From positions 372,001 to 436,000 of the forward strand of contig NW_026948269.1 of assembly GCF_963921235.1 (NCBI RefSeq): a stretch of 64,000 bases of DNA, in the 5' to 3' direction. Each line of letters begins with the position of its first letter. Positions within the stretch are counted from its first letter, which is position 1. Positions 1-64,000 of the stretch are shown here, piece by piece. A program made the position numbers and the translations under genes. This stretch comes from Mobula hypostoma. Taxonomy: Eukaryota. The notes beneath the pieces were generated by a model. That model had not been told where the DNA came from. It saw nothing but the letters and a program-made list of their open reading frames with translations, and ran no database searches.

Positions 1-770
1 GAGCTGAGTGTGGACTTCAGGAAGGGTAAGACGAAGGAACACATTCCAATCCTCATAGAGGGATCAGAAGTGGAGACAGTGAGCAGTTTCAATTCCTAGG
101 TATCAAGATCTCTGAGGACTTATCCTGGTCACCACATATCGATGCAGTTATAAAGAGGCAAGAAAACATCTATACTTCATCAGGAGTTTGAAGAGATTCG
201 GTATGTCAACCAATGCACTGAAAAGCTTCTATAGATGTACATTGGGAAGCATTCTGACAGGCTGCATGGCTGTCTGGTATGGGCGGGCGGGGGGTGGCGG
301 ATACTGCACAGAACCGAAAGAAGCTGCAGAGGTTTGTAAAATTTGTTCCTCTCCATCGTGGATACTAGCCTACGAAGACCCAGGACATCTTCAAGGAGCG
401 GTGCCTCAGAAGGTTTCCACTGTGACGGACCTCCAGTAGCCAGGACATGCCCTTTGCCCACTGTTACCATCAGATAGGAGGCACAGAAGCCTGAAGGTAC
501 ACACTCAGCGATTCAGAAACAGGTTCTTCTGCTCCGCCATCCGATTTCTAAATGGACATTGAACGCATAAGCACGACCTCAATTTTCAAATATATATTAT
601 TTCTGCTTTTTTCCACGATTTCTAATCTATTCGATATACGTATACCATCATTGATTTGCTTATTTATTATTATTTATTTTCTTGTTCGATATTATGTATT
701 ACTTTGAACTACTGCTGCTAAGTTACAAAATTTCACAACACATGCTGGCGATAATAAACGCTATTCTTTG
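1..770 (+). mobile_element. Rex-Babar (Rex1-like) non-LTR retrotransposon, 3' fragment
   Basis: Frameshifted RT C-terminal peptides ELxVDFRK, FLGIKISEDLSW, LKRFGMS..FYRCTLGSILTGC, followed by an AT-rich 3' UTR with AATAAA. Same family as 63036-63968. Confidence 0.8.
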
Positions 771-869
771 TTTTCTGAATTTTGGATCTGACCTCTTTAA
801 AGCTTCTAATCTTTTTGTTTCTACCACCGTACTGGGCAGTGCACTCCAGGCATTTTATTGTTTGATACC

Positions 870-2009
870 AGGAGAGCAAGGCAGAAGCAGGAATAGCGAA
901 TTGGACAAGGACTCAGGACTATGACTAGACTGGGACCAAGGGTCTGGGTTTGGACTCGGAATCGGATCCCAGAACTAGAGGCGACATGAAGAGGCTAGGG
1001 TATGGACTCCGAGCCCGAGACTGGGCAAGGACCCAGTACCTGGAGCTTGCCTCGGGCTCGGACTCCAGAACCAGGTAAGGAGATGACATGGGCCAGGGAG
1101 AGGAGGAACATAGAAAAGCAGAGCCTTGGTCTCGGGAGAGCAGGTAATGGAACCATGGACACATACACAGAACACAGTCGGGACCCCTCCTTGGGTACAG
1201 GACATAGGGCCGGGACTCATGACCCCCCGCGGGGCAACGGCAAGCCGGCCTGACTTACCCCACGGAGGCGAGGACAAGACAAGACCAACACGAAAGAACA
1301 CCAGACAGTACCTATCTAGCTCCAGCGATAGTACTAGACCGAGGTGCTGGCGAGGGCTGCAGACGAAAGCTAGAGGCGAGAGGGGCAGAGAAGGGATTCA
1401 GACGGGGCGGGGGTGGGGGCGTAGTGGTAGGACAGGAACCACAGACCGCCAGGGAAGGGACTTGACTCGGAACCTGGATGCCGCCAGGACCGGGATTTTA
1501 CTCGGAACTTGGATGCGCCAGGAACAGGACTGGACTTGGTACTTGAATGCCCCTGGAGCCAGGACTAGACTTGGAGCCTCCGGGTAGTGGCGAGCTCTCG
1601 ACTCGGCCCGGGAACAGTAGACAGCGGTTCTTGATTCCCTCCGGCTGGTTAACTGACGGACCCACCTCGGTGAGGAATCTTTGCAGGCTCGATTTGGCGA
1701 GGTAACTTGACAAGAGTGCTCCGGTGAGGAACGGCGAATTACCGGCACTCGCTCCGGGCGGAGACAAGGCTTGCTCCGGCCAGATGACATTGGCACGCCG
1801 TACCTATAGTGACTTTGCAGACTCTCCCGCGCCGAACAGCTGAAAGCCGGAGACGACGAACTACCGGTTCAGCCGAGAGTAAATTGCCTCTAATCACCAA
1901 GGCCGACGGAGACGGGAAAACAGGAAACCAAAGGGAAACAGGCAGTCAACGGTCCGGATCGTAACATAAACAAAGTAAATTTAAAGAGACCCCGATCCGG
2001 ACCATGACA
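870..2009 (-). mobile_element. Gypsy-type LTR fragment (same family as the solo LTR at 42645-43731)
   Basis: Ends in ACCATGACA at 2009 (TGTCATGG on minus), abutting a CR1 exactly after ...ALVRPHL. Shares the 'gagcccgagactgggcaaggacccagtacctgg' block with ~42810-42870. Confidence 0.7.
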
Positions 2010-4950
2010 AGGTGTGGTCTCACCAAGGCCCTGTACAGCTGCAGAAGGACCTCTTTGCTCTGATACTCAATTGCACTTGTTATGAAGTCCATCATGCCAT
2101 TAACCTTCTTCACTGCCGGCTGTACTTGCATGCTTGCTTCCAGTGACTGGTCTACAAGAACACCTAGATCTCGTTGTGCTTCCCCTTTTCCTAACTTGAC
2201 TCCATTTAGATAATAATCTGCCTTCCTGCTTTTACCACCAAAGTGGATAACCTCACATTTATCCACATTAAACTGCATCTGCCATGCATCTGCCCACTCA
2301 CTCAACCTGTCCAAGTCACTCTGCATTCTCATAACATCTTCCACATATTTCACACTGCCACCCAGCTTTGTGTCATCGGAAAATTTGCTAATGTTACTTT
2401 TAATTCCCTCATCTAAATCATTAATATATATTGTAAACAGCTGCGGTCCCAGCACTGAACCCTGTGGTAGCCCACTGGTCACCGCCTGCCATTCCGAAAG
2501 GGACCCGTTAATCGCGACTCTTTTCAGTCAGCCAGCTAATTTTCAATCCATGTCAGTACTCTGCTCCCAATACCATGTTCCCTAATTTTGCCTACTAATT
2601 TCGTACGTGGGACTTTATCAAAGGCTTTCTGAAAGTCCAGATGCACTACATCAACTGGCTTTCCCTTGTCCATTTTCATAGTTACATCCTCAAAAAATTC
2701 CAGAAGATTAGTCAAGCACGATTTCCCCTCCGTAAATCCATGCTAACTCGGACCAATCCTGTTACTGCTATCCAGATGTGTCGTAATTTCATCTTTTATA
2801 ATTGACTCCAGCATCTTTCCCACAACCGATGTCAGGCTAACGAGTCTATATTCCCTGTTTCTCTCTTCCTCCCTTCTTGAAAAGAGGGACAACATTAGCC
2901 ACGCTCCAATCCACAGGAACTGATCCTGAATCTATAGGAGATTGAAAAATGATTACCAATGCGTCTACGATTTTGAAAGCCACCTCCTTAAGTACCATGG
3001 GATGCAGACCATCAGGTCCCGGGGACTTATCAGTCTTCAGACCCAACAGCCTATCCAACCCAATTTCCTGCCTAATATAAATTTCATTCAATTCATCCAT
3101 TACCCTAGGTCCTTTGGCCACTATTACATCTGGGAGATTGTTTGTGTCTTCCCTAGTGAAGACAGATCCAAAGTACCTGTTCAACTCCTCTGCCATTTCC
3201 TTGTTCCCCAAAATAATTTCAGCCGCATCTGTCTTCAAGGACCCAATTTTGGTCTTAACTATTTTTTTTTCCCTTTTCATATACCTGAAGAAGCTTTTAC
3301 TATCCTCCTTTATATCCTTGGCTAGTTTACCTTCGTACCTCATTTTTTTTTCTCCGCGTTTTGCCTTTGTAGTTACCTTCTGTTGCTGTTTAAAAGTTTC
3401 TCAGTCCTCCGGCTTCCTACTAGTCTTTGCTATGTTATACTTCTTCTCTTTTATTTTTACTCGTCCATTATTTCCCTTGTCAGCCACGGCCTCCCCTTAC
3501 TCCCATTAGGATCTTTCCTCCTCATTGGAATGAACCGATCCTTCACCTTCCGCATTATTCCCAGAAACACTTGCCATTGCTGTTCCACTCTCATCCCTGC
3601 TAGGGTATTGTTCCATTGAACTTTCGCCAGCTCCTCCCTCATAGCACCATACTTCCCTTTGTTCAACTGTAATACTGACACTTCCGAGTTTCCCTTCTCC
3701 CTCTCAAATTGTAGATTAAAACTTATCACATTATGGTCACTACCTCCTAATGGCTCCTTTACCTCGAGGTCCCTGATCAAATGCGGTTCATTGAACAACA
3801 CTAAATCTAGAATTGCGTTCTGTCTGGTAGGCTCCAGTACAAGCTGTTCTAAGAATCCATCTCGGAGGGACTCCACAAACTCCCTTTCTTGGGGTCCAGT
3901 ACCAGCCTGATTCCTCCGTCTACCTGCATGTTGAAGTCCCCCATAACAACTGTAGCATTACCTTTGCGACATGCCAATTACAACTCTTGATTCAGCTAAC
4001 ACCCTACATCCAAACAACTGTTTGGGGGCCTGTAGGTAACTCCCATTAGGGTCTTTCTACCCTTTGAATTTCTCAGTTCTATCCATACTGACTCTATGTC
4101 TCCTGATTCTATGTCCCCCCTCGCAAGGGACTGAATATCATTCCTCACCAACAGAGCCACCCCACCCCCTGTGCCCATCAGTCTGTCCTTTCGATATGAC
4201 GTATACCCTTGAATATTCATTTCCCAGGCCCTGTCCACTTGAAGCCATGTCTCTGTTATTCCCACAACATCATACTTACCAATTTCCAACTGTGCCTCAA
4301 CCTCATCCACTTTATTTCTTATACTCCGTGCATCCATATACAATACTTTTAATTCATTACTCCCCTCACCTCCCATATCAATTACTTTTTCACTTGGCCA
4401 TACTGTACGATCCCTTCTTGAGCTTTCTGCTCTGTTGATTCTGCTGTCTTGCTTAACTTTTCTTATTCTCACTTTCCCTTTATCTCCATCCTTACGTTTC
4501 CAGTTTGTCCACTCCCCCCACCCCCCATCTACTTAGTTTAAACACACCCGTGTTGCAGAGGCAAACCTGCCTGCCGGAGTGCAGGTGCCCCGTTTATTAA
4601 GGTGCAACCGGTCCCTTTTGTACAATTCATCCTTACCACGAAACATACCCCAGTGGTCCAAGAATGTAGACCCTTGCTTCCTGCACCAGTTCCTCAGTCA
4701 CACATTCAGATCCATTATCTCCCTGTTCTCGAGCACTCCAGCACGGGGAACTGGAAGCAAACCGGAGATAACCACCCTGGAAGTACGCTTTTCAGCCTGC
4801 TTCCGAGCTCTCTGAAGCCGCGCTGTAAAATGTCTTTCCTCTTCTTCCCCACGTCATTTGTGCTGACATGCACCACCACTTCCGGATGTTCACCTTCACT
4901 CTTGAGGATTCCCTGCAATCGGTCCGTGACATCCTGGTTCCCAGCACCAG
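2010..4950 (-). mobile_element. CR1 (HER1-like) LINE: part of ORF1 SGNH esterase, endonuclease and RT, decayed
   Basis: ORF 4715-4918 (VVVHVSTNDVG, esterase); 3996-4472 and 3457-3876 (ARSIRNK, GITETWL, YRPPN, SDHN endonuclease); 2846-3343 (KSPGPDG); 1946-2482 (PQGSVLGP, FSDDTK RT). Confidence 0.92.
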
Positions 4951-5349
4951 GACACTGTTGTCCTAGAGCACTGCTATTCTAAAATGTTTTAATGCGATTT
5001 TCAGTTCAGTGTGTTGTTTTACATGCCGAGCTCCAAAAAGTCTTTCAGCATTTTGTCCAACATTGTCAGCCCATTCCTCATTTTCACACAGAATTCCCAG
5101 ATCATTCTCTGGGACTGGAAGACATTCCACACAAACCAGACTGAGGAAAAGCGGGGAATCCTCTGTCGGGGTTCCCTTCACTGGGAGTTCTGTGATTTCT
5201 TGTAATCAGTGAACTTGATGAGTGACAGGCTGAGTGAAAGCGAATGGAGAGGACATACCTGCACAGTGATAGGACGTCCCGGTGTCTATGACCACGGGAA
5301 TAGTCACTGGGCAACCTCTTCACCCATTAAGGAAATTTCCGAGTGCATT

Positions 5350-6870
5350 CATAGAAACATAGAAAACATACAGCACGATACAGGCCATTCGGCCCACAGA
5401 GCTCTGCCGAACATGATCCCTACCTTCGAACTGCCTCGGCTTTACCCATAGCCCTCTGTTTCTCTGTGCCCCATGTAGCCATGCAGGAGTCTCTTAAAAT
5501 ACCACATCGTTTCCGCCTCCGCCACCGTCGCCGGCAGCCCATTCCGCGCACTCACCACTCTCAGAATAAAAAATTACCCCTCTTATCTCCTCTGTACCTA
5601 CCCCCAGCAGCATAAACCTGTGTCCTCTGGTGGAAACTATCTCAGCCCTGGGAAAAAGCCTCTGACTATCCACACGATCAACGCCTTTCAACATCTTATA
5701 CACCTCTATCAGGCCACCTCTCATCCTCCGTCACTCCAAGGAGAAAAGGCCGAGTTCACTCAACGCATTCTCATACGGCATGCTCCCCAGTCCAGGCAAC
5801 ATCCTTGTAAATCTCCTCCACACCCCTTCTATGGTTTCTACATCCTTCCTGTAGTGAGGAGACCAGAACTGAGTACAGTATTCCAAGTGGAGTCTGACCA
5901 GGGTCTTATATAGCTGCAACATTACCTCTGGCTCTTAAACTCAGTCCCTCGATTCAGGAAGGCCAATGCATCGTATGCCTTCTTAACAGCAGAGTCAACC
6001 TACGTAGCACCTTTGAGTGTCCTATGGACTCGGAAACCAAGATCCCTCTGATACTCCACACCGCCAAGAGTCTAACCATTAATGGTATATTCTGACATCA
6101 TATTTGACCTACCAAAATGAACCACCTCACACTTATCTGACTTGAACTCCATCTGCCACTTCTCACCCCGGTTTTGCATCCTAACAATGTCCCTTTGTAA
6201 CCTCTGTCAGCCCTCCATACGATCCAGAACACCCCCAACCTTTGTGTCATCAGCAAATTTACTAACCCATCCCTCCACTTCCTCATCCATCTCATTTATA
6301 AAAATCACAAAAATAGAAAGGTTCCCAGAACAGATCCCTGAGGCACACCACTGATCACCAACATCCATGCAGAATGTTACCCGTCTACAACCACTTTTTG
6401 CGTTCTGTGGGCAAGCCAGTTCTGAATCCACAAAGCAATGACCTCTTTACTTTCTGAATAAGCCTTTCATGGGGAACGTTATCAAATGCCATGCTGGAAT
6501 CCATATACAGTACACTACAACTATAGCTGTACCTTCATCAATGTGTTGAGTCACATCCTCCAAAAAAAATCAATCTGGCTCGTTAAGCACGACTTGCCTT
6601 TGTCAAAGCCATGCTGAACATTCCGAATCATATTATGCCTCTTCAAATGTTCATAAATCCTGCCTCTCAGTATCTTCTCTATCAACTTACCAACCACTGA
6701 AGTAATTTTCACTGGCCTATAATTTCCTGGCTATCCCTACTCACTTACTTGAATAAGGGAACAACGTCCGCAATCCACAAATGCTCTGGAATCTGTCCCG
6801 TCCTTATTGATAATGCAAAGATCATTGCCAGAGGCTCAGCCATCTCATCCCGCGCTTCCCACAGTAGCCG
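5350..6870 (-). mobile_element. CR1 LINE 3' portion (RT and 3' UTR)
   Basis: LEYCTQFWSPHY, MRGGLIEVYKML and FADDTKVGG peptides; (CATAGAAA)n tail at ~5350. Confidence 0.88.
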
Positions 6871-7418
6871 AAACTTCTGAAATGCTACTTCGCTGCCGCT
6901 GCTACTGCGCGTTGGAGAATCTCCGGAGGGGAAGGCCCCAAATCCCCGACTTTGCCAGTTGCCTGTTGCCGGGGCCGGGGTCGAAGCGCTCGGTAGAGAT
7001 GGTGCTAGGTGCTAGGTGTCGAAGGGGTGGGCGGAGGCTCGAAGTTTTCGGGTGGACTCAGAGTCGGACTGTTATCGGGTGCTTCCAGGATGCTGCATCA
7101 GCAAGTTTGCGGCACTGGAAGCTTATGGCAGGGAGAGTTTTTCTTCCTTCTACCGTCTGGGTGAGATGATGGGACTTTCGAGAGACCTTGTGTCTTTTTT
7201 TAATCGTGCCCATGGTCTGTTCTTCATCAAATTACGGTATTGTTTTGCACTGTTGTAACTATATGTTATAATTATGTGTTTTTTGTCAGTTTTTTTTAGT
7301 CTTGGTTTGTCTTGTGTTTCTGTGATATCATTCTGGACGAATAAATTGTATCATTTCTTAATGCATGCATTACTAAATGACAATAAAAGAGGACTGCGTG
7401 TCCTCATAATCTAATCTA
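6870..7418 (+). mobile_element. Non-coding retroposon (SINE or LINE 3' UTR) with AATAAA and (AATCT)n tail
   Basis: AATAAA at ~7382 followed by 'ataatctaatcta'; inserted between CR1 pieces; no credible ORF. Confidence 0.5.
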
Positions 7419-7419
7419 C

Positions 7420-8460
7420 TCTAATATTCCAAGCCCCAAGATGGGAATCAGGTGCCTATGCTTAACCCAACCGAAACAAGGGACAGCTGGATGACCCGGA
7501 GTCCTGAGTCCACGGATTGGACCGTTAAATGGAATGCGGACTTCACGGACCGGACCATGACACCTAACAAACTCTACCCCATCTAAACCCCTCACTCTCG
7601 GGAGAGGCCAATCAATATTTGGGAAATTAAAATCTCCCACCACAACAACCCTGTTATTTTTACACCTTTCCAGAATTTGTCTCCATATCTGCTCCTCGAT
7701 GTCCCTGTTACTATTGAGTGGTCTATAAAAAACACCCAGTATAGTTATTCACCCCTTCCTATTCCAACCTTCCACCCACAGAGACTCCTTAGACAACTTC
7801 TCCATGAATTCCTCCCTTTCTGCAGCCGTGACACTATCTCTGATCAACATGGCACGCCCCCACTTCTTATTGCTCCCTCCCTGTCCTTCCTGAAACTTCG
7901 CAAGCCTGCCACTTGAAGTAGCCATTCCTGCCCCTGCACCCTCCAAGTCTCTGTAATGGCCACAACATCATAACTCTAAGTGCTGATCCATGCTCTAAGC
8001 TCATCCGCTTTATTCATATTACACCTCGCATTAAAATGGACTCATCTCAAACAATTGGTCTGAGCGCGTCCCCTCTCTATCATCTGCCTATCCTCCCATT
8101 CGCAATCTCTCCAATCTTCTTCTTCACCAATTCCGGAAATTTCTAGGTGCATTTATTAGCAACACAGAACTAACTGTGAAAATTACAAATCAGAATATTA
8201 TTAACGTCACTGAGCACAAGCGCAAGGAAACAGGGCCTTTGACCTTTCTAGTCAATGGCGAATTAATTTTTCTGCCTAGTCCTATTACCTGCACAACCAC
8301 CCACCGGACAACGCCTAACCAAATACTTTTCCAATGTTCTCTTCGATGTCGAAATCGAACCCGGATCCACCACTTCCACAGGCAGCCCGTTCCGCACTCT
8401 CATCACCTTCAGAGTGAAGAAACTCCCTCCTCAATTTCCCTTAACATATTCAGCTTTCAC
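7420..8460 (-). mobile_element. Short LTR end (7420-7562) and CR1 endonuclease / 3' fragments
   Basis: 'cttcacggaccggaccatgaca' at ~7541-7562 matches the LTR terminus at 43710-43731; VVGDFNFPNIDW CR1 endonuclease motif in ORF 7416-7643. Confidence 0.7.
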
Positions 8461-8662
8461 CCATAATCTGGGAGCTCTGAGGTGGGGGCAAAAAATGGGA
8501 TGAAGAAGGAAGGCGGACAGGAAAGGGGATTCGGGACCCGACCCTTCATCGTTGCGTCTATTGTAAACATCTGAGAAGTTTAATTAATTATGCATAGTTT
8601 TAGAGATGCTTCATTCATTCTTGACGGGGTCATAGGCATTTGGAGTTGCATTGCCGAATACA

Positions 8663-8829
8663 TGATGCAAGAATGACGTGTCTCCCGCAATGTCAGATTT
8701 TCCAGTTGTTTGAATCTCACAATTACATCACCACTAACGAAATTTAGGCTGCCCTGTAGGAATTGTACTCTGCTGTTGCTCGTGGGAAGTGTTGAAACAC
8801 GTCCCCGTGGAGCTCGAAAATGTTATAAA
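8663..8829 (+). promoter_or_regulatory. Putative core promoter of GPCR paralog 1 (TATAAA 8824-8829; TGATGCAA 8663-8670; TGACGTGTCTCCC 8674-8686)
   Basis: TATAAA lies 88 nt before the ATG, matching paralog 2 (89 nt); upstream motifs are shared with the paralog 2 promoter. Confidence 0.55.
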
Positions 8830-8911
8830 GACTCAGGTAAATTGACATGCCAGTGTTCCACTCGGAAAGGCTGCCGAGAAAATCATCGGGACGGAATAGG
8901 CTCACACTGAA

Positions 8912-10955
8912 ATGTGGCAAACATTTGCAAGTGACAGTGGAATATTGTACGTGATTATGGCAGCCATTGGAGTTCCTGGTAAGCGAGATTAATGCTTTAA
9001 ATTCTGTCACTCCTTGTGTGCGCTGCTGACACTCTCGTAACGGTAATTTTGCCAGCTATGGTAAGTGTAAAACAGATACGATCGGGGAATCCTCTTCATG
9101 AAGGTAAATATTTGAAGACAGATCTGCCTTTTAATGAAGCATCAAAGTATTATGATTTGAGCTTTAAGGAGTCGCTGTGCACAAGTTTTGAGAAGTATTT
9201 TGGGCTGCCAGGTTGTGCAGTGGTAAGCACAATGCTTTACAGTACTAGCTCAATACCCGCCGCTGCCTGTAAGGAGATTGTACGTTCCCATCGTGACCGT
9301 GCACGTTTCCTCCGGGTGCTCCTGTTTCCTCCCACAGGCCAAAGCCGTACCGGTTGTTAGATTAGTTGTAAGTTGTCTCATGATTAGATAGGATTAAAAT
9401 GGGGAATTGCTAGGCCTACCCTGGGCTGTATCTCAGTAAAGTAAAAGAAGTATTATTGATATGAACTGATAGATTAATAGATGTCTAATTGTTAGTTACA
9501 GTCCAGCGTGGAGCATATAGCCTAATGATCCTGCATCAATGTGCACTCTGCACTATGGGACCCCATCACTGCCGGCTACTCTGTTCACCACTATTGGGAT
9601 TGACAGTCACTAGATTTACAATCGGGGTGTTGGGAGCCACCATCACCATTGACAGCAACGGTAAGGATGTAAGAGGAGGCAGATGATGGGGTCTGCAATA
9701 AAAGGGCAAAATGCTGGAGGAAGTCAACGGGTCAAACAGCATCTTTGGAGACAAAGGAAATTCGACCTTTTGGGTGGGGAATATTGTGTCTGTCGCTATA
9801 CAGGGCTTCGACCTTGGTCGTAAATCACCCGTTCACTTCACAAATGCTGCCTGAAACCAATGAGCCAGTGTTTTGATCGATCCAATCCAACTTTAACCCA
9901 AAAAGGGAGGTTCCCGAGGTGCTGCAGAATGTTTACTTTGGATGACAAGCTCTGACCCAATCCATGTTATTTCGCTAAGAGATTTGATTTCGGCATCAGA
10001 TCCATGGAACATTCAGTTGATGTCCGTTTTTTTTTTTGACAACACAGTGAATTTACTGGCGATTATCATCCTGCCCCGGGGTAAATGCGGCCTCTCCACC
10101 TGCACCACTCGTTACCTGGTGGCTATGGCGGTGGCGGATCTACTGGTCATTGTCACTGAGGTAATCCTGAGTAAAATCAAATATCATTACTTCCCACTGA
10201 GTTTCCTGGACATCACTCCTGTGTGCGCTGTTATCGACGTACTCAATCGAATAACCACAAATTGTTCAGTCTGGTTCACCGTCACATTCACCTTTGATCG
10301 ATTTGTCGCCATTTGTTGTCAGAAGCTGAAAACTAAATATTGCACCGGGAAAACTGCGGCTGTGGTGCAAATAACAACCGGACTTCTTCTGTGTCTGAAA
10401 AATATTCCGTTTTACTTCGCAACGGAACCTGGGAAGATTATTGACAACCTCCCGTGGTTCTGCGGTCCCAAGCCAAGCTACTTCACTGACAAAGGTTGGC
10501 TTGGACTTGACTGGTTCGATACTGTTTTAACACCATTGCTCCCATTCGCTATAATTCTGCTGCTCAACGCTCTGACAGTCCGGCACATATTGGTGGCCAG
10601 TCGTGTCCGGAGAGGGCTCAGAGGTCAGAGCAAACGGGAGAACAGTAGAGACCCGGAGATGGAGAACAGGAAGAGGTCTGTGATTTTACTTTTCACCCTC
10701 TCTGGCAGCTTCATCCTCTTGTGGCTGACGGTTGTCGTAGAATTCGTCTATTACCAGGTCAAAGGGACAGGAGAGGCCAGCATTGGTTCCGAAAATGTTT
10801 TGGCGCAAGTTGGCTACGCGTTAGCGAACGTAAGTTGCTGCACCAACACCTTTATCTACGCAGTGACTCAGTCCAAGTTCAGGGAGCAGGTAAAGAGCGC
10901 GATGAAATATCCAGTCACCTCAGTAGTCCGGTTCTTTAAAAAAGCTGCGAAATGA
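8912..10955 (+). CDS. GPR139-like class A 7TM GPCR, intact, 2 exons (8912-8978, 10048-10955), 324 aa
   Basis: Exon 1 reads MWQTFASDSGILYVIMAAIGVP-G|GTAAGC; acceptor tttttgacaacacAG|TG at 10047/10048 gives in-frame GVPVNLLA. Motifs: YLVAMAVADLL (TM2), TPVC, TFDRFVAIC (TM3), PLLPF (TM5), SGSFILLW (TM6), SCCTNTFIY (TM7). AATAAA at 11157-11162. A lineage-specific paralog rather than a demonstrable 1:1 GPR139 orthologue. Confidence 0.92.
9200..9450 (+). mobile_element. tRNA-derived V-SINE (HE1/DANA-type) in the GPCR intron
   Basis: A-box-like 'gcagtggtaagcaca' head and V-core 'tttcctccgggtgctcctgtttcctcccacag-ccaaag'. Confidence 0.75.
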
Positions 10956-11461
10956 GCTCAGCCCAACAGCCCAGGACCTCGTCCCTGTTCAGCGCTGCCT
11001 CATGTCCAATTGCGGGGACGGAGCTGAACGCCCAGTCATCAGCAAGAGTCGCGATCTCCCAGCGTCCAGCGCTACGTTCATTCCCATATTCCCCAGGTTC
11101 AGCGCCACGCAGAGCACGGGAACCACTCTCATATTTTGTGTGTCTGTATTCACAATAATAAAAAGTACATTTCCAAACAGTCAGCCAGCTGGACAGAGTA
11201 CATGCAAATAAATATTGTTAAACTTTCATGTCGGAACCCTCCCATTCTTTTGTGTTTCTATATCAATAATAATGATGATGATAATACATTTCTGCAATAG
11301 GCAGCATGCTCGAAAGAAATTGTGCATCCAAAATGTTTCTACTTTTTAGCAACTGTAATTCGGAATTATGCTTTAGACCAGGCGTCAGTGTTATACATAT
11401 GTCTTTGTGCTAATGAGGACTGAAGGAGGGTGGGGTGATAGAAATAGACAGAGATGGGAGG

Positions 11462-11463
<2 letters not shown>

Positions 11464-11520
<57 letters not shown>

Positions 11521-11530
11521 TGAGAGAGAG
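11464..11530. repeat. (GT)n microsatellite followed by (GA)n
   Basis: About 27 perfect GT units read directly. Confidence 0.97.
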
Positions 11531-12533
11531 ATGAGGGGGAGTTAGAGAAGGAGGGCTGACAGGCTGGCAGACGCGTGATACACGCACAGAAACAGACAGA
11601 CAACGGAAAAGTCAGACAAGAGTGACAGGCGGGCAAACGGGCGGAAATACCAGTATTCCTTTCATGGACCTCACAAGAACTGAGTGTACCGCGCTTGCGG
11701 AAGATGAAATGTAATTACACAGTCTCGCTTTTAATGCTGCTGGAACCATGCCTCCAGTCAGAGATCAGAGTGCGTTGAGGATGGAGACCGAATAACACAG
11801 ACACGCGGGAACTGGGAGTCAAAGCGAGCATGAAGTATTGCTTTGTGTTTTCTTGGAGAAAGACTCAACATTGTGAGCATCGAGCGCAGAAAACGGTTTT
11901 GTTACTGCCGATATTTCCGACGTTCTTAATAGTTTTAATTTCCTGCAACATCTCTGACTTGCATTTCACAGCTGGAGTGTATTTCCCTCTTGCCTATAGC
12001 CGTCGTCATAAACCACTAAACACGCGGCTTTTTAAATAGCCAAACATCAGTAGAGATCTAATTGCCCAAGCGTTAACCTCCTCTTGCACATTGCAAATAG
12101 AATTCGCTTATTTCCTCATATTTCGCGGACAGGAGACATTCCCTCGGTTTTGGTTGTGTAGATCCAACCTGACATACAGACCTCCCTATTTATTTTAGGT
12201 GGACGGGCTCCGCAACAACTCAGCTCCAACTTGTCTCCACTCCGCTCGCTCCAACTTCGCCTCCGACCCCAACTTCTCACGGAACACCTTCAGAACTCCG
12301 GCCTGCGGAGCCTGCATGAAAATGATTGATGGAAATTACAGAAAGGCGAGGAGCAGCGGGCTTTGACTCACATCCCTAGACATTCCAGTCAGTAAAACAG
12401 ATACTTACCTCTCTCTTTCCAGTGAATTCGATATATATCTATTTGCGGAATTTGTATTCGTGCTCATAAACTAGGCTTTCATGTTCTATTGCATAATCTG
12501 ATGTGTGTCCTGACCTTCGTTCTGGAACTTAAG

Positions 12534-12730
12534 CCAACTCCTGATACCCGTCCCCTATATCCACACAACATGACGATCCTCGCACATATCCAAAGATCTC
12601 CAATCAATTCCAACTCCTGACACCCGTCCCCTTTATCCACAGAAAATGACGATCCTCACAGAAATCCGCACAGTTCGAAACTTTGGTTACCCGTCCCTTA
12701 TACCCACACAAAATGACGGCCCTCACAAAG
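12534..12730 (-). repeat. ~76-bp tandem repeat x2.5-3, likely LTR-retroelement leader
   Basis: Unit 'ccaactcctgaYacccgtccccTWtatccacaSaamatgacgatcctc' at 12534, 12610 and ~12686; minus-strand splice donor AGGTAAGT at 12403-12410. Confidence 0.7.
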
Positions 12731-12999
12731 CTCTAATTAGCTCGAAAAGCATGGCGATTAAATTGTCGGTCACGCTATATTTTGACTAAGTCTCACCTTT
12801 ATGGAAATGGTTACAATTTGCTCATAGGACAAACTTTATGCGCACCACAGAACAGGTGCAATTGTGCATGGCATGGACGTTATTCTGCATCTTCCGACAC
12901 AAGAGCAGGATCACATTGAGACGCGGAAGGGTAAAAAAAAATGAGTTGTATTCACAATAGACACAAAAAGAAACAGTAGAACCTACAACGTCTTGGAAA

Positions 13000-15600
13000 A
13001 CTCGGACTAACTCGGCCAGCACTTCACTAGGCAAGGATCAGTCCCACTAACACCGAGGTGTTAGCACTAGCATTTTTAATACATTCCGCGGCACCAAGTA
13101 ATCCACGCCCAGCTAATTAAAAGCCCCGATTCTCGACAAGCTTACCAGTAACTATTCTGATAAGAGAGAAAATTCGAAGGACGCTTTCTTGGACACCAGC
13201 AAACTCTGGAGGAGAAGTAAGTGGAAGTACCCAAAGACAATTGCCGCTTATATATCAGCTAGGTAAGAACAACCTGTAGCACATATAAAAACCCGAAGCG
13301 CGACGATGCATTGTAATTATAATTAATAAAAGGCAGAAAATATGAAACATAAATAGCAAACGACAGAGACCACAGAATACTATACCGACGATCTGTGGTT
13401 ATGACAGAACTCCTCTCCCTAAGGCTGGCACCTGATGGTCCAGGGCTATCTGTAAACGATTTAATTCTGAAATAAGTTTAGGGTCCAAAATATCCCTGGA
13501 AGGAACCGAAACTCTTCCTCCTGATCCAGTCACTCGCAGTCTGCCAAGTATTGTATTTGTCCCCTTAACTTCCGTGGATGAAGCCGTCTAGGGACCATGT
13601 AGAGAGGCTACAGAGGGGCTACAAAGTAAATGTTTCAATGTACAGTCATGAGAGGTGGAATGAATTCTCGCAGAACGGGAAAGTTGTTATTTGTATGTTA
13701 CTGGGTTAATTTTCCTAATGACTCTCGTGAGACCGGTAAAGCGAGGGGCTATTTTCCGTGATTCCAGTTTTGAGTGGAAGATCTTTAGGTGAAAAGCAGA
13801 CCCGCTGACCAATATAGAAATAAAGACCAAGCCGCCTCTTTCTGTGGTCGTTGGCCTGAGTATTTTCTCCTTGAGCCAATTTTGTTTGTGCCTGTGAACA
13901 CAGTGTACAGCTGAGAGTATCCCAAACTCCGGATCAGGGAAGTGAGGCGGCTGAAATCCAATTGTCCTTGAAGCGAGTGATACCAAATGATAAACGTTGA
14001 AGAGGATTGTTACCGAACTCCGACTAGATAAGATGGTCACTCCAAGAGGACAGATAACCGGACAAAAGGCAGCGAAGGGTTCGGTCCTGGTCCTGGTTCG
14101 TCCTCTTTCTCTGTCCACTAGTTTGAGGATGGAACCTCGAGGAATGCCTAGAGAGGTAGCCCCAATCAACGTTCACAATGCTTCCCTAATTTGGAGCTGC
14201 ATTGGGGACCTCTGTTTGAAACAAAGACAGTAGGATAACCACCTGTACGGAAATTCGGTGCATAAGAATATCTGCTGTCTCTCACTCTGACGATCGCTTA
14301 GTTAGAGAAATGAACTGGAATTCCCGTGGACCACAACTAAAATAGCGGGAAGGAATTGATTGGGGGCAGGCAGGTAATATAATCTAGAGAAAGGCGGGGG
14401 ATGGGGCATGAAGGAATGGGCAGAGGTTGAAGAAGTCCCTGAGGAAGGGAATTAAGATCTTTGTACTGGACACAGATATCACAGCCCTGGACGAGCAAAG
14501 AAATATCCATATATATGCCGGACCACCAGCATTTTTTAATGAACTCCAGAGTCCGGCAGATAGCCAGATGATCTGTTATCTCAAAAGTGTGATCCCATTT
14601 AAGAATCACAAAAGTTATCGCAGGTGGGAAAAATAATCGACTAGTCCAAGAACCCCGCTTATTCTCTTCTACGGCTTGCAGATCTTGGGAATATGAACTC
14701 GACGAGACGGGATCAATAACCTTTTGCCCGATGTAATGGGCTCCCAACTTCTGCAGCATATCTGGGTCTTAATTGCATCAGGTTTCTGATCTTTAGAACC
14801 AAGACGATTTGGTATAATAAAATTAAATAGTTATAAAAATAAAACAGTGACCACCAGACTTGCGGGGAATTCAATCTTTTCCCGTCCTAAAAACAAGTCA
14901 AGTACTTATGGTCCGTCCAGAGACTGAATGGGTGCCTAGTCCCCTCAAACCAATCCCATTATTCCTCTTGTGCGAAATTCACCGCCAGGAGTTGTCTATT
15001 TCACATTTCCTCATTCACCTCAGCGAGTGACAGAAAAAAATAGGCACAGGGATGCAGTTTCTGGTCCGCAGTGAATTTTTGAGATAAATCCACACCCATA
15101 CCAATATCAGGGGCCCCGACCTCAACAAGGAAGGGTAGCTCGGGAGCAGGTGAACGTAGAACTGGGGCAGTAACAAAACGGCTCTTGAGCTATCTGACAG
15201 CTGTGTCAACCCTCAGGGACATCGAGTAGATCACGATGTCTTTTTGGTGAGATTAGTCAGAGGGGTCGCTATTGAGCTAAATGTTTGAATAAACCTCTTG
15301 TGCAGGTTTGCGAACCTAAAAACTGTTGAACTTGTTTAACAGAATTGCTTGAAGGACAGACTCGCACTGCACGGGGTTTTTCAAGGTCCATGAGCAGATT
15401 TCATTGGGGGGTGGCAAATTCAAAAACGAGAATTTCGGGACGGGGCGTTCACTTTTCTCTAATGTCACAAACAAGTGATTCTTTAACACGCATTGGAGAA
15501 CCTGACTTACCCCCACTTTCTGCGTAAGAGAGTCTGGCTGGGAACACCCAACAGCTTGAGACATGTAAGGCGTATATAAGTATTAAATGCATTCTCCTCG
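13000..15600 (-). mobile_element. Highly decayed sushi-like Gypsy (RT, RNase H, integrase, chromodomain, PPT and 3' LTR start)
   Basis: VSQVLQCVLKNHLFVTLEKSE (RT); integrase Zn region ...CWWSGIYMDISLLVQGCDICVQ..PQGLLQPLPIPS..LSLDYITCLPP; RKIAPRFTG; minus-strand purine tract GGGAGAGGAGTTC then TGTCATAA at ~13407. LTR extent approximate. Confidence 0.75.
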
Positions 15601-16183
15601 TTTATAAATCTCAGTATTCCGAGCAACAAAAAATCTCATCATTTTTCTGCCTCCCCTTTCACCGCCGGCTTGCTCTTGGTGCCGTGCGATCAAACAGGGT
15701 CACCACCGCATATCCGGCCGGTATTGTATAATCACTGGGTTTGCGTGCAGACCCATCTGTGAATGATATCAGGTTCGGATTAACCAACGACACAGAGAAT
15801 AAATTTGAAAGGGGCGAGGTAACTAATTCTACAGCTTTGATGCAGACATGTGGTTCGCCTTCCTCTGCTAAAGGCACTAACGCGGCAGAGTTTAGTGCCT
15901 ACGCTCTTAATGATAAATTAACCTTAGGAGAATTACCTCATGCGCCGTAGGTCTGACGTTTGTAAAGGTGCAAGGTCACCGCCGAAATCAGGAGAAGCAT
16001 CACTTTAAGGGGCGTTAAGACAGTACAGGCGTAATCTAGCAGTAGCGGCTCAGCTTTTTGAACCAACACTGTGGTGGCGGCTACAGCTCGCAGGCATCCT
16101 GGCATTTCCCTTACCACACGGGCGATGAGGTGGAATGGCAAGCCTCCGGTCTCATTAGTCCCCAATGTTCCTGGGTCAATACT

Positions 16184-16329
16184 GACCCTAACCTAACCCT
16201 AACACTAAAACTACCTAACCCTAAACCTAGCTAAAGCTAAACCTACCTAATCCTACCCCGATCTAATCCTAACCGTATCCTAACCTCACCTTAACCCTAC
16301 CTAACTCTAATACTAAACCTACCCTAACC
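16184..16329. repeat. Degenerate (CCCTAA)n interstitial telomere-like tract
   Basis: Run of CCCTAA/CCTAA/CCTAC variants flanked by the direct repeat CAATACT (16177-16183, 16330-16336). Confidence 0.8.
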
Positions 16330-16965
16330 CAATACTCTCCTGTATCTTCAATGCCCCATACTCCTGAGTCAGCACTGCACTGCCCTGTGCTCCTTTCAGC
16401 TTACGTACACCTCGAAGGGTTTGCTATAGTCAGGCAAACCCAAGTCTGGTGCTTGCTTCAGCGCGTCCTTCGGAACCTCGAAGGCTCCTTGCCTGTCTTC
16501 AATCCACAGGACATTATCTCTTTCAAAACCGCTGTTCTGAGGACAGCATCACGGAGACGGTGTTCTGGGTTGCACTATTTGAAATCCCGCACAAAACCCC
16601 TTCAAAACCCACAAACCCCACAAAACAGCGACAGGTAACGCTGGAGTATTACACGGACTTTGAGCCGGCCGAAGAACCCCCTTTCTGCAGGCTATTACGT
16701 TCCATATTTATTAGCACATTTATATACACCGTCCAGTCTTGTATTTGCCAATTCAAATTTGTTAATTTGAAGGAGTGGGTCACCTCAGGTCCGAGGCAAT
16801 TTAGCAGCGTCGCACTCGTTATGTTCTAAGGAATTCCTCCATTAGCTTCCCACGTATTGGTAAATCTAGCAATAAAATCGCTAAATGTTTCTCCGTTCAT
16901 TTGCATACATCTCGTGAGTTCTCCAAAATCACCTACTCACTGCCTTACTCACTCTTCCTTCAGTT

Positions 16966-17002
16966 AGTCCTGACGAAGGGTCTCGGCCTGAAACGTCGAC
17001 TG
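16966..17002 (+). ncRNA. Minimal type-I hammerhead ribozyme motif on a short Penelope terminal-repeat insert
   Basis: AGTC-CTGACGA-A-GGGT-CTCG-GCCT-GAAA-C-GTC-GACT: stem I AGTC/GACT, intact CUGANGA and GAAA core, GUC cleavage triplet. Confidence 0.8.
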
Positions 17003-17949
17003 CGCCTCTTCCTATAGATGCTGCTTGGCCTGCTGCGTTCACCAGCAACTTTGATGTATGTTACTTGTTTAGCTATCAGGTTGCTTACAATCCCTTAGCC
17101 ATCCTATCATGACATCCCTGGATGATGCTGGACCGTCTCCTGTCGAGTCCCCTGATGCATATATTCTTACTTCAGGGATTTCCTCCGTTGCCGTCTGCTA
17201 AGGGACTATAATATTCTCGGTAGGGCCTGTATATCTTCCGGCAAGGGATGAAAAATTCGCTGGTCTGGATCAACCGCTTCAGCACCGCCACACGTTTCCG
17301 ATTTGGGTGGGGAGCATAATTCCGAATTGGCTCAGCCGGGCTCAAAGGTTTTAAAATGGCCATATCTCACAAAACCAATATCTGACCCAACCCCTGATCT
17401 GCGGAACCGGCTGGCCCTGTTTCCGTCTCTGCCTTGGATCGAGTTTTGCTGACGAGACCAATTCATGTACCCGCCGAAGAATCTGGATTCTCCCTGCCCG
17501 TCCCGCGGTCTTGTGATTCTGACCTTTACACCGTTCTAAGCGCCGCCCCACTGGTGGCGGCTGTCGTTGCCTCTGCCGCTGGTGATCACGTTGCTGAGAC
17601 AAACCCAGAACCATCCCATGTGTTCGGGGAGCTCCGGATAAGGAGGTGGGGCGTTATCTGAGGGTACAGTCCGGTGCCTGAGACAGTCGGAGCAGAGGGT
17701 CTCGATGGGTTACCGCTGCCCTCTGAGGGGCCTGGTTTTCTGCTTTCTTGCTGTTAACCTTTGGTGGCTAATGCTTTCTCGCCATCTCTTCCAATTTATT
17801 AAAACACCACATCATATATTCTAAGTCCCAGTTTGGATTCCTAACCCCAACTTCTGTTTCGTGTTTCCAGTACTGAATGTTCTTTAAATCGAAAGATCCA
17901 CCATACAGGCAATCACCGCAAATATATGCATGCACGTCACCGGAGAATG

Positions 17950-18245
17950 GCACAGAGTACCTCGTGTTCCCTGTTTCCAAATAAACCTTGTCCACATGTT
18001 TGGCGGGGTCGGAGGTTGACTTTATGTAGCCGAGGAAACCCGAGTGTTTCATACATATTGCGTCTGGAATCCTTTCTGACCACACCCAGCAAATTCAACC
18101 GCATCCAAACCCCTTGTTCTAAGGAGTTGCGAGTCAATATTAGTAAAGTTAAAATCACCCGTCACAAAAACGTTATTATTATTCCAGTGTTGCATAATAT
18201 GCCTCCCTATCTGCTCCTCGATGTCTCTGTTACCACTAGGGGAAA
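17950..18245 (-). mobile_element. CR1 endonuclease fragment
   Basis: IEEQIGRHI..FVTGDFNFTNID in ORF 18049-18315. Confidence 0.7.
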
Positions 18246-18835
18246 AACACGCAAGGAGCAAGAACTCACCGCGTAATGTGGTTCTCCACCTGCCTTCCGC
18301 TGTCGCCGATACCACTACAGAGCACCGAGCTACGTGTAGTTGGTTGACAACATGCTTTTAAAGCAAGCAACATTATGAAGTGCAGCTTGTTATTGAAGAT
18401 TCCTCTTCTGCACTCCCACTTAGTCTTCTTCCCTGCAAACGCTGGCGCGGTCAGTGTCAGTGCTTGGACTGGTTTAAAACAGATTGTGGGCCGGTGAAGA
18501 CAAAACAGCACATGAAACTTATTCGGCCTCTGTGAAGCTTGAAATACTGGCCGTTCCTTTGGATTTTATCGAAGCGGAGCGAGAAAGGAACATGGGTATC
18601 ACCACGGAAACAGCGAGACAGCTGGTCATCCTGAGTAAGAAAGGTTAACACATTTCCTTCCCGATCGTTGCCAGATGAGATGCCGCCCCTCTCATTTATG
18701 CTCTGCCTCACGATAACAGCTGAGAACGCCGCAGACAGGGGAATAATTCCGAACAGTGGAATAAGAATTAAAGATTTATGAATCAAGGAAATTAGAATTA
18801 AAATTAGATTTACTTCTAATTTAGCGGAGACAACA

Positions 18836-20257
18836 TGTTATGTACCCCTGGGGTTCGTTTTTGCTGTGGACTGTCACTTTTAAGGCACAAGAAAGAACTG
18901 AGACTATCTTTTGGATTTCTGCTGAGAGAGAGACAGGGGCAAAGTCTGCCTTTCAGCCTGCGCTTACACTTTTACAAGGACACTGACTACTGCTGTCAGC
19001 TTCTGGGCTGCCATGGAAAGAGAGGGGAAGAGAGAGAGAGCAACGATCAGCGCGTAAGTCATCGTGGTAACCGAGGCTGGAGTTATTTGATGGACAATCG
19101 ATGTTATGGTTTCTCTGCAGCGCTTTTGCCTTTTACAAGGGCAGCTACAGACACAGAGAAACACAGGCTCAGAGTCAAGATGGATTCGGTCATTGAAAGA
19201 CACCAGTCAGTCGGTCGCCGGATTAAACTTTCAGTGACCCGAAAAGGAGTGAGTTGAGATCGATCCTGAGTATTGATAAATGACTCCCACAACTTGTCTG
19301 CAACTAGAACAAGTTTGCAGGAAGAGAACAGAAGAGAGATAGGTTTGAAACAGAAGAAACCGAGTGACAAAGAGGTCACTGTTTGGACTCTCTCTCTAAG
19401 TAGCCCGTAAGGGTGAGTTTGATTCTATTCGAATGCGAAGCTGTGATTGTCAATTTGTTAATCTGCAGGAGTGGGTTCTCTGGTGAGGGGAAACCTTTGT
19501 GAATACCACTTGTGTGTTACTCTTGTCTGGGTGTGGTAGTTCACTGATAAAAGGCACCCCTGTGGCAAATCACGGTTGGCGTTATTTCGTATGTCGTGGA
19601 ACTGGATAGGTGGCTATCACAGTTGTGTGTTTGGGGTAACCTTGTGTGGAAACTACCTGTGTCTGATAATCCTAGCCTGGGTTGGTAGTTTTACCACTTG
19701 AAGACGGTACCACAGTGATAGAATACTGTTGGTGATGATCCATACGTGGATTCTGTTGGAGTACCCTGTGGCCACCACTTTGGGATGTCCCGTAGCTGAA
19801 TTCGGGTGCGGTACCAGTTGTGTTGGAAGGATATTCGTTGACGATCACTGTCGGTGATATTTCGTGTGTGGAGTGGAAAAACTTCGGGGATAAAACCTAC
19901 TATTTCTATTTTGTATTGTTGTCGTGGAATCTGTGGAATATCGACGTAATTGTCTTCTCTCGGCATTTACCCTGGATTACAAATATCTCTCTCCATCACT
20001 GCTCAACTCAACACCACGAAATGAACTGGACTCTACTCATCACTGTAAGACTGTGTCCATTTACCTCTAGGCTTGAAGAAGCTTGTTTATATGTATATAT
20101 TTCCACACTTATATACATATAATGTTTCCTAACCTGTTTAATGTATCTGAATTTATATGACTGTATGGCGTAGTTATTAACAAACAGCATTAGTTAATAG
20201 ACTCCAAAGTGTTTTCTATTTCTGCTGGCACTTTAACCCGTCACGGGGTACGTGACG
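18836..20257 (+). mobile_element. Solo LTR (~1.4 kb) with internal degenerate tandem repeats
   Basis: Terminal inverted repeats TGTTATGTACCCC ... GGGGTACGTGACG; repeated 'accacttgtgtg/cctgggtgtggtag'-like units at ~19480-19860; no ORF. Orientation tentative. Confidence 0.65.
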
Positions 20258-20934
20258 ACTCTGAAAGTGCAGTAAATCGCTTATATCGGAATGAAAAGAA
20301 GAGAGTCAACACCTTACGCTAACTTGGGCCAAAACTCTACCTATGAACTTTGTATTGGAGACATCAGTTGCAACACGGAACATATATATGACTCTAATGT
20401 TTAAATATCTGTGTGAAGCGCCTCTTCCTCTGCTTCAAGGAGAGAATGACACATTCTCCGCTGCAATCTGAAATGTTCCAGTTTCTGCTGAAATCTCTCT
20501 GCAGAAGCTCCACTGCCATCACACCCGTTACTTGTGAAGAGCAGAAAGGTTACGATACTCTAATCGGACCAATCTTATATATTATTGCATCATGACCTTT
20601 CCTGTCAGTGGAGGCGGGTATTCGGAATATATTAAGCACCACATTATCGATCCGCATCCCTACCGTCATTGATGTTTGAACTTCCATTTCTTGTCCGTCT
20701 CTACATCAGCACTCTTTGTGAATATCCCAACCCTACTCACCCATGAAGGTAATCACTGCGTACCTCAATATTGACCTCTCCCTGAACTTCACTGTCCATC
20801 TTACAAACTGATCAATTTCATGCAATAACTGATGACTCTTTGGCTTATTACTGCACCGGGTAACGAGACACGTGAAAGGCTCTTCTTCTGCGTCATTCAC
20901 TTCAGACCAGTCAATACATAAGTACATCGAGGTA

Positions 20935-22420
20935 GCAGATCAGAATAGAAAAACAGAATATACAATCAGCACTACAATATGCAGGAGGAACCCAGCAGGC
21001 CCGACAGCATCTAGGAAAAGAGGACAGTCGATGTTTCGGGCCAAAATCCGTCGGCAGGACTGAAGAGTATACTGATGGGACTTGAAAGGAGAGGGGTGAA
21101 GAACAGAGCTGTGAAACAAATTGGTGAAAGAAACAGAAAGGCAGGGAAGAAAGAAAAGAGGGTAGTGGAAGGAGCACGAGAGGGAGGCGATGGGCTGGCA
21201 AGGACATGTGAGAGAGGGAATCGGAAATGGTGAAGTTGGGGGATGTGAGTCATTGCCGAAAGTTCGAGAAATCAATGTTCATGCCATCGGTTTGGAAGCT
21301 ACCCAAATGGAACATAACGTGTTGTTCCTCCAACACAAGTGTGGTCTCAACACTCGAGTGGAGCAGGACATGGATAACATATCGGAATGGGAATGGGAAG
21401 CAGGTTTAGAATGGGTGGCCACTGTGGGCACTGGGAGATCCCACTTTTTCATACAAACGGAGCATAGTTGCTCGGCGAAGCAGTCCCCCAATCTACGATG
21501 GAGCTCACAGATATACGGGAGGCCACGTCGGAAGCACCAAACACAGAATATGATCCCAACAGGCTCACCAGGAAGGACTGTTTAGGGTCGTGAATGGTAG
21601 AGAGGGAGGAGGTGTAGGGGCAGCTGCAGCAGTTGTTCTTGCAAGGATAAGTGCCAGGAAGGATATCAGTGGGGAGTGACGAATGGACAAATGAGTCGCG
21701 TAGGGAGAGATGTCTGTGGGAAGCAGAAAGTGGGAGAGGTGTTGTTCCTCCAACCTGAGTGTGGCTTCATCTTTACAGTAGAGGAGGTCGTTGATAGACA
21801 TATCAGAATAGGAATGGGATGTGGAATTAAAATGTGTGGTCACTGGGAGATCCTGCTTTCTCTGGCGGACAGAGCGTAGGTGTTCAGCAAAACAGTCTCC
21901 CAGTCTGCGTCGGGTCTCGCCAATATATAAAAGGCCGCATCGGGAGCACCGGACGCAGTATATCACCCCAGCCGACTCACAGGTGAAGTGTCGCCTCACC
22001 TGGAAGGACTGTCTGGGGCCCTGAATGGTAGTGAGGGAGGAAGTGTAAGGGCATGTGTAGCACTTGTTCCGCTTACACGGATAAGTGCCAGGAGGGAGAT
22101 CAGTGGGAAGGGATGGGGGATGGGACGAATGGACAAGGGAGTCGAGTAGGGAGCGATCCCTGCAGAAAGCAGAGAGAGCGGAGAGAGAAAGATGTGCTTG
22201 GTGGTGTCATCCCGCTGGAGGTGGTGGAAGTTTCGGAGAATGCCGTACTGGATCCGGAGGCTGGTGGTGAGGACAAGAGGAACCCTATCCCTAGTCGGGT
22301 GGCGAGAGCATGGTGTTAGAGCAGATGTGCGTGAAATGGAAGAGATGCGGTTCAGGGTCGTGTTGATGGTGGCGGAAGGGAAGCCCCTTAATTTGAGGAA
22401 AGAGGACATCTCCTTCGTTC
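20935..22420 (-). mobile_element. Penelope-like retroelement fragments (RT C-terminus, GIY-YIG endonuclease, terminal repeat)
   Basis: HFTCESAGVIYCVRCSRCGLLYIGETRRRLGDCFAEH (GIY-YIG); degenerate hammerhead on minus at ~21025-21062 (CTGCCGA core). Confidence 0.9.
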
Positions 22421-22589
22421 CTAAACAATGCTGTGTTATATTTGCAGAGAAAGTGCAATTCAGATTGTTGAACAAATAAATACGACTATTGACCTAATTG
22501 TCGACAACGCTACCAATTTAGTTCATCTGCAAATCAATTGTCACTGTTGGAACATATGTAACGAATGCAGATGCTCTGTCGGTTTAAGC

Positions 22590-22842
22590 ATTTGCATCAT
22601 TTCGAAGGTCATATGTAGAATTATTGAATTCTTTTGCTTCATACTGGCTCCAAACTTCGTGACAGCTGTTTCAACAATAACGATAATAAAACCGAGAGTG
22701 TTTTACAACAACATTCATTGACTTCTGAACCGTCATTTCTTCGTCGTTGAGATTTTGAAATTTTGCATCAAGCTCCCAGCTGTTGGGAGACACGTCAGCC
22801 TTGTGTAGTATTGAATATTCGGTGTGCTGGAGCGAGTATAAA
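22590..22842 (+). promoter_or_regulatory. Putative core promoter of GPCR paralog 2 (TATAAA 22837-22842; TTTGCATCA 22591 and 22762; GGGAGACACGTCA 22785-22797)
   Basis: TATAAA lies 89 nt upstream of ATG 22926; motifs shared with paralog 1. Confidence 0.55.
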
Positions 22843-22925
22843 TGAATGAGCGTGGAGACTCATCAGCTCAGTGTTTCTTCAGCGAGATCGCGGGCAGCTG
22901 GAAGTCAGGCTGAATCTCACACAAC

Positions 22926-25344
22926 ATGCTTGAAACATTGTACAGTGTGAGAAAGATATGGTACATGATCATTGCCGTTATTGGTGTTCCTGGTAAGAAC
23001 ATCGGCGAACAAACATTTGCTAGTCTGTGTGCGCGGTCTTTGGACTCGTTCAGTTACCGACAGCGTTGTGATGCCGGTGTATCGGTGAGTGAGGTACCGA
23101 CATTGTAACACAACAATCTGTGCATTCAGAGGTTCCCTTACAGTTTAATCCACGGCTTCGACTGAAAATAAACCGGCAGCTGAAACTAATGTAGAATGGC
23201 AGATTGGGGAGATGGAGTCATTTTGCGGATTCATGGCGGAGAGTTTTGATTTATCAATGTAAAGCCGCTGTCCGATAATCCAACCCCCTCGGCACCTTTA
23301 CGGGCTACTTTGTGATATTCCGTATCAATATTGTAATATGCTTTAAACTTAAATATAAATGTATTGCGCTGTGTTTAAATAAATTGCTGCAAGTTTGAAG
23401 GGAACGCGGGAAGAGGATCGTCGTGATATTTCGGGGAGAGCGGTAGACATCACTTGTGACTCAGATTCGGAACCATTGGGAGTTTTCGAAAATTCAGATC
23501 AGGGTCTGTGCGCGCTTTAGTGTGCCAGAGTTTGTTTCCACACCCTGTTGTCCGTGGCGAAGCGGGAGTTAAGAGCCAACACTGTGGTTTCCGTAAGCGG
23601 CTGGCGGGATAAGGTCCGTGCGATACTCCGCTCCGGAACAATAACCATTGAATCATTTAGAATAATGCTGCAGTAGTTTGGAGCAACTCCTAAAAGAGGC
23701 AGATGTTTTGAAGTACTTATATTGTCTTTGCTTTAGAAATTGAATGTTTTAAGCACAAACGTGCAAAATATCTGCAACGTTAATCGGGTCAGAGGGAATA
23801 TTTAAAAGCGAGAATTGAAACTTTCGATCCGATCCCTTGCTATAGTGTGAAGGAACCCGAGTAGTTGCGGAATTTGAATAAGCGAATCCGGTGAAACCCT
23901 GTGGGCGAGTGACAAACGGGAGCCTAGAAGGAGACGAAGACAATGCAACGGGAGAACTAAATTTGCTTTGAAATTTGTAAATGGACAGAGCTCGGGTTTC
24001 GTGGTATGCAGAGAATGCCAGAACATAGGTGACTGGAACGCGGCAATCACCGTCGCTGAGAAAAAAAATGCCAATTCTTCAGGCTTTCCCATGAGTCAAA
24101 ACCCAATGCTGGGAGATTTACGTTGATTTCTCCAAAGTGCCCCCAGCGATCAGTTGACAATGCCTCTTTCCATGACACTGCTCCTCTACCAGTAACAAGC
24201 ACCGCACCGTTTTACACCTTTTTCAAATTCCAGAAACGAGTTGTCCACAAGGTTTTATTGTTCTCAATGTCCAGCATATCTCTGCACTGAAACACATGGA
24301 CCGCGAGAGAGTAAATCCCTCATACTTCTGACGAAGGGTCTCGGCCTGAAACGTCGACTGTACCTCTTCCTAGAGATGCTGCCTGGCCTGCTGCGTTCAC
24401 CAGCAACTTTGATGTGTGTCCCTCATACTTCTTGCTGTTTCCCCAGTGAATTTCGTGACGATGGTGATCCTGAGCAGGGGAAAGTGCGGCCTCTCTACCT
24501 GCACCACTCGCTACCTGGTGACCATGGCAACGGCGGATCTACTTATCATCATCTTTCAAGTCATTCTATGGCGGGTCAGTTATTATTATTTCCCAGGGAC
24601 TTTCCTGGATATCACCCCCGTACGCAGTGTGATCTATGCCCTGGGACTATGTTCTGGCTGGTTTACCGTCACTTCTACGTTTGATCGGTTTGCCGCCATC
24701 TGTTACCAGAAGTTGAAAACGAAATATTGCACCGGGAAACTGCGGCTGTGGTTTTGACAACAACCGGCGTTCTGCTCTGTTTTACCAACGCGCCCTACTT
24801 CTTCATATATCGTCCTGCGAAAGTGATTGACAGTATTCCATGGGACTGTATTCGAAAGCCGAGATACTCTACGGATCACGGATGGGTGGGATTTAGATGG
24901 TTTTCTGCAGTTGTAACTCCGTTAATCCTGTTGGTGTTAATACTACTGTTCAGCTCTCTGACAGTCAGACACATTTTAGTGACTCGTCGCGTCCGTGAGG
25001 GGATGAGGGGTCAGAGCAAGTCAGGGAACCGCAGTGACCCGGAGATGGAGAGCAGGAGGAGGTCTGTGATTTCACTTCTCACCGTCTCCGGAAGCTTCAT
25101 CGTCCTGTGGTCGGTGAATGTTGCCGAGTTTCTTTATAACACCATCGCCGGGTTGGATCAAAATTATTACAACGATTCTGAATACATATTTCCACAATTG
25201 GGATACATGCTGGTGATATTAAGTTGTTGCACAAACACGTTTATTTATGGGGTAACTCAGTCCAAGTTCAGAGAGCAGTTCATCAGCGCAGCGAAATATC
25301 CGCTCACGTCAATTATTGAGCTAATTAATAGACAAAACATTTAA
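22926..25344 (+). pseudogene. GPR139-like GPCR paralog 2, probable pseudogene (exons 22926-22992, 24447-25344)
   Basis: Same 67-nt first exon and phase-1 intron as paralog 1 (VIGVP-G|GTAAGA; ccccAG|TG). One-base deletion at 24737-24739 (gggAAActg versus gggAAAActg), 4-codon deletion in TM3, and TPVC changed to TPVR (loss of the conserved disulfide Cys). Confidence 0.85.
24328..24418 (+). mobile_element. ~90-bp Penelope-derived insert starting at a hammerhead core, with 14-bp TSD
   Basis: TCCCTCATACTTCT duplicated at 24316-24329 and 24419-24432; insert begins CTGACGAAGGGTCTCGGCCTGAAACGTCGACTG. Confidence 0.85.
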
Positions 25345-27099
25345 GTTGTTCTCAGATGCGGTCGCAGTGATTTCCATCTTGACGCTACAGTACGGGCGTC
25401 ATCGGAGAACGTAGCAGTGAGGAGAATAAAACAGGTTTAGAGCCGAAGATAGACACAGCACAAGAACAAACACTTGCGACCTCCGTATCCCACCAAATCT
25501 TAAATTCACCCTACTTTTTGCGGAAGATAAAAGAAAAAGGCAGCCGACGATCGACGCGAACTTACAGTAAACATCGCTCTTGTACTTGTTTTTCTTTGTA
25601 AATATTTTCAGATGGGTTGCGAATCGTAATGACGTATGCAGTTCACACAGTTTATACATATATAACCCGTAATGAATTATTTAAACGCAGCAGAGTGCTT
25701 AATCAAGCAATATACACAAGATTTCGAAAATATTACAATTTTAAATCAACAATTATATCCTGTTTATCTGAGTGAGTGATGATTAATTGCGAAATGCATA
25801 ATGTTACAATTCTACGTGTAGTTTTGAAACAAGTAAATTATTATGAATATTATTATTGTGGTTGCATTTTTTTTCTTAGCTCAGGTTGGTAAGTCCTGAG
25901 CTACAGGGATAAGCTTGCACAGCCACTTCTCAGTTACAAGAATAGTCGTGTTGAGTACTGTATTGTGGGTTTCTGAATATTTACATATGTACTGTTGTTT
26001 CACCTAATTGTTTAATGCCCTTATGTACTGACTTTCGGATGGCGTCATTTGTAGATATTGTTATTGAGACAATGCGTTACAAGGATTACCCGTTAGTAAT
26101 AATGAGCATTTCGGCACAGAAAGAGAATTTGTATTTACTGACAAGTCACTTTACTTTCTCAACTAAAAATAAAGTTCCACAACCGAATACCTATCTGCGC
26201 GCCTACTATTTCCCTGTCATTCCATGAACAGTCAAATAATGGTAAAGGTAATACCCTGGCGAGGGGGGGCGGGTGCCTATGCTGGCTAGGTGTTCCCGAT
26301 CTAATGTCCACGTATCCGACATGGGGTTATTAACTTCAACTGTCCCCGATTGTTCTTCCTCGGAGAGTTGTCACAGTTTTGCATTCGAAGATCCTTACTA
26401 TTAAGCAGTTTGTATCAGTTCAAACGCTACGTTTCAACCTCGTCTCGAGGTCATCTGCCTGACCTGGGTCACCTTCGTTTGGCCGTTGTCCAAGCCAGCA
26501 TCTATTTACTGTCCTCTACCATAAGTGCTGACTGGTAATTTACGGCGTTTTGTTCGAAATCAGTTACCAAACCAGTAACCAGCCCGAATCCCTCAGAAAA
26601 GACACAGATCGCACCATTCACAAACCTGCGTGTTATATTATACAAAGGAATACCTCTCAAATAACTTATCCTTTGGAAATGATCTCCAGACCATCAGATT
26701 ACCAGGAGCATTATTGTGTCCACCTCAAAACACTGACTCAGCCGAGCAAGACCAGTTCAGATAATGGAGGATACAGGTCAGCTTCTCAGAATAGCAGCCT
26801 CCATTCCTTCGACCTTTTGGCAAGAACAAAGACAATTGGCTTGTCTACTTCCGTTGTCCTTGATCCAATCGAATTCGCTGATTTGTATTTCTGGCTAACA
26901 ACCGTCTGAATGGAGATAGGCCACCTGGAACAGATGTACTATAAACTAGATTTCGGAAAGGGGAGGCCGAATACACTTAGGGGGTATTCGCACTGCTCTT
27001 TCAGGAATAACTGGATTCTGCCGTGTTTCTTGAGAACTGAAAATCTGCAAATGTTACATCACTACGGAAGCAGAAGAAATGAAATTATCCGCCACTTAT

Positions 27100-28105
27100 C
27101 CTAACTTGAGAGGTTGGAAAGGTGTTGGAGTCTATTATCAAAAATGAGTTTTCGGAGAGATTGGAGGCACATGATAAAAATGGACCATAGTTGTCTAAAG
27201 GAAAAATCTTGTCTGACAAACCTGTTGAGGAGTTAATGGGCAGGATAGACAAAGGAGAGTCAATGGATGTTGCTTATTTGTATTTTCAGAAGGACTTTGA
27301 CAAGGTGCCCCACATGCGGCTGCTCAACACGATAATAACCGATGGTATTACACGAAAGGTACTGGCTCGGATTGAGTATTGGCTGACTGGCAGAGAGTGG
27401 GAATAAAAGGATCCTTTTCTGGTTGACTAGTGGTGTTGCGAAGAGGTCGCTTTTGGGATGACTTATTTTCACGTTATATGTCAGTGACATGGATTATGGA
27501 ATTGATAGCTTTCTAGCCAAATTTGCAGATTATACCAAGATAGGTGAAGGGTCAGTGTGACGGCAGAAGGAATTGCACAGATTGTGGAATGAGCAAAGAG
27601 CTGAGAGATGGAATATGCATCAGGGAAGGATATTGTCATATAATTTTTCAGTTTGCAGACTACAGGAAGATAGGTGGAAGGGCAGGGTGTCTGCAGAAGG
27701 AATTAGTAAAATTGCGAGAATGGGAAAAGACCTGGGATATGGAAAGTAGTTAGGGAACGCATCGTCATACAAATTGGCAGAAGAAATTCAGGTGTGGATT
27801 ATTTTTTAGACGGTGACAACATTCAAAAATCAGAGGTCCAAATGAACTATGGAGTCCTCGTGCCGGATTCCCTGCATTTAAACTTGCAGACTGACACGGT
27901 GGTAAGGGAAGCAAATGTAATATTTTCATTCATTTTCGGAGGACTAGGATACAAATACAAGGATGTAATACTGATTCTTTGTCAGCCATTGGTCGGACCT
28001 CATTTGGAATATTGTGAGCAATTTGAAGAGAATTTAAGAGAAGATGTGCTTGCTTTGGAGAAGTTACAGAGAAAGTTCACGCGAATCACCCCAGGAAAGA
28101 AAGGG
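27100..28105 (+). mobile_element. Decayed CR1 RT fragment
   Basis: DKGESMDVAYLYFQKDFDKVPH, PHLEYCEQF. Confidence 0.85.
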
Positions 28106-28139
28106 TATACACTATACATCCTGAAATGCTTTGTTCTTC

Positions 28140-28805
28140 GCAAATCCCTGGGGATTACAAATACTTGGGGATACGAATTGACAATAAACTGGACTGGTCA
28201 AAGAACATTGAGGCTGTCTACAAGAAGGGTCAGAGCCGTCTCTATTTCCCGAGGAGACTGAGGTCCTTTAACATCTACCAGACGATGCTGAGGATGTTCT
28301 ACGAGTCTGTGGTGGCCAGTGCTATCATGTTTGCTGTTGTGTGCTGGGACAGCAGGCTGAGGGTAGCAGACACCAACAGAATCAACAAACTCATTTGTAA
28401 AACCAGTGATGTTGTGGGGACGGAACTGGACTCTCTGACGGTGGTGTCTGAAGAGAGGATGATGTCCAGGTTGCATGCCATCTTGGACAATGTCTCCCAT
28501 CCACTACATAATGTACTGGGTGGGCACAGGAGTACATTCATCCAGAGACTCATTCCACCGAGATGCAGCACAGAGCGTCATAGGAAGTCATTCCTGCCTG
28601 TGGCCATCAAACTTTACAACTCCTCCCATGGAGGGTCAGACACCCTGAGGCAATAGGCTGGTCCTGGACTTATTTCCTGGCATAATTTACATATTACTAT
28701 TTAACTATTTATGGTTTTATTACTAGTTAATTATTTATGGTGCAACTGTAACGAAAACCAATTTCCCCCGGGATCAATAAAGTATGACTATGACTATGAC
28801 TATGA
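28140..28805 (+). mobile_element. Rex-Babar LINE 3' end with (TATGAC)n tail
   Basis: YKYLGIRIDNKLDWSKN..KKGQSRLYF..SFLPVAIKLYN; AATAAA then TATGAC repeats at ~28783-28805. Confidence 0.88.
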
Positions 28806-29379
28806 TTATAAACATTCAGAAAAACAGAAAAGTGCCCCAAAGAATGAAGGACAGCTGAACATAAGAATCCCAAATTCCCCGCTCCCCAGCTCGCCCCTCC
28901 CGTGCGTAAACGGCAGCAAGCAACAATCCCCCCTCCCGCGTCCGGCAGAAAAGCATCGGCACCGCCACAGCAAAGGCACAGGCTTGCAGTTACCCCAAAG
29001 ACATCGCGTTTCACCCGGTATTTGACATATGACAGGTTCCCTCTCTCCCTAATATGGGAGAAGGTAGTGTCTCCTTTTTCCCAGCGAGCGGGGAGAGACG
29101 ACAAACAACTCGTCAGTTTATGGTGTTAAAAGTCCTTACGTCGCTTTTTTGAGCTCCGTGCCTGAAGATTGCACAGATCTCGGGTCTTCGGGCCCACAGC
29201 AGTAGATTTTCCGACTCCCACGACGACACATGGGTTTCCTGCCGAGACACCGACCCTCGATCAGCCCATCTCCAGAGCCCCGAGATCTTTGGCTTCCAAA
29301 TCCGAGCCGGACTGTCAGGCCAAACCCTTGGCGCGCCGAAAAACAGCCAGTCCATAAACCCCAAGAACGGGCCGGCAAT

Positions 29380-29880
29380 TCCTAAGAACCTTCTACAGGG
29401 GCACAACTGAGAGCATCCTGACTGGCTGCATCACTGCCTGGTATGGGAACTGTACCTCCCTCAATCGCAGGAACCTGCAGACAGTGGCGTGGACAGCTCA
29501 GCGCATCTGTACGTGTGAATTTTCTCACTATTCAGGACATTTACAAAGACAGGTGCGTAAAAAGGGTCCAACGGATCACTGGGGACCCGAGTCACCCCAA
29601 CTACAAACTATTCCAGCTGCTACTATGCGGGAAAAGTTACCGCAGCGTAAAAGCCAGGACCAACAGTCTCCGGGTCAACTTCTTCCACCAGACTATCAGA
29701 CTGATTAATTGATGGTGACGTAACTGTATTTCTATGTTATATTGACTGCCCTGTTGTACATACTATTTATTAAAAAATATTATAAATTGCACCTTGCACA
29801 CTTAGACGGAGGCGTTACGTAAAGATTTTTACTCCGGTATATGAAGGATGTAAACAATAAAGGCAATTCAATTCAATTTT
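29380..29880 (+). mobile_element. Rex-Babar LINE 3' fragment
   Basis: ESILTGCITAWYG, DPSHPNYKLFQLL; AATAAA and (AATTC)n tail. Confidence 0.8.
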
Positions 29881-32025
29881 TCTACATGCTTTTTTTTCGC
29901 TGCCTTCATTTGGTTTTTAAAATTCTCGCAATCCTCTAACTTCCCATTAATTTTGGTATTTAATACACAAGTATATCCTGCTTATCTAAATGAGTGGCGA
30001 TTAATTGCGAGATGCATAACGTGACAATTCCGTGTATAGTTATGAAACAGGCACATTATTATGCATATTATTTTTATTGCATGTTTACTTTGACACCTAT
30101 TTCTCAATTGCTACGATCTTCCGCACTATTATAATCGTGTATAGTATTGTGAAGTTCTGGAGATATGCATAAATATTGTTTTGGTCTAATTGTTTAATGC
30201 AATAAAGAAATGACTTTCGGATGACGCTATTTGTACATATTACTATTGAGACAATGCGTGACAAGGATTACCCGTTCGTAATAATGATCAGTTCAGCACA
30301 AAGAAAGAACTTGTATTTACAGAGAAGTACCTTTAAAATCACGTGAATTTGCACAACCGAATACCTACCTGCCCTCCCTTTTACAGTTGTTCTACCTTCG
30401 ACTTCCCTTATCAGCCACGCTTCCCACGCCTGCCCTTTAGAATACTCCTTCACTGTGCTTTCCGATTTACCCGCAGAAACTCCAGCCATTGCTGTTCTGT
30501 CGTCAATCCTACTCGTTTCCCCTTGTCAGCAGCTTTGACCGGCTCCTCTCTCATGTCTCTGTTATTATCTTTATTCTACCGTCATACAGATATATCTCAG
30601 TTTAATTTCTCCCTCTCAAACTGCAGGGTGAATTCTGTCATATCGACTTCGGTCTTCCTCCCTTCTCCCACCACACACCTTCCATCCGTAGAAGATGCAA
30701 AAGCCGAAAAGTACTTTCCCCTCGAGTCAAGAACAACAGGATAGCCCTTTAATCTCTCCTCCTCTTTTAACCTTTCTGACTGACTCTCTCTCCCTCTCTC
30801 CCCGTTCTTTCACATTCTCTCTCGTTCTCTCCCTTTCCTACTACAATCTCATATCCACTGGGAAGACTGGCCCCTCGTGTCACCACCTTCCCCTCCCCTG
30901 TCCCCCCGAGATGACAGATCGTGCTCGAACCAACATTGGCCTTACCCTCCCCATCGCCACTGCAGAAGATCATTTCCAAATGAATGATCGGCGACTATCT
31001 CTCTCTCTTCGTCTTCCCCACATTCGTTTCGGTTGCCCGGCCTGCTGAGTCTGTCGAGGATCTACCACCCATATACAGCCGTGCTTTATTCGGAACCTGT
31101 CAGCAAACGGTCCGCCAGTTATTCTCCCCAACACCTCCCTTTCCCTCCGCGCTCTGCTGCTTCCTTTCGTTCTCCCGTCTGTTGGACGAGTGGCTACTCC
31201 GATCTCACTGAATCTCACCGATTAGTTTGTTCCCTCGAGCGGCGTCCTGTTCCCTTCACCGGCGTCACTGGACCTTTGTGCCAAGGGTGGAGCCTGCGAA
31301 GAACGAAGGTGCTGTCCGAGGGGGTGCAGAGTTAGGTTCCTCTCTCCTTTCTCTATGTCGCCTGCGCAAGCGTCCCTTCTCTCTCCAGTTCTCCACAACT
31401 TCTCTTCTTTCTCCTACTCACTCTCCTCTTCACTCCCTTACCCATTCTGCACTCTCCCTCCCCTGTTTCACTGTTTCGTCCATGTATTTCTACGTGTCTC
31501 ACACCAGTCTCTCCACCATCTCCCGCCATGACTGTCTTCCTCCCTCTGTGACTCCACCCTCCCTGTGTTGGCCCCGGTGAAAACAGACAAGTCGGAAAGC
31601 CACCGTTCCCCGAAACAGGTTCCCAGGAATGATTCCCACATTGCGAGTATTGACTTAACCGGAAGAGTTCGGACAAGCCAGACTTTTACCCACTGGGGGT
31701 GGGCAGAGTGAGGGGAGGGAGACCAAAAGGAAAGGAGGGGTGAGAGGGATGGAGAGGGAGAGTGGGCGGAAGAGGGAAAGAAAGGAGCGAGCGAAATGTG
31801 AGGGATCTGGAGAGGGAGTCGCAGGAGAGATGGGGAGAGAATCAGAATCTGAAATTGTATCGCATAATGTGATATTTATTGTTTTGCAGCAGCAGTACAG
31901 CGCAAAGGCATAAGACTACAATAAAGTACAAAAATAAATCGATAGTTCAAAATGGAATAAATAGGTATGTTCACGGGTTCACGGGCCTTTCGGGAATTTG
32001 AAGACGGATGAGAATAAGCTGCTCC

Positions 32026-34790
32026 TGTTACACAGGCGTGGCCGTGGACGAACCCAAATGTAGAACAGGGCGCGGAGGCAGATTCGGGAGGCGTTATTGC
32101 CGTAGCGAGCGTGGAATCGGTATCCCGGAGAGTCTTTGGTTTGGAGAGAAACCAGGAGCGATACTACACTTAGAACTGACAGTCCTAAGAACCATGAAAC
32201 GAGGTTACTCACACTGGAGTCGACCAACGAACTGACAGCTCCTTTTTGTGATCACAGGGCCTTTATCCTGCATCTTCTGATCGAAAGCAGATGTGTGTAT
32301 TTCTTGGAACCTGGGAATGATTGGAAATTAAACGAGGGGATTGAGGCCCAATTCCTGCGCTAACGAGCAAGCTGGGGGATTGCCAGAAGGGACCATGACA
32401 AATTCCCTCCCTCAACGGGAGCCTCCAGGCGATCCTCCAGGCCTGTCCGGATTGTCCCGGTGAAAGTCTTGGATGAGGGAAGGGTCTGGGATGAAGGAGC
32501 GGGCGACCCAGGAACGCTCTTCTGGACCGCACCCTTCCCACTCCACCAGGTAATGGAGACCCCTGCCCCGAAGGCGCACATCTAGTAGTCGTCGGAAGGT
32601 GTATGCCGGATGGTTGTCGATGATACGGGCAGGTGGGGGAGTGTCAGCCGGGGGACACAAGGGGCTGACGGAAAAGGGGTTTAACTGGGAAGCATGAAAA
32701 GTCGGGTGGATGCGCGTAGATCTTGGAAGCTTTAGGCGGACCGCTGCGGGATTGATAATGCTTTCGACCTTGAATGGTTCAGGAAGCGAGGGGCGATTTT
32801 CCTATGCTCGTTCTTGAGCGGTATCTCCTTGGAAGAAAGCCACACCATCTGCCCCGGTCGGTACTCAGGCGCTGGAGTCCGGTGCCGGTTAGCCGTCTTT
32901 TTATTGCGATTTGCTGATCTGAGTTGGGCCTTGCGTGTCTCCTCCCAAACCTTAGGGCACCTATCGATATGGTCCTGAACCGACGGTACCGCAATCTCCT
33001 CTTCCTGCACGGGGAATAGCGGGAGTTGGTACCCCAGGGAGCACTCGAATGGAGAACTTCCAATGGGACAGCACACCAGAGAGTTGTGGGGCACTCAACC
33101 CACGGGACGTGGTCGCTCCAGGTCGACGGGCTCTTTGCCGTTACACAACGTAGCGTCGCCTCCAAGTCCTGGTTGACCCGTTCCGTCTGCCCTTTCGTCT
33201 GTGGGTGGAAGCCGGATGACAAGCTGACCGATGCACCTAAGGCTTGACAGAAGGCCTATACCCTAGCACTACAGGGGCTTGAGGTGAACGAATGCGACTG
33301 AATCGTACCTCCTCCCGATGGTTGCCGGGCCAACAGTTTTCCGTCCGGGACCGGGCCTCCAGTGGGGTGGTTAGCAGCTCACGAGGTAGTCCGGCCTGGG
33401 TGGCTATCTCTTCGTCCAGCAGATTGCCCTCAGCACCGGAATCCACTAAAGCGGGTAGGGACAGGGACAGTTGTTGGTAATTCACGGTAGCCGGGATCTG
33501 CATCCGAGTATGGGGGTGGGGGGCTGAAGGAAGTATTGTCCGGCTCACCAGGGCTCCCTTTTCACTGGTGAGCCTTCCCTTTTGGCCCATGAGGACTGCT
33601 ATCCCGGGAATGTCCTGGTTGGCCACAATAGTAACAATCTCCAGCTCTCCACCTCCGAAGTCGTTCGGCCCGGGAAGAGACGGTTCCGTCCCAGCTGCAT
33701 CGGTTCCTCCCCCAGGGGGGTGGGGACGGTCGGAGCAGGATTTACACTTGGAGCGGCTGGGTAAGGGAGGCTGGCTGAGAGTGATAAGGTGGACGGTGGG
33801 CTTCCCCGAGGAGCGGGGCGACTGGTTCTTTCTCTCAGCCGCTCTTAAAGTCTATTATCTAATCCAGTGGTTCGCGAGATCAGAGAGTCCAGACAGTCCG
33901 GGTCGTCCTTCGTTGCCTGCTCATCCTTTTTTCTTGTCCGAGAGACCCTGTCGAAACACCCCCTGTAGGGCCTCGTCATTCCACCCGGAGTCTGCGGCTA
34001 AGGTCCGGTACTCGATGGAGTACCTCGCTGTGCTTCGTGAACCCTGACAGAGTCAGGAAGCGTTCAGTAGGGTCCTTACCGCGAATGGGTTGTTCGAAGA
34101 CCTTCCTCATTTCAGCAACAAAGGAAGGGAAGGAGGAACAAACCTCTGGTCGACTATCCCATATCGCAGTTGCCCAAGCCAAGACATCCCCTCGTCACAG
34201 CCCCATGATGTACGCAATCTTGGATTTATCTGAAGTGCAGGTGCGTGGCTGTAGCTCAAAGACTAAGGAGCATTGAAACAGGAAGGCCCGGCACCTCCCT
34301 TGGTCCCCAGTGTAGATTTCGGGCGCGGGTACGTATGGCTCTCGAGGGGACTGTGTTCCTCTTCCCAGGGGCGACGCCATCCCAAGCTGTACGGTTTGGG
34401 TAGTTGTGGTTCTTGGAGGGGACGGAGAAGGGGAAGCGGAAACTCGGTCCACATGCTCACTGGCCTTCCGTACATTCGTGGACAAAGTCCGAAGGATTTC
34501 CGTGACCTCCCTAAGTATCTGGACGTGGCCGCCCGGTAGGTAGCCGTGGCTGCCGAGGGCCTGTTGTACTGGATCGGTGTCCGCTGGGTTCATTGTAGCC
34601 AGTTCGTTCTGTTACACGGGCGTGGCGGTGGACGAACCCAAGTGCAGAACACGGGCGCGGAGGCGGAGTCGGGAGACGTTATCGCCGTAGCGAGCATGGA
34701 ATTGGTTTTCAGGAGAATCTTTACCCGAAGTGTTGGGTTTGCAGAGAATTCAGGAGCGATGCTAGACTTAGCACTGATAGTCCTAAGAAA
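32026..34790 (-). mobile_element. Sushi-type chromovirus (Ty3/Gypsy) with internal deletion: 3' LTR 32026-32400, truncated 5' LTR 34610-~34790
   Basis: Direct LTRs both start TGTTACAC on plus; PPT GGGAGGGAATT adjacent to 32400. Gag from ATG 34593 (YTGDQGRCRAFLFQC; CYYCGQPGH knuckle), protease ALVDSGAEGNL, integrase C-half [17 protein letters not shown], chromodomain [18 protein letters not shown] and RNase H are missing. Confidence 0.92.
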
Positions 34791-35912
34791 GACAGAAGAC
34801 TGACTCTCACAGCTATCTGGACTATTCCTCTTCTCACCCTGTCGCTTGCGAAAATGCCATCCCCTTCTCGCAATTCCCCCGTATCCGCCGCATCCGCTCT
34901 CAGGATGAGACTCTTCAGTCCAGGACGAGGGAGATGTCCTCCTTTTTTTAAGAAAGGGGCTTCCCTTCCTCCACTATCAACTCTGCTCTCAAACACATCT
35001 TCCCAATTCACGCACATCTTGTTTCACTCCATCCTTCCGCTACCCCACTAGGAATAGGGTTCCCCTTGTCCTCACCTACCACCCCACCCGCCTCTGGGTG
35101 AAAAAAAATTACACTTCCTCCCTTACCACCATTCAGGGCCCCAGACAGTCCTTCCAGGTGAGGCGACACTTCACCTGTGAGTCGGCTGGGGTGATATACT
35201 GCGTCCGGTGCTCCCGATGTGGCCTTCTATATATTGGCAAGACCCGACGCAGACTGGGAGACCGCTTTGCTGAACACCAACGCTCTGTCCTCCAGAGAAA
35301 GCAGGATCTCCCAGTGGCCACACATTTTAATTCCACATCCCATTCCCATTCTGACATGTCTATCCACGGCCTCCTCTATTGCAAAGATGAAGCCACAGTC
35401 AGGTTGGAGGAACAACACCTTATATTCCGTCTGGTAGCCTCCAACTTAATGGCATGAACATTCACTTCTCAAACTTCCGCTAATGCCCCACCTTCCCCTC
35501 GTACCCCATCCGTTATTTATTTATATAAACATATTCTTTTTCTCTCTCTCCTTTTCTCCCTCTGTCCCTCTCACTATACCCCTTGCCCATCCTCTGGGTT
35601 CCCACCCCCCACAATTTTCTTTCTCCCTGGTCCTCTTATCCCATGACGCTCTCATATCCCTTTTGCCAATCAACTGTCCAGCTCTTGGCTCCATCCCTCC
35701 CCCTCCTCTCTTCTCCTATCATTTTGGATCTCCCCCTCCCCTCCTACTTTCAAACCCCATACTAGCTCTTCTTTCAGTTAGTTCTGACGAACGGTCTCGG
35801 CCCGAAACGTCGACTGTACCTCTTCCTAGAGATGCTGCCTGGCCTGCTGCGTTCACCAGCAACTTTGATGTGTGTTGCTTGAATTTCCAGCATCTGCAGA
35901 ATTCCTCGTGTT
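34790..35912 (+). mobile_element. Penelope-like element 3' part with GIY-YIG and hammerhead-bearing terminal repeat
   Basis: VIYCVRCSRCGLLYIGKTRRRLGDRFAEH (35098-35457); CTGACGA at 35784-35790 and GAAACGTC at 35804-35811. Confidence 0.9.
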
Positions 35913-36479
35913 TGCTCTTCTTTGTTCCACTGTTAACAAACATCTGTAATTGCAATCATACAACATTTAATAAAGCCTGTCGACTCCAAGACAAAAAGAC
36001 GCAGAAAGTAATGCATCGTGGACGAGGTAATATTCAACACAATTAAAATATGACGTCTCCACAACTCCAAGCATCCAACGACTTCCGAGATTTCTCACCT
36101 CCAATTTCTAACCAAGGATAGGATTCGGATTAAATGACCCCTTTGTTGTATAGTATCGGGGTGAATGATCCCCATTACACCGCGGCAGCAACACATTTGT
36201 TCACTGTGCTGGGACCACTGACACACCCACCTCCAGCCCGGAACTACTGTCTTTACCGCCTTACTGAAGGAGTGAAGGTATATTCCTGTAGTGTGACACT
36301 CCCTTTATCATCTCACTCCTGCGCTTCCATCTTCTCATGCTGTAACCATCCATTTCACTCACTCTCCATGATTCAGTGTGTGCAAAGACGGAGGGATTGA
36401 ACAGCAGCAACGACTTTCTAGATTGGTCGGTGTTGTTGGACACTGAAGTTCTAACCCAGATTTACAGTCAGACAGCCAC

Positions 36480-37750
36480 AGGAAACCACTGCACAGAAAC
36501 AGGGTCTCCAGCCCGTCAGGTCCGTGAGGAATTATTTAATCTGCCTACTCTCATCGACTGCACCCGGACCGTGGCCATCCATCTCCCTCTCATCCATGTA
36601 CTTCTCCAATCATCTCTTAAACGTTGACATCAAAATCTCAATTACTGTTTGCGTTGGCAGCACTGTCTACACTCTGACGACCCTCTGGATGAAGAAGTTT
36701 CCCCTCATGTTTCCCTTAAACATTTCACATTTCACCCTTCACCCATGATCTCTGGTTGTATTCTCACCCAACATCAGTGGAGAAAGCCTGCTTGCATTTA
36801 CAGTCTCTATACGCCTCATAATGTTGTATACCTCAATCAAATCTCCCCTCAGTCTTCTACCCGCTCGGGAATAAAGTGCTGACCTATATAATCTATCCTT
36901 CTAATTCAAAACGCCCAGTCCCGGCAATAGCCGTGTAATTTTTTTTCTTCATTCTTTCAAACCTAAATACATCTGCCTTGCAGGTAATTGAAACAAAACC
37001 GTACACAATATGCCAAATTCGGCCTCAATAAGTGCTTAAAAGGAACAGCAACATAACATCTCAACCTCTGTACTCAATATTTTGGTCTACGAAGGCTAAT
37101 GTGCGAAAAAAAATAACGACCCTGTATAACTGTGCTGCAACTTTCGTTGAATTATTGATCTGCATTCCCAGATTCGTTTGTTCTTTCGTATTCCTCAGTG
37201 CCCTATTACTCATTGTGTCAGACCAATCCTGGCTGGTCCCCCAAATGCAACATCTAACAATTGTCTGTGTTAAATCTCATCCGCTATTTTTTCAGCCCAG
37301 ATTTCCAACTGGTCCAGATCCCGTTTCATGCTTCGGTATTCTTCCTCGCTGTCAACTACACCCGTAATGTTGTTGTCATCGGCAAATTTGCTGATCAATT
37401 GACGGCATTATTATCCAGATCGTTGATATAGATGACCAATAACAACGGACACATCAACGATCCCTGTGGCAGTCCACACGTCACGGGCCAACAGTCAGGC
37501 AGACAACGATCTATTACCACAGTCTAGACTCCCCAACACAGCCAATGGTTAATCCAGTTTACTACCTCATCGTGAAAGTCAAGCGACTGAACCTTCCCGA
37601 GCATCCTCCCATACAGAAACTTGCAAACTCCTTGATTTAGTCCCTGTAGACGGCATCCACTGCCCTTCCTTTCACACCATTCCTGGTAACTACTCGTAAA
37701 GCTCTGTAAGATTGGTTAGACATGACCAACTACGGTCTGGCCCAGACTGA
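36480..37750 (-). mobile_element. Decayed CR1 3' and RT fragment
   Basis: Resembles the other CR1 copies (minus-strand KFADDN motif at ~37375; 3' UTR block 'gaagaagtttcccctcatgtt'). Confidence 0.75.
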
Positions 37751-38139
37751 CTACCGTTAATGTTCCTGTTTGTCCATATACTTCCCTTCATACCCCATGA
37801 CCAGCGCAGTCTGAACACCGAGGGCAATTCCTCATTATGTAAATCTTGACGAGTTCCTTCCGAGCAAAGCTATCGATATCATCCTGTGGCCGTCACTGAC
37901 ATTCATGGCCGATTGTTGTTAAATTCTCCCGCACTTTATTATCAGGCGCATTGAGAGTAGCCTGGAAAAGGAGGGTGTCGTAGAATTAAACGACTGGGCT
38001 TTAATAGCAAGATACGGCACACCAGATACAGTGTAGAGCATAGAATATTACAGCACAGTACAACCCATCATCTCAAGCGGTTCTGTTAGCCTTTCAACTA
38101 TTTTAAATTCAATCTAACACAACCCTCTTGTATCTGAAT

Positions 38140-38380
38140 CGGAACCAGATTTAATATCACAGGCATTTGTCGTCAAATTTGTTAACTTTTCGGTAGCAGC
38201 TAAAATGAAATACATGATAAATTAATATAGAGAAAAAAACTGAGTTACAGGTGGTGGAGGGAAAGAAGCTGTTCCTGAATCGCTGAGCGAGAGCTTTCAG
38301 GTTTCTGTATCTCCCTCCCGATGGTAACACTGTGCAGAGGGCAGTCCTGGTGGTGAGCAACTTTAATGATGGACGCCACT
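38140..38380 (-). mobile_element. Rex-Babar 3' fragment
   Basis: LPSGGRYRNLKALAQRFRNSFFPS. Confidence 0.75.
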
Positions 38381-39419
38381 GTTACAAGGATCATCGCTTG
38401 TAATAATGATCAGTGAGGTGCAGAGAATCTGTATTTACCAACAAGTAAATTCTACTATTTCAACTATAAAACACGTAGGTTCACACACTATCTACCTGTA
38501 TGCTTTCTACTAGAACCCTTGACACTCCATGAACAGTCAATGATGAGAAAAGCTATTACCCGGGACAGGAATCCACGCTGGCCTCGTTATCCCAATGTCC
38601 ACGTCTCCGTGGGGTCCTCCCTAGTCGCGATGGTTGGTCTCTGGCTGCTGGAGAGTTATCGCCCCTGTCTATCTGGAGCTCCTAAGTCTTATACTGCCCC
38701 TCACAAATTGAACCACTGGATCTCTATCTTGACCTACCTGGGTCACCTTCTTCCTGGTCATTGTACAGGGAACAACCAACATTGTTTCATGGCTCTGCCC
38801 ACCCCAGCCTTGTGTATTTGGCTCTTTACATCCAGTTTAATGAGGCAGCCCAGACAGACCGAGGCAACCGAAATAGACTACAGATTGTTTGTTTGGTAGG
38901 TCTGGCACTTTACATAAAAAATAGCGACTCCTCTGTGAATGATCTCAGGTTTATTGTCCTGATTAGATTGTCCCAGAGTCAGGAGTCAGTTCAGAGTTCA
39001 CGCCCTTTACATAACAAATGGCTGCTTGTTTAAGAATGGTCTCAGGTTTAACAGATCATCACCTGAAGCTTCCTGTGTCCACATTCACCCAGTGTCTTTC
39101 TCAGGTCAGCTGTCGTCCAAATGCTCCAGGGTGTATGCTCTGATTAGATTATCCAAGAGTCCAATTCAGAGTCCACGAACTGGGGGGAAACAGAGAGAAC
39201 CGGTTTGTCTGCTTCCCTTGTCCTTGATCAGACAGTAGTTTCTTCTGGCCAACAGGGTGTTTTATGATCCCTGCCATCCGCCATGGACAGTGTCTTTCTC
39301 GGGTCAGCTGTCGTCTGAATGCTCCAAGGTGGATGGTGGAGGGTTTTACAGAGATGGCTAGTGCTGTCGGGATCGGAGAGGTTTACAGAAATGGGGATTG
39401 ATGTAGGGGTTGGAAGGGT

Positions 39420-41373
39420 TTTCTTTTTTCAATGTTAATTTTATTTGGATAAGGTATTTGCAAGTATTACACAAACCTTTTTACATATAAAACCTTTTCC
39501 ATTTTTTATATATTTATATATTCCCAAGTACACACTGAGATGATATAAAAATACTTAGGCACTTAAACACATATTTATGTGCAGTTGTAATTCCACTCTA
39601 TTAAACTAAATAATAATAATAGTTGTTAAGAAAAATAGTAATAATAGTGGTTGAATAATAATCTCCGTATATCTCGTCTGGTCCATTTCTTTCTGGTCCA
39701 AAATATCGTGTGTAACCCTATGTAGCTTCCTTCGTAGGTGTTTATGTTTGTTCCTACCCACAAACATACCTATCCAATCTCTGTGTACTTATTTACTTCA
39801 TTTTATCATATTTTTTCTCAAATCTTTTTCTTTGTTTGTGTTAATTCCTCGTTTTCCAGAAATAGAATAGTGAACATTCGAACCAAGGGAGCTTACGTTA
39901 ACACGATTACCATGTTGATAAGGAAAGCAGTATAAACCATTCGGAGAGTCATTTAAAATTCTGCTTGCTTTGGGGTAATAAATTCAATCCATTTATTCCA
40001 AATTTGAGATTTATTTTATTTTTGAATTCTCAGAGAGTAAGATATCTTTTCCATTTTAAATATTTCCAAAATAATTTCATCCCAATCTTCTAAAGTAAGT
40101 GATGTTGGATTTAGCCACTTTTTGGTGATTGATTTCTTACTTGCCGCGAAAAGGGCCTGCAGTAGCTTTATACCTTCCTTCTGTTCCAAAAACAATACAT
40201 GTCCCAAACAGACAGTCTCAAAGTTCAGGGGTATCTGGGTCTTAAATACCTTAACTAATGTTCTGTGTATACCTTTCCAATATAAAGTTAATTTAGGGCA
40301 ATCCCAAAAAGTATGGAAATGATTTGCCTCCTTGGAGCCACATCTTCTCCAACACGCCACGTTTGTGTCTTTATATTTTTCTTGATATGGGGTCTTGAAG
40401 AATCTTATAATATTTTTCCAACGATATTCTCTCCAAATCAAAGAGTTAGTCAAAGACCACTGGGAAAGCTACATATTTTCCCCAAGCCTCCTCTGAAAGT
40501 TCCAACCCCGCTTCTTTCTCCCACTTCTCTTTAATATGAAATGTCTTTTCATTTTTGGTATGAGAGAGGGAATTGTGTAATCCAGAAAATGATTTACTTG
40601 GTATTGAGCTGTAAGCTGAATTCAGAATCTTGAAAAATTCTAATTCTGCTGTTGGTAAGTCTATATATCTACAATTCTGGTTAAAATAGTGTCGTACTTG
40701 AAGGTACCTAAGAAGTCATCATGTTCTCGGCCATGTTTGTCCTGCAGGGATTGAAAACTTTGTAATACTTTTATGTGTGAATGAGAGGTAGGTTGTAAGA
40801 TATTTCTTTATCCATAGTTCAAATCTTTTATCTCCTCTGCTGGGAAGGAATTCGGTATCATAAACACACCATCTGAAAAAATTTAACATGTTATTGATTC
40901 CACATGAATTCGCCACCTTCTGCCATACATTTAGTGTGACATTTATCCAGCTATTTTTAAATCTTTTCTAATTGGGCCATCAATCCTTTGTCAGCAATTG
41001 AGGCTTGTAGAGGAAAACTGTCGATCATTCCAAATTCTATTTCCTTCCACCAAGCCTTGTATTCCTTGTTACACCAACATAACAGAGGGGTTCTCTGTGA
41101 AGCATAAAAATAATTTCTCAAGCAAGGAAGTGCAATACATCCTCCTTCCTTTCCTAACTGTAAGGTGTTAAATCGGGTTCTAGGTTTCTTTCCTTGCCAA
41201 ATAAAACAGAAAATCCATTTGTCCCATTCCCTGAATTGATTATCGTCTACCTCCACAGGTAAAGTCCGGAAAAGGTAAAGTAACCGAGGGAGAATAGTCA
41301 TTTTTATGGCATTTATCCTTGAATTTAAACTATAGAAGGGGATAAGATTCCATCTATGTGGAAAGGTTTTCAC
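39420..41373 (-). mobile_element. L1/Tx1-clade LINE, 3' part of ORF2 and 3' UTR
   Basis: RINAIKMTILPRLLYLF, FIWQGKKPR, CWRRCGSKEANHFHTFWDCPKL (C-terminal Cys domain); AATAAA and A-rich tail at ~39421-39447. Confidence 0.88.
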
Positions 41374-41499
41374 AGATGGCGCAGGGTATTTGGAAGCTTC
41401 TCGACGACTGTGGAAATGTTCTTTACTTGTAGTACCAAAATGGCATTGTTGTCTGTAACAAAATAAAACCGGTATTGTATCAGAGTGTTTTGCTAATAA

Positions 41500-42600
41500 T
41501 GTTCATGCAACATTATGCTGAGTGAACCTGAGAACCTGACTGTAGACTGCAGTCCCTACACTGTATTTCACCTGCCACTTCATTGTCTGTTCTCCAAACC
41601 TGTCCGAGTCCTTCATTAGACACCCGCTTAACTCTAAGCTACCTGCCCGGCTCCTATCTTTGTATTAACTGCAAAGTTGGTCACCAAGTCATCAATTCTG
41701 TCATCCCGATCGTTGATATCTAACACGAAAAGAAACGGACTCAATACTGACCCCAGCAGAACGCCATTATTTACTGGCAGCAAACAGAATAGGCTCACAT
41801 TGTTCTGACTCTTTGCCTCCTGCCAGTAAACCAACCTTCGATTGATGGTCGTATCTTTCCTGTAATACCATGAGCTGAGATCTTGTTAAGCATGCTCATG
41901 TGAGCAATAATTTCTTAAAGACCATCTGAAAATCCAAACAAACAACATTCACTGCCTCTCCTTTGTCTATTCTCTCATCAAAGAATTCCAACAGATTTTC
42001 GAGACAAGATTTTCCCTCCAGGAAACCATGATGCCTTTGGCCTACTTTATCGTGTGACAAGTACCCCGAAAAATCATCCTTAATAGACTCCAACCACTGA
42101 GGTCAGAAACTGTCATATAATTTCCTTTCTTCTGCTTTCCTCCCTGCTTAAAGAATGGAGTGACATTTGCAACTTGCTAGCCCGCCAGAACCATTCCCAA
42201 GTCTGGTGATTCTTGAAAGGTCATGACCCATTCTTTCAGATAGACACGAGGGGGAACGTCTTCCCTCAGAGGTGGTGAGAATATGGAATGGGCTGCCAGA
42301 GCAAGTGGCAGGGGCGATTTCAACATTTAAGCGAAGTTTGGACGGATGCATGGATGGTTGGGAATGGAGGTTGCTGGAACCAGGCAGATGAATAATTTGG
42401 CACAGACTAGATTGTAGTGTTCTATGATTTTAATGCCTTCACAATCTCTTCAGCTGACATTTCTGAACCCTGGGGTGTACACTATCTGGTCCAGGAGTAT
42501 TCCCTATCCACAGGCCTTTCAGTTTCCAAAGCAAATTTTCCCCTTAGTAATAGTATCTATACCCACTTCTACCCCCGATGCTCTTGAAATAGTGACATTT
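41500..42600 (-). mobile_element. CR1 RT fragments
   Basis: HGFLEGKSCLENLLEFF, GSVLSPFLFVLDIND. Confidence 0.75.
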
Positions 42601-42644
42601 TTTGGGGAAAAGAAGATGAGAAATGAGAGAAAGAAATGTAAGGG

Positions 42645-43731
42645 TGACATAAGGAGGGGTGGCAGGGAACGGACCCAAGTGCAAGTCACAGACACTGAAG
42701 TACTAGGGACAGGACTAGGATACAGGGCGATGGCAAGGACACGGACAGGAAGACCAGGAACCTGGTATAGGACTTGACAAGAGAGCTAGGAGCCCGGGCT
42801 TGGTCTCCGAGCCAGAGACTGGACAAGGACCCAGTACCTGGGTCTTGCCTCTGGCTCGGACCCCAGAACCCGGCAAGGATGAGGCTTGGCAGGCAGGCAG
42901 GACGAGGCTGGAGTCTTCAGGCTTGAGGCTGGAGGCGATAGTTGGCAGGAGGCAGGAGGCTGGAGTCTTCAGACGAGGCTAAAGCCGAGGCTTGGCAGGA
43001 GATTGGAGTCTTCAGGAGAGGCGAGGCTGGAGGCTGGAGGCGAGGCTGGAGGCAGGAGATTTGAGGTGAGGCGAGGCTGGAGGCAGGAGATGAGGCAAGG
43101 CGAGGCTGGAGGCAGGAGACTTGAGGCAAGGTGAGGCTGGAGTCTTCAGGCTTGAGGGTAGGTAGGTTCCTTCGGGGCAGGGCGCGGATCACCACCCGAC
43201 GGAGGTATGGGACAGGAAGGGACAGAACCAACCGCAAGTAACGTGGAGATGGCCTGGCTTACCCGACGGAGGCAAGGGACAGGAAGGGACAGAACCAACC
43301 GCAGGTAACAGGGAGATGGCCTGGCTTACCCGACGGAGGCAAGGGACAGGAAGCGACAGAACCAACCACATATAACGGCGAGACGGCCTGGCTTACCAGA
43401 CGGAGGCAAGGGACAGGAAGGGAGCTAGGTACAGGCCGGCTCCAGGACAAGACTGCAGGGGAGACGAGGCGAGAGTTACCGGCAAGACAAGGCAGGGCTT
43501 TTGACGAGGAAACAGAAGGCAGAGCAAGGGATACAAGGAGTAAGGACAAGAACAATCCAGCAGCCACTCCTGGGTCTCTGAAGATATTCACGCAGCCAGC
43601 CCCAATGAGCATCAGCTGCCTCAATTAGAGCTCAACAAGAACAGAAACAGGGTAGACAGGAAAACCTGGAGCAAGGGCCGGTGGACCGGACCGTGAACTG
43701 GAATACGGACTTCACGGACACGACCATGACA
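42645..43731 (-). mobile_element. Solo Gypsy LTR (1087 bp) with 5-bp TSD AAGGG
   Basis: TG...CA termini (TGACATA / CATGACA); AAGGG at 42640-42644 and 43732-43736; internal 67-bp tandem repeat (43194-43420) and GAGGCTG-rich repeats. Confidence 0.85.
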
Positions 43732-43859
43732 AAGGGCAGGGCGGGTGGGGAGGTGTGGAATGAAGTAAAATATCTCCTAAGAATATATTTTCCTCAACGA
43801 AACGTATACTTTCAGAAAAAAATATCTTGGTCCCATTCCGAAATGGAACTTTACGAAGA

Positions 43860-44665
43860 AAAATAAGAACTGAAATGACAAATTTAGAAAACAGTATATA
43901 CACTGAAACAGAGTTAGATCAACACTACCTAGGACAGAAAGAGGACGAGGAATTATAGACATTAAAAACTTACACAACAGTCAGATAAAGCTCCTAAATA
44001 TATACTTTCTTCAAAAATAAGCAGGATTCATCACTCCATGCAAGCATATGCAATTGTGATATGAAGTACACACCAGAAAACTTAAATGAGCAGCCAACTC
44101 AGAAAAATGAATCATCAGTATTGAAGCAAATGTTAACCAGTGGAATGATCATGGCCCTCCATGGAAGACACCCCAATGATCTGAGCAGACTAGATGTTCA
44201 TCAAGGAAGCATCAAACGCCCGACTCAAAGTGGGAGATGTCTTCGCAGAAACAGAGGTTCCTTGCAGGAATACAGGACAGGGTGGTGAACATAAAAAATA
44301 ACAAAAATGCATAAAAGACTAACAAACAAGGTGATTAATGCAGAAAATGCCAAGAGAAACCATACACTATCCGAAACTTTCTGGGATCCTGCAGCAGTTT
44401 AACTCAATCTGATCATTTACAAAGGTACAATCAAGTGGCAAATATCATTCACCAAACTCTTGCTTTAAGCTCATCAAAGACAACCATAACTTCATAAAGG
44501 CACCATAAATTAAAGCCTGATCCAGTTTTAGAGCCAAAATGTTACAAATTATACATAATCAATAGATTATTGCAGATAGGACAATCCTCAAAACCATCGG
44601 AATATTACAGGATAAACAAGCAGGAACAACTCCCTCAGTTGATAAAACTATTTCCAACACACACA
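43860..44665 (+). mobile_element. R4/Dong-like (restriction-like endonuclease) non-LTR retrotransposon fragment
   Basis: Decayed LPRTERGRGIIDIK, ALHGRHP, IQDRVVN, CRKC, YNQVANIIHQ, DRTI motifs in colinear order. Confidence 0.65.
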
Positions 44666-45621
44666 TGTCCCTCGACCAGTGGAGCACCTCACAACAGGCA
44701 TTGTTTGTGTCATCAGTCAAACAACGGGATTATTTTCTGTCAATCATCTTCCAAATGTTGCTACTCTGTCATTCATTGCCATGCCCCGCTGCTGATTCCC
44801 TTCTCCTCATCATACGTTCTTACCCTGACTATCGTCCAGATCCCCAAACTCTGCCTGTGCAGACCCGCCTCTGGTTTCCGACCCTGCTTCGTTAAACATC
44901 CAACTAATGGTTTTCCATTCTGTTTTCAGTCTTTAGAGGACAGTACTGTTTTCTAACAACCCTTTAGAAGCAGGGAAAATGACCCATAACGTGGAAATGA
45001 GTAGAGATTAAGGAAGTTAACTACCAATGTCATTCTTCCTCAGCCCAGAGATTTGAGGGACGAAGAACATGTCAGACAGAACCGCAATCAGCTCGACTTC
45101 TTCAGTCTGCAGGAAATTTACGGAAACCTCTTCACCCACGGAGTGGTGACTGTTTGGAACCCATCACCACAGGGAGAGCGAGAGATGAACAACAGGGAGA
45201 GAGAGATGTGAACAACAGGGAGAGAGAGAGAGATGAACAACAGGGGAGGATTGAAAAGGACCATCGTGGAACAGAACCACTGGCAAGGTCCAGCCGGCCT
45301 GAGTTGACTCTCTACTGTACACTAGGTGTATTATAAATTCACTAAGTACTGGAGACAGAGTTTAAAATAAACAGATTTATTTGTCTCAGATCCAGAATAT
45401 TAAACTCCCGTCCAATTAAAGGTGAATATGTAGCTGATGAAACTCCTCTCATGCCCAGTGACCAGGGTGCAGAACTGGGTGTGGTGAGCAGCAGCAATAA
45501 TTGCAGAGTTCAGCACCGACAGTCACTCTCGAAATTGCATCAGCAACGGTGATGGACAAATATCCAGCTTGCAGCTCATGGAAACTTTCTCCCCAGTGTG
45601 AACCCGGTAGTGTGTCATAAG

Positions 45622-46082
45622 TGTAACACGCTGTAAGGTTCACTGCTAAAGTAACGGCCTCTGTGCAGTGTTTCACTGCTGAGGTAATGATTTCTCTGTA
45701 GCAGCAATGTTTAGGTAACGACAAGAGATAACAGGGTTTTGGAGTGCGGGGCTATCCAATGACAGAAATGTTCTTCCTTGTGAGTCTGGAAGAGAGATTT
45801 TCATAGTCTTTTGCTGGGGAGAACTGAGAAGACATGAGTAGAGAGAGTGGGCCCTTTTTCTTTCTTTTTTTCTTTTTGTTTACTTCACTAACCACATAGT
45901 CAAAGTAAGGATTATAAAGCTCAATTGTTTAATCGCATATTGTCTACTGTTTGTTATTTCGGGTACTGATTTTTAACAGGGGACACATCATGCAGCATCC
46001 ACCCAAAAGGGATTTCTTAAGTTTGGCGGGCTGGGGGGCTATCACACCCTGTATTAAGTTGCTAGCCGAAGCGAGAGTTATA
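45622..46082 (+). mobile_element. Solo LTR (~460 bp) inserted in degenerate zinc-finger sequence 3' of the ZNF ORF
   Basis: TGTAACACGC ... GCGAGAGTTATA termini; imperfect TSD TAAG/TAGG; finger-coding sequence resumes on both sides. Confidence 0.65.
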
Positions 46083-46236
46083 TAGGGTTCGATGACTGAG
46101 TGAATCGCTTCCCACATTCAGAGCATATAAACAGTCACTCCCCAGTGTGAACCTGGTAGTGTGTCACAAGGATAGATAACTGAATGAATCCTTCACCACA
46201 TTCATAGCAGATGAACAACCTCTCCCCAGTGTGAAC

Positions 46237-47427
46237 TCAATGACGCACATTTGATTGATTTGGCTGAGAGAATCTCCTTCCAAAGTCTGAGCAGGTGATC
46301 GGCCTCTCTCCTGTGTGAACTCGCTGATGTCCCTTAAGTTGAGATGACGAAGTGGATCCTTTTCCACACTCTGAGCAGGTGAATGGCCTCTTCCCAGTGT
46401 GAACTGACAGGTGTCTCCGTAGTAGAGATGAAAAAGTGAATCCCTTCCCACAGACTGTGCAGGTTAATGGCCACTCCCTGGTATGAACTGACTGGTGTCT
46501 CAGTAGTTGAGATGACAAACTGAATCCCTTCCCACAGTCTGAGCAAGTGAATAGCCTCTCCCCAGTGTGAACTCGCCGATGTACCTTAAGTTGTGATGAC
46601 GTAGTGAATCTTTTCCCACAGTCTGAGCAGGTGAATGGCCTCTCCCCTGTGTGAACTGACTGGTGTCTCAGTAGTTGAGATGAAAAAGTGAATCCCTTCC
46701 CACAGTCTGAGCAGGTGAATGGCCACTCCCCAGTATGAACTGACTGGTGTCTCAGTAGTTGAGATGACAAACTGAATCCCTTCCCACAGAGTGAGCAGGT
46801 GAATGGCCTCTCCCCAGTGTGAACTCGCTGATGTACCTTAAGTTGAGATGACGAAGTGAATGTTTTCCCACAGTCTGAGCACGTGAACGGCCTCTCCCCT
46901 GTGTGAACTCGCTGATGTATTTTCAGATCGGATGACTGAGTGAATCCCTTCCCACAGTCTGAGCAGGTGAACGGCCTCTCCCCAGTGTGAACTGACTGGT
47001 GTCTCCGTAGTTGAGATGACAAAGGGAATCTTTTCCCACAGACTGAACATGTTAATGGCCTCTCCCCGGTATGAACTGACTGGTGTCTCAGCAGCTGATA
47101 TGACTGAATGAATCCCTTCCCACATTCTGAGCAAGTGAATGGCCTCTCCCCTGTGTGAACTGACTGGTGTCTCAGTAGTTCAGATGAGCAAGTGAATCCC
47201 TTACCACAGTCTGAGCAGGTGAACGGCCTCTCTCCAGTGTGAACTCTCTGATGTACCTTCAGGTTAGATGAGCAAGTGAATCCCTTCCCACAGACTGAGC
47301 AGGTAAATGGCCTCTCTCCAGTGTGAACTCGCTGATGTACCTTCAGTTTAGATGAGCAAGTGAATCCCTTCCCACAGTCCGAGCAGGTGAATGGCCTCTC
47401 TCCGGTGTGAACCGGCTGGTGAGGCAT
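46237..47427 (-). CDS. Tandem C2H2 zinc-finger protein, 396 aa, 13 complete fingers plus one degenerate
   Basis: Repeated CxxC-x12-HxxxH with TGERPF linkers. Probable acceptor tttcAG at ~47829; degenerate fingers upstream (47430-47720) and downstream (45560-46236); no KRAB/SCAN/BTB seen. Confidence 0.93.
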
Positions 47428-48110
47428 TAGGTCAGTTGACCGAGTGAATCCTTCCCCACAAATTCAGCAGATGACCAGCCTCTGCCCAGTGAGAACTGAC
47501 TGGTGTGTCCACAGGTGGGGAGACCAACTGAATCCCTTCTCACCCACAGAACAGGTGAATGACCTTTTCCCAGTGTGAACTTGCTAATGTACCTTCATGA
47601 GATGACATTGAACCCCCACAGTCTGAAAAGGTGAACGGCCTCTCCCCTGTGTAAACTGACAGGCATGCCAGTCGGTCAGATGATCAAGTGAATCCCTCCT
47701 CACAGTCTGAGCAGGAAGGATGATCGAGTGAATCCCTTGCTCCACTTCTTATACACATGGACAGAGACAGCAAAACTAGCGTGCTGTGCTCGAGATTCCC
47801 GCAGATAAATTCCTTGTCATTTTTAACCTGAAATGAAAGAGTTATAAAATCCATCAATGCGTGAAGGACAACATTTCAGATGAGATCACTTGATTTGCCA
47901 AGGTGTGATCTGCTATCACACTGTTACAGTGAGGTTCAACACAAGTTGGAGAGAGAAATTATTTTCTAAATGGGCACAGTACTAGCATCTGGAATGACCA
48001 TCAAACTCTCTGATGCTCTTCCTGTCTCTATGAGAATGGGGCATTTCTGCCATCTCCAATCTGTGACCTGGCTCAGTTTGATACTCTCCATTGGTATTAT
48101 TCCCTGTTCC

Positions 48111-48201
48111 CTATTTGTGTGAGAGTGTTTCAGATACTGTCGGGCCAGGAGCTGCATGGGTGCCTGGCCCGACAGTATCTGAAACACTCTCACACAAATA
48201 G
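48111..48201. repeat. Perfect 39-bp inverted repeat with 13-nt spacer
   Basis: 48111-48149 is the exact reverse complement of 48163-48201. Confidence 0.95.
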
Positions 48202-48795
48202 CCTTTGTTGATGTGCAGCTGTTTTTTTTCATCTATTGTCAACTTAAAGTGCCACAGTTTTAAAGCCACGTAAACATTTCCTGCTCAGATGAATGGTTGG
48301 TCCGCACAGCTGTTAAAAAGAATTAAATGAATATTAGTATTATTTCAGGTTCTTGTCACAGAGTCATAGTAAAGTACAAAACAGAAGCATCTAGTTTGTG
48401 TTGAACTATTTAACCTGTCTACTCCCGTACCCCTACCACCCAGGTACCTATACAAACCTCTTCAATGTTGAACTGGAGCACGCGTGCAGTAGTTGGGCTC
48501 TCTGCTCATTCCACACCTGGATGACCATTTGTGTGAAGAAGTTTCCCCTCATGTTCCCCTTAATGTTTCACCTTTCACCCTTAATCCAGGAACTCTGGTT
48601 GTATTCCTACCAAATCTCAGTGGAAAAAGCCAGCCTGCATTTACCCCATCTACATATAACTCTCATAATTTTGGTACCCCTCAATCTTCTACATTCCAAG
48701 GAAGGAAGCCCAGACCTGTTCAATCTCTCCTTATAACCCAAGTCCTCCAGACCTGGCAACATCCTTGCGAATTTTCTCTGGACTCTTTCAACTTT

Positions 48796-51700
48796 CCTTT
48801 CCAGTCTTTTTATTAATTTTCAAAAGTTTAAACATAAAAATAATATTGATAAACAGAGAATGGGATGACCTTATTGATAGCTAACATTTGCAAATATAAA
48901 ATTGCTGATAGTACAAGTATGTTAGATCTCCCCAACTCTAAATATAATTGAACATGGTAAAAGATTGATGGAAAAAAAAACTAAAAAAAAAACAAACTGG
49001 AAAAGGAAAAAAAACACACTAAATTAAGCTAAGCAAATCTAGACCAAACTAAACAAAACTAAAACAAAGTCCGGCTAACATATTACATTAGCTACAATCA
49101 GTAATGTTGTTAACTCCACTCTTCTATCTGTATATTTTTAGTTAAAAAAGGGATTTGAAAAAGGTCAAACTACATCATATAAAATGTTGAATAAATGATC
49201 TCCAAGTTTCTTCAAATTTAACCGAAGTCAATTTAGTAATAATAGTTTATTACTAACATCCTCAATCGAAAATTAATTAATTAAAACTAGGAGTCAGTTC
49301 TATATACATGGTGATAAATCTGCTAAATTACTGGCCAATCAATTGAAAACTGCTTTGGTCAAACGTCATGTTCTTGAGATTTGTAAAAGAGATCATACCT
49401 TGACCGTTGACCATGATGAGATAAATAAATCCTTTCAAGAATTTTACACTTCACTACACCAATCAGATTTTCCTGATGATTCTACTAAAATGCACGAATT
49501 TTTAAGGAAACTGAATTTCCCGAAATTATCATTCAATGAATGTTTAGTATTAGAAGCTCTCATTACTGAAGATGAAATTAGAAGTGTTATTTCTTCGATG
49601 AATTCAGGTAAAGCACCTGGTACGGGTGGTTATACTATAGAAAATTTTAAATCCTTTTCTAATATTCTCTCACCTTGGCTATATAGAACTTTTAAGGATG
49701 CATTATCTAAAGGTAAATTACAACAATCCTTTTACGGCACTACTATTTCTTTAATTCTTAAAAAAGATAAAGATCCTACTAAATCTGCATCATATAGGCC
49801 TATATCCCTGTTGAATGTGGATTCCAAGATTTTTTTCTAAAATGTTAGCAGCTAGATTAGAGAAGGTATTGCCTCGAATTATTTCTGTTGATCAGACTGG
49901 ATTCATTAAAAATCGTTATTCATTTTTTAATATTAGGAGACTAATGAATATTGCTTATACCCCTTCATCTAGAATTCCAGAATGTGTCATTTCACTAGAT
50001 GCTGAGAAAGCGTTTGACAGAGTTGAATGGACATATTGATTTACTACGCTTGAGAAATTTAATTTTAGTTCGATATTTATATCTTGGATTAAATTAATAT
50101 GTCTTACCCCTTCGGCGTTGGTATTTACCAATAATCAAAGATCTCCCTTTTTTCAGTTGTTTCGCGGCACCAGGCAAGGTTGTCCTCTTAGTCCACTGTT
50201 ATTTGATATTTCTTTGGAAACTTTGGCCATTGCTATTCGTGAATCATCTAATGTATTTGGTATCACTCGGTGGAATGAAATGCATAAGTTATTTATACAT
50301 AAATTATTATACATATTATACATATGCTGATGATTTATTACTATATATCTCTCACCCCGAAAATTCTATTCCGGCAGTAATATCCTTGCTTGATCAGTTT
50401 AGTAATTTTTCTGGCTACAAATTGAACCTGAATAAGAGTGAACTTCCCTTTAAATATGCAGGTTCCAATTTATAGATGTTCAACATTCAGATTGGCTACT
50501 GATTACTTTACTCATCTGGATGTTAAAATTACTAAGAAACATAACGATTTATTTAAGCATTTTTTTTTATCTTTAATCCATCAGGTTAAACAATTCTTTA
50601 TTAAATGATCCCCATTGTCTCTATGAATGCTTGGTCGAATTAATGCTATTTAGATGATTGTCCTACCTAAATTTTTATACTTGTTTCAAGCATTACCAAT
50701 TTCCATGTCTAAATCCTTTTTTTTGATGTTTTAGATCCTAAAATTTCTTCATATATATGGCAAAATAAAAATCCTAGATTAAGTAAAAAAATATTTACAG
50801 AAGTCTAAAAAGGATGGTGGTTTATCATTGCCGAAGTTTAGATTTTACTACTGGCCAATTACTATTCGATATTTAATATTTTGGACACAAGATTTGGATA
50901 TAACTTTGACCCCACAATGGGTAAACCTGGAATGTAAACCGTACAAGGGTTTTCTCTGACTTCCATTTTAGGGACTTCTCTTCCATTTGTTCTTTCTAAA
51001 TTAAATAAACAAATAGTTAATCCAATAATTAGCATACGCTACGAATATGGTTTCAATTTTGTAAATTTTTTGGTTTGAACCAATTAATTTTATCAAACCC
51101 TATTACATCTAAATTTTTCTTTCAACCATCTGTTATAGATCAAGCTTTTTTGGCATGGAAAATGAAGGGTATATTAAGCTTTCGTGATTTATTTTTGGAT
51201 TGCTGTTTCATGTCTTTTGAGCAGTTATCTATTAAATATAATTTGCCTAGATCTCATTTTTTCAGATATTTACAAATTAGAAACTTTTAAAATACCAAGC
51301 TACCTACATTTCCAATTTCATATCTATTTGATATCATGGAAAAAATGGATTTATATCCTTATCAGAAGGCTTTAATAGCAAGCATTTATGATTTGATTAT
51401 GAAAATAAATTCAGGTATATCTGATAAAATTAAGACAGAATGGGACAGGGAACTTCAATTTGATTTACATACTGAAAAATGGGAAAAAATTTCAATTGGT
51501 TAACCTGTCCTCTCTATGTGCTAAACATACATTGATACATTTTAAAGTGATACATAGGGATCATGTGTCTAAAGATAAATTAGCTCGTCTTTATTCTCAT
51601 ATAAGCCTTATTTGTGATACATGTCATTCTGAAGTTGCTTCCTGGACTCATATGTTCTGGTCTTGCCCTGTTTTGGATAAATATTGGAAAGATATCTTTG

Positions 51701-51940
51701 ATATTATTTCCACAGTTTTGTGTATTGATTTACAACCTCACCCCATTACTGCAATTTTTATGTTACTTATCCCCTTCAGCCTGCCGGATGATTGCATTCC
51801 TTACATGAATGGCTAGAAGATATATCTTATTGAATTGGAAAGAGGTCAATCTTCCTACCACATTTCAATGGTTTTCTCAAACTATATGTTGTTTAAATTT
51901 AGAGAAAATCAGAAGTAGCACCTCTGATCCTTCGGTTAAA
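48796..51940. mobile_element. L1 LINE with 5' inversion: 3' end on minus (48796-49227), ORF2 body on plus (~49230-51940), inserted in a CR1
   Basis: ORF2 motifs GKAPG, YRPISLLNVD, LDAEKAFDRVEW, GTRQGCPLSP, YADD, THMFWSCP. CTTCGGTTAAA ends the plus piece and begins the minus piece. Confidence 0.85.
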
Positions 51941-51944
51941 CTTT

Positions 51945-54900
51945 TTTCTACATCTTCCTGTATGTTGGTGACCAAAACTGCACACAATACTCCAAATTAG
52001 GCCTCACAAATGTCTTCTACAAGGTCAACATAACATCCATCTCCAGTACTTAGTACTTCAGTTTATGAAGACCAATGTGCCAAAATCTTTCTTTCCGTCC
52101 CTATTGAACTGTGACACCACTTTCAGTGAAATATAAAACTGTATACCTGATAGAGGTATACAAGATATTAAGAGGAATAGATAGAGTGGACAGCCAGCGC
52201 CTCTTCCCCAGGGCACCACTGCTCAATACAAGAGGACATGGCTTTAAGGTAAGGGGTGGGAAGTTCAAGGGGGATATTAGAGGAAGGTTTTTTACTCAGA
52301 GTGTGGTTGGTGCGTGGAATGCACTGCCTGAGTCAGTGGTGGATGCAGATACACTAGTGAAATTTAAGAGACTACTAGACAGGTATATGGAAGAATTTAA
52401 GATGGGGGGTTATATTGGAAGAAGGGTTTAAGGGTCGGCACAACATTGTGGGCCGAAGGGCCTGTACTGTGCTTTACTATTCTATGTTCTATGTATTCCC
52501 AGATTCATTTCTTCTACAACACATCTCAGTGCCCTACCAGTCACTGTGTAAGACCTATCCTAGTAGGTTCTACCAATGCACAACACCTCGCACTTGTCTG
52601 CATTAACTTCCATTTTCCATTCCTCAACCCATTTTTCCAGCGGGTCCAGATCGCATTGCAAGCCATGTAGTCTTCCTCGCTGTCCACTACACCACCAATC
52701 TTGGTGCCATCCACAACTTTGCTGATCCAGTTAACCACACTATCATCCAGATTACTGATATAGATGACAAACAACAACAGGTCCAACACTGATCCCTATT
52801 GCACACCACTAGTCACAGGCTTCCAGTCAGAGAGGCAACCATCTGCTACCACAGTCTGGCTTCTCCCAAAGACAGTGTCTCATTCAATTTACTATCTCAT
52901 CTTGAATGCTGAATGACTGAACCTTCTTGACCAACCTCCCATATGAGACTCTGTCAAGTGCCTTGATAAAGTCCATGTAGACAACATCCACTGCCATGCC
53001 TTCATCCACTTTCCTGATAACTTCCTTGAGAGACTCTCGTTGGTTAGACATTTGTTAGACATGAACTACCATGCACAAAGCCATGTTGCCTATCCCTCAT
53101 CAGTCAACATCTATCCAAATACTTACACATCCGGTTCCTGCATATAAACTTTCAATAATCTTTCCCCTACTGATGTCAAGCTCACCAACGTACAATTTCT
53201 TAGTTTACTTTCAGAGCCTTTCTTGAACAGCGGAACAACATTGGCTGTCCTACAATCCTCCAGTACCTCACCTGTCACTAAGAATGATTTATATATCTGT
53301 GCTTGGGCCCTGACAATTTCTGCACTTGTCTTCCGCAGAGTCCCAGGGAACAACTTGTCAGGCCCTGGGGATTTATCCACGCTAATGTGCTTTAAGACAA
53401 CAAACACCTCCACCTCTGTAATCTGTACAGGGTCCATGAAGTTGATGCTGCTTTGCCTCACTTCTACAGACCCTGTGACCATCTCCTGAGTAAATACAGG
53501 TGCAAAAATAATATTTAAAATCTTCCCATATATTTTGTCTCCTCATATGGATTAACATCCTGATCTTGAAGAGGATTAATTTTTTCCCTTGCAATCTTTT
53601 TGCTCTTAACATATCTGCAGAGTCCCTGAGGATTCTCCTTCACCTTGTCTGCTGGGGCAACCTCATGCCTTCTTTTATTTCTTTCATAAGTGTTCACTTG
53701 AATTTCCTGTATTTCTATTTGTTCCTATTTGCCTGTACCTGGTGTGCACCTCCTTTTTATTGACCTGGGAGATGAAGCACAAAGGGGTGATAGAGCTGCA
53801 TGCTGGGAGGTGGGGCTAGGGAGGGATGTTTAAACTAAAGTTGCAGGGGGAATGGGAGCCTGAATGACAGAACAGATAGTGGAGGGGTTGTGGAAACAGA
53901 TGTTGTTCAGTCCTCTGACAACGTCAGGAATGAAAAAGTTGAGCATGGTACAGTGAATATGCTCAATCCTGTATATTTCAATACAGGGAACACTGTAGGA
54001 AAGGCGGATGTGTTCACGGCATGGAACAACACTGGAATTATGACACTAGGATCTGGCAACTGTGGATTGGGACAGGCTGCTTTATGGCAAAGGTGTGCTT
54101 GGTTAATGGGAGGCCTTCGAAGCGAAATTTTGAGAGTACAATGCGGGTATGTGCTTGTCAGAATAAAAGGAAAAGTTAGAAACTGTATCTCTTGGTTTTC
54201 AAGAGATATTGACACCCTGGTGAAGCACAAAATGGAGTTGCATAACAGGGATAGGCAGGTAGATTCTTATGGAGTATAAGAACTGCAAGAGAACAAGTAA
54301 GAAATAAATCAGGATGGCTAAAAGAAGGCATGAGTTGTCCTCGCAGAAAAGATGAAGGATAACCCTCAGGGATTCTACAAGTAGATTGAGAGCAAAAGGA
54401 TTGCAAGGCACACAGTTGGTCCTCTGGAAGACCAGAATGGCAATCCACGTGTGGAAGCAAAGCAGATGGGGTAGATCTCAAATATTATTTTCATCTCTAT
54501 TTACTCAGGAGATGGGTCTATGGGAGTGTGGAAAAGCGGCAATAAAATCGTGGACCATGTACAGATTAGATAAGAGGAGATGTTTGCCATCCTGAGGCAG
54601 ATTAGGTGGATAAATCTCCAGGGCATGACAAGCTGCACCCTCGGACCCTACGGGAGGCAAGTGCGGAACATATTGGGGCCCTAGCATAGATAATTAAATC
54701 ATCCTTTGTGATGGGGGAGTTATCAGAGGATTGTGGAAGAGCCAAAGTTATTTCGCTGTTCAACATAAAACATAGAAACCTACAGCATATTCCAGGCCAT
54801 TCAGCCCACAATGTTGTGCCAACCACGTAACTTACTCGAGAAGCTGCCTAGAATTTCCCTAGTGCATAGCCCTCTATTTTTCTAAGCTCCATGTACCTAT

Positions 54901-56570
54901 CTAAGAGACTGTTAAAAGACCCTATTGTATCTGCCTCGACAACCACTGCTGGCAGTGCATTCCGCACACCCACCACTCTCTGTAATAAAACATACCCATG
55001 ACATCGCCTCGGTATCTATTTCCAAGCACCTTAAATCCATGCCCTCTCCTGTTAGCCATTTGAACCCTGGGAAAAAAAACCTCTGGCTATCCACACCATC
55101 AATGCCCCTCATTATGTTATACACCTAAAAAAAGGCTGTAAACATAAACAATGAAATTATACATTGCTTTGAAGATTTGTCAGACGTACACAACAGTATG
55201 AGTGTATAGATAGGGTAAATGTAAGCAGCTTTCTCCACTGGGGTTGGGTGGGACTACAACCATAAGTCATGGGGAAGTGGGGATGGTGAAAATTTAACGG
55301 GAACATGTGGAAAAGCTCTTTACTGAACTGGTCCTGAGAGTATGCAATGAGATGTCAGCACAAGTGGTGAACATGAGCTCGATTTCACCATTAAAAGAAG
55401 TTTCATAGGTACCTGGATGGTTGGGGTATGGAGGGTGATGGTCCCAGTGCAAGTGGTTGCATTAGACAGCTTAAATGTTTTTTTGGCATTGACTAGATGG
55501 GTCAAATAGCCTGTTTCTGTACTGAACTTGCCCCATGTTTCCATGACAGAGAAACTGGACAAACTTGTTTGGAAGAGATACAGTAGGCGTGACAACGGAA
55601 CAGCAATGGTTGGAGTTTCTGGGAGCAATTCGGGAGCTGAGTGATAGATACATCCCAAAGAAGTGGAAGCAGTGGAAAGGCAGGAGGACACAACCGTGGC
55701 TGAAATGAGAAGCCAAAGCCAACATCAAAGCCAAAGAGAGGGCAAATAATGAGCAAAAACTATTGGGAAGCTTTTAGAAACCAACAGAAGACGACCAAAA
55801 AAAGAAGTCAGATGGGCTCAGGGCGTGAAATGATGATATTATAGTCATTAATGAGTCTTGGTAGCACCCAACAGTGTGAGGCATTTAGAGGAAAAAAATA
55901 ATTGGGGCCTCGACATCGCTTGAAAATCAAGTTTCCTTGCACCAATAACCTTTCAACTTTTATTTTGACAGGCACATACAAACTGTACATCCTCAAAATT
56001 TCACTTCTGAAGGCCTCCCACTTACAAAGTACTCATTTGCCAGAAAACAGCCTGTCCCAATCCACACTTGTCAGATCCTTTCTGATACCATCAAAATTGA
56101 CCTTTCTCCAATTTAGAAACTCAACCCGTGGTCCAGACCTATCTTCTCTCATATTTACTTTGAATCTCATGGCATTATGATCACTAATTTCTGCCACCAG
56201 CCCTGGATCATTTCCTAACAGCTTACTGCACATTTCTACATCGGGAATTCTACAAACTGATTAAGGGCACATTTGACAAACTCTACCCCATCTAGTCCTT
56301 TTACAGTATGGGAGTCCCAGTCAATATATGGAAAGTTAAATCACTTACTGAATCAACCTTTGTTTCTTGGCATCGTCTGCAATCTCTCTACAAATTTGTT
56401 CCTCTAAATCCCTCAGACTGTTGGGTGCAAGCAAGTACCAATAATTTCCTGTCCTGAGCTCATCTGGCTTTCCTACGATGCTTCTTGCATTGTGATATAC
56501 ACAGCTCAGCACTTTCATCGCACCATGCTCAAACATTTGATTGCTGACTCTATCTGAGGTCTGAACAACA
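51945..56570. mobile_element. Cluster of CR1 fragments in both orientations
   Basis: LIEVYKIL..RFFTQSVVGAWN (+), KVVDGTKIGG (-), DKSPGPDKL (-), NARSIVGK (-). Confidence 0.85.
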
Positions 56571-57232
56571 TTTGACTGGTGTCAAGAAAATAAACTCTCC
56601 CTCATTGTCACAAAAACAAAGGAGCTGATTGTGGATAACAGGAGGAATGGAGACAGGCTAACCCCTATTGACATCAGTGGCTCTGGGGTTGAGAGGGTGA
56701 ACAGCTTTAAATTCCTCGGCATAAACATCACCAAGGATCTCACACTATCTGTGCATACCGTCTGTGTTGTGAAAAGAGCACAACACCTCCGATGGTTGAA
56801 GAAGTTTGGGATGGGGCCCCAAATCCTCAGAACTTTCTACAGGGACACAATTGAGAGCATCCTGACTGGCTGCATCACTGCGTGGAATAGGAACTGCAGA
56901 TGTGAACTTCCCAATATTCAGGGCATTTACAGAGACAGGTGTGTAAAAGGGGCCCAAAGGATATTGGGGACCCGAATCACCACAACCACGAACGGTACCA
57001 CAGCAAAAAGACCAATAGGTTCCGGGACATCATCCTCTACCAGGCCATCAGACTGATTAATTCATGCTGATACAATTGCATTTCTATGTTATATTGACCG
57101 TCCTATGTACAAACTATTTATTATAAATGACTATAAATTACACATTGCACATTTAGACAGAGACATGATGTAAAGATTTCTACTCCTCATGTATAGGAAG
57201 GATGTATGTAATAAAGTCAATTCAATTCAATT
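56570..57232 (+). mobile_element. Rex-Babar 3' fragment
   Basis: ERVNSFKFLGINITKDL, ESILTGCITAW; (AATTC)n tail. Confidence 0.85.
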
Positions 57233-57349
57233 CACCCTCTCCATTATCTGTTCTCTCATTCTGGCTCCCATTCCCCCAAGAACTTATTTTAACCACATCA
57301 CCCCCTCCCCACACACTAGCACTAACAAGCCTTACCACTGGGATATTAG

Positions 57350-57720
57350 TCCCCTCTTGTTCTGTTCCCCTAACTAACGAGTCCCCTATCACCACCTTGA
57401 CTTTCCTCTGCCAGGTAATCCCCCCCCGCAACAGTTTCTGAAGTGGTCCACTTGTTGTTGTGTGGGATGGCAACAAGAGTACTCTGCAATGGCTATTTAA
57501 CCTCATTCCCCTTCCTGACTCTCACCCAGTTTCCTGTGTCCTGCACCTTGGGTGTAACTCACCTCTCTTCATGTCATATCCATCACCCCCTCCAACTCCT
57601 GGATGATCCAGAATTCATCCATTTCAAGTTCCAACTCCTTAAAGTGCAGGGTTACAAGCTGCATCTGGATGCACATCTTGTAGGTGAGGGCATCAGGGAC
57701 ACTGGAGGTCTCCCCGCCTT
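57350..57720 (-). mobile_element. CR1 ORF1 (SGNH esterase) fragment
   Basis: VVIGDSLVRGTE motif. Confidence 0.65.
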
Positions 57721-57845
57721 CCCACCAATGTCCCCTCTAATTTGTAATTACCAGTGTGCACATAAAACTTGTATTGTGTATTTTTTTTACCCAGTGACAA
57801 AATGTGCCCAGTGAATTTTATATAGAGAGTTATTCGTTTTAATAG

Positions 57846-58130
57846 CTAGCAAATCACTATCAATAAGAACTTTGATCTCCTCTGGGTTTGATCAAGTTCA
57901 TCTGCACTCTCACACAAACCCTGTAACAGGCCTATAGAGGGTATTGAAGGATTTTCTCGCCAGAGCTTGTGCACACGTTCCATATGTGGTTTGCTTGCCA
58001 AATGACGCTTAAAAATCATATTTCCAAACATCACTCCACCTATTTCCACTTGCAAATTCTCCAGCAACTTTTGCATCACCACAATCAACACAGGTAACAC
58101 CAGTTTCTGTGTTGTACGAGTGGTGATTGA
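57846..58130 (-). mobile_element. Possible hAT (ZNF862-like) transposase N-terminal fragment
   Basis: CVDCGDAKVAGEFASG..WKYDF / KRHLASKPH: a CxxC...H-x4-H zinc-finger-like pattern across a frameshift. Confidence 0.45.
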
Positions 58131-58244
58131 TAAGTTTGTGGTTTAAGGTAGAATGAGATGTTATACAGCTGTCATTACATGCACAACTCTTTGAGTGATT
58201 ATGCAGAAAGTTTGAAGTTAATAACTCATCTCCTTCTACCTTAG

Positions 58245-58445
58245 GCCACGAACTTATCACTCACCCCTGCTGTCGACTACTTCTGCAGGTCCAAGACGCC
58301 GATTTCTACAAAGAAGGGATCATATCCTCCACGACTGCTGGACTAAGTGTGTAAATGTAGGATGGGACTATGTAGAAAAATATATGTGCTAGGTTTTCTA
58401 AGGTTGACTCCATCTAGGTCACAAACATATCAATCACCCCTCGGA
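58245..58445 (+). mobile_element. Mariner transposase C-terminus and TIR remnant
   Basis: DFYKEGI...WTKCVNVGWDYVEK followed by TIR-like 'atcaatcacccctcg'. Confidence 0.7.
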
Positions 58446-58776
58446 TGTAAATATTTCCCCTGAACCCTCCCCCAAGTGCCTGACGGTGGTGAACTCATTG
58501 ATCGTAATACCAAAGAATATGAAGGGAAGGGCACATTTGTGATATGAAAGCTATTTTTCCCCCACGGTAAAGATGTTTGATATCATTATCTTCCCAGAGA
58601 GAATGAGTCAAAACTTGTCACTTTGCCCGGACCATTGGCCCCGCTTGTAGGGCAACAGTCTGCCGGTGTTTGCCCCCCAATGTGGTGAATCGCCACCACC
58701 GTGGGCTCAGACATTTCCACAGATGAGCCCCTCCTGTCCCCACCGGGACAAACATCCTGTCCGCCCCCTCTCTCAC

Positions 58777-59325
58777 CGTCTTCATCCTTTCAATAAAATC
58801 CCCCTCTCCCTCCCCGGGGAACCGGCATCAAACCGACGGGCCGAGCGGTCTCCTCCTACCTCTCAGCGATACATCAGACTCCGGCCGCAGGAGACGCTTC
58901 ACAAACGCCCCAACTTCCCTCGGAGGGAAATGGAAATAAATCAGAAAGCGGACATTTACTTTGGGATTTGTTCCGCTCTGATGAGGAGTTTGTCTTTTGG
59001 GCGGCGACGGAGTCAGCGGGGGTAACGCCCTCTCTGCCGGTCCGCCTCCGCGATTGGTTGTAACCAATGATTGACATCGCTTCGCACCAATGGGAATAGC
59101 GCAGTGCCTGACTCCTCTGTTGACAGCGGTGGGGGGGGGAAGAGGCTGGTCACGTGATTAGTAGCCCAGCCGTTAAACCGATAAAGCTCGAGCACAGCAG
59201 CGCGTGGGTGACGTGAGACACAGCGCACGTGAGGGCAGATCCCGGTGTGGGGAACCCATGTGTGACGTCAGGCGCGTGGGTGCGCTTGTGTGACGTCACC
59301 TGTGGGGGAGCGCTGGTATTTAAAA
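58777..59325. promoter_or_regulatory. CpG-rich promoter, probably of the ZNF gene (minus-strand first exon ending at donor 58777), possibly bidirectional
   Basis: CCAAT boxes at 59053 (rev), 59064 and 59087; GTCACGTGA 59149; CACGTG 59226; TGACGTCA 59263 and 59291; minus-strand donor GACG|GTGAGA. Confidence 0.65.
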
Positions 59326-59739
59326 GCACCTGAATGGACGTTTCTTATGATTTCAATGGGACAACAACATTAATCCCGGGTTTCATCACTGAATCCAGTG
59401 TTGTGAGATGTAAAGTCCCCTGTTATGTGTCCGGCTGTGCCGTGTTGTTGGTGGAGTGGGCAGCGTGGTGTTTGTCTCGATTCGGGTCACAACACCAGAA
59501 TTGCCAGCGGGGTCCACACACAGTGTATTAGTGAACAGAAAACCTCTCGTCCCTGCAGTCTCTGTCTCCTGGTAAACTCAACACCCTGACAATGTGGATC
59601 ATAGATACCCCTTCCTCTCAGAGTCAGGGAATCACTCAGACAGCTGATCAAAGAGAGGAATTATATTTATTGGTCATTAAAGTTCACCCAGACTCGTTTG
59701 GACGGATTTGATGTGGAGTTCGGGGGTCACAGTGAAAGG

Positions 59740-60700
59740 GCCGGACGGCCGAACTCTCTCCGTTGTCCAAACATCCTTCCAGGTGAGGCGACCCTTCACC
59801 TGTGAATCTTCCGGGGTCGCCCGTTGTGTCCGCTGCTCCCGATGCGGCTCCTCTGCACCGGTGACACCGGCTCCTCCGCAGTTGTGCGGGGTCGGGTTGT
59901 TTTTTTGGGGGGATCGATGTTATTGTTCCCTTTTGTGGGAGGGGTGGGTTTTGGGGATTGATGATCGGGATGCCGTTCATTTTTATACGGGGTTGAGGTG
60001 GGAGTTTGATTTTTTTTCTCTCTGAATGACTTTCATGTTCTTTGTTTCGTGGCTCACTGGAGAAAAAAAAACATAAGAGTAGTTTATGGATATCTGCTTT
60101 GATAATAAATTAACCTTTGAACTATCTGCTCCGAGCGGGACTTCCCGGTGTATAAACATTTTCATTCCGATTCCCATTCCCGTTGCGACGTGTCAACCCA
60201 TCGCCTCCTCTTGTGCCAAGATGAGGCCATCCTCAGGGTCCAGGATCAGCGCCTCATATTCCGTCTGGGTACCCTCCAACCTGATGGCATGAATATCGAT
60301 TTCTCCTTCTGATGAACAAATCTCCCCCTCACCTCTCCCTCCCACTCCCTCTCTTCCTCTCTGACTTTTCACGTCCTCTCACCTGCTGATCACTTCTCTC
60401 TGGGTCCACTGCTCCATCCCTTTCTCCTATTCTCCACTCTCCTCTCCTATTAGATTCTATTTTCTTCTGCTCTTGAGTTTTCCCACCTACCTGGCTTCAC
60501 CTATCACCTTCCAGCGAGCCATTTCCTCGCCCGCCCCGATTTTATTCAGATATTTCCCTCATTCCATCTCAGTCCTCAGTTCAACTGGAAACGTCGACTG
60601 TTGACTCTTTTCGATAGATGCTGCCCGGCCTGCTGAGTTCCGCCGGCATTTTGTTTGTGTTGCTCTGGATTTCTAGCATCTGCAGACTTTGTCGTGTTTG
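59740..60700 (+). mobile_element. Decayed Penelope fragments
   Basis: SFQVRRPFTCESSGVARCVRCSRCG; degraded hammerhead remnant 'gaaacgtcgactg' at ~60588-60600. Confidence 0.75.
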
Positions 60701-60727
60701 CGATTTACCTCCCCGTTGTCACTCCCG

Positions 60728-60970
60728 CCTCCGGCCACTGGTGGCGCTGCATGGACCTCCGGCCACTGGTGGCGCTGCATGGACCTCCGGCCACTGGTGG
60801 CGCTGCATTGACCTCCGGCCACCGGCGGTGATGTGCAGACCTCCGGTCACGGGTGGCGCTGCGCGGACCTCCGGCCACTGGTGGCGCTGCGTGGACCTCC
60901 GGCCACTGGTGGCGCTGCGCGGACCTCCGGCCACCGGCGGCGATGTGCAGACCTCCGGCCACGGGTGGTG
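60728..60970. repeat. 28-bp GC-rich minisatellite, ~9 units
   Basis: Unit CCTCCGGCCACTGGTGGCGCTGCATGGA starting at 60728, 60756, 60784 ... 60952. Confidence 0.92.
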
Positions 60971-61703
60971 CCGCGGCGAATATCCTGCTGACCGCGGCCC
61001 GGTGTCCATCACAATTGTCGCCGGCGGTTCTGCTATCGGGGAGGTGAGTAATGGGGGTTTGTGTAAATCGGGGGTTTGCTGCAGTTGGAAAGGGCCGGGA
61101 CCGAGTTCTGCCGGACGGCTGCAGACTCCGGGCTCTCCGGTCCCGCAGCCCCGGTTTTAGCTTTGCGCCCGAGCCCGGGCTGTGGGATCAGTTAAGTTGT
61201 GGTTCCCAGGCTGGGAGGGGGTTTGGGGTGAAGGGGATCTGTCTGTGTGTGTGGGTAGAGGTTACGGGTGGACTGTGGGTGTGGGGTGAGTGGTCGGAAA
61301 GATGTGGGACCCCAGGCCTGAAAGGGGACGGTTGTTAGAAAGTGGGATGTCCTTTCAGCAGGGGTGCAGTGCTAATGTTTTTAGGTGCCGGAGCTGACAA
61401 AATGCTTGTCATTTCCTATATCCCCTCTATCTATATATATGTCTCACCCAGTTTGTGTACCTGCTGATTTCATGTACTGGGCAACTTCCTTGCCCCATTC
61501 GAGTAAAGAACAGGTAAACAAATTGAGTGTGGTATATATATCTTATTATGTCAAAATCAGATTTATTATCACAGGCAATTGAAGTGAAATTTGTTTGACT
61601 CAGCAACAGCAGTTCAATGCAATATATAAATACATATTCTGGCATAGATAATAAATAAATTAAAACATAATAAATAAAAAACTAAATCATTATGCATAAT
61701 GAA

Positions 61704-62960
61704 TAGACCATAAGACCATAAGACAAAGGAGCAGAAGTAGGCCATTCGGCCCATCGAGTCTGCTCCGCCATTTTATCATGAACTGATCTATTTTATTCTA
61801 TTTAGTCCCACTGCCCCGTCTTCTCACCATAACCTTTGATGCCCTGGCTACTCAGATATCTATCAATCTCTGCCTTAAAGACACCCAATGACTTGGCCTC
61901 CACTGCTGCCCGTGGCAACAAATTCCATAGATTCACCACCCTCTGACTAAAAAAATTTTTTCGCATTTCTGTTCTGAAAGGGCGCCCTTCAATCCTGAAG
62001 TCATGCCCTCTTGTACTAGACTCCCCCATCATGGGAAACAACTTTGCCACATCCACTCTGTCCATGCCTTTTAACATTCGAAATGTTTCTATGAGGTCTC
62101 CCCTCATTCTTCTAAACTCCAAGGAATACAGTCCAAGAGCGGAGAAACGTTCCTCATATGTTAACCCTCTCATTCCCGGAATCATTCTAGTGAATCTTCT
62201 CTGTACCCTCTCCAACGTCAGCACATCCTTTCTTAAATAAGGAGACCAAAACTGCCCACAGTACTCCAAGTGAGGTCTCACCAGTGCCTTATAAAGCCTC
62301 AACATCACATCCCTGCTCCTATAGTCTATTCCTCTAGAAATGAATGCCAACATTGCATTCGCCTTCTTCACTACTGACTCAACCTGGAGGTTAACTTTAA
62401 GGGTATCCTGTACGAGGACTCCCAAGTCCCGTTGAATCTCAGAACTTTGAATTCTTTCCACCTTTAAATAATAGTCTGCCCATTTATTTTTTCTGCCAAA
62501 GTGCATAACCATACACTTTCCAACATTGTACTTCATTTGCCACTTCTCTGCCCATTCTTCCAATCTATCCAAGTCTCTCTGCAGACTCTCCATTTCCTCA
62601 GCACTACTGGCCCCTCCACCTATCTTCGTATCGTCAGCAAACTTAGCCACAAAGCCATCGATTCCATAATCTAAATCGTTGATGTACAATGTGAAAAGAA
62701 GCGGCCCCAACACGGACCCCTGTGGAACACCACTGGTAACCGGCAGCCAACCAGAATAGGATCCCTTTATTCCCACTCTCTGTTTCCTGCCAATCAGCCA
62801 ACGCTCTATCCACGTATGTAACTCTCCCGTAATTCCATGGGCTCTTATCTTGTTAAGCAGTCTCATGTGTGGCACCTTGTCAAAGGCCTTCTGAAAATCC
62901 AAATATACAACATCCACTGCATCTCCCTTGTCTAGCCTACTGGTAATTTCCTCAAAAAAT
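61704..62960 (-). mobile_element. Young 5'-truncated CR1 LINE with uninterrupted RT C-half ORF (61802-62917)
   Basis: YLDFQKAFDKVPH, GVPQGSVLGP, FADDTK in one 371-aa frame; (AGACCATA)n tail at ~61705-61722. Confidence 0.93.
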
Positions 62961-64000
62961 TGGTTGAATAGATTGTTAAAAATGTGTAAAAACAGAAATG
63001 ATGTATATTAAAAAGTGAGGTAGTGTCCAAAGCTTTCAAAGTCCATTCAGGAGTCGGATGGCAGAGGGGAAGAAGCTGTTCCTGAATCGCTGAGTGTGTG
63101 CCTTCAGGCTTCTGTATCTCCTGGCTGATGGTAACAGTGAGAAAAGGGCATGCCCTGGGTGCTGGAGGTCCTTTCTAATGGATGCTGCCTTTCTGAGACA
63201 CCGCTCCCTGAAGATGTCCTGGATACTTTGTAGGCTAGTACCCAAGATGGAGCTGACTAGATTTGCAACGTTCTGCAGCTTCTCACGGTCCTGTGCAGTA
63301 GCCCCTCCGTACCAGACAGTGATGCAGCCTGTCAGAATGCTCCCCACGGTGCAACTATAGAAGATTTTGTGCTTGTTTGTTGTCATGCCAAATCGCTTCA
63401 AACTCCTAAGAAAGTACAGCTGCTGTCTTACCTTCTTTATCACTACGTCAATATGCTGGGACAACCAACAGGAATTCTGCAGATGCTGGAAATTCAAGCA
63501 GCACACATCAAAGTTGCTGGTGAATGCAGCAGGCCAGGCAGCATCTCTAGGAAGAGGTACAGTCGAAGTTTCAGGCCGAGTCCTGACGAAGGGTCTCGGC
63601 CTGAAACGTCGACTGTACCTCTTCCTAGAGATGCTGCCTGGCCTGCTGCGTTCACCAGCAACTTCAATATGCTGGGACCAGGTTAGATCCTCAGGGATCT
63701 TGATGCCCAGGAATTTAAAGCTACTCACTCTCTCTACTTATGATCACTCTATGATGATCGGTATGTGTTCCCTCGTCTTACTCTTCCTGAAGTCCACAAT
63801 CAGCTCTTTCGTCTTACTGACATTGAGTGCCAGGTTGTTGCTGTGGCACCATTCCACTAGCTGGCATATCTCACTCCTGTATGCCCCCTCGTCACCACCT
63901 GAGATTCGACCAACAATGGTTGTATTGTCGGTAAATTTGTAAATGGTATTTGAGCTGTGTCTAGCCACACAGTCATGTGTATACAGAGAGTAGAGCAGTG
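62960..64000 (-). mobile_element. Rex-Babar LINE interrupted by a 201-bp inverted Penelope insert (63463-63663)
   Basis: KFTDNTTIVG, KTKELIVDFRK, SFKFLGI, FRNSFFPSAIRLLN; TSD TCAATATGCTGGGAC at 63448-63462 and 63664-63678. Confidence 0.9.

What the first reader, a model, noticed from the sequence alone, without database searches (positions are those of the whole stretch)
8912..25344. Tandem GPR139-like receptor pair: sample of a birth-and-death chemoreceptor-like GPCR family
Seen: two same-strand paralogs 14 kb apart with the same architecture (67-nt first coding exon, phase-1 intron in TM1, TATAAA 88-89 nt upstream, very short N-terminus). Intracellular faces are conserved (RGKCGLSTCTTRYL, QKLKTKYCT, DPEME.R..SV) while the extracellular loops diverge, and one copy is broken. 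Known: mammalian GPR139/GPR142 are single-copy aromatic-amino-acid-sensing GPCRs, and cartilaginous fishes have very few canonical OR genes. Inference: these belong to an expanded, functionally uncharacterised receptor repertoire that may serve chemosensation or immune/nutrient sensing.
Basis: partly seen in the sequence, partly recalled or inferred. Interest (0 to 1): 0.75.

Follow-up and report, generated by a model that had tools for sequence, protein, structure and literature searches.

The report
Devil-ray orphan receptor gene pair
Two neighbouring receptor genes in a devil ray, one intact and one dead, belong to a large shark-and-ray family of orphan cell-surface receptors whose ligand pocket has diversified while its one-copy counterpart in amphibians and sturgeon keeps a fixed, GPR139-like pocket; what the family senses, and where, is still unknown.

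Summary
Copy A (8912-8978 + 10048-10955) encodes an intact 324-aa class A GPCR. Copy B (22926-22992 + 24447-25344) has the same 67-nt first coding exon, phase-1 intron and TATAAA at -88/-89, but is a real pseudogene: a 1-nt frameshift seen in read-derived contigs, a 12-nt TM3 deletion and 14 changes at family-fixed sites.

The scan has already found this family many times on other DNA of this genome (Mobula hypostoma); this is one more sample.

New here:
- A and B are old paralogs (59% identity; introns and flanks unalignable), not a recent tandem duplication.
- The family is not without kin outside cartilaginous fishes. Its best-supported sister is a gene found in one copy per species in amphibians and sturgeon ("Y").
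- Y shares the intron position and a DPEM..RRxS loop motif.
- Y keeps four of the five GPR139 agonist-site residues invariant.
- At similar overall identity, pocket entropy is 1.2-1.45 bits in the ray/shark family against 0.16 bits in Y.

The family is only a distant cousin of GPR139 (21-25% identity).

The chemosensory reading remains untested. Three probable RNA runs of this species hold none of copy A, and I found no paper on the family.

The parts
8663..8686 (+). Upstream element of copy A: TGATGCAA (8663-8670), GAA, then the 13-mer TGACGTGTCTCCC (8674-8686), 238 nt before the ATG
   Evidence: The 13-mer occurs exactly twice in the window, once before each gene; 0.07 matches are expected by chance with up to 1 mismatch.
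8824..8829 (+). TATAAA box of copy A, 88 nt before the ATG
8912..8978 (+). Copy A, first coding exon (67 nt; Met1 to Pro22 plus 1 nt; N-terminus and first half of TM1)
   Evidence: tblastn 100%. The same 67-nt exon is in a little-skate member (L005 10029-10095).
8979..10047 (+). Copy A intron (1069 nt, GT..AG, phase 1)
   Evidence: An intron at the same codon and phase is in the Xenopus Y gene and the Seriola X gene.
10048..10955 (+). Copy A, second coding exon with stop; completes an intact 324-aa class A GPCR
   Evidence: No deviation at any of 105 sites fixed in >=95% of the family. AlphaFold model of residues 16-306: pLDDT 86.5, pTM 0.83.
12199..12363 (+). Downstream exon that NCBI's model (P0001) joins to a cryptic donor at 10889/10890, replacing the family-conserved C-terminus
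   Evidence: The unspliced reading keeps the family consensus KSA.KYPVTS.
13687..14759 (-). Decayed Ty3/Gypsy-type integrase fragments between the two genes
   Evidence: Pfam Integrase_H2C2 at 9e-07; SH3_Tf2-1 weak.
22763..22797 (-). Upstream element of copy B. Reverse complements of TGATGCAA (22763-22770) and of the 13-mer (22785-22797), each inverted relative to copy A and 14 nt apart
22837..22842 (+). TATAAA box of copy B, 89 nt before the ATG
22926..22992 (+). Copy B, first coding exon (67 nt, open)
22993..24446 (+). Copy B intron (1454 nt, GT..AG, phase 1). It holds a very high-copy SINE-like repeat at about 24256-24437
   Evidence: Depth on that stretch is 10^4-10^5 times the unique depth in every run.
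24447..25344 (+). Copy B, second exon: a pseudogene. Lesions: Cys3.25 to Arg at 24623-24625; 12-nt deletion in TM3 between 24649 and 24650; 1 nt missing after 24739 (frameshift)
   Evidence: No gap at the deleted columns in 80 family members. 14 of 105 family-fixed sites are changed. The frameshift is confirmed by a read-derived contig at unique depth.

Best explanation
Copy A is a working member, and copy B a long-decaying pseudogene, of a large orphan class A GPCR family (called F here). F is specific to cartilaginous fishes and is auto-named 'probable GPR139'.

Origin. F most likely arose from one ancient jawed-vertebrate gene. That gene survives as one copy per species in amphibians and sturgeon (called Y here). 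Y still has a GPR139-type pocket.

How it works. In sharks, rays and chimaeras the gene multiplied and its orthosteric pocket diversified (TM2, TM3, TM5-7 and ECL2). The activation switches stayed almost fixed (D2.50, DRF, W6.48, N-T-x-x-Y), and so did the whole intracellular face (ICL1 KCGLSTC, ICL2 QKLKTKYCT, ICL3 DPEMESRRxS, helix 8). Each receptor would therefore bind a different small ligand, and all would signal through one common transducer. In other words, F is a ligand-diverse sensing repertoire that evolves by birth and death.

Shown: the gene models, the lesions in B, the family size, the phylogeny, and the pocket-versus-face contrast.

Inferred: that pocket diversity means ligand diversity, that there is one shared transducer, and that the repertoire is sensory.
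For: Gene and family:
- Gene models and Pfam 7tm_1.
- The model is a 7TM bundle with an ECL2 beta-hairpin, pLDDT 86.5. Its nearest folds are GPR139 and peptide-type class A receptors.
- All 120 best hits are chondrichthyan at 61-99% identity.
- There is a sharp drop from about 120 clusters at E<=1e-30 to 23-28% identity outgroups.
- A chimaera member nests inside F.

Phylogeny (careful ML tree): (Y,F) 100/99, F monophyletic 96/86, Y 100/100, X 99/99.

Characters shared by F and Y: the DPE[MV]..R[RK][RK]S motif and the phase-1 intron after G-x-P. The deepest F lineages still have Pro6.50, as Y does.

Pocket versus signalling face:
- F extracellular half 1.42 bits against intracellular half 0.49 bits (p 2e-19). 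Pocket 1.50 against G-protein face 0.29.
- Control at similar identity (0.71 against 0.76): F pocket 1.21-1.45 bits, Y pocket 0.16 bits, X pocket 0.66 bits.
- Y keeps F3x33, W6x48, K6x51 and N7x38 in 17 of 17 species (W6x48 in 16 of 17). F varies at 3x33, 6x51 and 7x38. These residues were shown by mutagenesis in PMC5430874.

The two copies: A has 0 changes at 105 fixed sites and B has 14, plus two indels.
Against: - No expression evidence. Three probable RNA runs of the species hold none of copy A's sampled words. On B they show only short pieces, 90-95% alike, that come from paralogs, and one unspliced-looking contig.
- No ligand data.
- An AU test does not formally reject F+X without Y (delta lnL 31.5, p 0.07).
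- True GPR139 and GPR142 could not be placed in the tree.
- Synonymous sites are also more conserved in the intracellular-half codons of A against B (34% against 57% changed, p 0.005). Part of the 'fixed face' within a genome may therefore reflect gene conversion rather than selection alone.
- In the catshark, the 50 most specific 'brain & olfactory epithelium' genes included no GPCR (PMC11979771).
Confidence: 0.6

Rival explanations
1. Internal signalling. F receptors are brain or endocrine receptors for a diversified set of endogenous peptides or metabolites, as GPR139 is a brain receptor. They would not be detectors of external chemicals.
For: - The nearest solved receptor is GPR139.
- The fold and the ECL2 hairpin are those of peptide-type class A receptors.
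- The single-copy sister Y has a fixed pocket, as expected for an endogenous ligand.
Against: - About a hundred paralogs with frequent pseudogenes and a hypervariable pocket are unusual for endogenous-ligand receptors. They would need a matching expansion of ligands, and none is known.
- The very short N-terminus and small size fit small-ligand sensors.
Confidence: 0.15
2. Barrier or immune sensing. F is used by immune, mast-like, epithelial or somatosensory cells, in the way of MRGPR or FPR expansions in mammals.
For: - Lineage-specific expansion with pocket diversification also marks MRGPRX and FPR families (established knowledge).
- Chemokine receptors are among the next-best sequence matches.
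Against: - Other notes of this scan report correctly spliced RNA of immune genes in this species, so RNA from lymphoid cells appears to exist. I did not check whether those are the same runs as X1-X3.
- X1-X3 hold none of copy A.
- The chemokine-receptor matches are 5-6 orders of magnitude weaker than the GPR139 match.
Confidence: 0.12
3. Largely neutral expansion. Copies were spread by segmental duplication in transposon-rich DNA, and most are unexpressed or on their way to decay. The conserved face partly reflects gene conversion.
For: - The two genes sit in retroelement debris.
- B is dead.
- A has a 90% identical copy on another contig with the same downstream exon.
- Synonymous sites are conserved in the conserved segments.
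Against: - Intact ORFs and a fixed intracellular face are kept across sharks, rays and a chimaera. Gene conversion within one genome cannot explain that.
- A has no change at 105 fixed sites, whereas the pseudogene B has 14. Constraint on intact copies is therefore measurable.
Confidence: 0.08

Closest known systems
GPR139 (and its paralog GPR142), vertebrate orphan class A receptors activated by L-Trp and L-Phe
   Same: - GPR139 is the best solved-structure match by sequence (E 2.8e-12 for A, 2.2e-21 for the family profile) and the first Foldseek PDB hit.
- Both lack Pro7.50 in the NPxxY motif (N-x-x-x-Y).
- Both have a short N-terminus.
- The model shows an ECL2 hairpin.
   Different: - Only 21-25% identical.
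- Many copies instead of a single conserved gene.
- Four of the five agonist-site residues are not kept. F109, H187, R244 and N271 correspond to R, D, V, Y in A and are variable in the family. Only the generic W6.48 is kept.
- DRF instead of DRY.
- Pro6.50 is lost in the core of the family.
'Y': an unnamed orphan found in one copy per species in amphibians and sturgeon, auto-named 'probable GPR139' (e.g. Xenopus tropicalis XP_031757816.1)
   Same: - Best-supported sister of the family (100/99).
- Same phase-1 intron after G-x-P.
- Same DPE[MV]..RRxS loop motif and F-D-R-[FY].
- About 32-33% identity to the family.
   Different: - One sequence per species in the 20 amphibian species listed, plus one in sturgeon, at 66-74% identity to the newt query among amphibians.
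- The pocket is nearly invariant (0.16 bits) and GPR139-like (F3x33, W6x48, K6x51, N7x38).
- N instead of D at 2.50.
'X': a second conserved jawed-vertebrate orphan (Latimeria XP_005988539.1; catshark XP_038675532.1; sturgeon, teleosts, amphibians, reptiles). It may be one of the 'GPR210' sets listed under GPR139/GPR142 in PMC6504862
   Same: - About 33-35% identical to A.
- Same intron position and phase.
- Same size.
   Different: - Single-copy orthologs, present in sharks alongside the expanded family.
- Lacks W6.48 and the DPEM motif, and has ERF instead of DRF.
- A separate clade (99/99).
Known vertebrate chemoreceptor repertoires (OR, TAAR, V1R/ORA, T2R) and the expanded MRGPR and FPR families
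   Same: - Works-like resemblance only: many paralogs, pseudogenes, small receptors with short N-termini.
- Variable pocket with a constant signalling face.
- Clustered genes with a shared promoter element.
   Different: - Not a member of any of them. Pfam reports only 7tm_1, and the best matches are GPR139 and peptide receptors.
- The coding region is split by an intron in TM1.
- No expression or ligand evidence.

Membership tests
Class A (rhodopsin-like) GPCR | 7tm_1 profile match and a seven-helix fold | tested here: met
   Pfam PF00001 E 7.4e-22, 78.5 bits against a cut-off of 30.5. AlphaFold model pLDDT 86.5, pTM 0.83, seven helices plus helix 8. The top 500 Foldseek PDB hits are at E<=0.001, and every one of the 50 listed is a class A receptor.
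Class A (rhodopsin-like) GPCR | Activation and folding residues: N1.50, D2.50, Cys3.25-ECL2 disulfide, R3.50, P5.50, W6.48, N7.49, Y7.53 | tested here: met
   All are present in copy A and fixed in the 80-member core set. Variants: DRF for DRY, Thr for Pro7.50, no Pro6.50. Copy B fails: Cys3.25 to Arg, Pro5.50 to Leu, a TM3 deletion and a frameshift.
GPR139/GPR142 proper | Orthology-level sequence similarity to GPR139 | tested here: not met
   E 2.8e-12 and 49.7 bits for A. 21-24% identity in structure alignments. At least 14 non-vertebrate or other clusters score better than true GPR139 would.
GPR139/GPR142 proper | Agonist-site residues F109(3x33), H187(5x43), W241(6x48), R244(6x51), N271(7x38) (mutagenesis, PMC5430874) | tested here: not met
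   A has R, D, W, V, Y. B has L, S, W, N, Y. The family is variable at 3x33, 6x51 and 7x38.
GPR139/GPR142 proper | Placement inside the GPR139/142 clade in a tree | not tested
Cartilaginous-fish expanded family F ('probable GPR139' of NCBI annotation) | Signature motifs: ICL1 RGKCGLSTCTTRYL, ICL2 QKLKTKYCT, ICL3 DPEME.R..SV, TM7 SCCTNTFIY | tested here: met
   Present in A and B; fixed in >=95% of 80 members.
Cartilaginous-fish expanded family F ('probable GPR139' of NCBI annotation) | Placement inside the F clade | tested here: met
   A lies in a ray/skate clade (100/99). B lies in the 26-row core (100/99). F is monophyletic at 96/86.
Chemosensory receptor repertoire (functional class) | Many paralogs with pseudogenes (birth and death) | tested here: met
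   All 120 best hits are members. About 120 clusters at 50% identity. B is a pseudogene. The scan holds 27 notes on this genome that match 'GPR139' (unchecked).
Chemosensory receptor repertoire (functional class) | Excess variability at ligand-contact positions relative to the rest of the protein and to single-copy relatives | tested here: met
   Pocket 1.21-1.45 bits against G-protein face 0.28-0.29 in F. The pattern is reversed in Y (0.16 against 0.33) at similar overall identity. dN/dS by site was not computed.
Chemosensory receptor repertoire (functional class) | Expression in sensory cells of a chemosensory organ | tested here: inconclusive
   Only three small probable RNA runs of unknown tissue were listed. 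They held no words of copy A and only paralog-like fragments on B. No paper or held supplement gave data.
Chemosensory receptor repertoire (functional class) | Activation by external chemical cues | not testable with these tools
   Needs heterologous expression and ligand screening.

The most novel reading that the evidence does not exclude
F is the missing large chemoreceptor repertoire of cartilaginous fishes. It would be a roughly hundred-gene odorant or tastant receptor family, expressed in olfactory, taste or solitary chemosensory cells under its shared promoter element. It would have evolved from an amino-acid-sensing GPR139-type receptor, independently of OR, TAAR, V1R, V2R and T2R.
Probability: 0.2. 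Interest if true: 0.9.

Novelty: new member of a known kind. Interest (0 to 1): 0.58.

Why it matters
Sharks and rays smell very well, yet they have very few OR, TAAR and V1R genes, and V2Rs dominate (PMC6368271, PMC10116579). A large receptor family that I found in no paper, with a diversified pocket, is an obvious candidate to fill part of that gap, or to reveal another ligand-diverse sensing system.

The single-copy amphibian and sturgeon counterpart found here gives a practical handle. It has a fixed pocket that keeps the GPR139 agonist-site residues. Xenopus is tractable, so its ligand and expression can be tested directly and then used as the starting point for deorphanising the shark and ray receptors.

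The pair in this window adds a clean contrast inside one locus. The intact copy has no change at 105 family-fixed sites. The dead copy has 14 changes and two indels.

Tried and rejected
- Assembly error as the cause of B's frameshift: rejected. A read-derived contig at unique depth has the same sequence, and B carries many other lesions.
- Recent tandem duplication of A and B: rejected. They are 59% identical with dS about 1, and their introns and flanks do not align. A's sister is on another contig.
- Dating the A/B split before the shark-ray split: the best tree puts B with shark sequences (99/90). An AU test does not reject B joining A's ray/skate clade (p 0.44), so I do not claim it.
- F+X excluding Y: disfavoured (delta lnL 31.5) but not rejected at 5% (p 0.07).
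- Expression: both run searches and the one read-laying run gave no RNA holder of A. This is no evidence of silence.
- Whether the related species (X8) shares B's frameshift: unresolved, because paralog contigs swamp the site.
Latimeria P0228 is not on record.
- Callorhinchus member: an acceptor is visible just inside the annotated start. No upstream first exon was found with a strict pattern.
- The skate member P0032 has the 67-nt exon, but no TATAAA or 13-mer within 400 nt upstream. The -88 TATA is therefore not universal.
- Literature: ten searches found no description of the family. Only 'GPR210' sets from bony fishes in PMC6504862 may correspond to X or Y. No supplement of the catshark paper is held.
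- True GPR139 and GPR142 could not be added to the trees, because there was no referable sequence and long typed strings are barred.

Full report
**1. Observation**

The window carries two same-strand genes with one architecture.

Copy A:
- The ATG is at 8912 and the 67-nt first coding exon runs to 8978.
- It has a GTAAGC donor and an intron of 1069 nt. The acceptor is a T-rich tract followed by AG at 10046-10047.
- The second exon is 10048-10955. The spliced 975 nt give an open 324-aa protein.

Copy B:
- The ATG is at 22926 and the 67-nt exon runs to 22992.
- It has a GTAAGA donor, a 1454-nt intron and a CCCCAG acceptor. The second exon is 24447-25344. The 965 nt are out of frame.

Shared features:
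- Both introns are phase 1 and split the codon that follows the Pro of G-V-P in TM1.
- TATAAA lies 88 and 89 nt before the two ATGs.
- A translated search finds only these two copies in the 64 kb.
- Copy A matches Pfam 7tm_1 at 7e-22.

The exon 2 translation is 100% identical to the NCBI protein 'probable G-protein coupled receptor 139' of Mobula hypostoma (P0001). That model starts at Met16. It also splices from a cryptic donor at 10889/10890 to an exon at 12199-12363, which discards the C-terminus conserved across the family.

**2. Copy B is a real, long-decaying pseudogene**

- One base is missing after the AAA codon at 24737-24739.
- I laid contigs of a DNA run of the same species on B. 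A 139-nt contig at the same depth as the unique flanks (106) spans the site without a gap. Contigs that carry the extra A are paralogs at much higher summed depth. The run may be the sample the assembly came from, so this rules out a consensus slip rather than giving independent support.
- B also lacks four residues in the outer half of TM3. None of 80 full-length family members has a gap there.
- B differs at 14 of the 105 positions that are fixed in at least 95% of those members. These include Cys3.25 of the conserved disulfide (to Arg) and Pro5.50 (to Leu).
- Copy A differs at none of the 105.
- B's terminal branch is about twice as long as its neighbours'.
- Its ATG, splice sites and TATA box are still intact.

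**3. A and B are old paralogs**

- They share 59% of residues. The synonymous distance is about 1.
- Their introns and 3-kb downstream flanks do not align.
- In a careful ML tree, A is sister to a 90% identical paralog on another contig (P0005). That paralog even shares the odd downstream exon of the NCBI model.
- A lies inside a 13-row clade of Mobula and Rhinoraja sequences (100/99) that excludes B.
- B groups with horn-shark and sawshark sequences (99/90).
- An AU test does not reject B joining the ray/skate clade (p 0.44). The age of the split is therefore open, but a recent local duplication is excluded.
- The 11 kb between the genes holds decayed Ty3/Gypsy integrase fragments and other retroelement debris.

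**4. The family**

- The 120 best protein matches to A are all from sharks, rays and skates, at 61-99% identity, and nearly all are auto-named 'probable GPR139'.
- An exhaustive HMMER pass over 1.84 billion cluster representatives gives about 120 clusters at E<=1e-30. It then falls sharply to 23-28% identity outgroups from amphioxus, a nemertean, an anchovy and unnamed sequences.
- One member is from the chimaera Callorhinchus and nests inside the family. Diversification therefore began before chimaeras and elasmobranchs split.
- In the read-laying, paralog contigs at 90% or more nucleotide identity pile up on the conserved segments to 40-70 times the unique depth. This is a rough sign of many copies, not a count.
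- Earlier notes of this scan report the same family in many other windows of this genome and put it at roughly a hundred genes (unchecked by me).

**5. Relatives outside cartilaginous fishes (new here)**

Three non-chondrichthyan clusters score at 1e-31 to 1e-35 against A. Searches seeded from them define two conserved genes.

'X':
- Found in Latimeria, catshark and other sharks, sturgeon, teleosts, amphibians and reptiles.
- 46-66% identical to the Latimeria protein.
- Sometimes fused to TMEM183A in annotations.

'Y':
- One sequence per species in the 20 amphibian species listed, at 66-74% identity to the newt query. A 46% sturgeon homolog follows.
- The next best hits after those are the chondrichthyan family, at 32-33% identity.

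Tree and shared characters:
- The careful tree gives (Y,F) 100/99, F monophyletic 96/86, Y 100/100 and X 99/99.
- An AU test disfavours F+X without Y but does not reject it (p 0.07).
- Y and F share the loop motif DPE[MV]..R[RK][RK]S and F-D-R-[FY], which X lacks.
- The deepest F lineages keep Pro6.50, as Y does, while the core has lost it.
- The phase-1 intron after G-x-P is at the identical codon in the Xenopus Y gene (L001, 73-nt first exon, GT..AG) and in the Seriola X gene.
- The 'shared architecture' of A and B is therefore an ancestral trait of the wider group.
- A little-skate member has the same 67-nt first coding exon.

**6. Relation to GPR139**

- Human GPR139 is the best solved-structure match: 2.8e-12 for A and 2.2e-21 for a 33-member profile. 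The next receptors are at about 1e-15.
- It is also the first Foldseek PDB hit to the model. There it is barely ahead of opioid, ghrelin, neurotensin and galanin receptors, at 16-21% identity.
- Mutagenesis defined F109(3x33), H187(5x43), W241(6x48), R244(6x51) and N271(7x38) as the GPR139 agonist site (PMC5430874).
- Copy A has R, D, W, V, Y at those places.
- The family varies freely at 3x33, 6x51 and 7x38.
- Y has F, Q, W, K, N. All are invariant across 17 species except W, which one species lacks. The alignment was checked directly against the GPR139 chain.
- The family is thus a distant cousin of GPR139, not a member. Its single-copy sister still looks like a GPR139-type receptor.

**7. 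Pattern of variation**

- In 80 core members, the extracellular half averages 1.42 bits of column entropy and the intracellular half 0.49 bits (Mann-Whitney p 2e-19).
- Canonical pocket positions average 1.50 bits and G-protein-contact positions 0.29 bits.
- All GPCRs tend this way, so I used the single-copy relatives as controls.
- At similar mean pairwise identity (0.71 against 0.76), 16 random F members give pocket 1.21 and face 0.28 bits.
- 16 amphibian Y orthologs give pocket 0.16 and face 0.33 bits.
- X gives 0.66 and 0.52 bits.
- The excess of pocket change is therefore specific to the expanded family.
- One caveat. Between A and B, synonymous changes are also rarer in intracellular-half codons: 34% against 57% of identical-residue codons (p 0.005). 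Gene conversion over the conserved segments may add to the constancy within a genome.
- Conversion cannot explain the same constancy across sharks, rays and a chimaera.

**8. Function**

- The evidence supports a repertoire of receptors with different ligands and one common intracellular partner.
- Nothing shows where they are expressed.
- The run search listed three small probable RNA runs of this species, tissue not given. They hold none of A's sampled words.
- On B they show only short fragments, 90-95% alike, from paralogs. One 693-nt contig runs from upstream sequence through exon 1 into the intron of a paralog, so it looks unspliced or genomic.
- Contigs show presence, not absence.
- Ten literature searches found no description of the family.
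- The 2019 'cartography' of vertebrate class A receptors lists unnamed bony-fish and coelacanth sets ('GPR210') under GPR139/142. These may be X or Y. It had no cartilaginous fish (PMC6504862).
- Papers on shark chemoreceptors cover only OR, TAAR, V1R, V2R and T2R. They report very few of the first three (PMC6368271, PMC10116579).
- In the catshark, the 50 most specific 'brain & olfactory epithelium' genes held no GPCR (PMC11979771).

**9. Verdict**

- The family-level inference (expanded, birth-and-death, pocket-diversified) is supported and now has a control.
- 'Tandem duplicates' and 'GPR139-like' need toning down.
- The sensory role is still a hypothesis.
- The family appears undescribed in the literature I could search, but it is already annotated automatically and has been found repeatedly by this scan.
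- It is a new family of a known kind, a lineage-specific expanded GPCR repertoire.
- The amphibian/sturgeon counterpart is the most useful new lead.

Noticed in passing
window 8663-8686 (+) and 22763-22797 (-): An exact 13-mer TGACGTGTCTCCC occurs only twice in the window, 238 and 141 nt before the two receptor ATGs (0.07 expected). Each lies next to a TGATGCAA octamer, which is C/EBP-ATF-like by my recollection. Both parts are inverted in copy B, and the spacing is 14 nt instead of 3. The rest of the two promoters does not align. This is the subject of other notes of the scan.
   Followed up: partly
window, copy A against copy B coding regions: Synonymous sites are more conserved in codons of the intracellular half than of the extracellular half: 34% against 57% of identical-residue codons differ (p 0.005). 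This hints at gene conversion or nucleotide-level constraint over the conserved segments.
   Followed up: partly
window 10889-12363 (+): NCBI's model for copy A uses a cryptic GT at 10890 inside the ORF and a downstream exon at 12199-12363 with a junk-like 55-aa tail. The 90% identical paralog P0005 on another contig has the same tail, so the recent duplication included at least 1.4 kb of downstream DNA.
   Followed up: partly
window 24256-24437 (inside the intron of copy B): A SINE-like repeat with enormous copy number. Summed contig depth is 10^4-10^5 times the unique depth in both DNA runs, and it is also very abundant in the probable RNA runs.
   Followed up: no
related proteins P0228, P0292, P0295 and locus L002: 'X' is a conserved orphan receptor of jawed vertebrates: sharks, coelacanth, sturgeon, teleosts, amphibians and reptiles. 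No mammal or bird appeared among the 120 hits listed. It lacks Trp6.48 (Cys or Ser instead) and has ERF for DRY. Two annotations fuse it to TMEM183A. In Seriola it lies between an SLC12-type transporter gene and eIF2D.
   Followed up: partly
window 46237-47427 (-): An open 396-aa C2H2 zinc-finger ORF with 12-13 fingers. The window is otherwise rich in retroelement remains, such as a reverse transcriptase at 61802-62917 (-).
   Followed up: no
protein P0187 (Mustelus asterias), a deep member of the family: It keeps the most GPR139-like pocket of the family members inspected: F3x33, H5x43, W6x48, P6.50 and K6x51. That makes it a good first candidate for testing aromatic amino acids on a shark receptor.
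   Followed up: no
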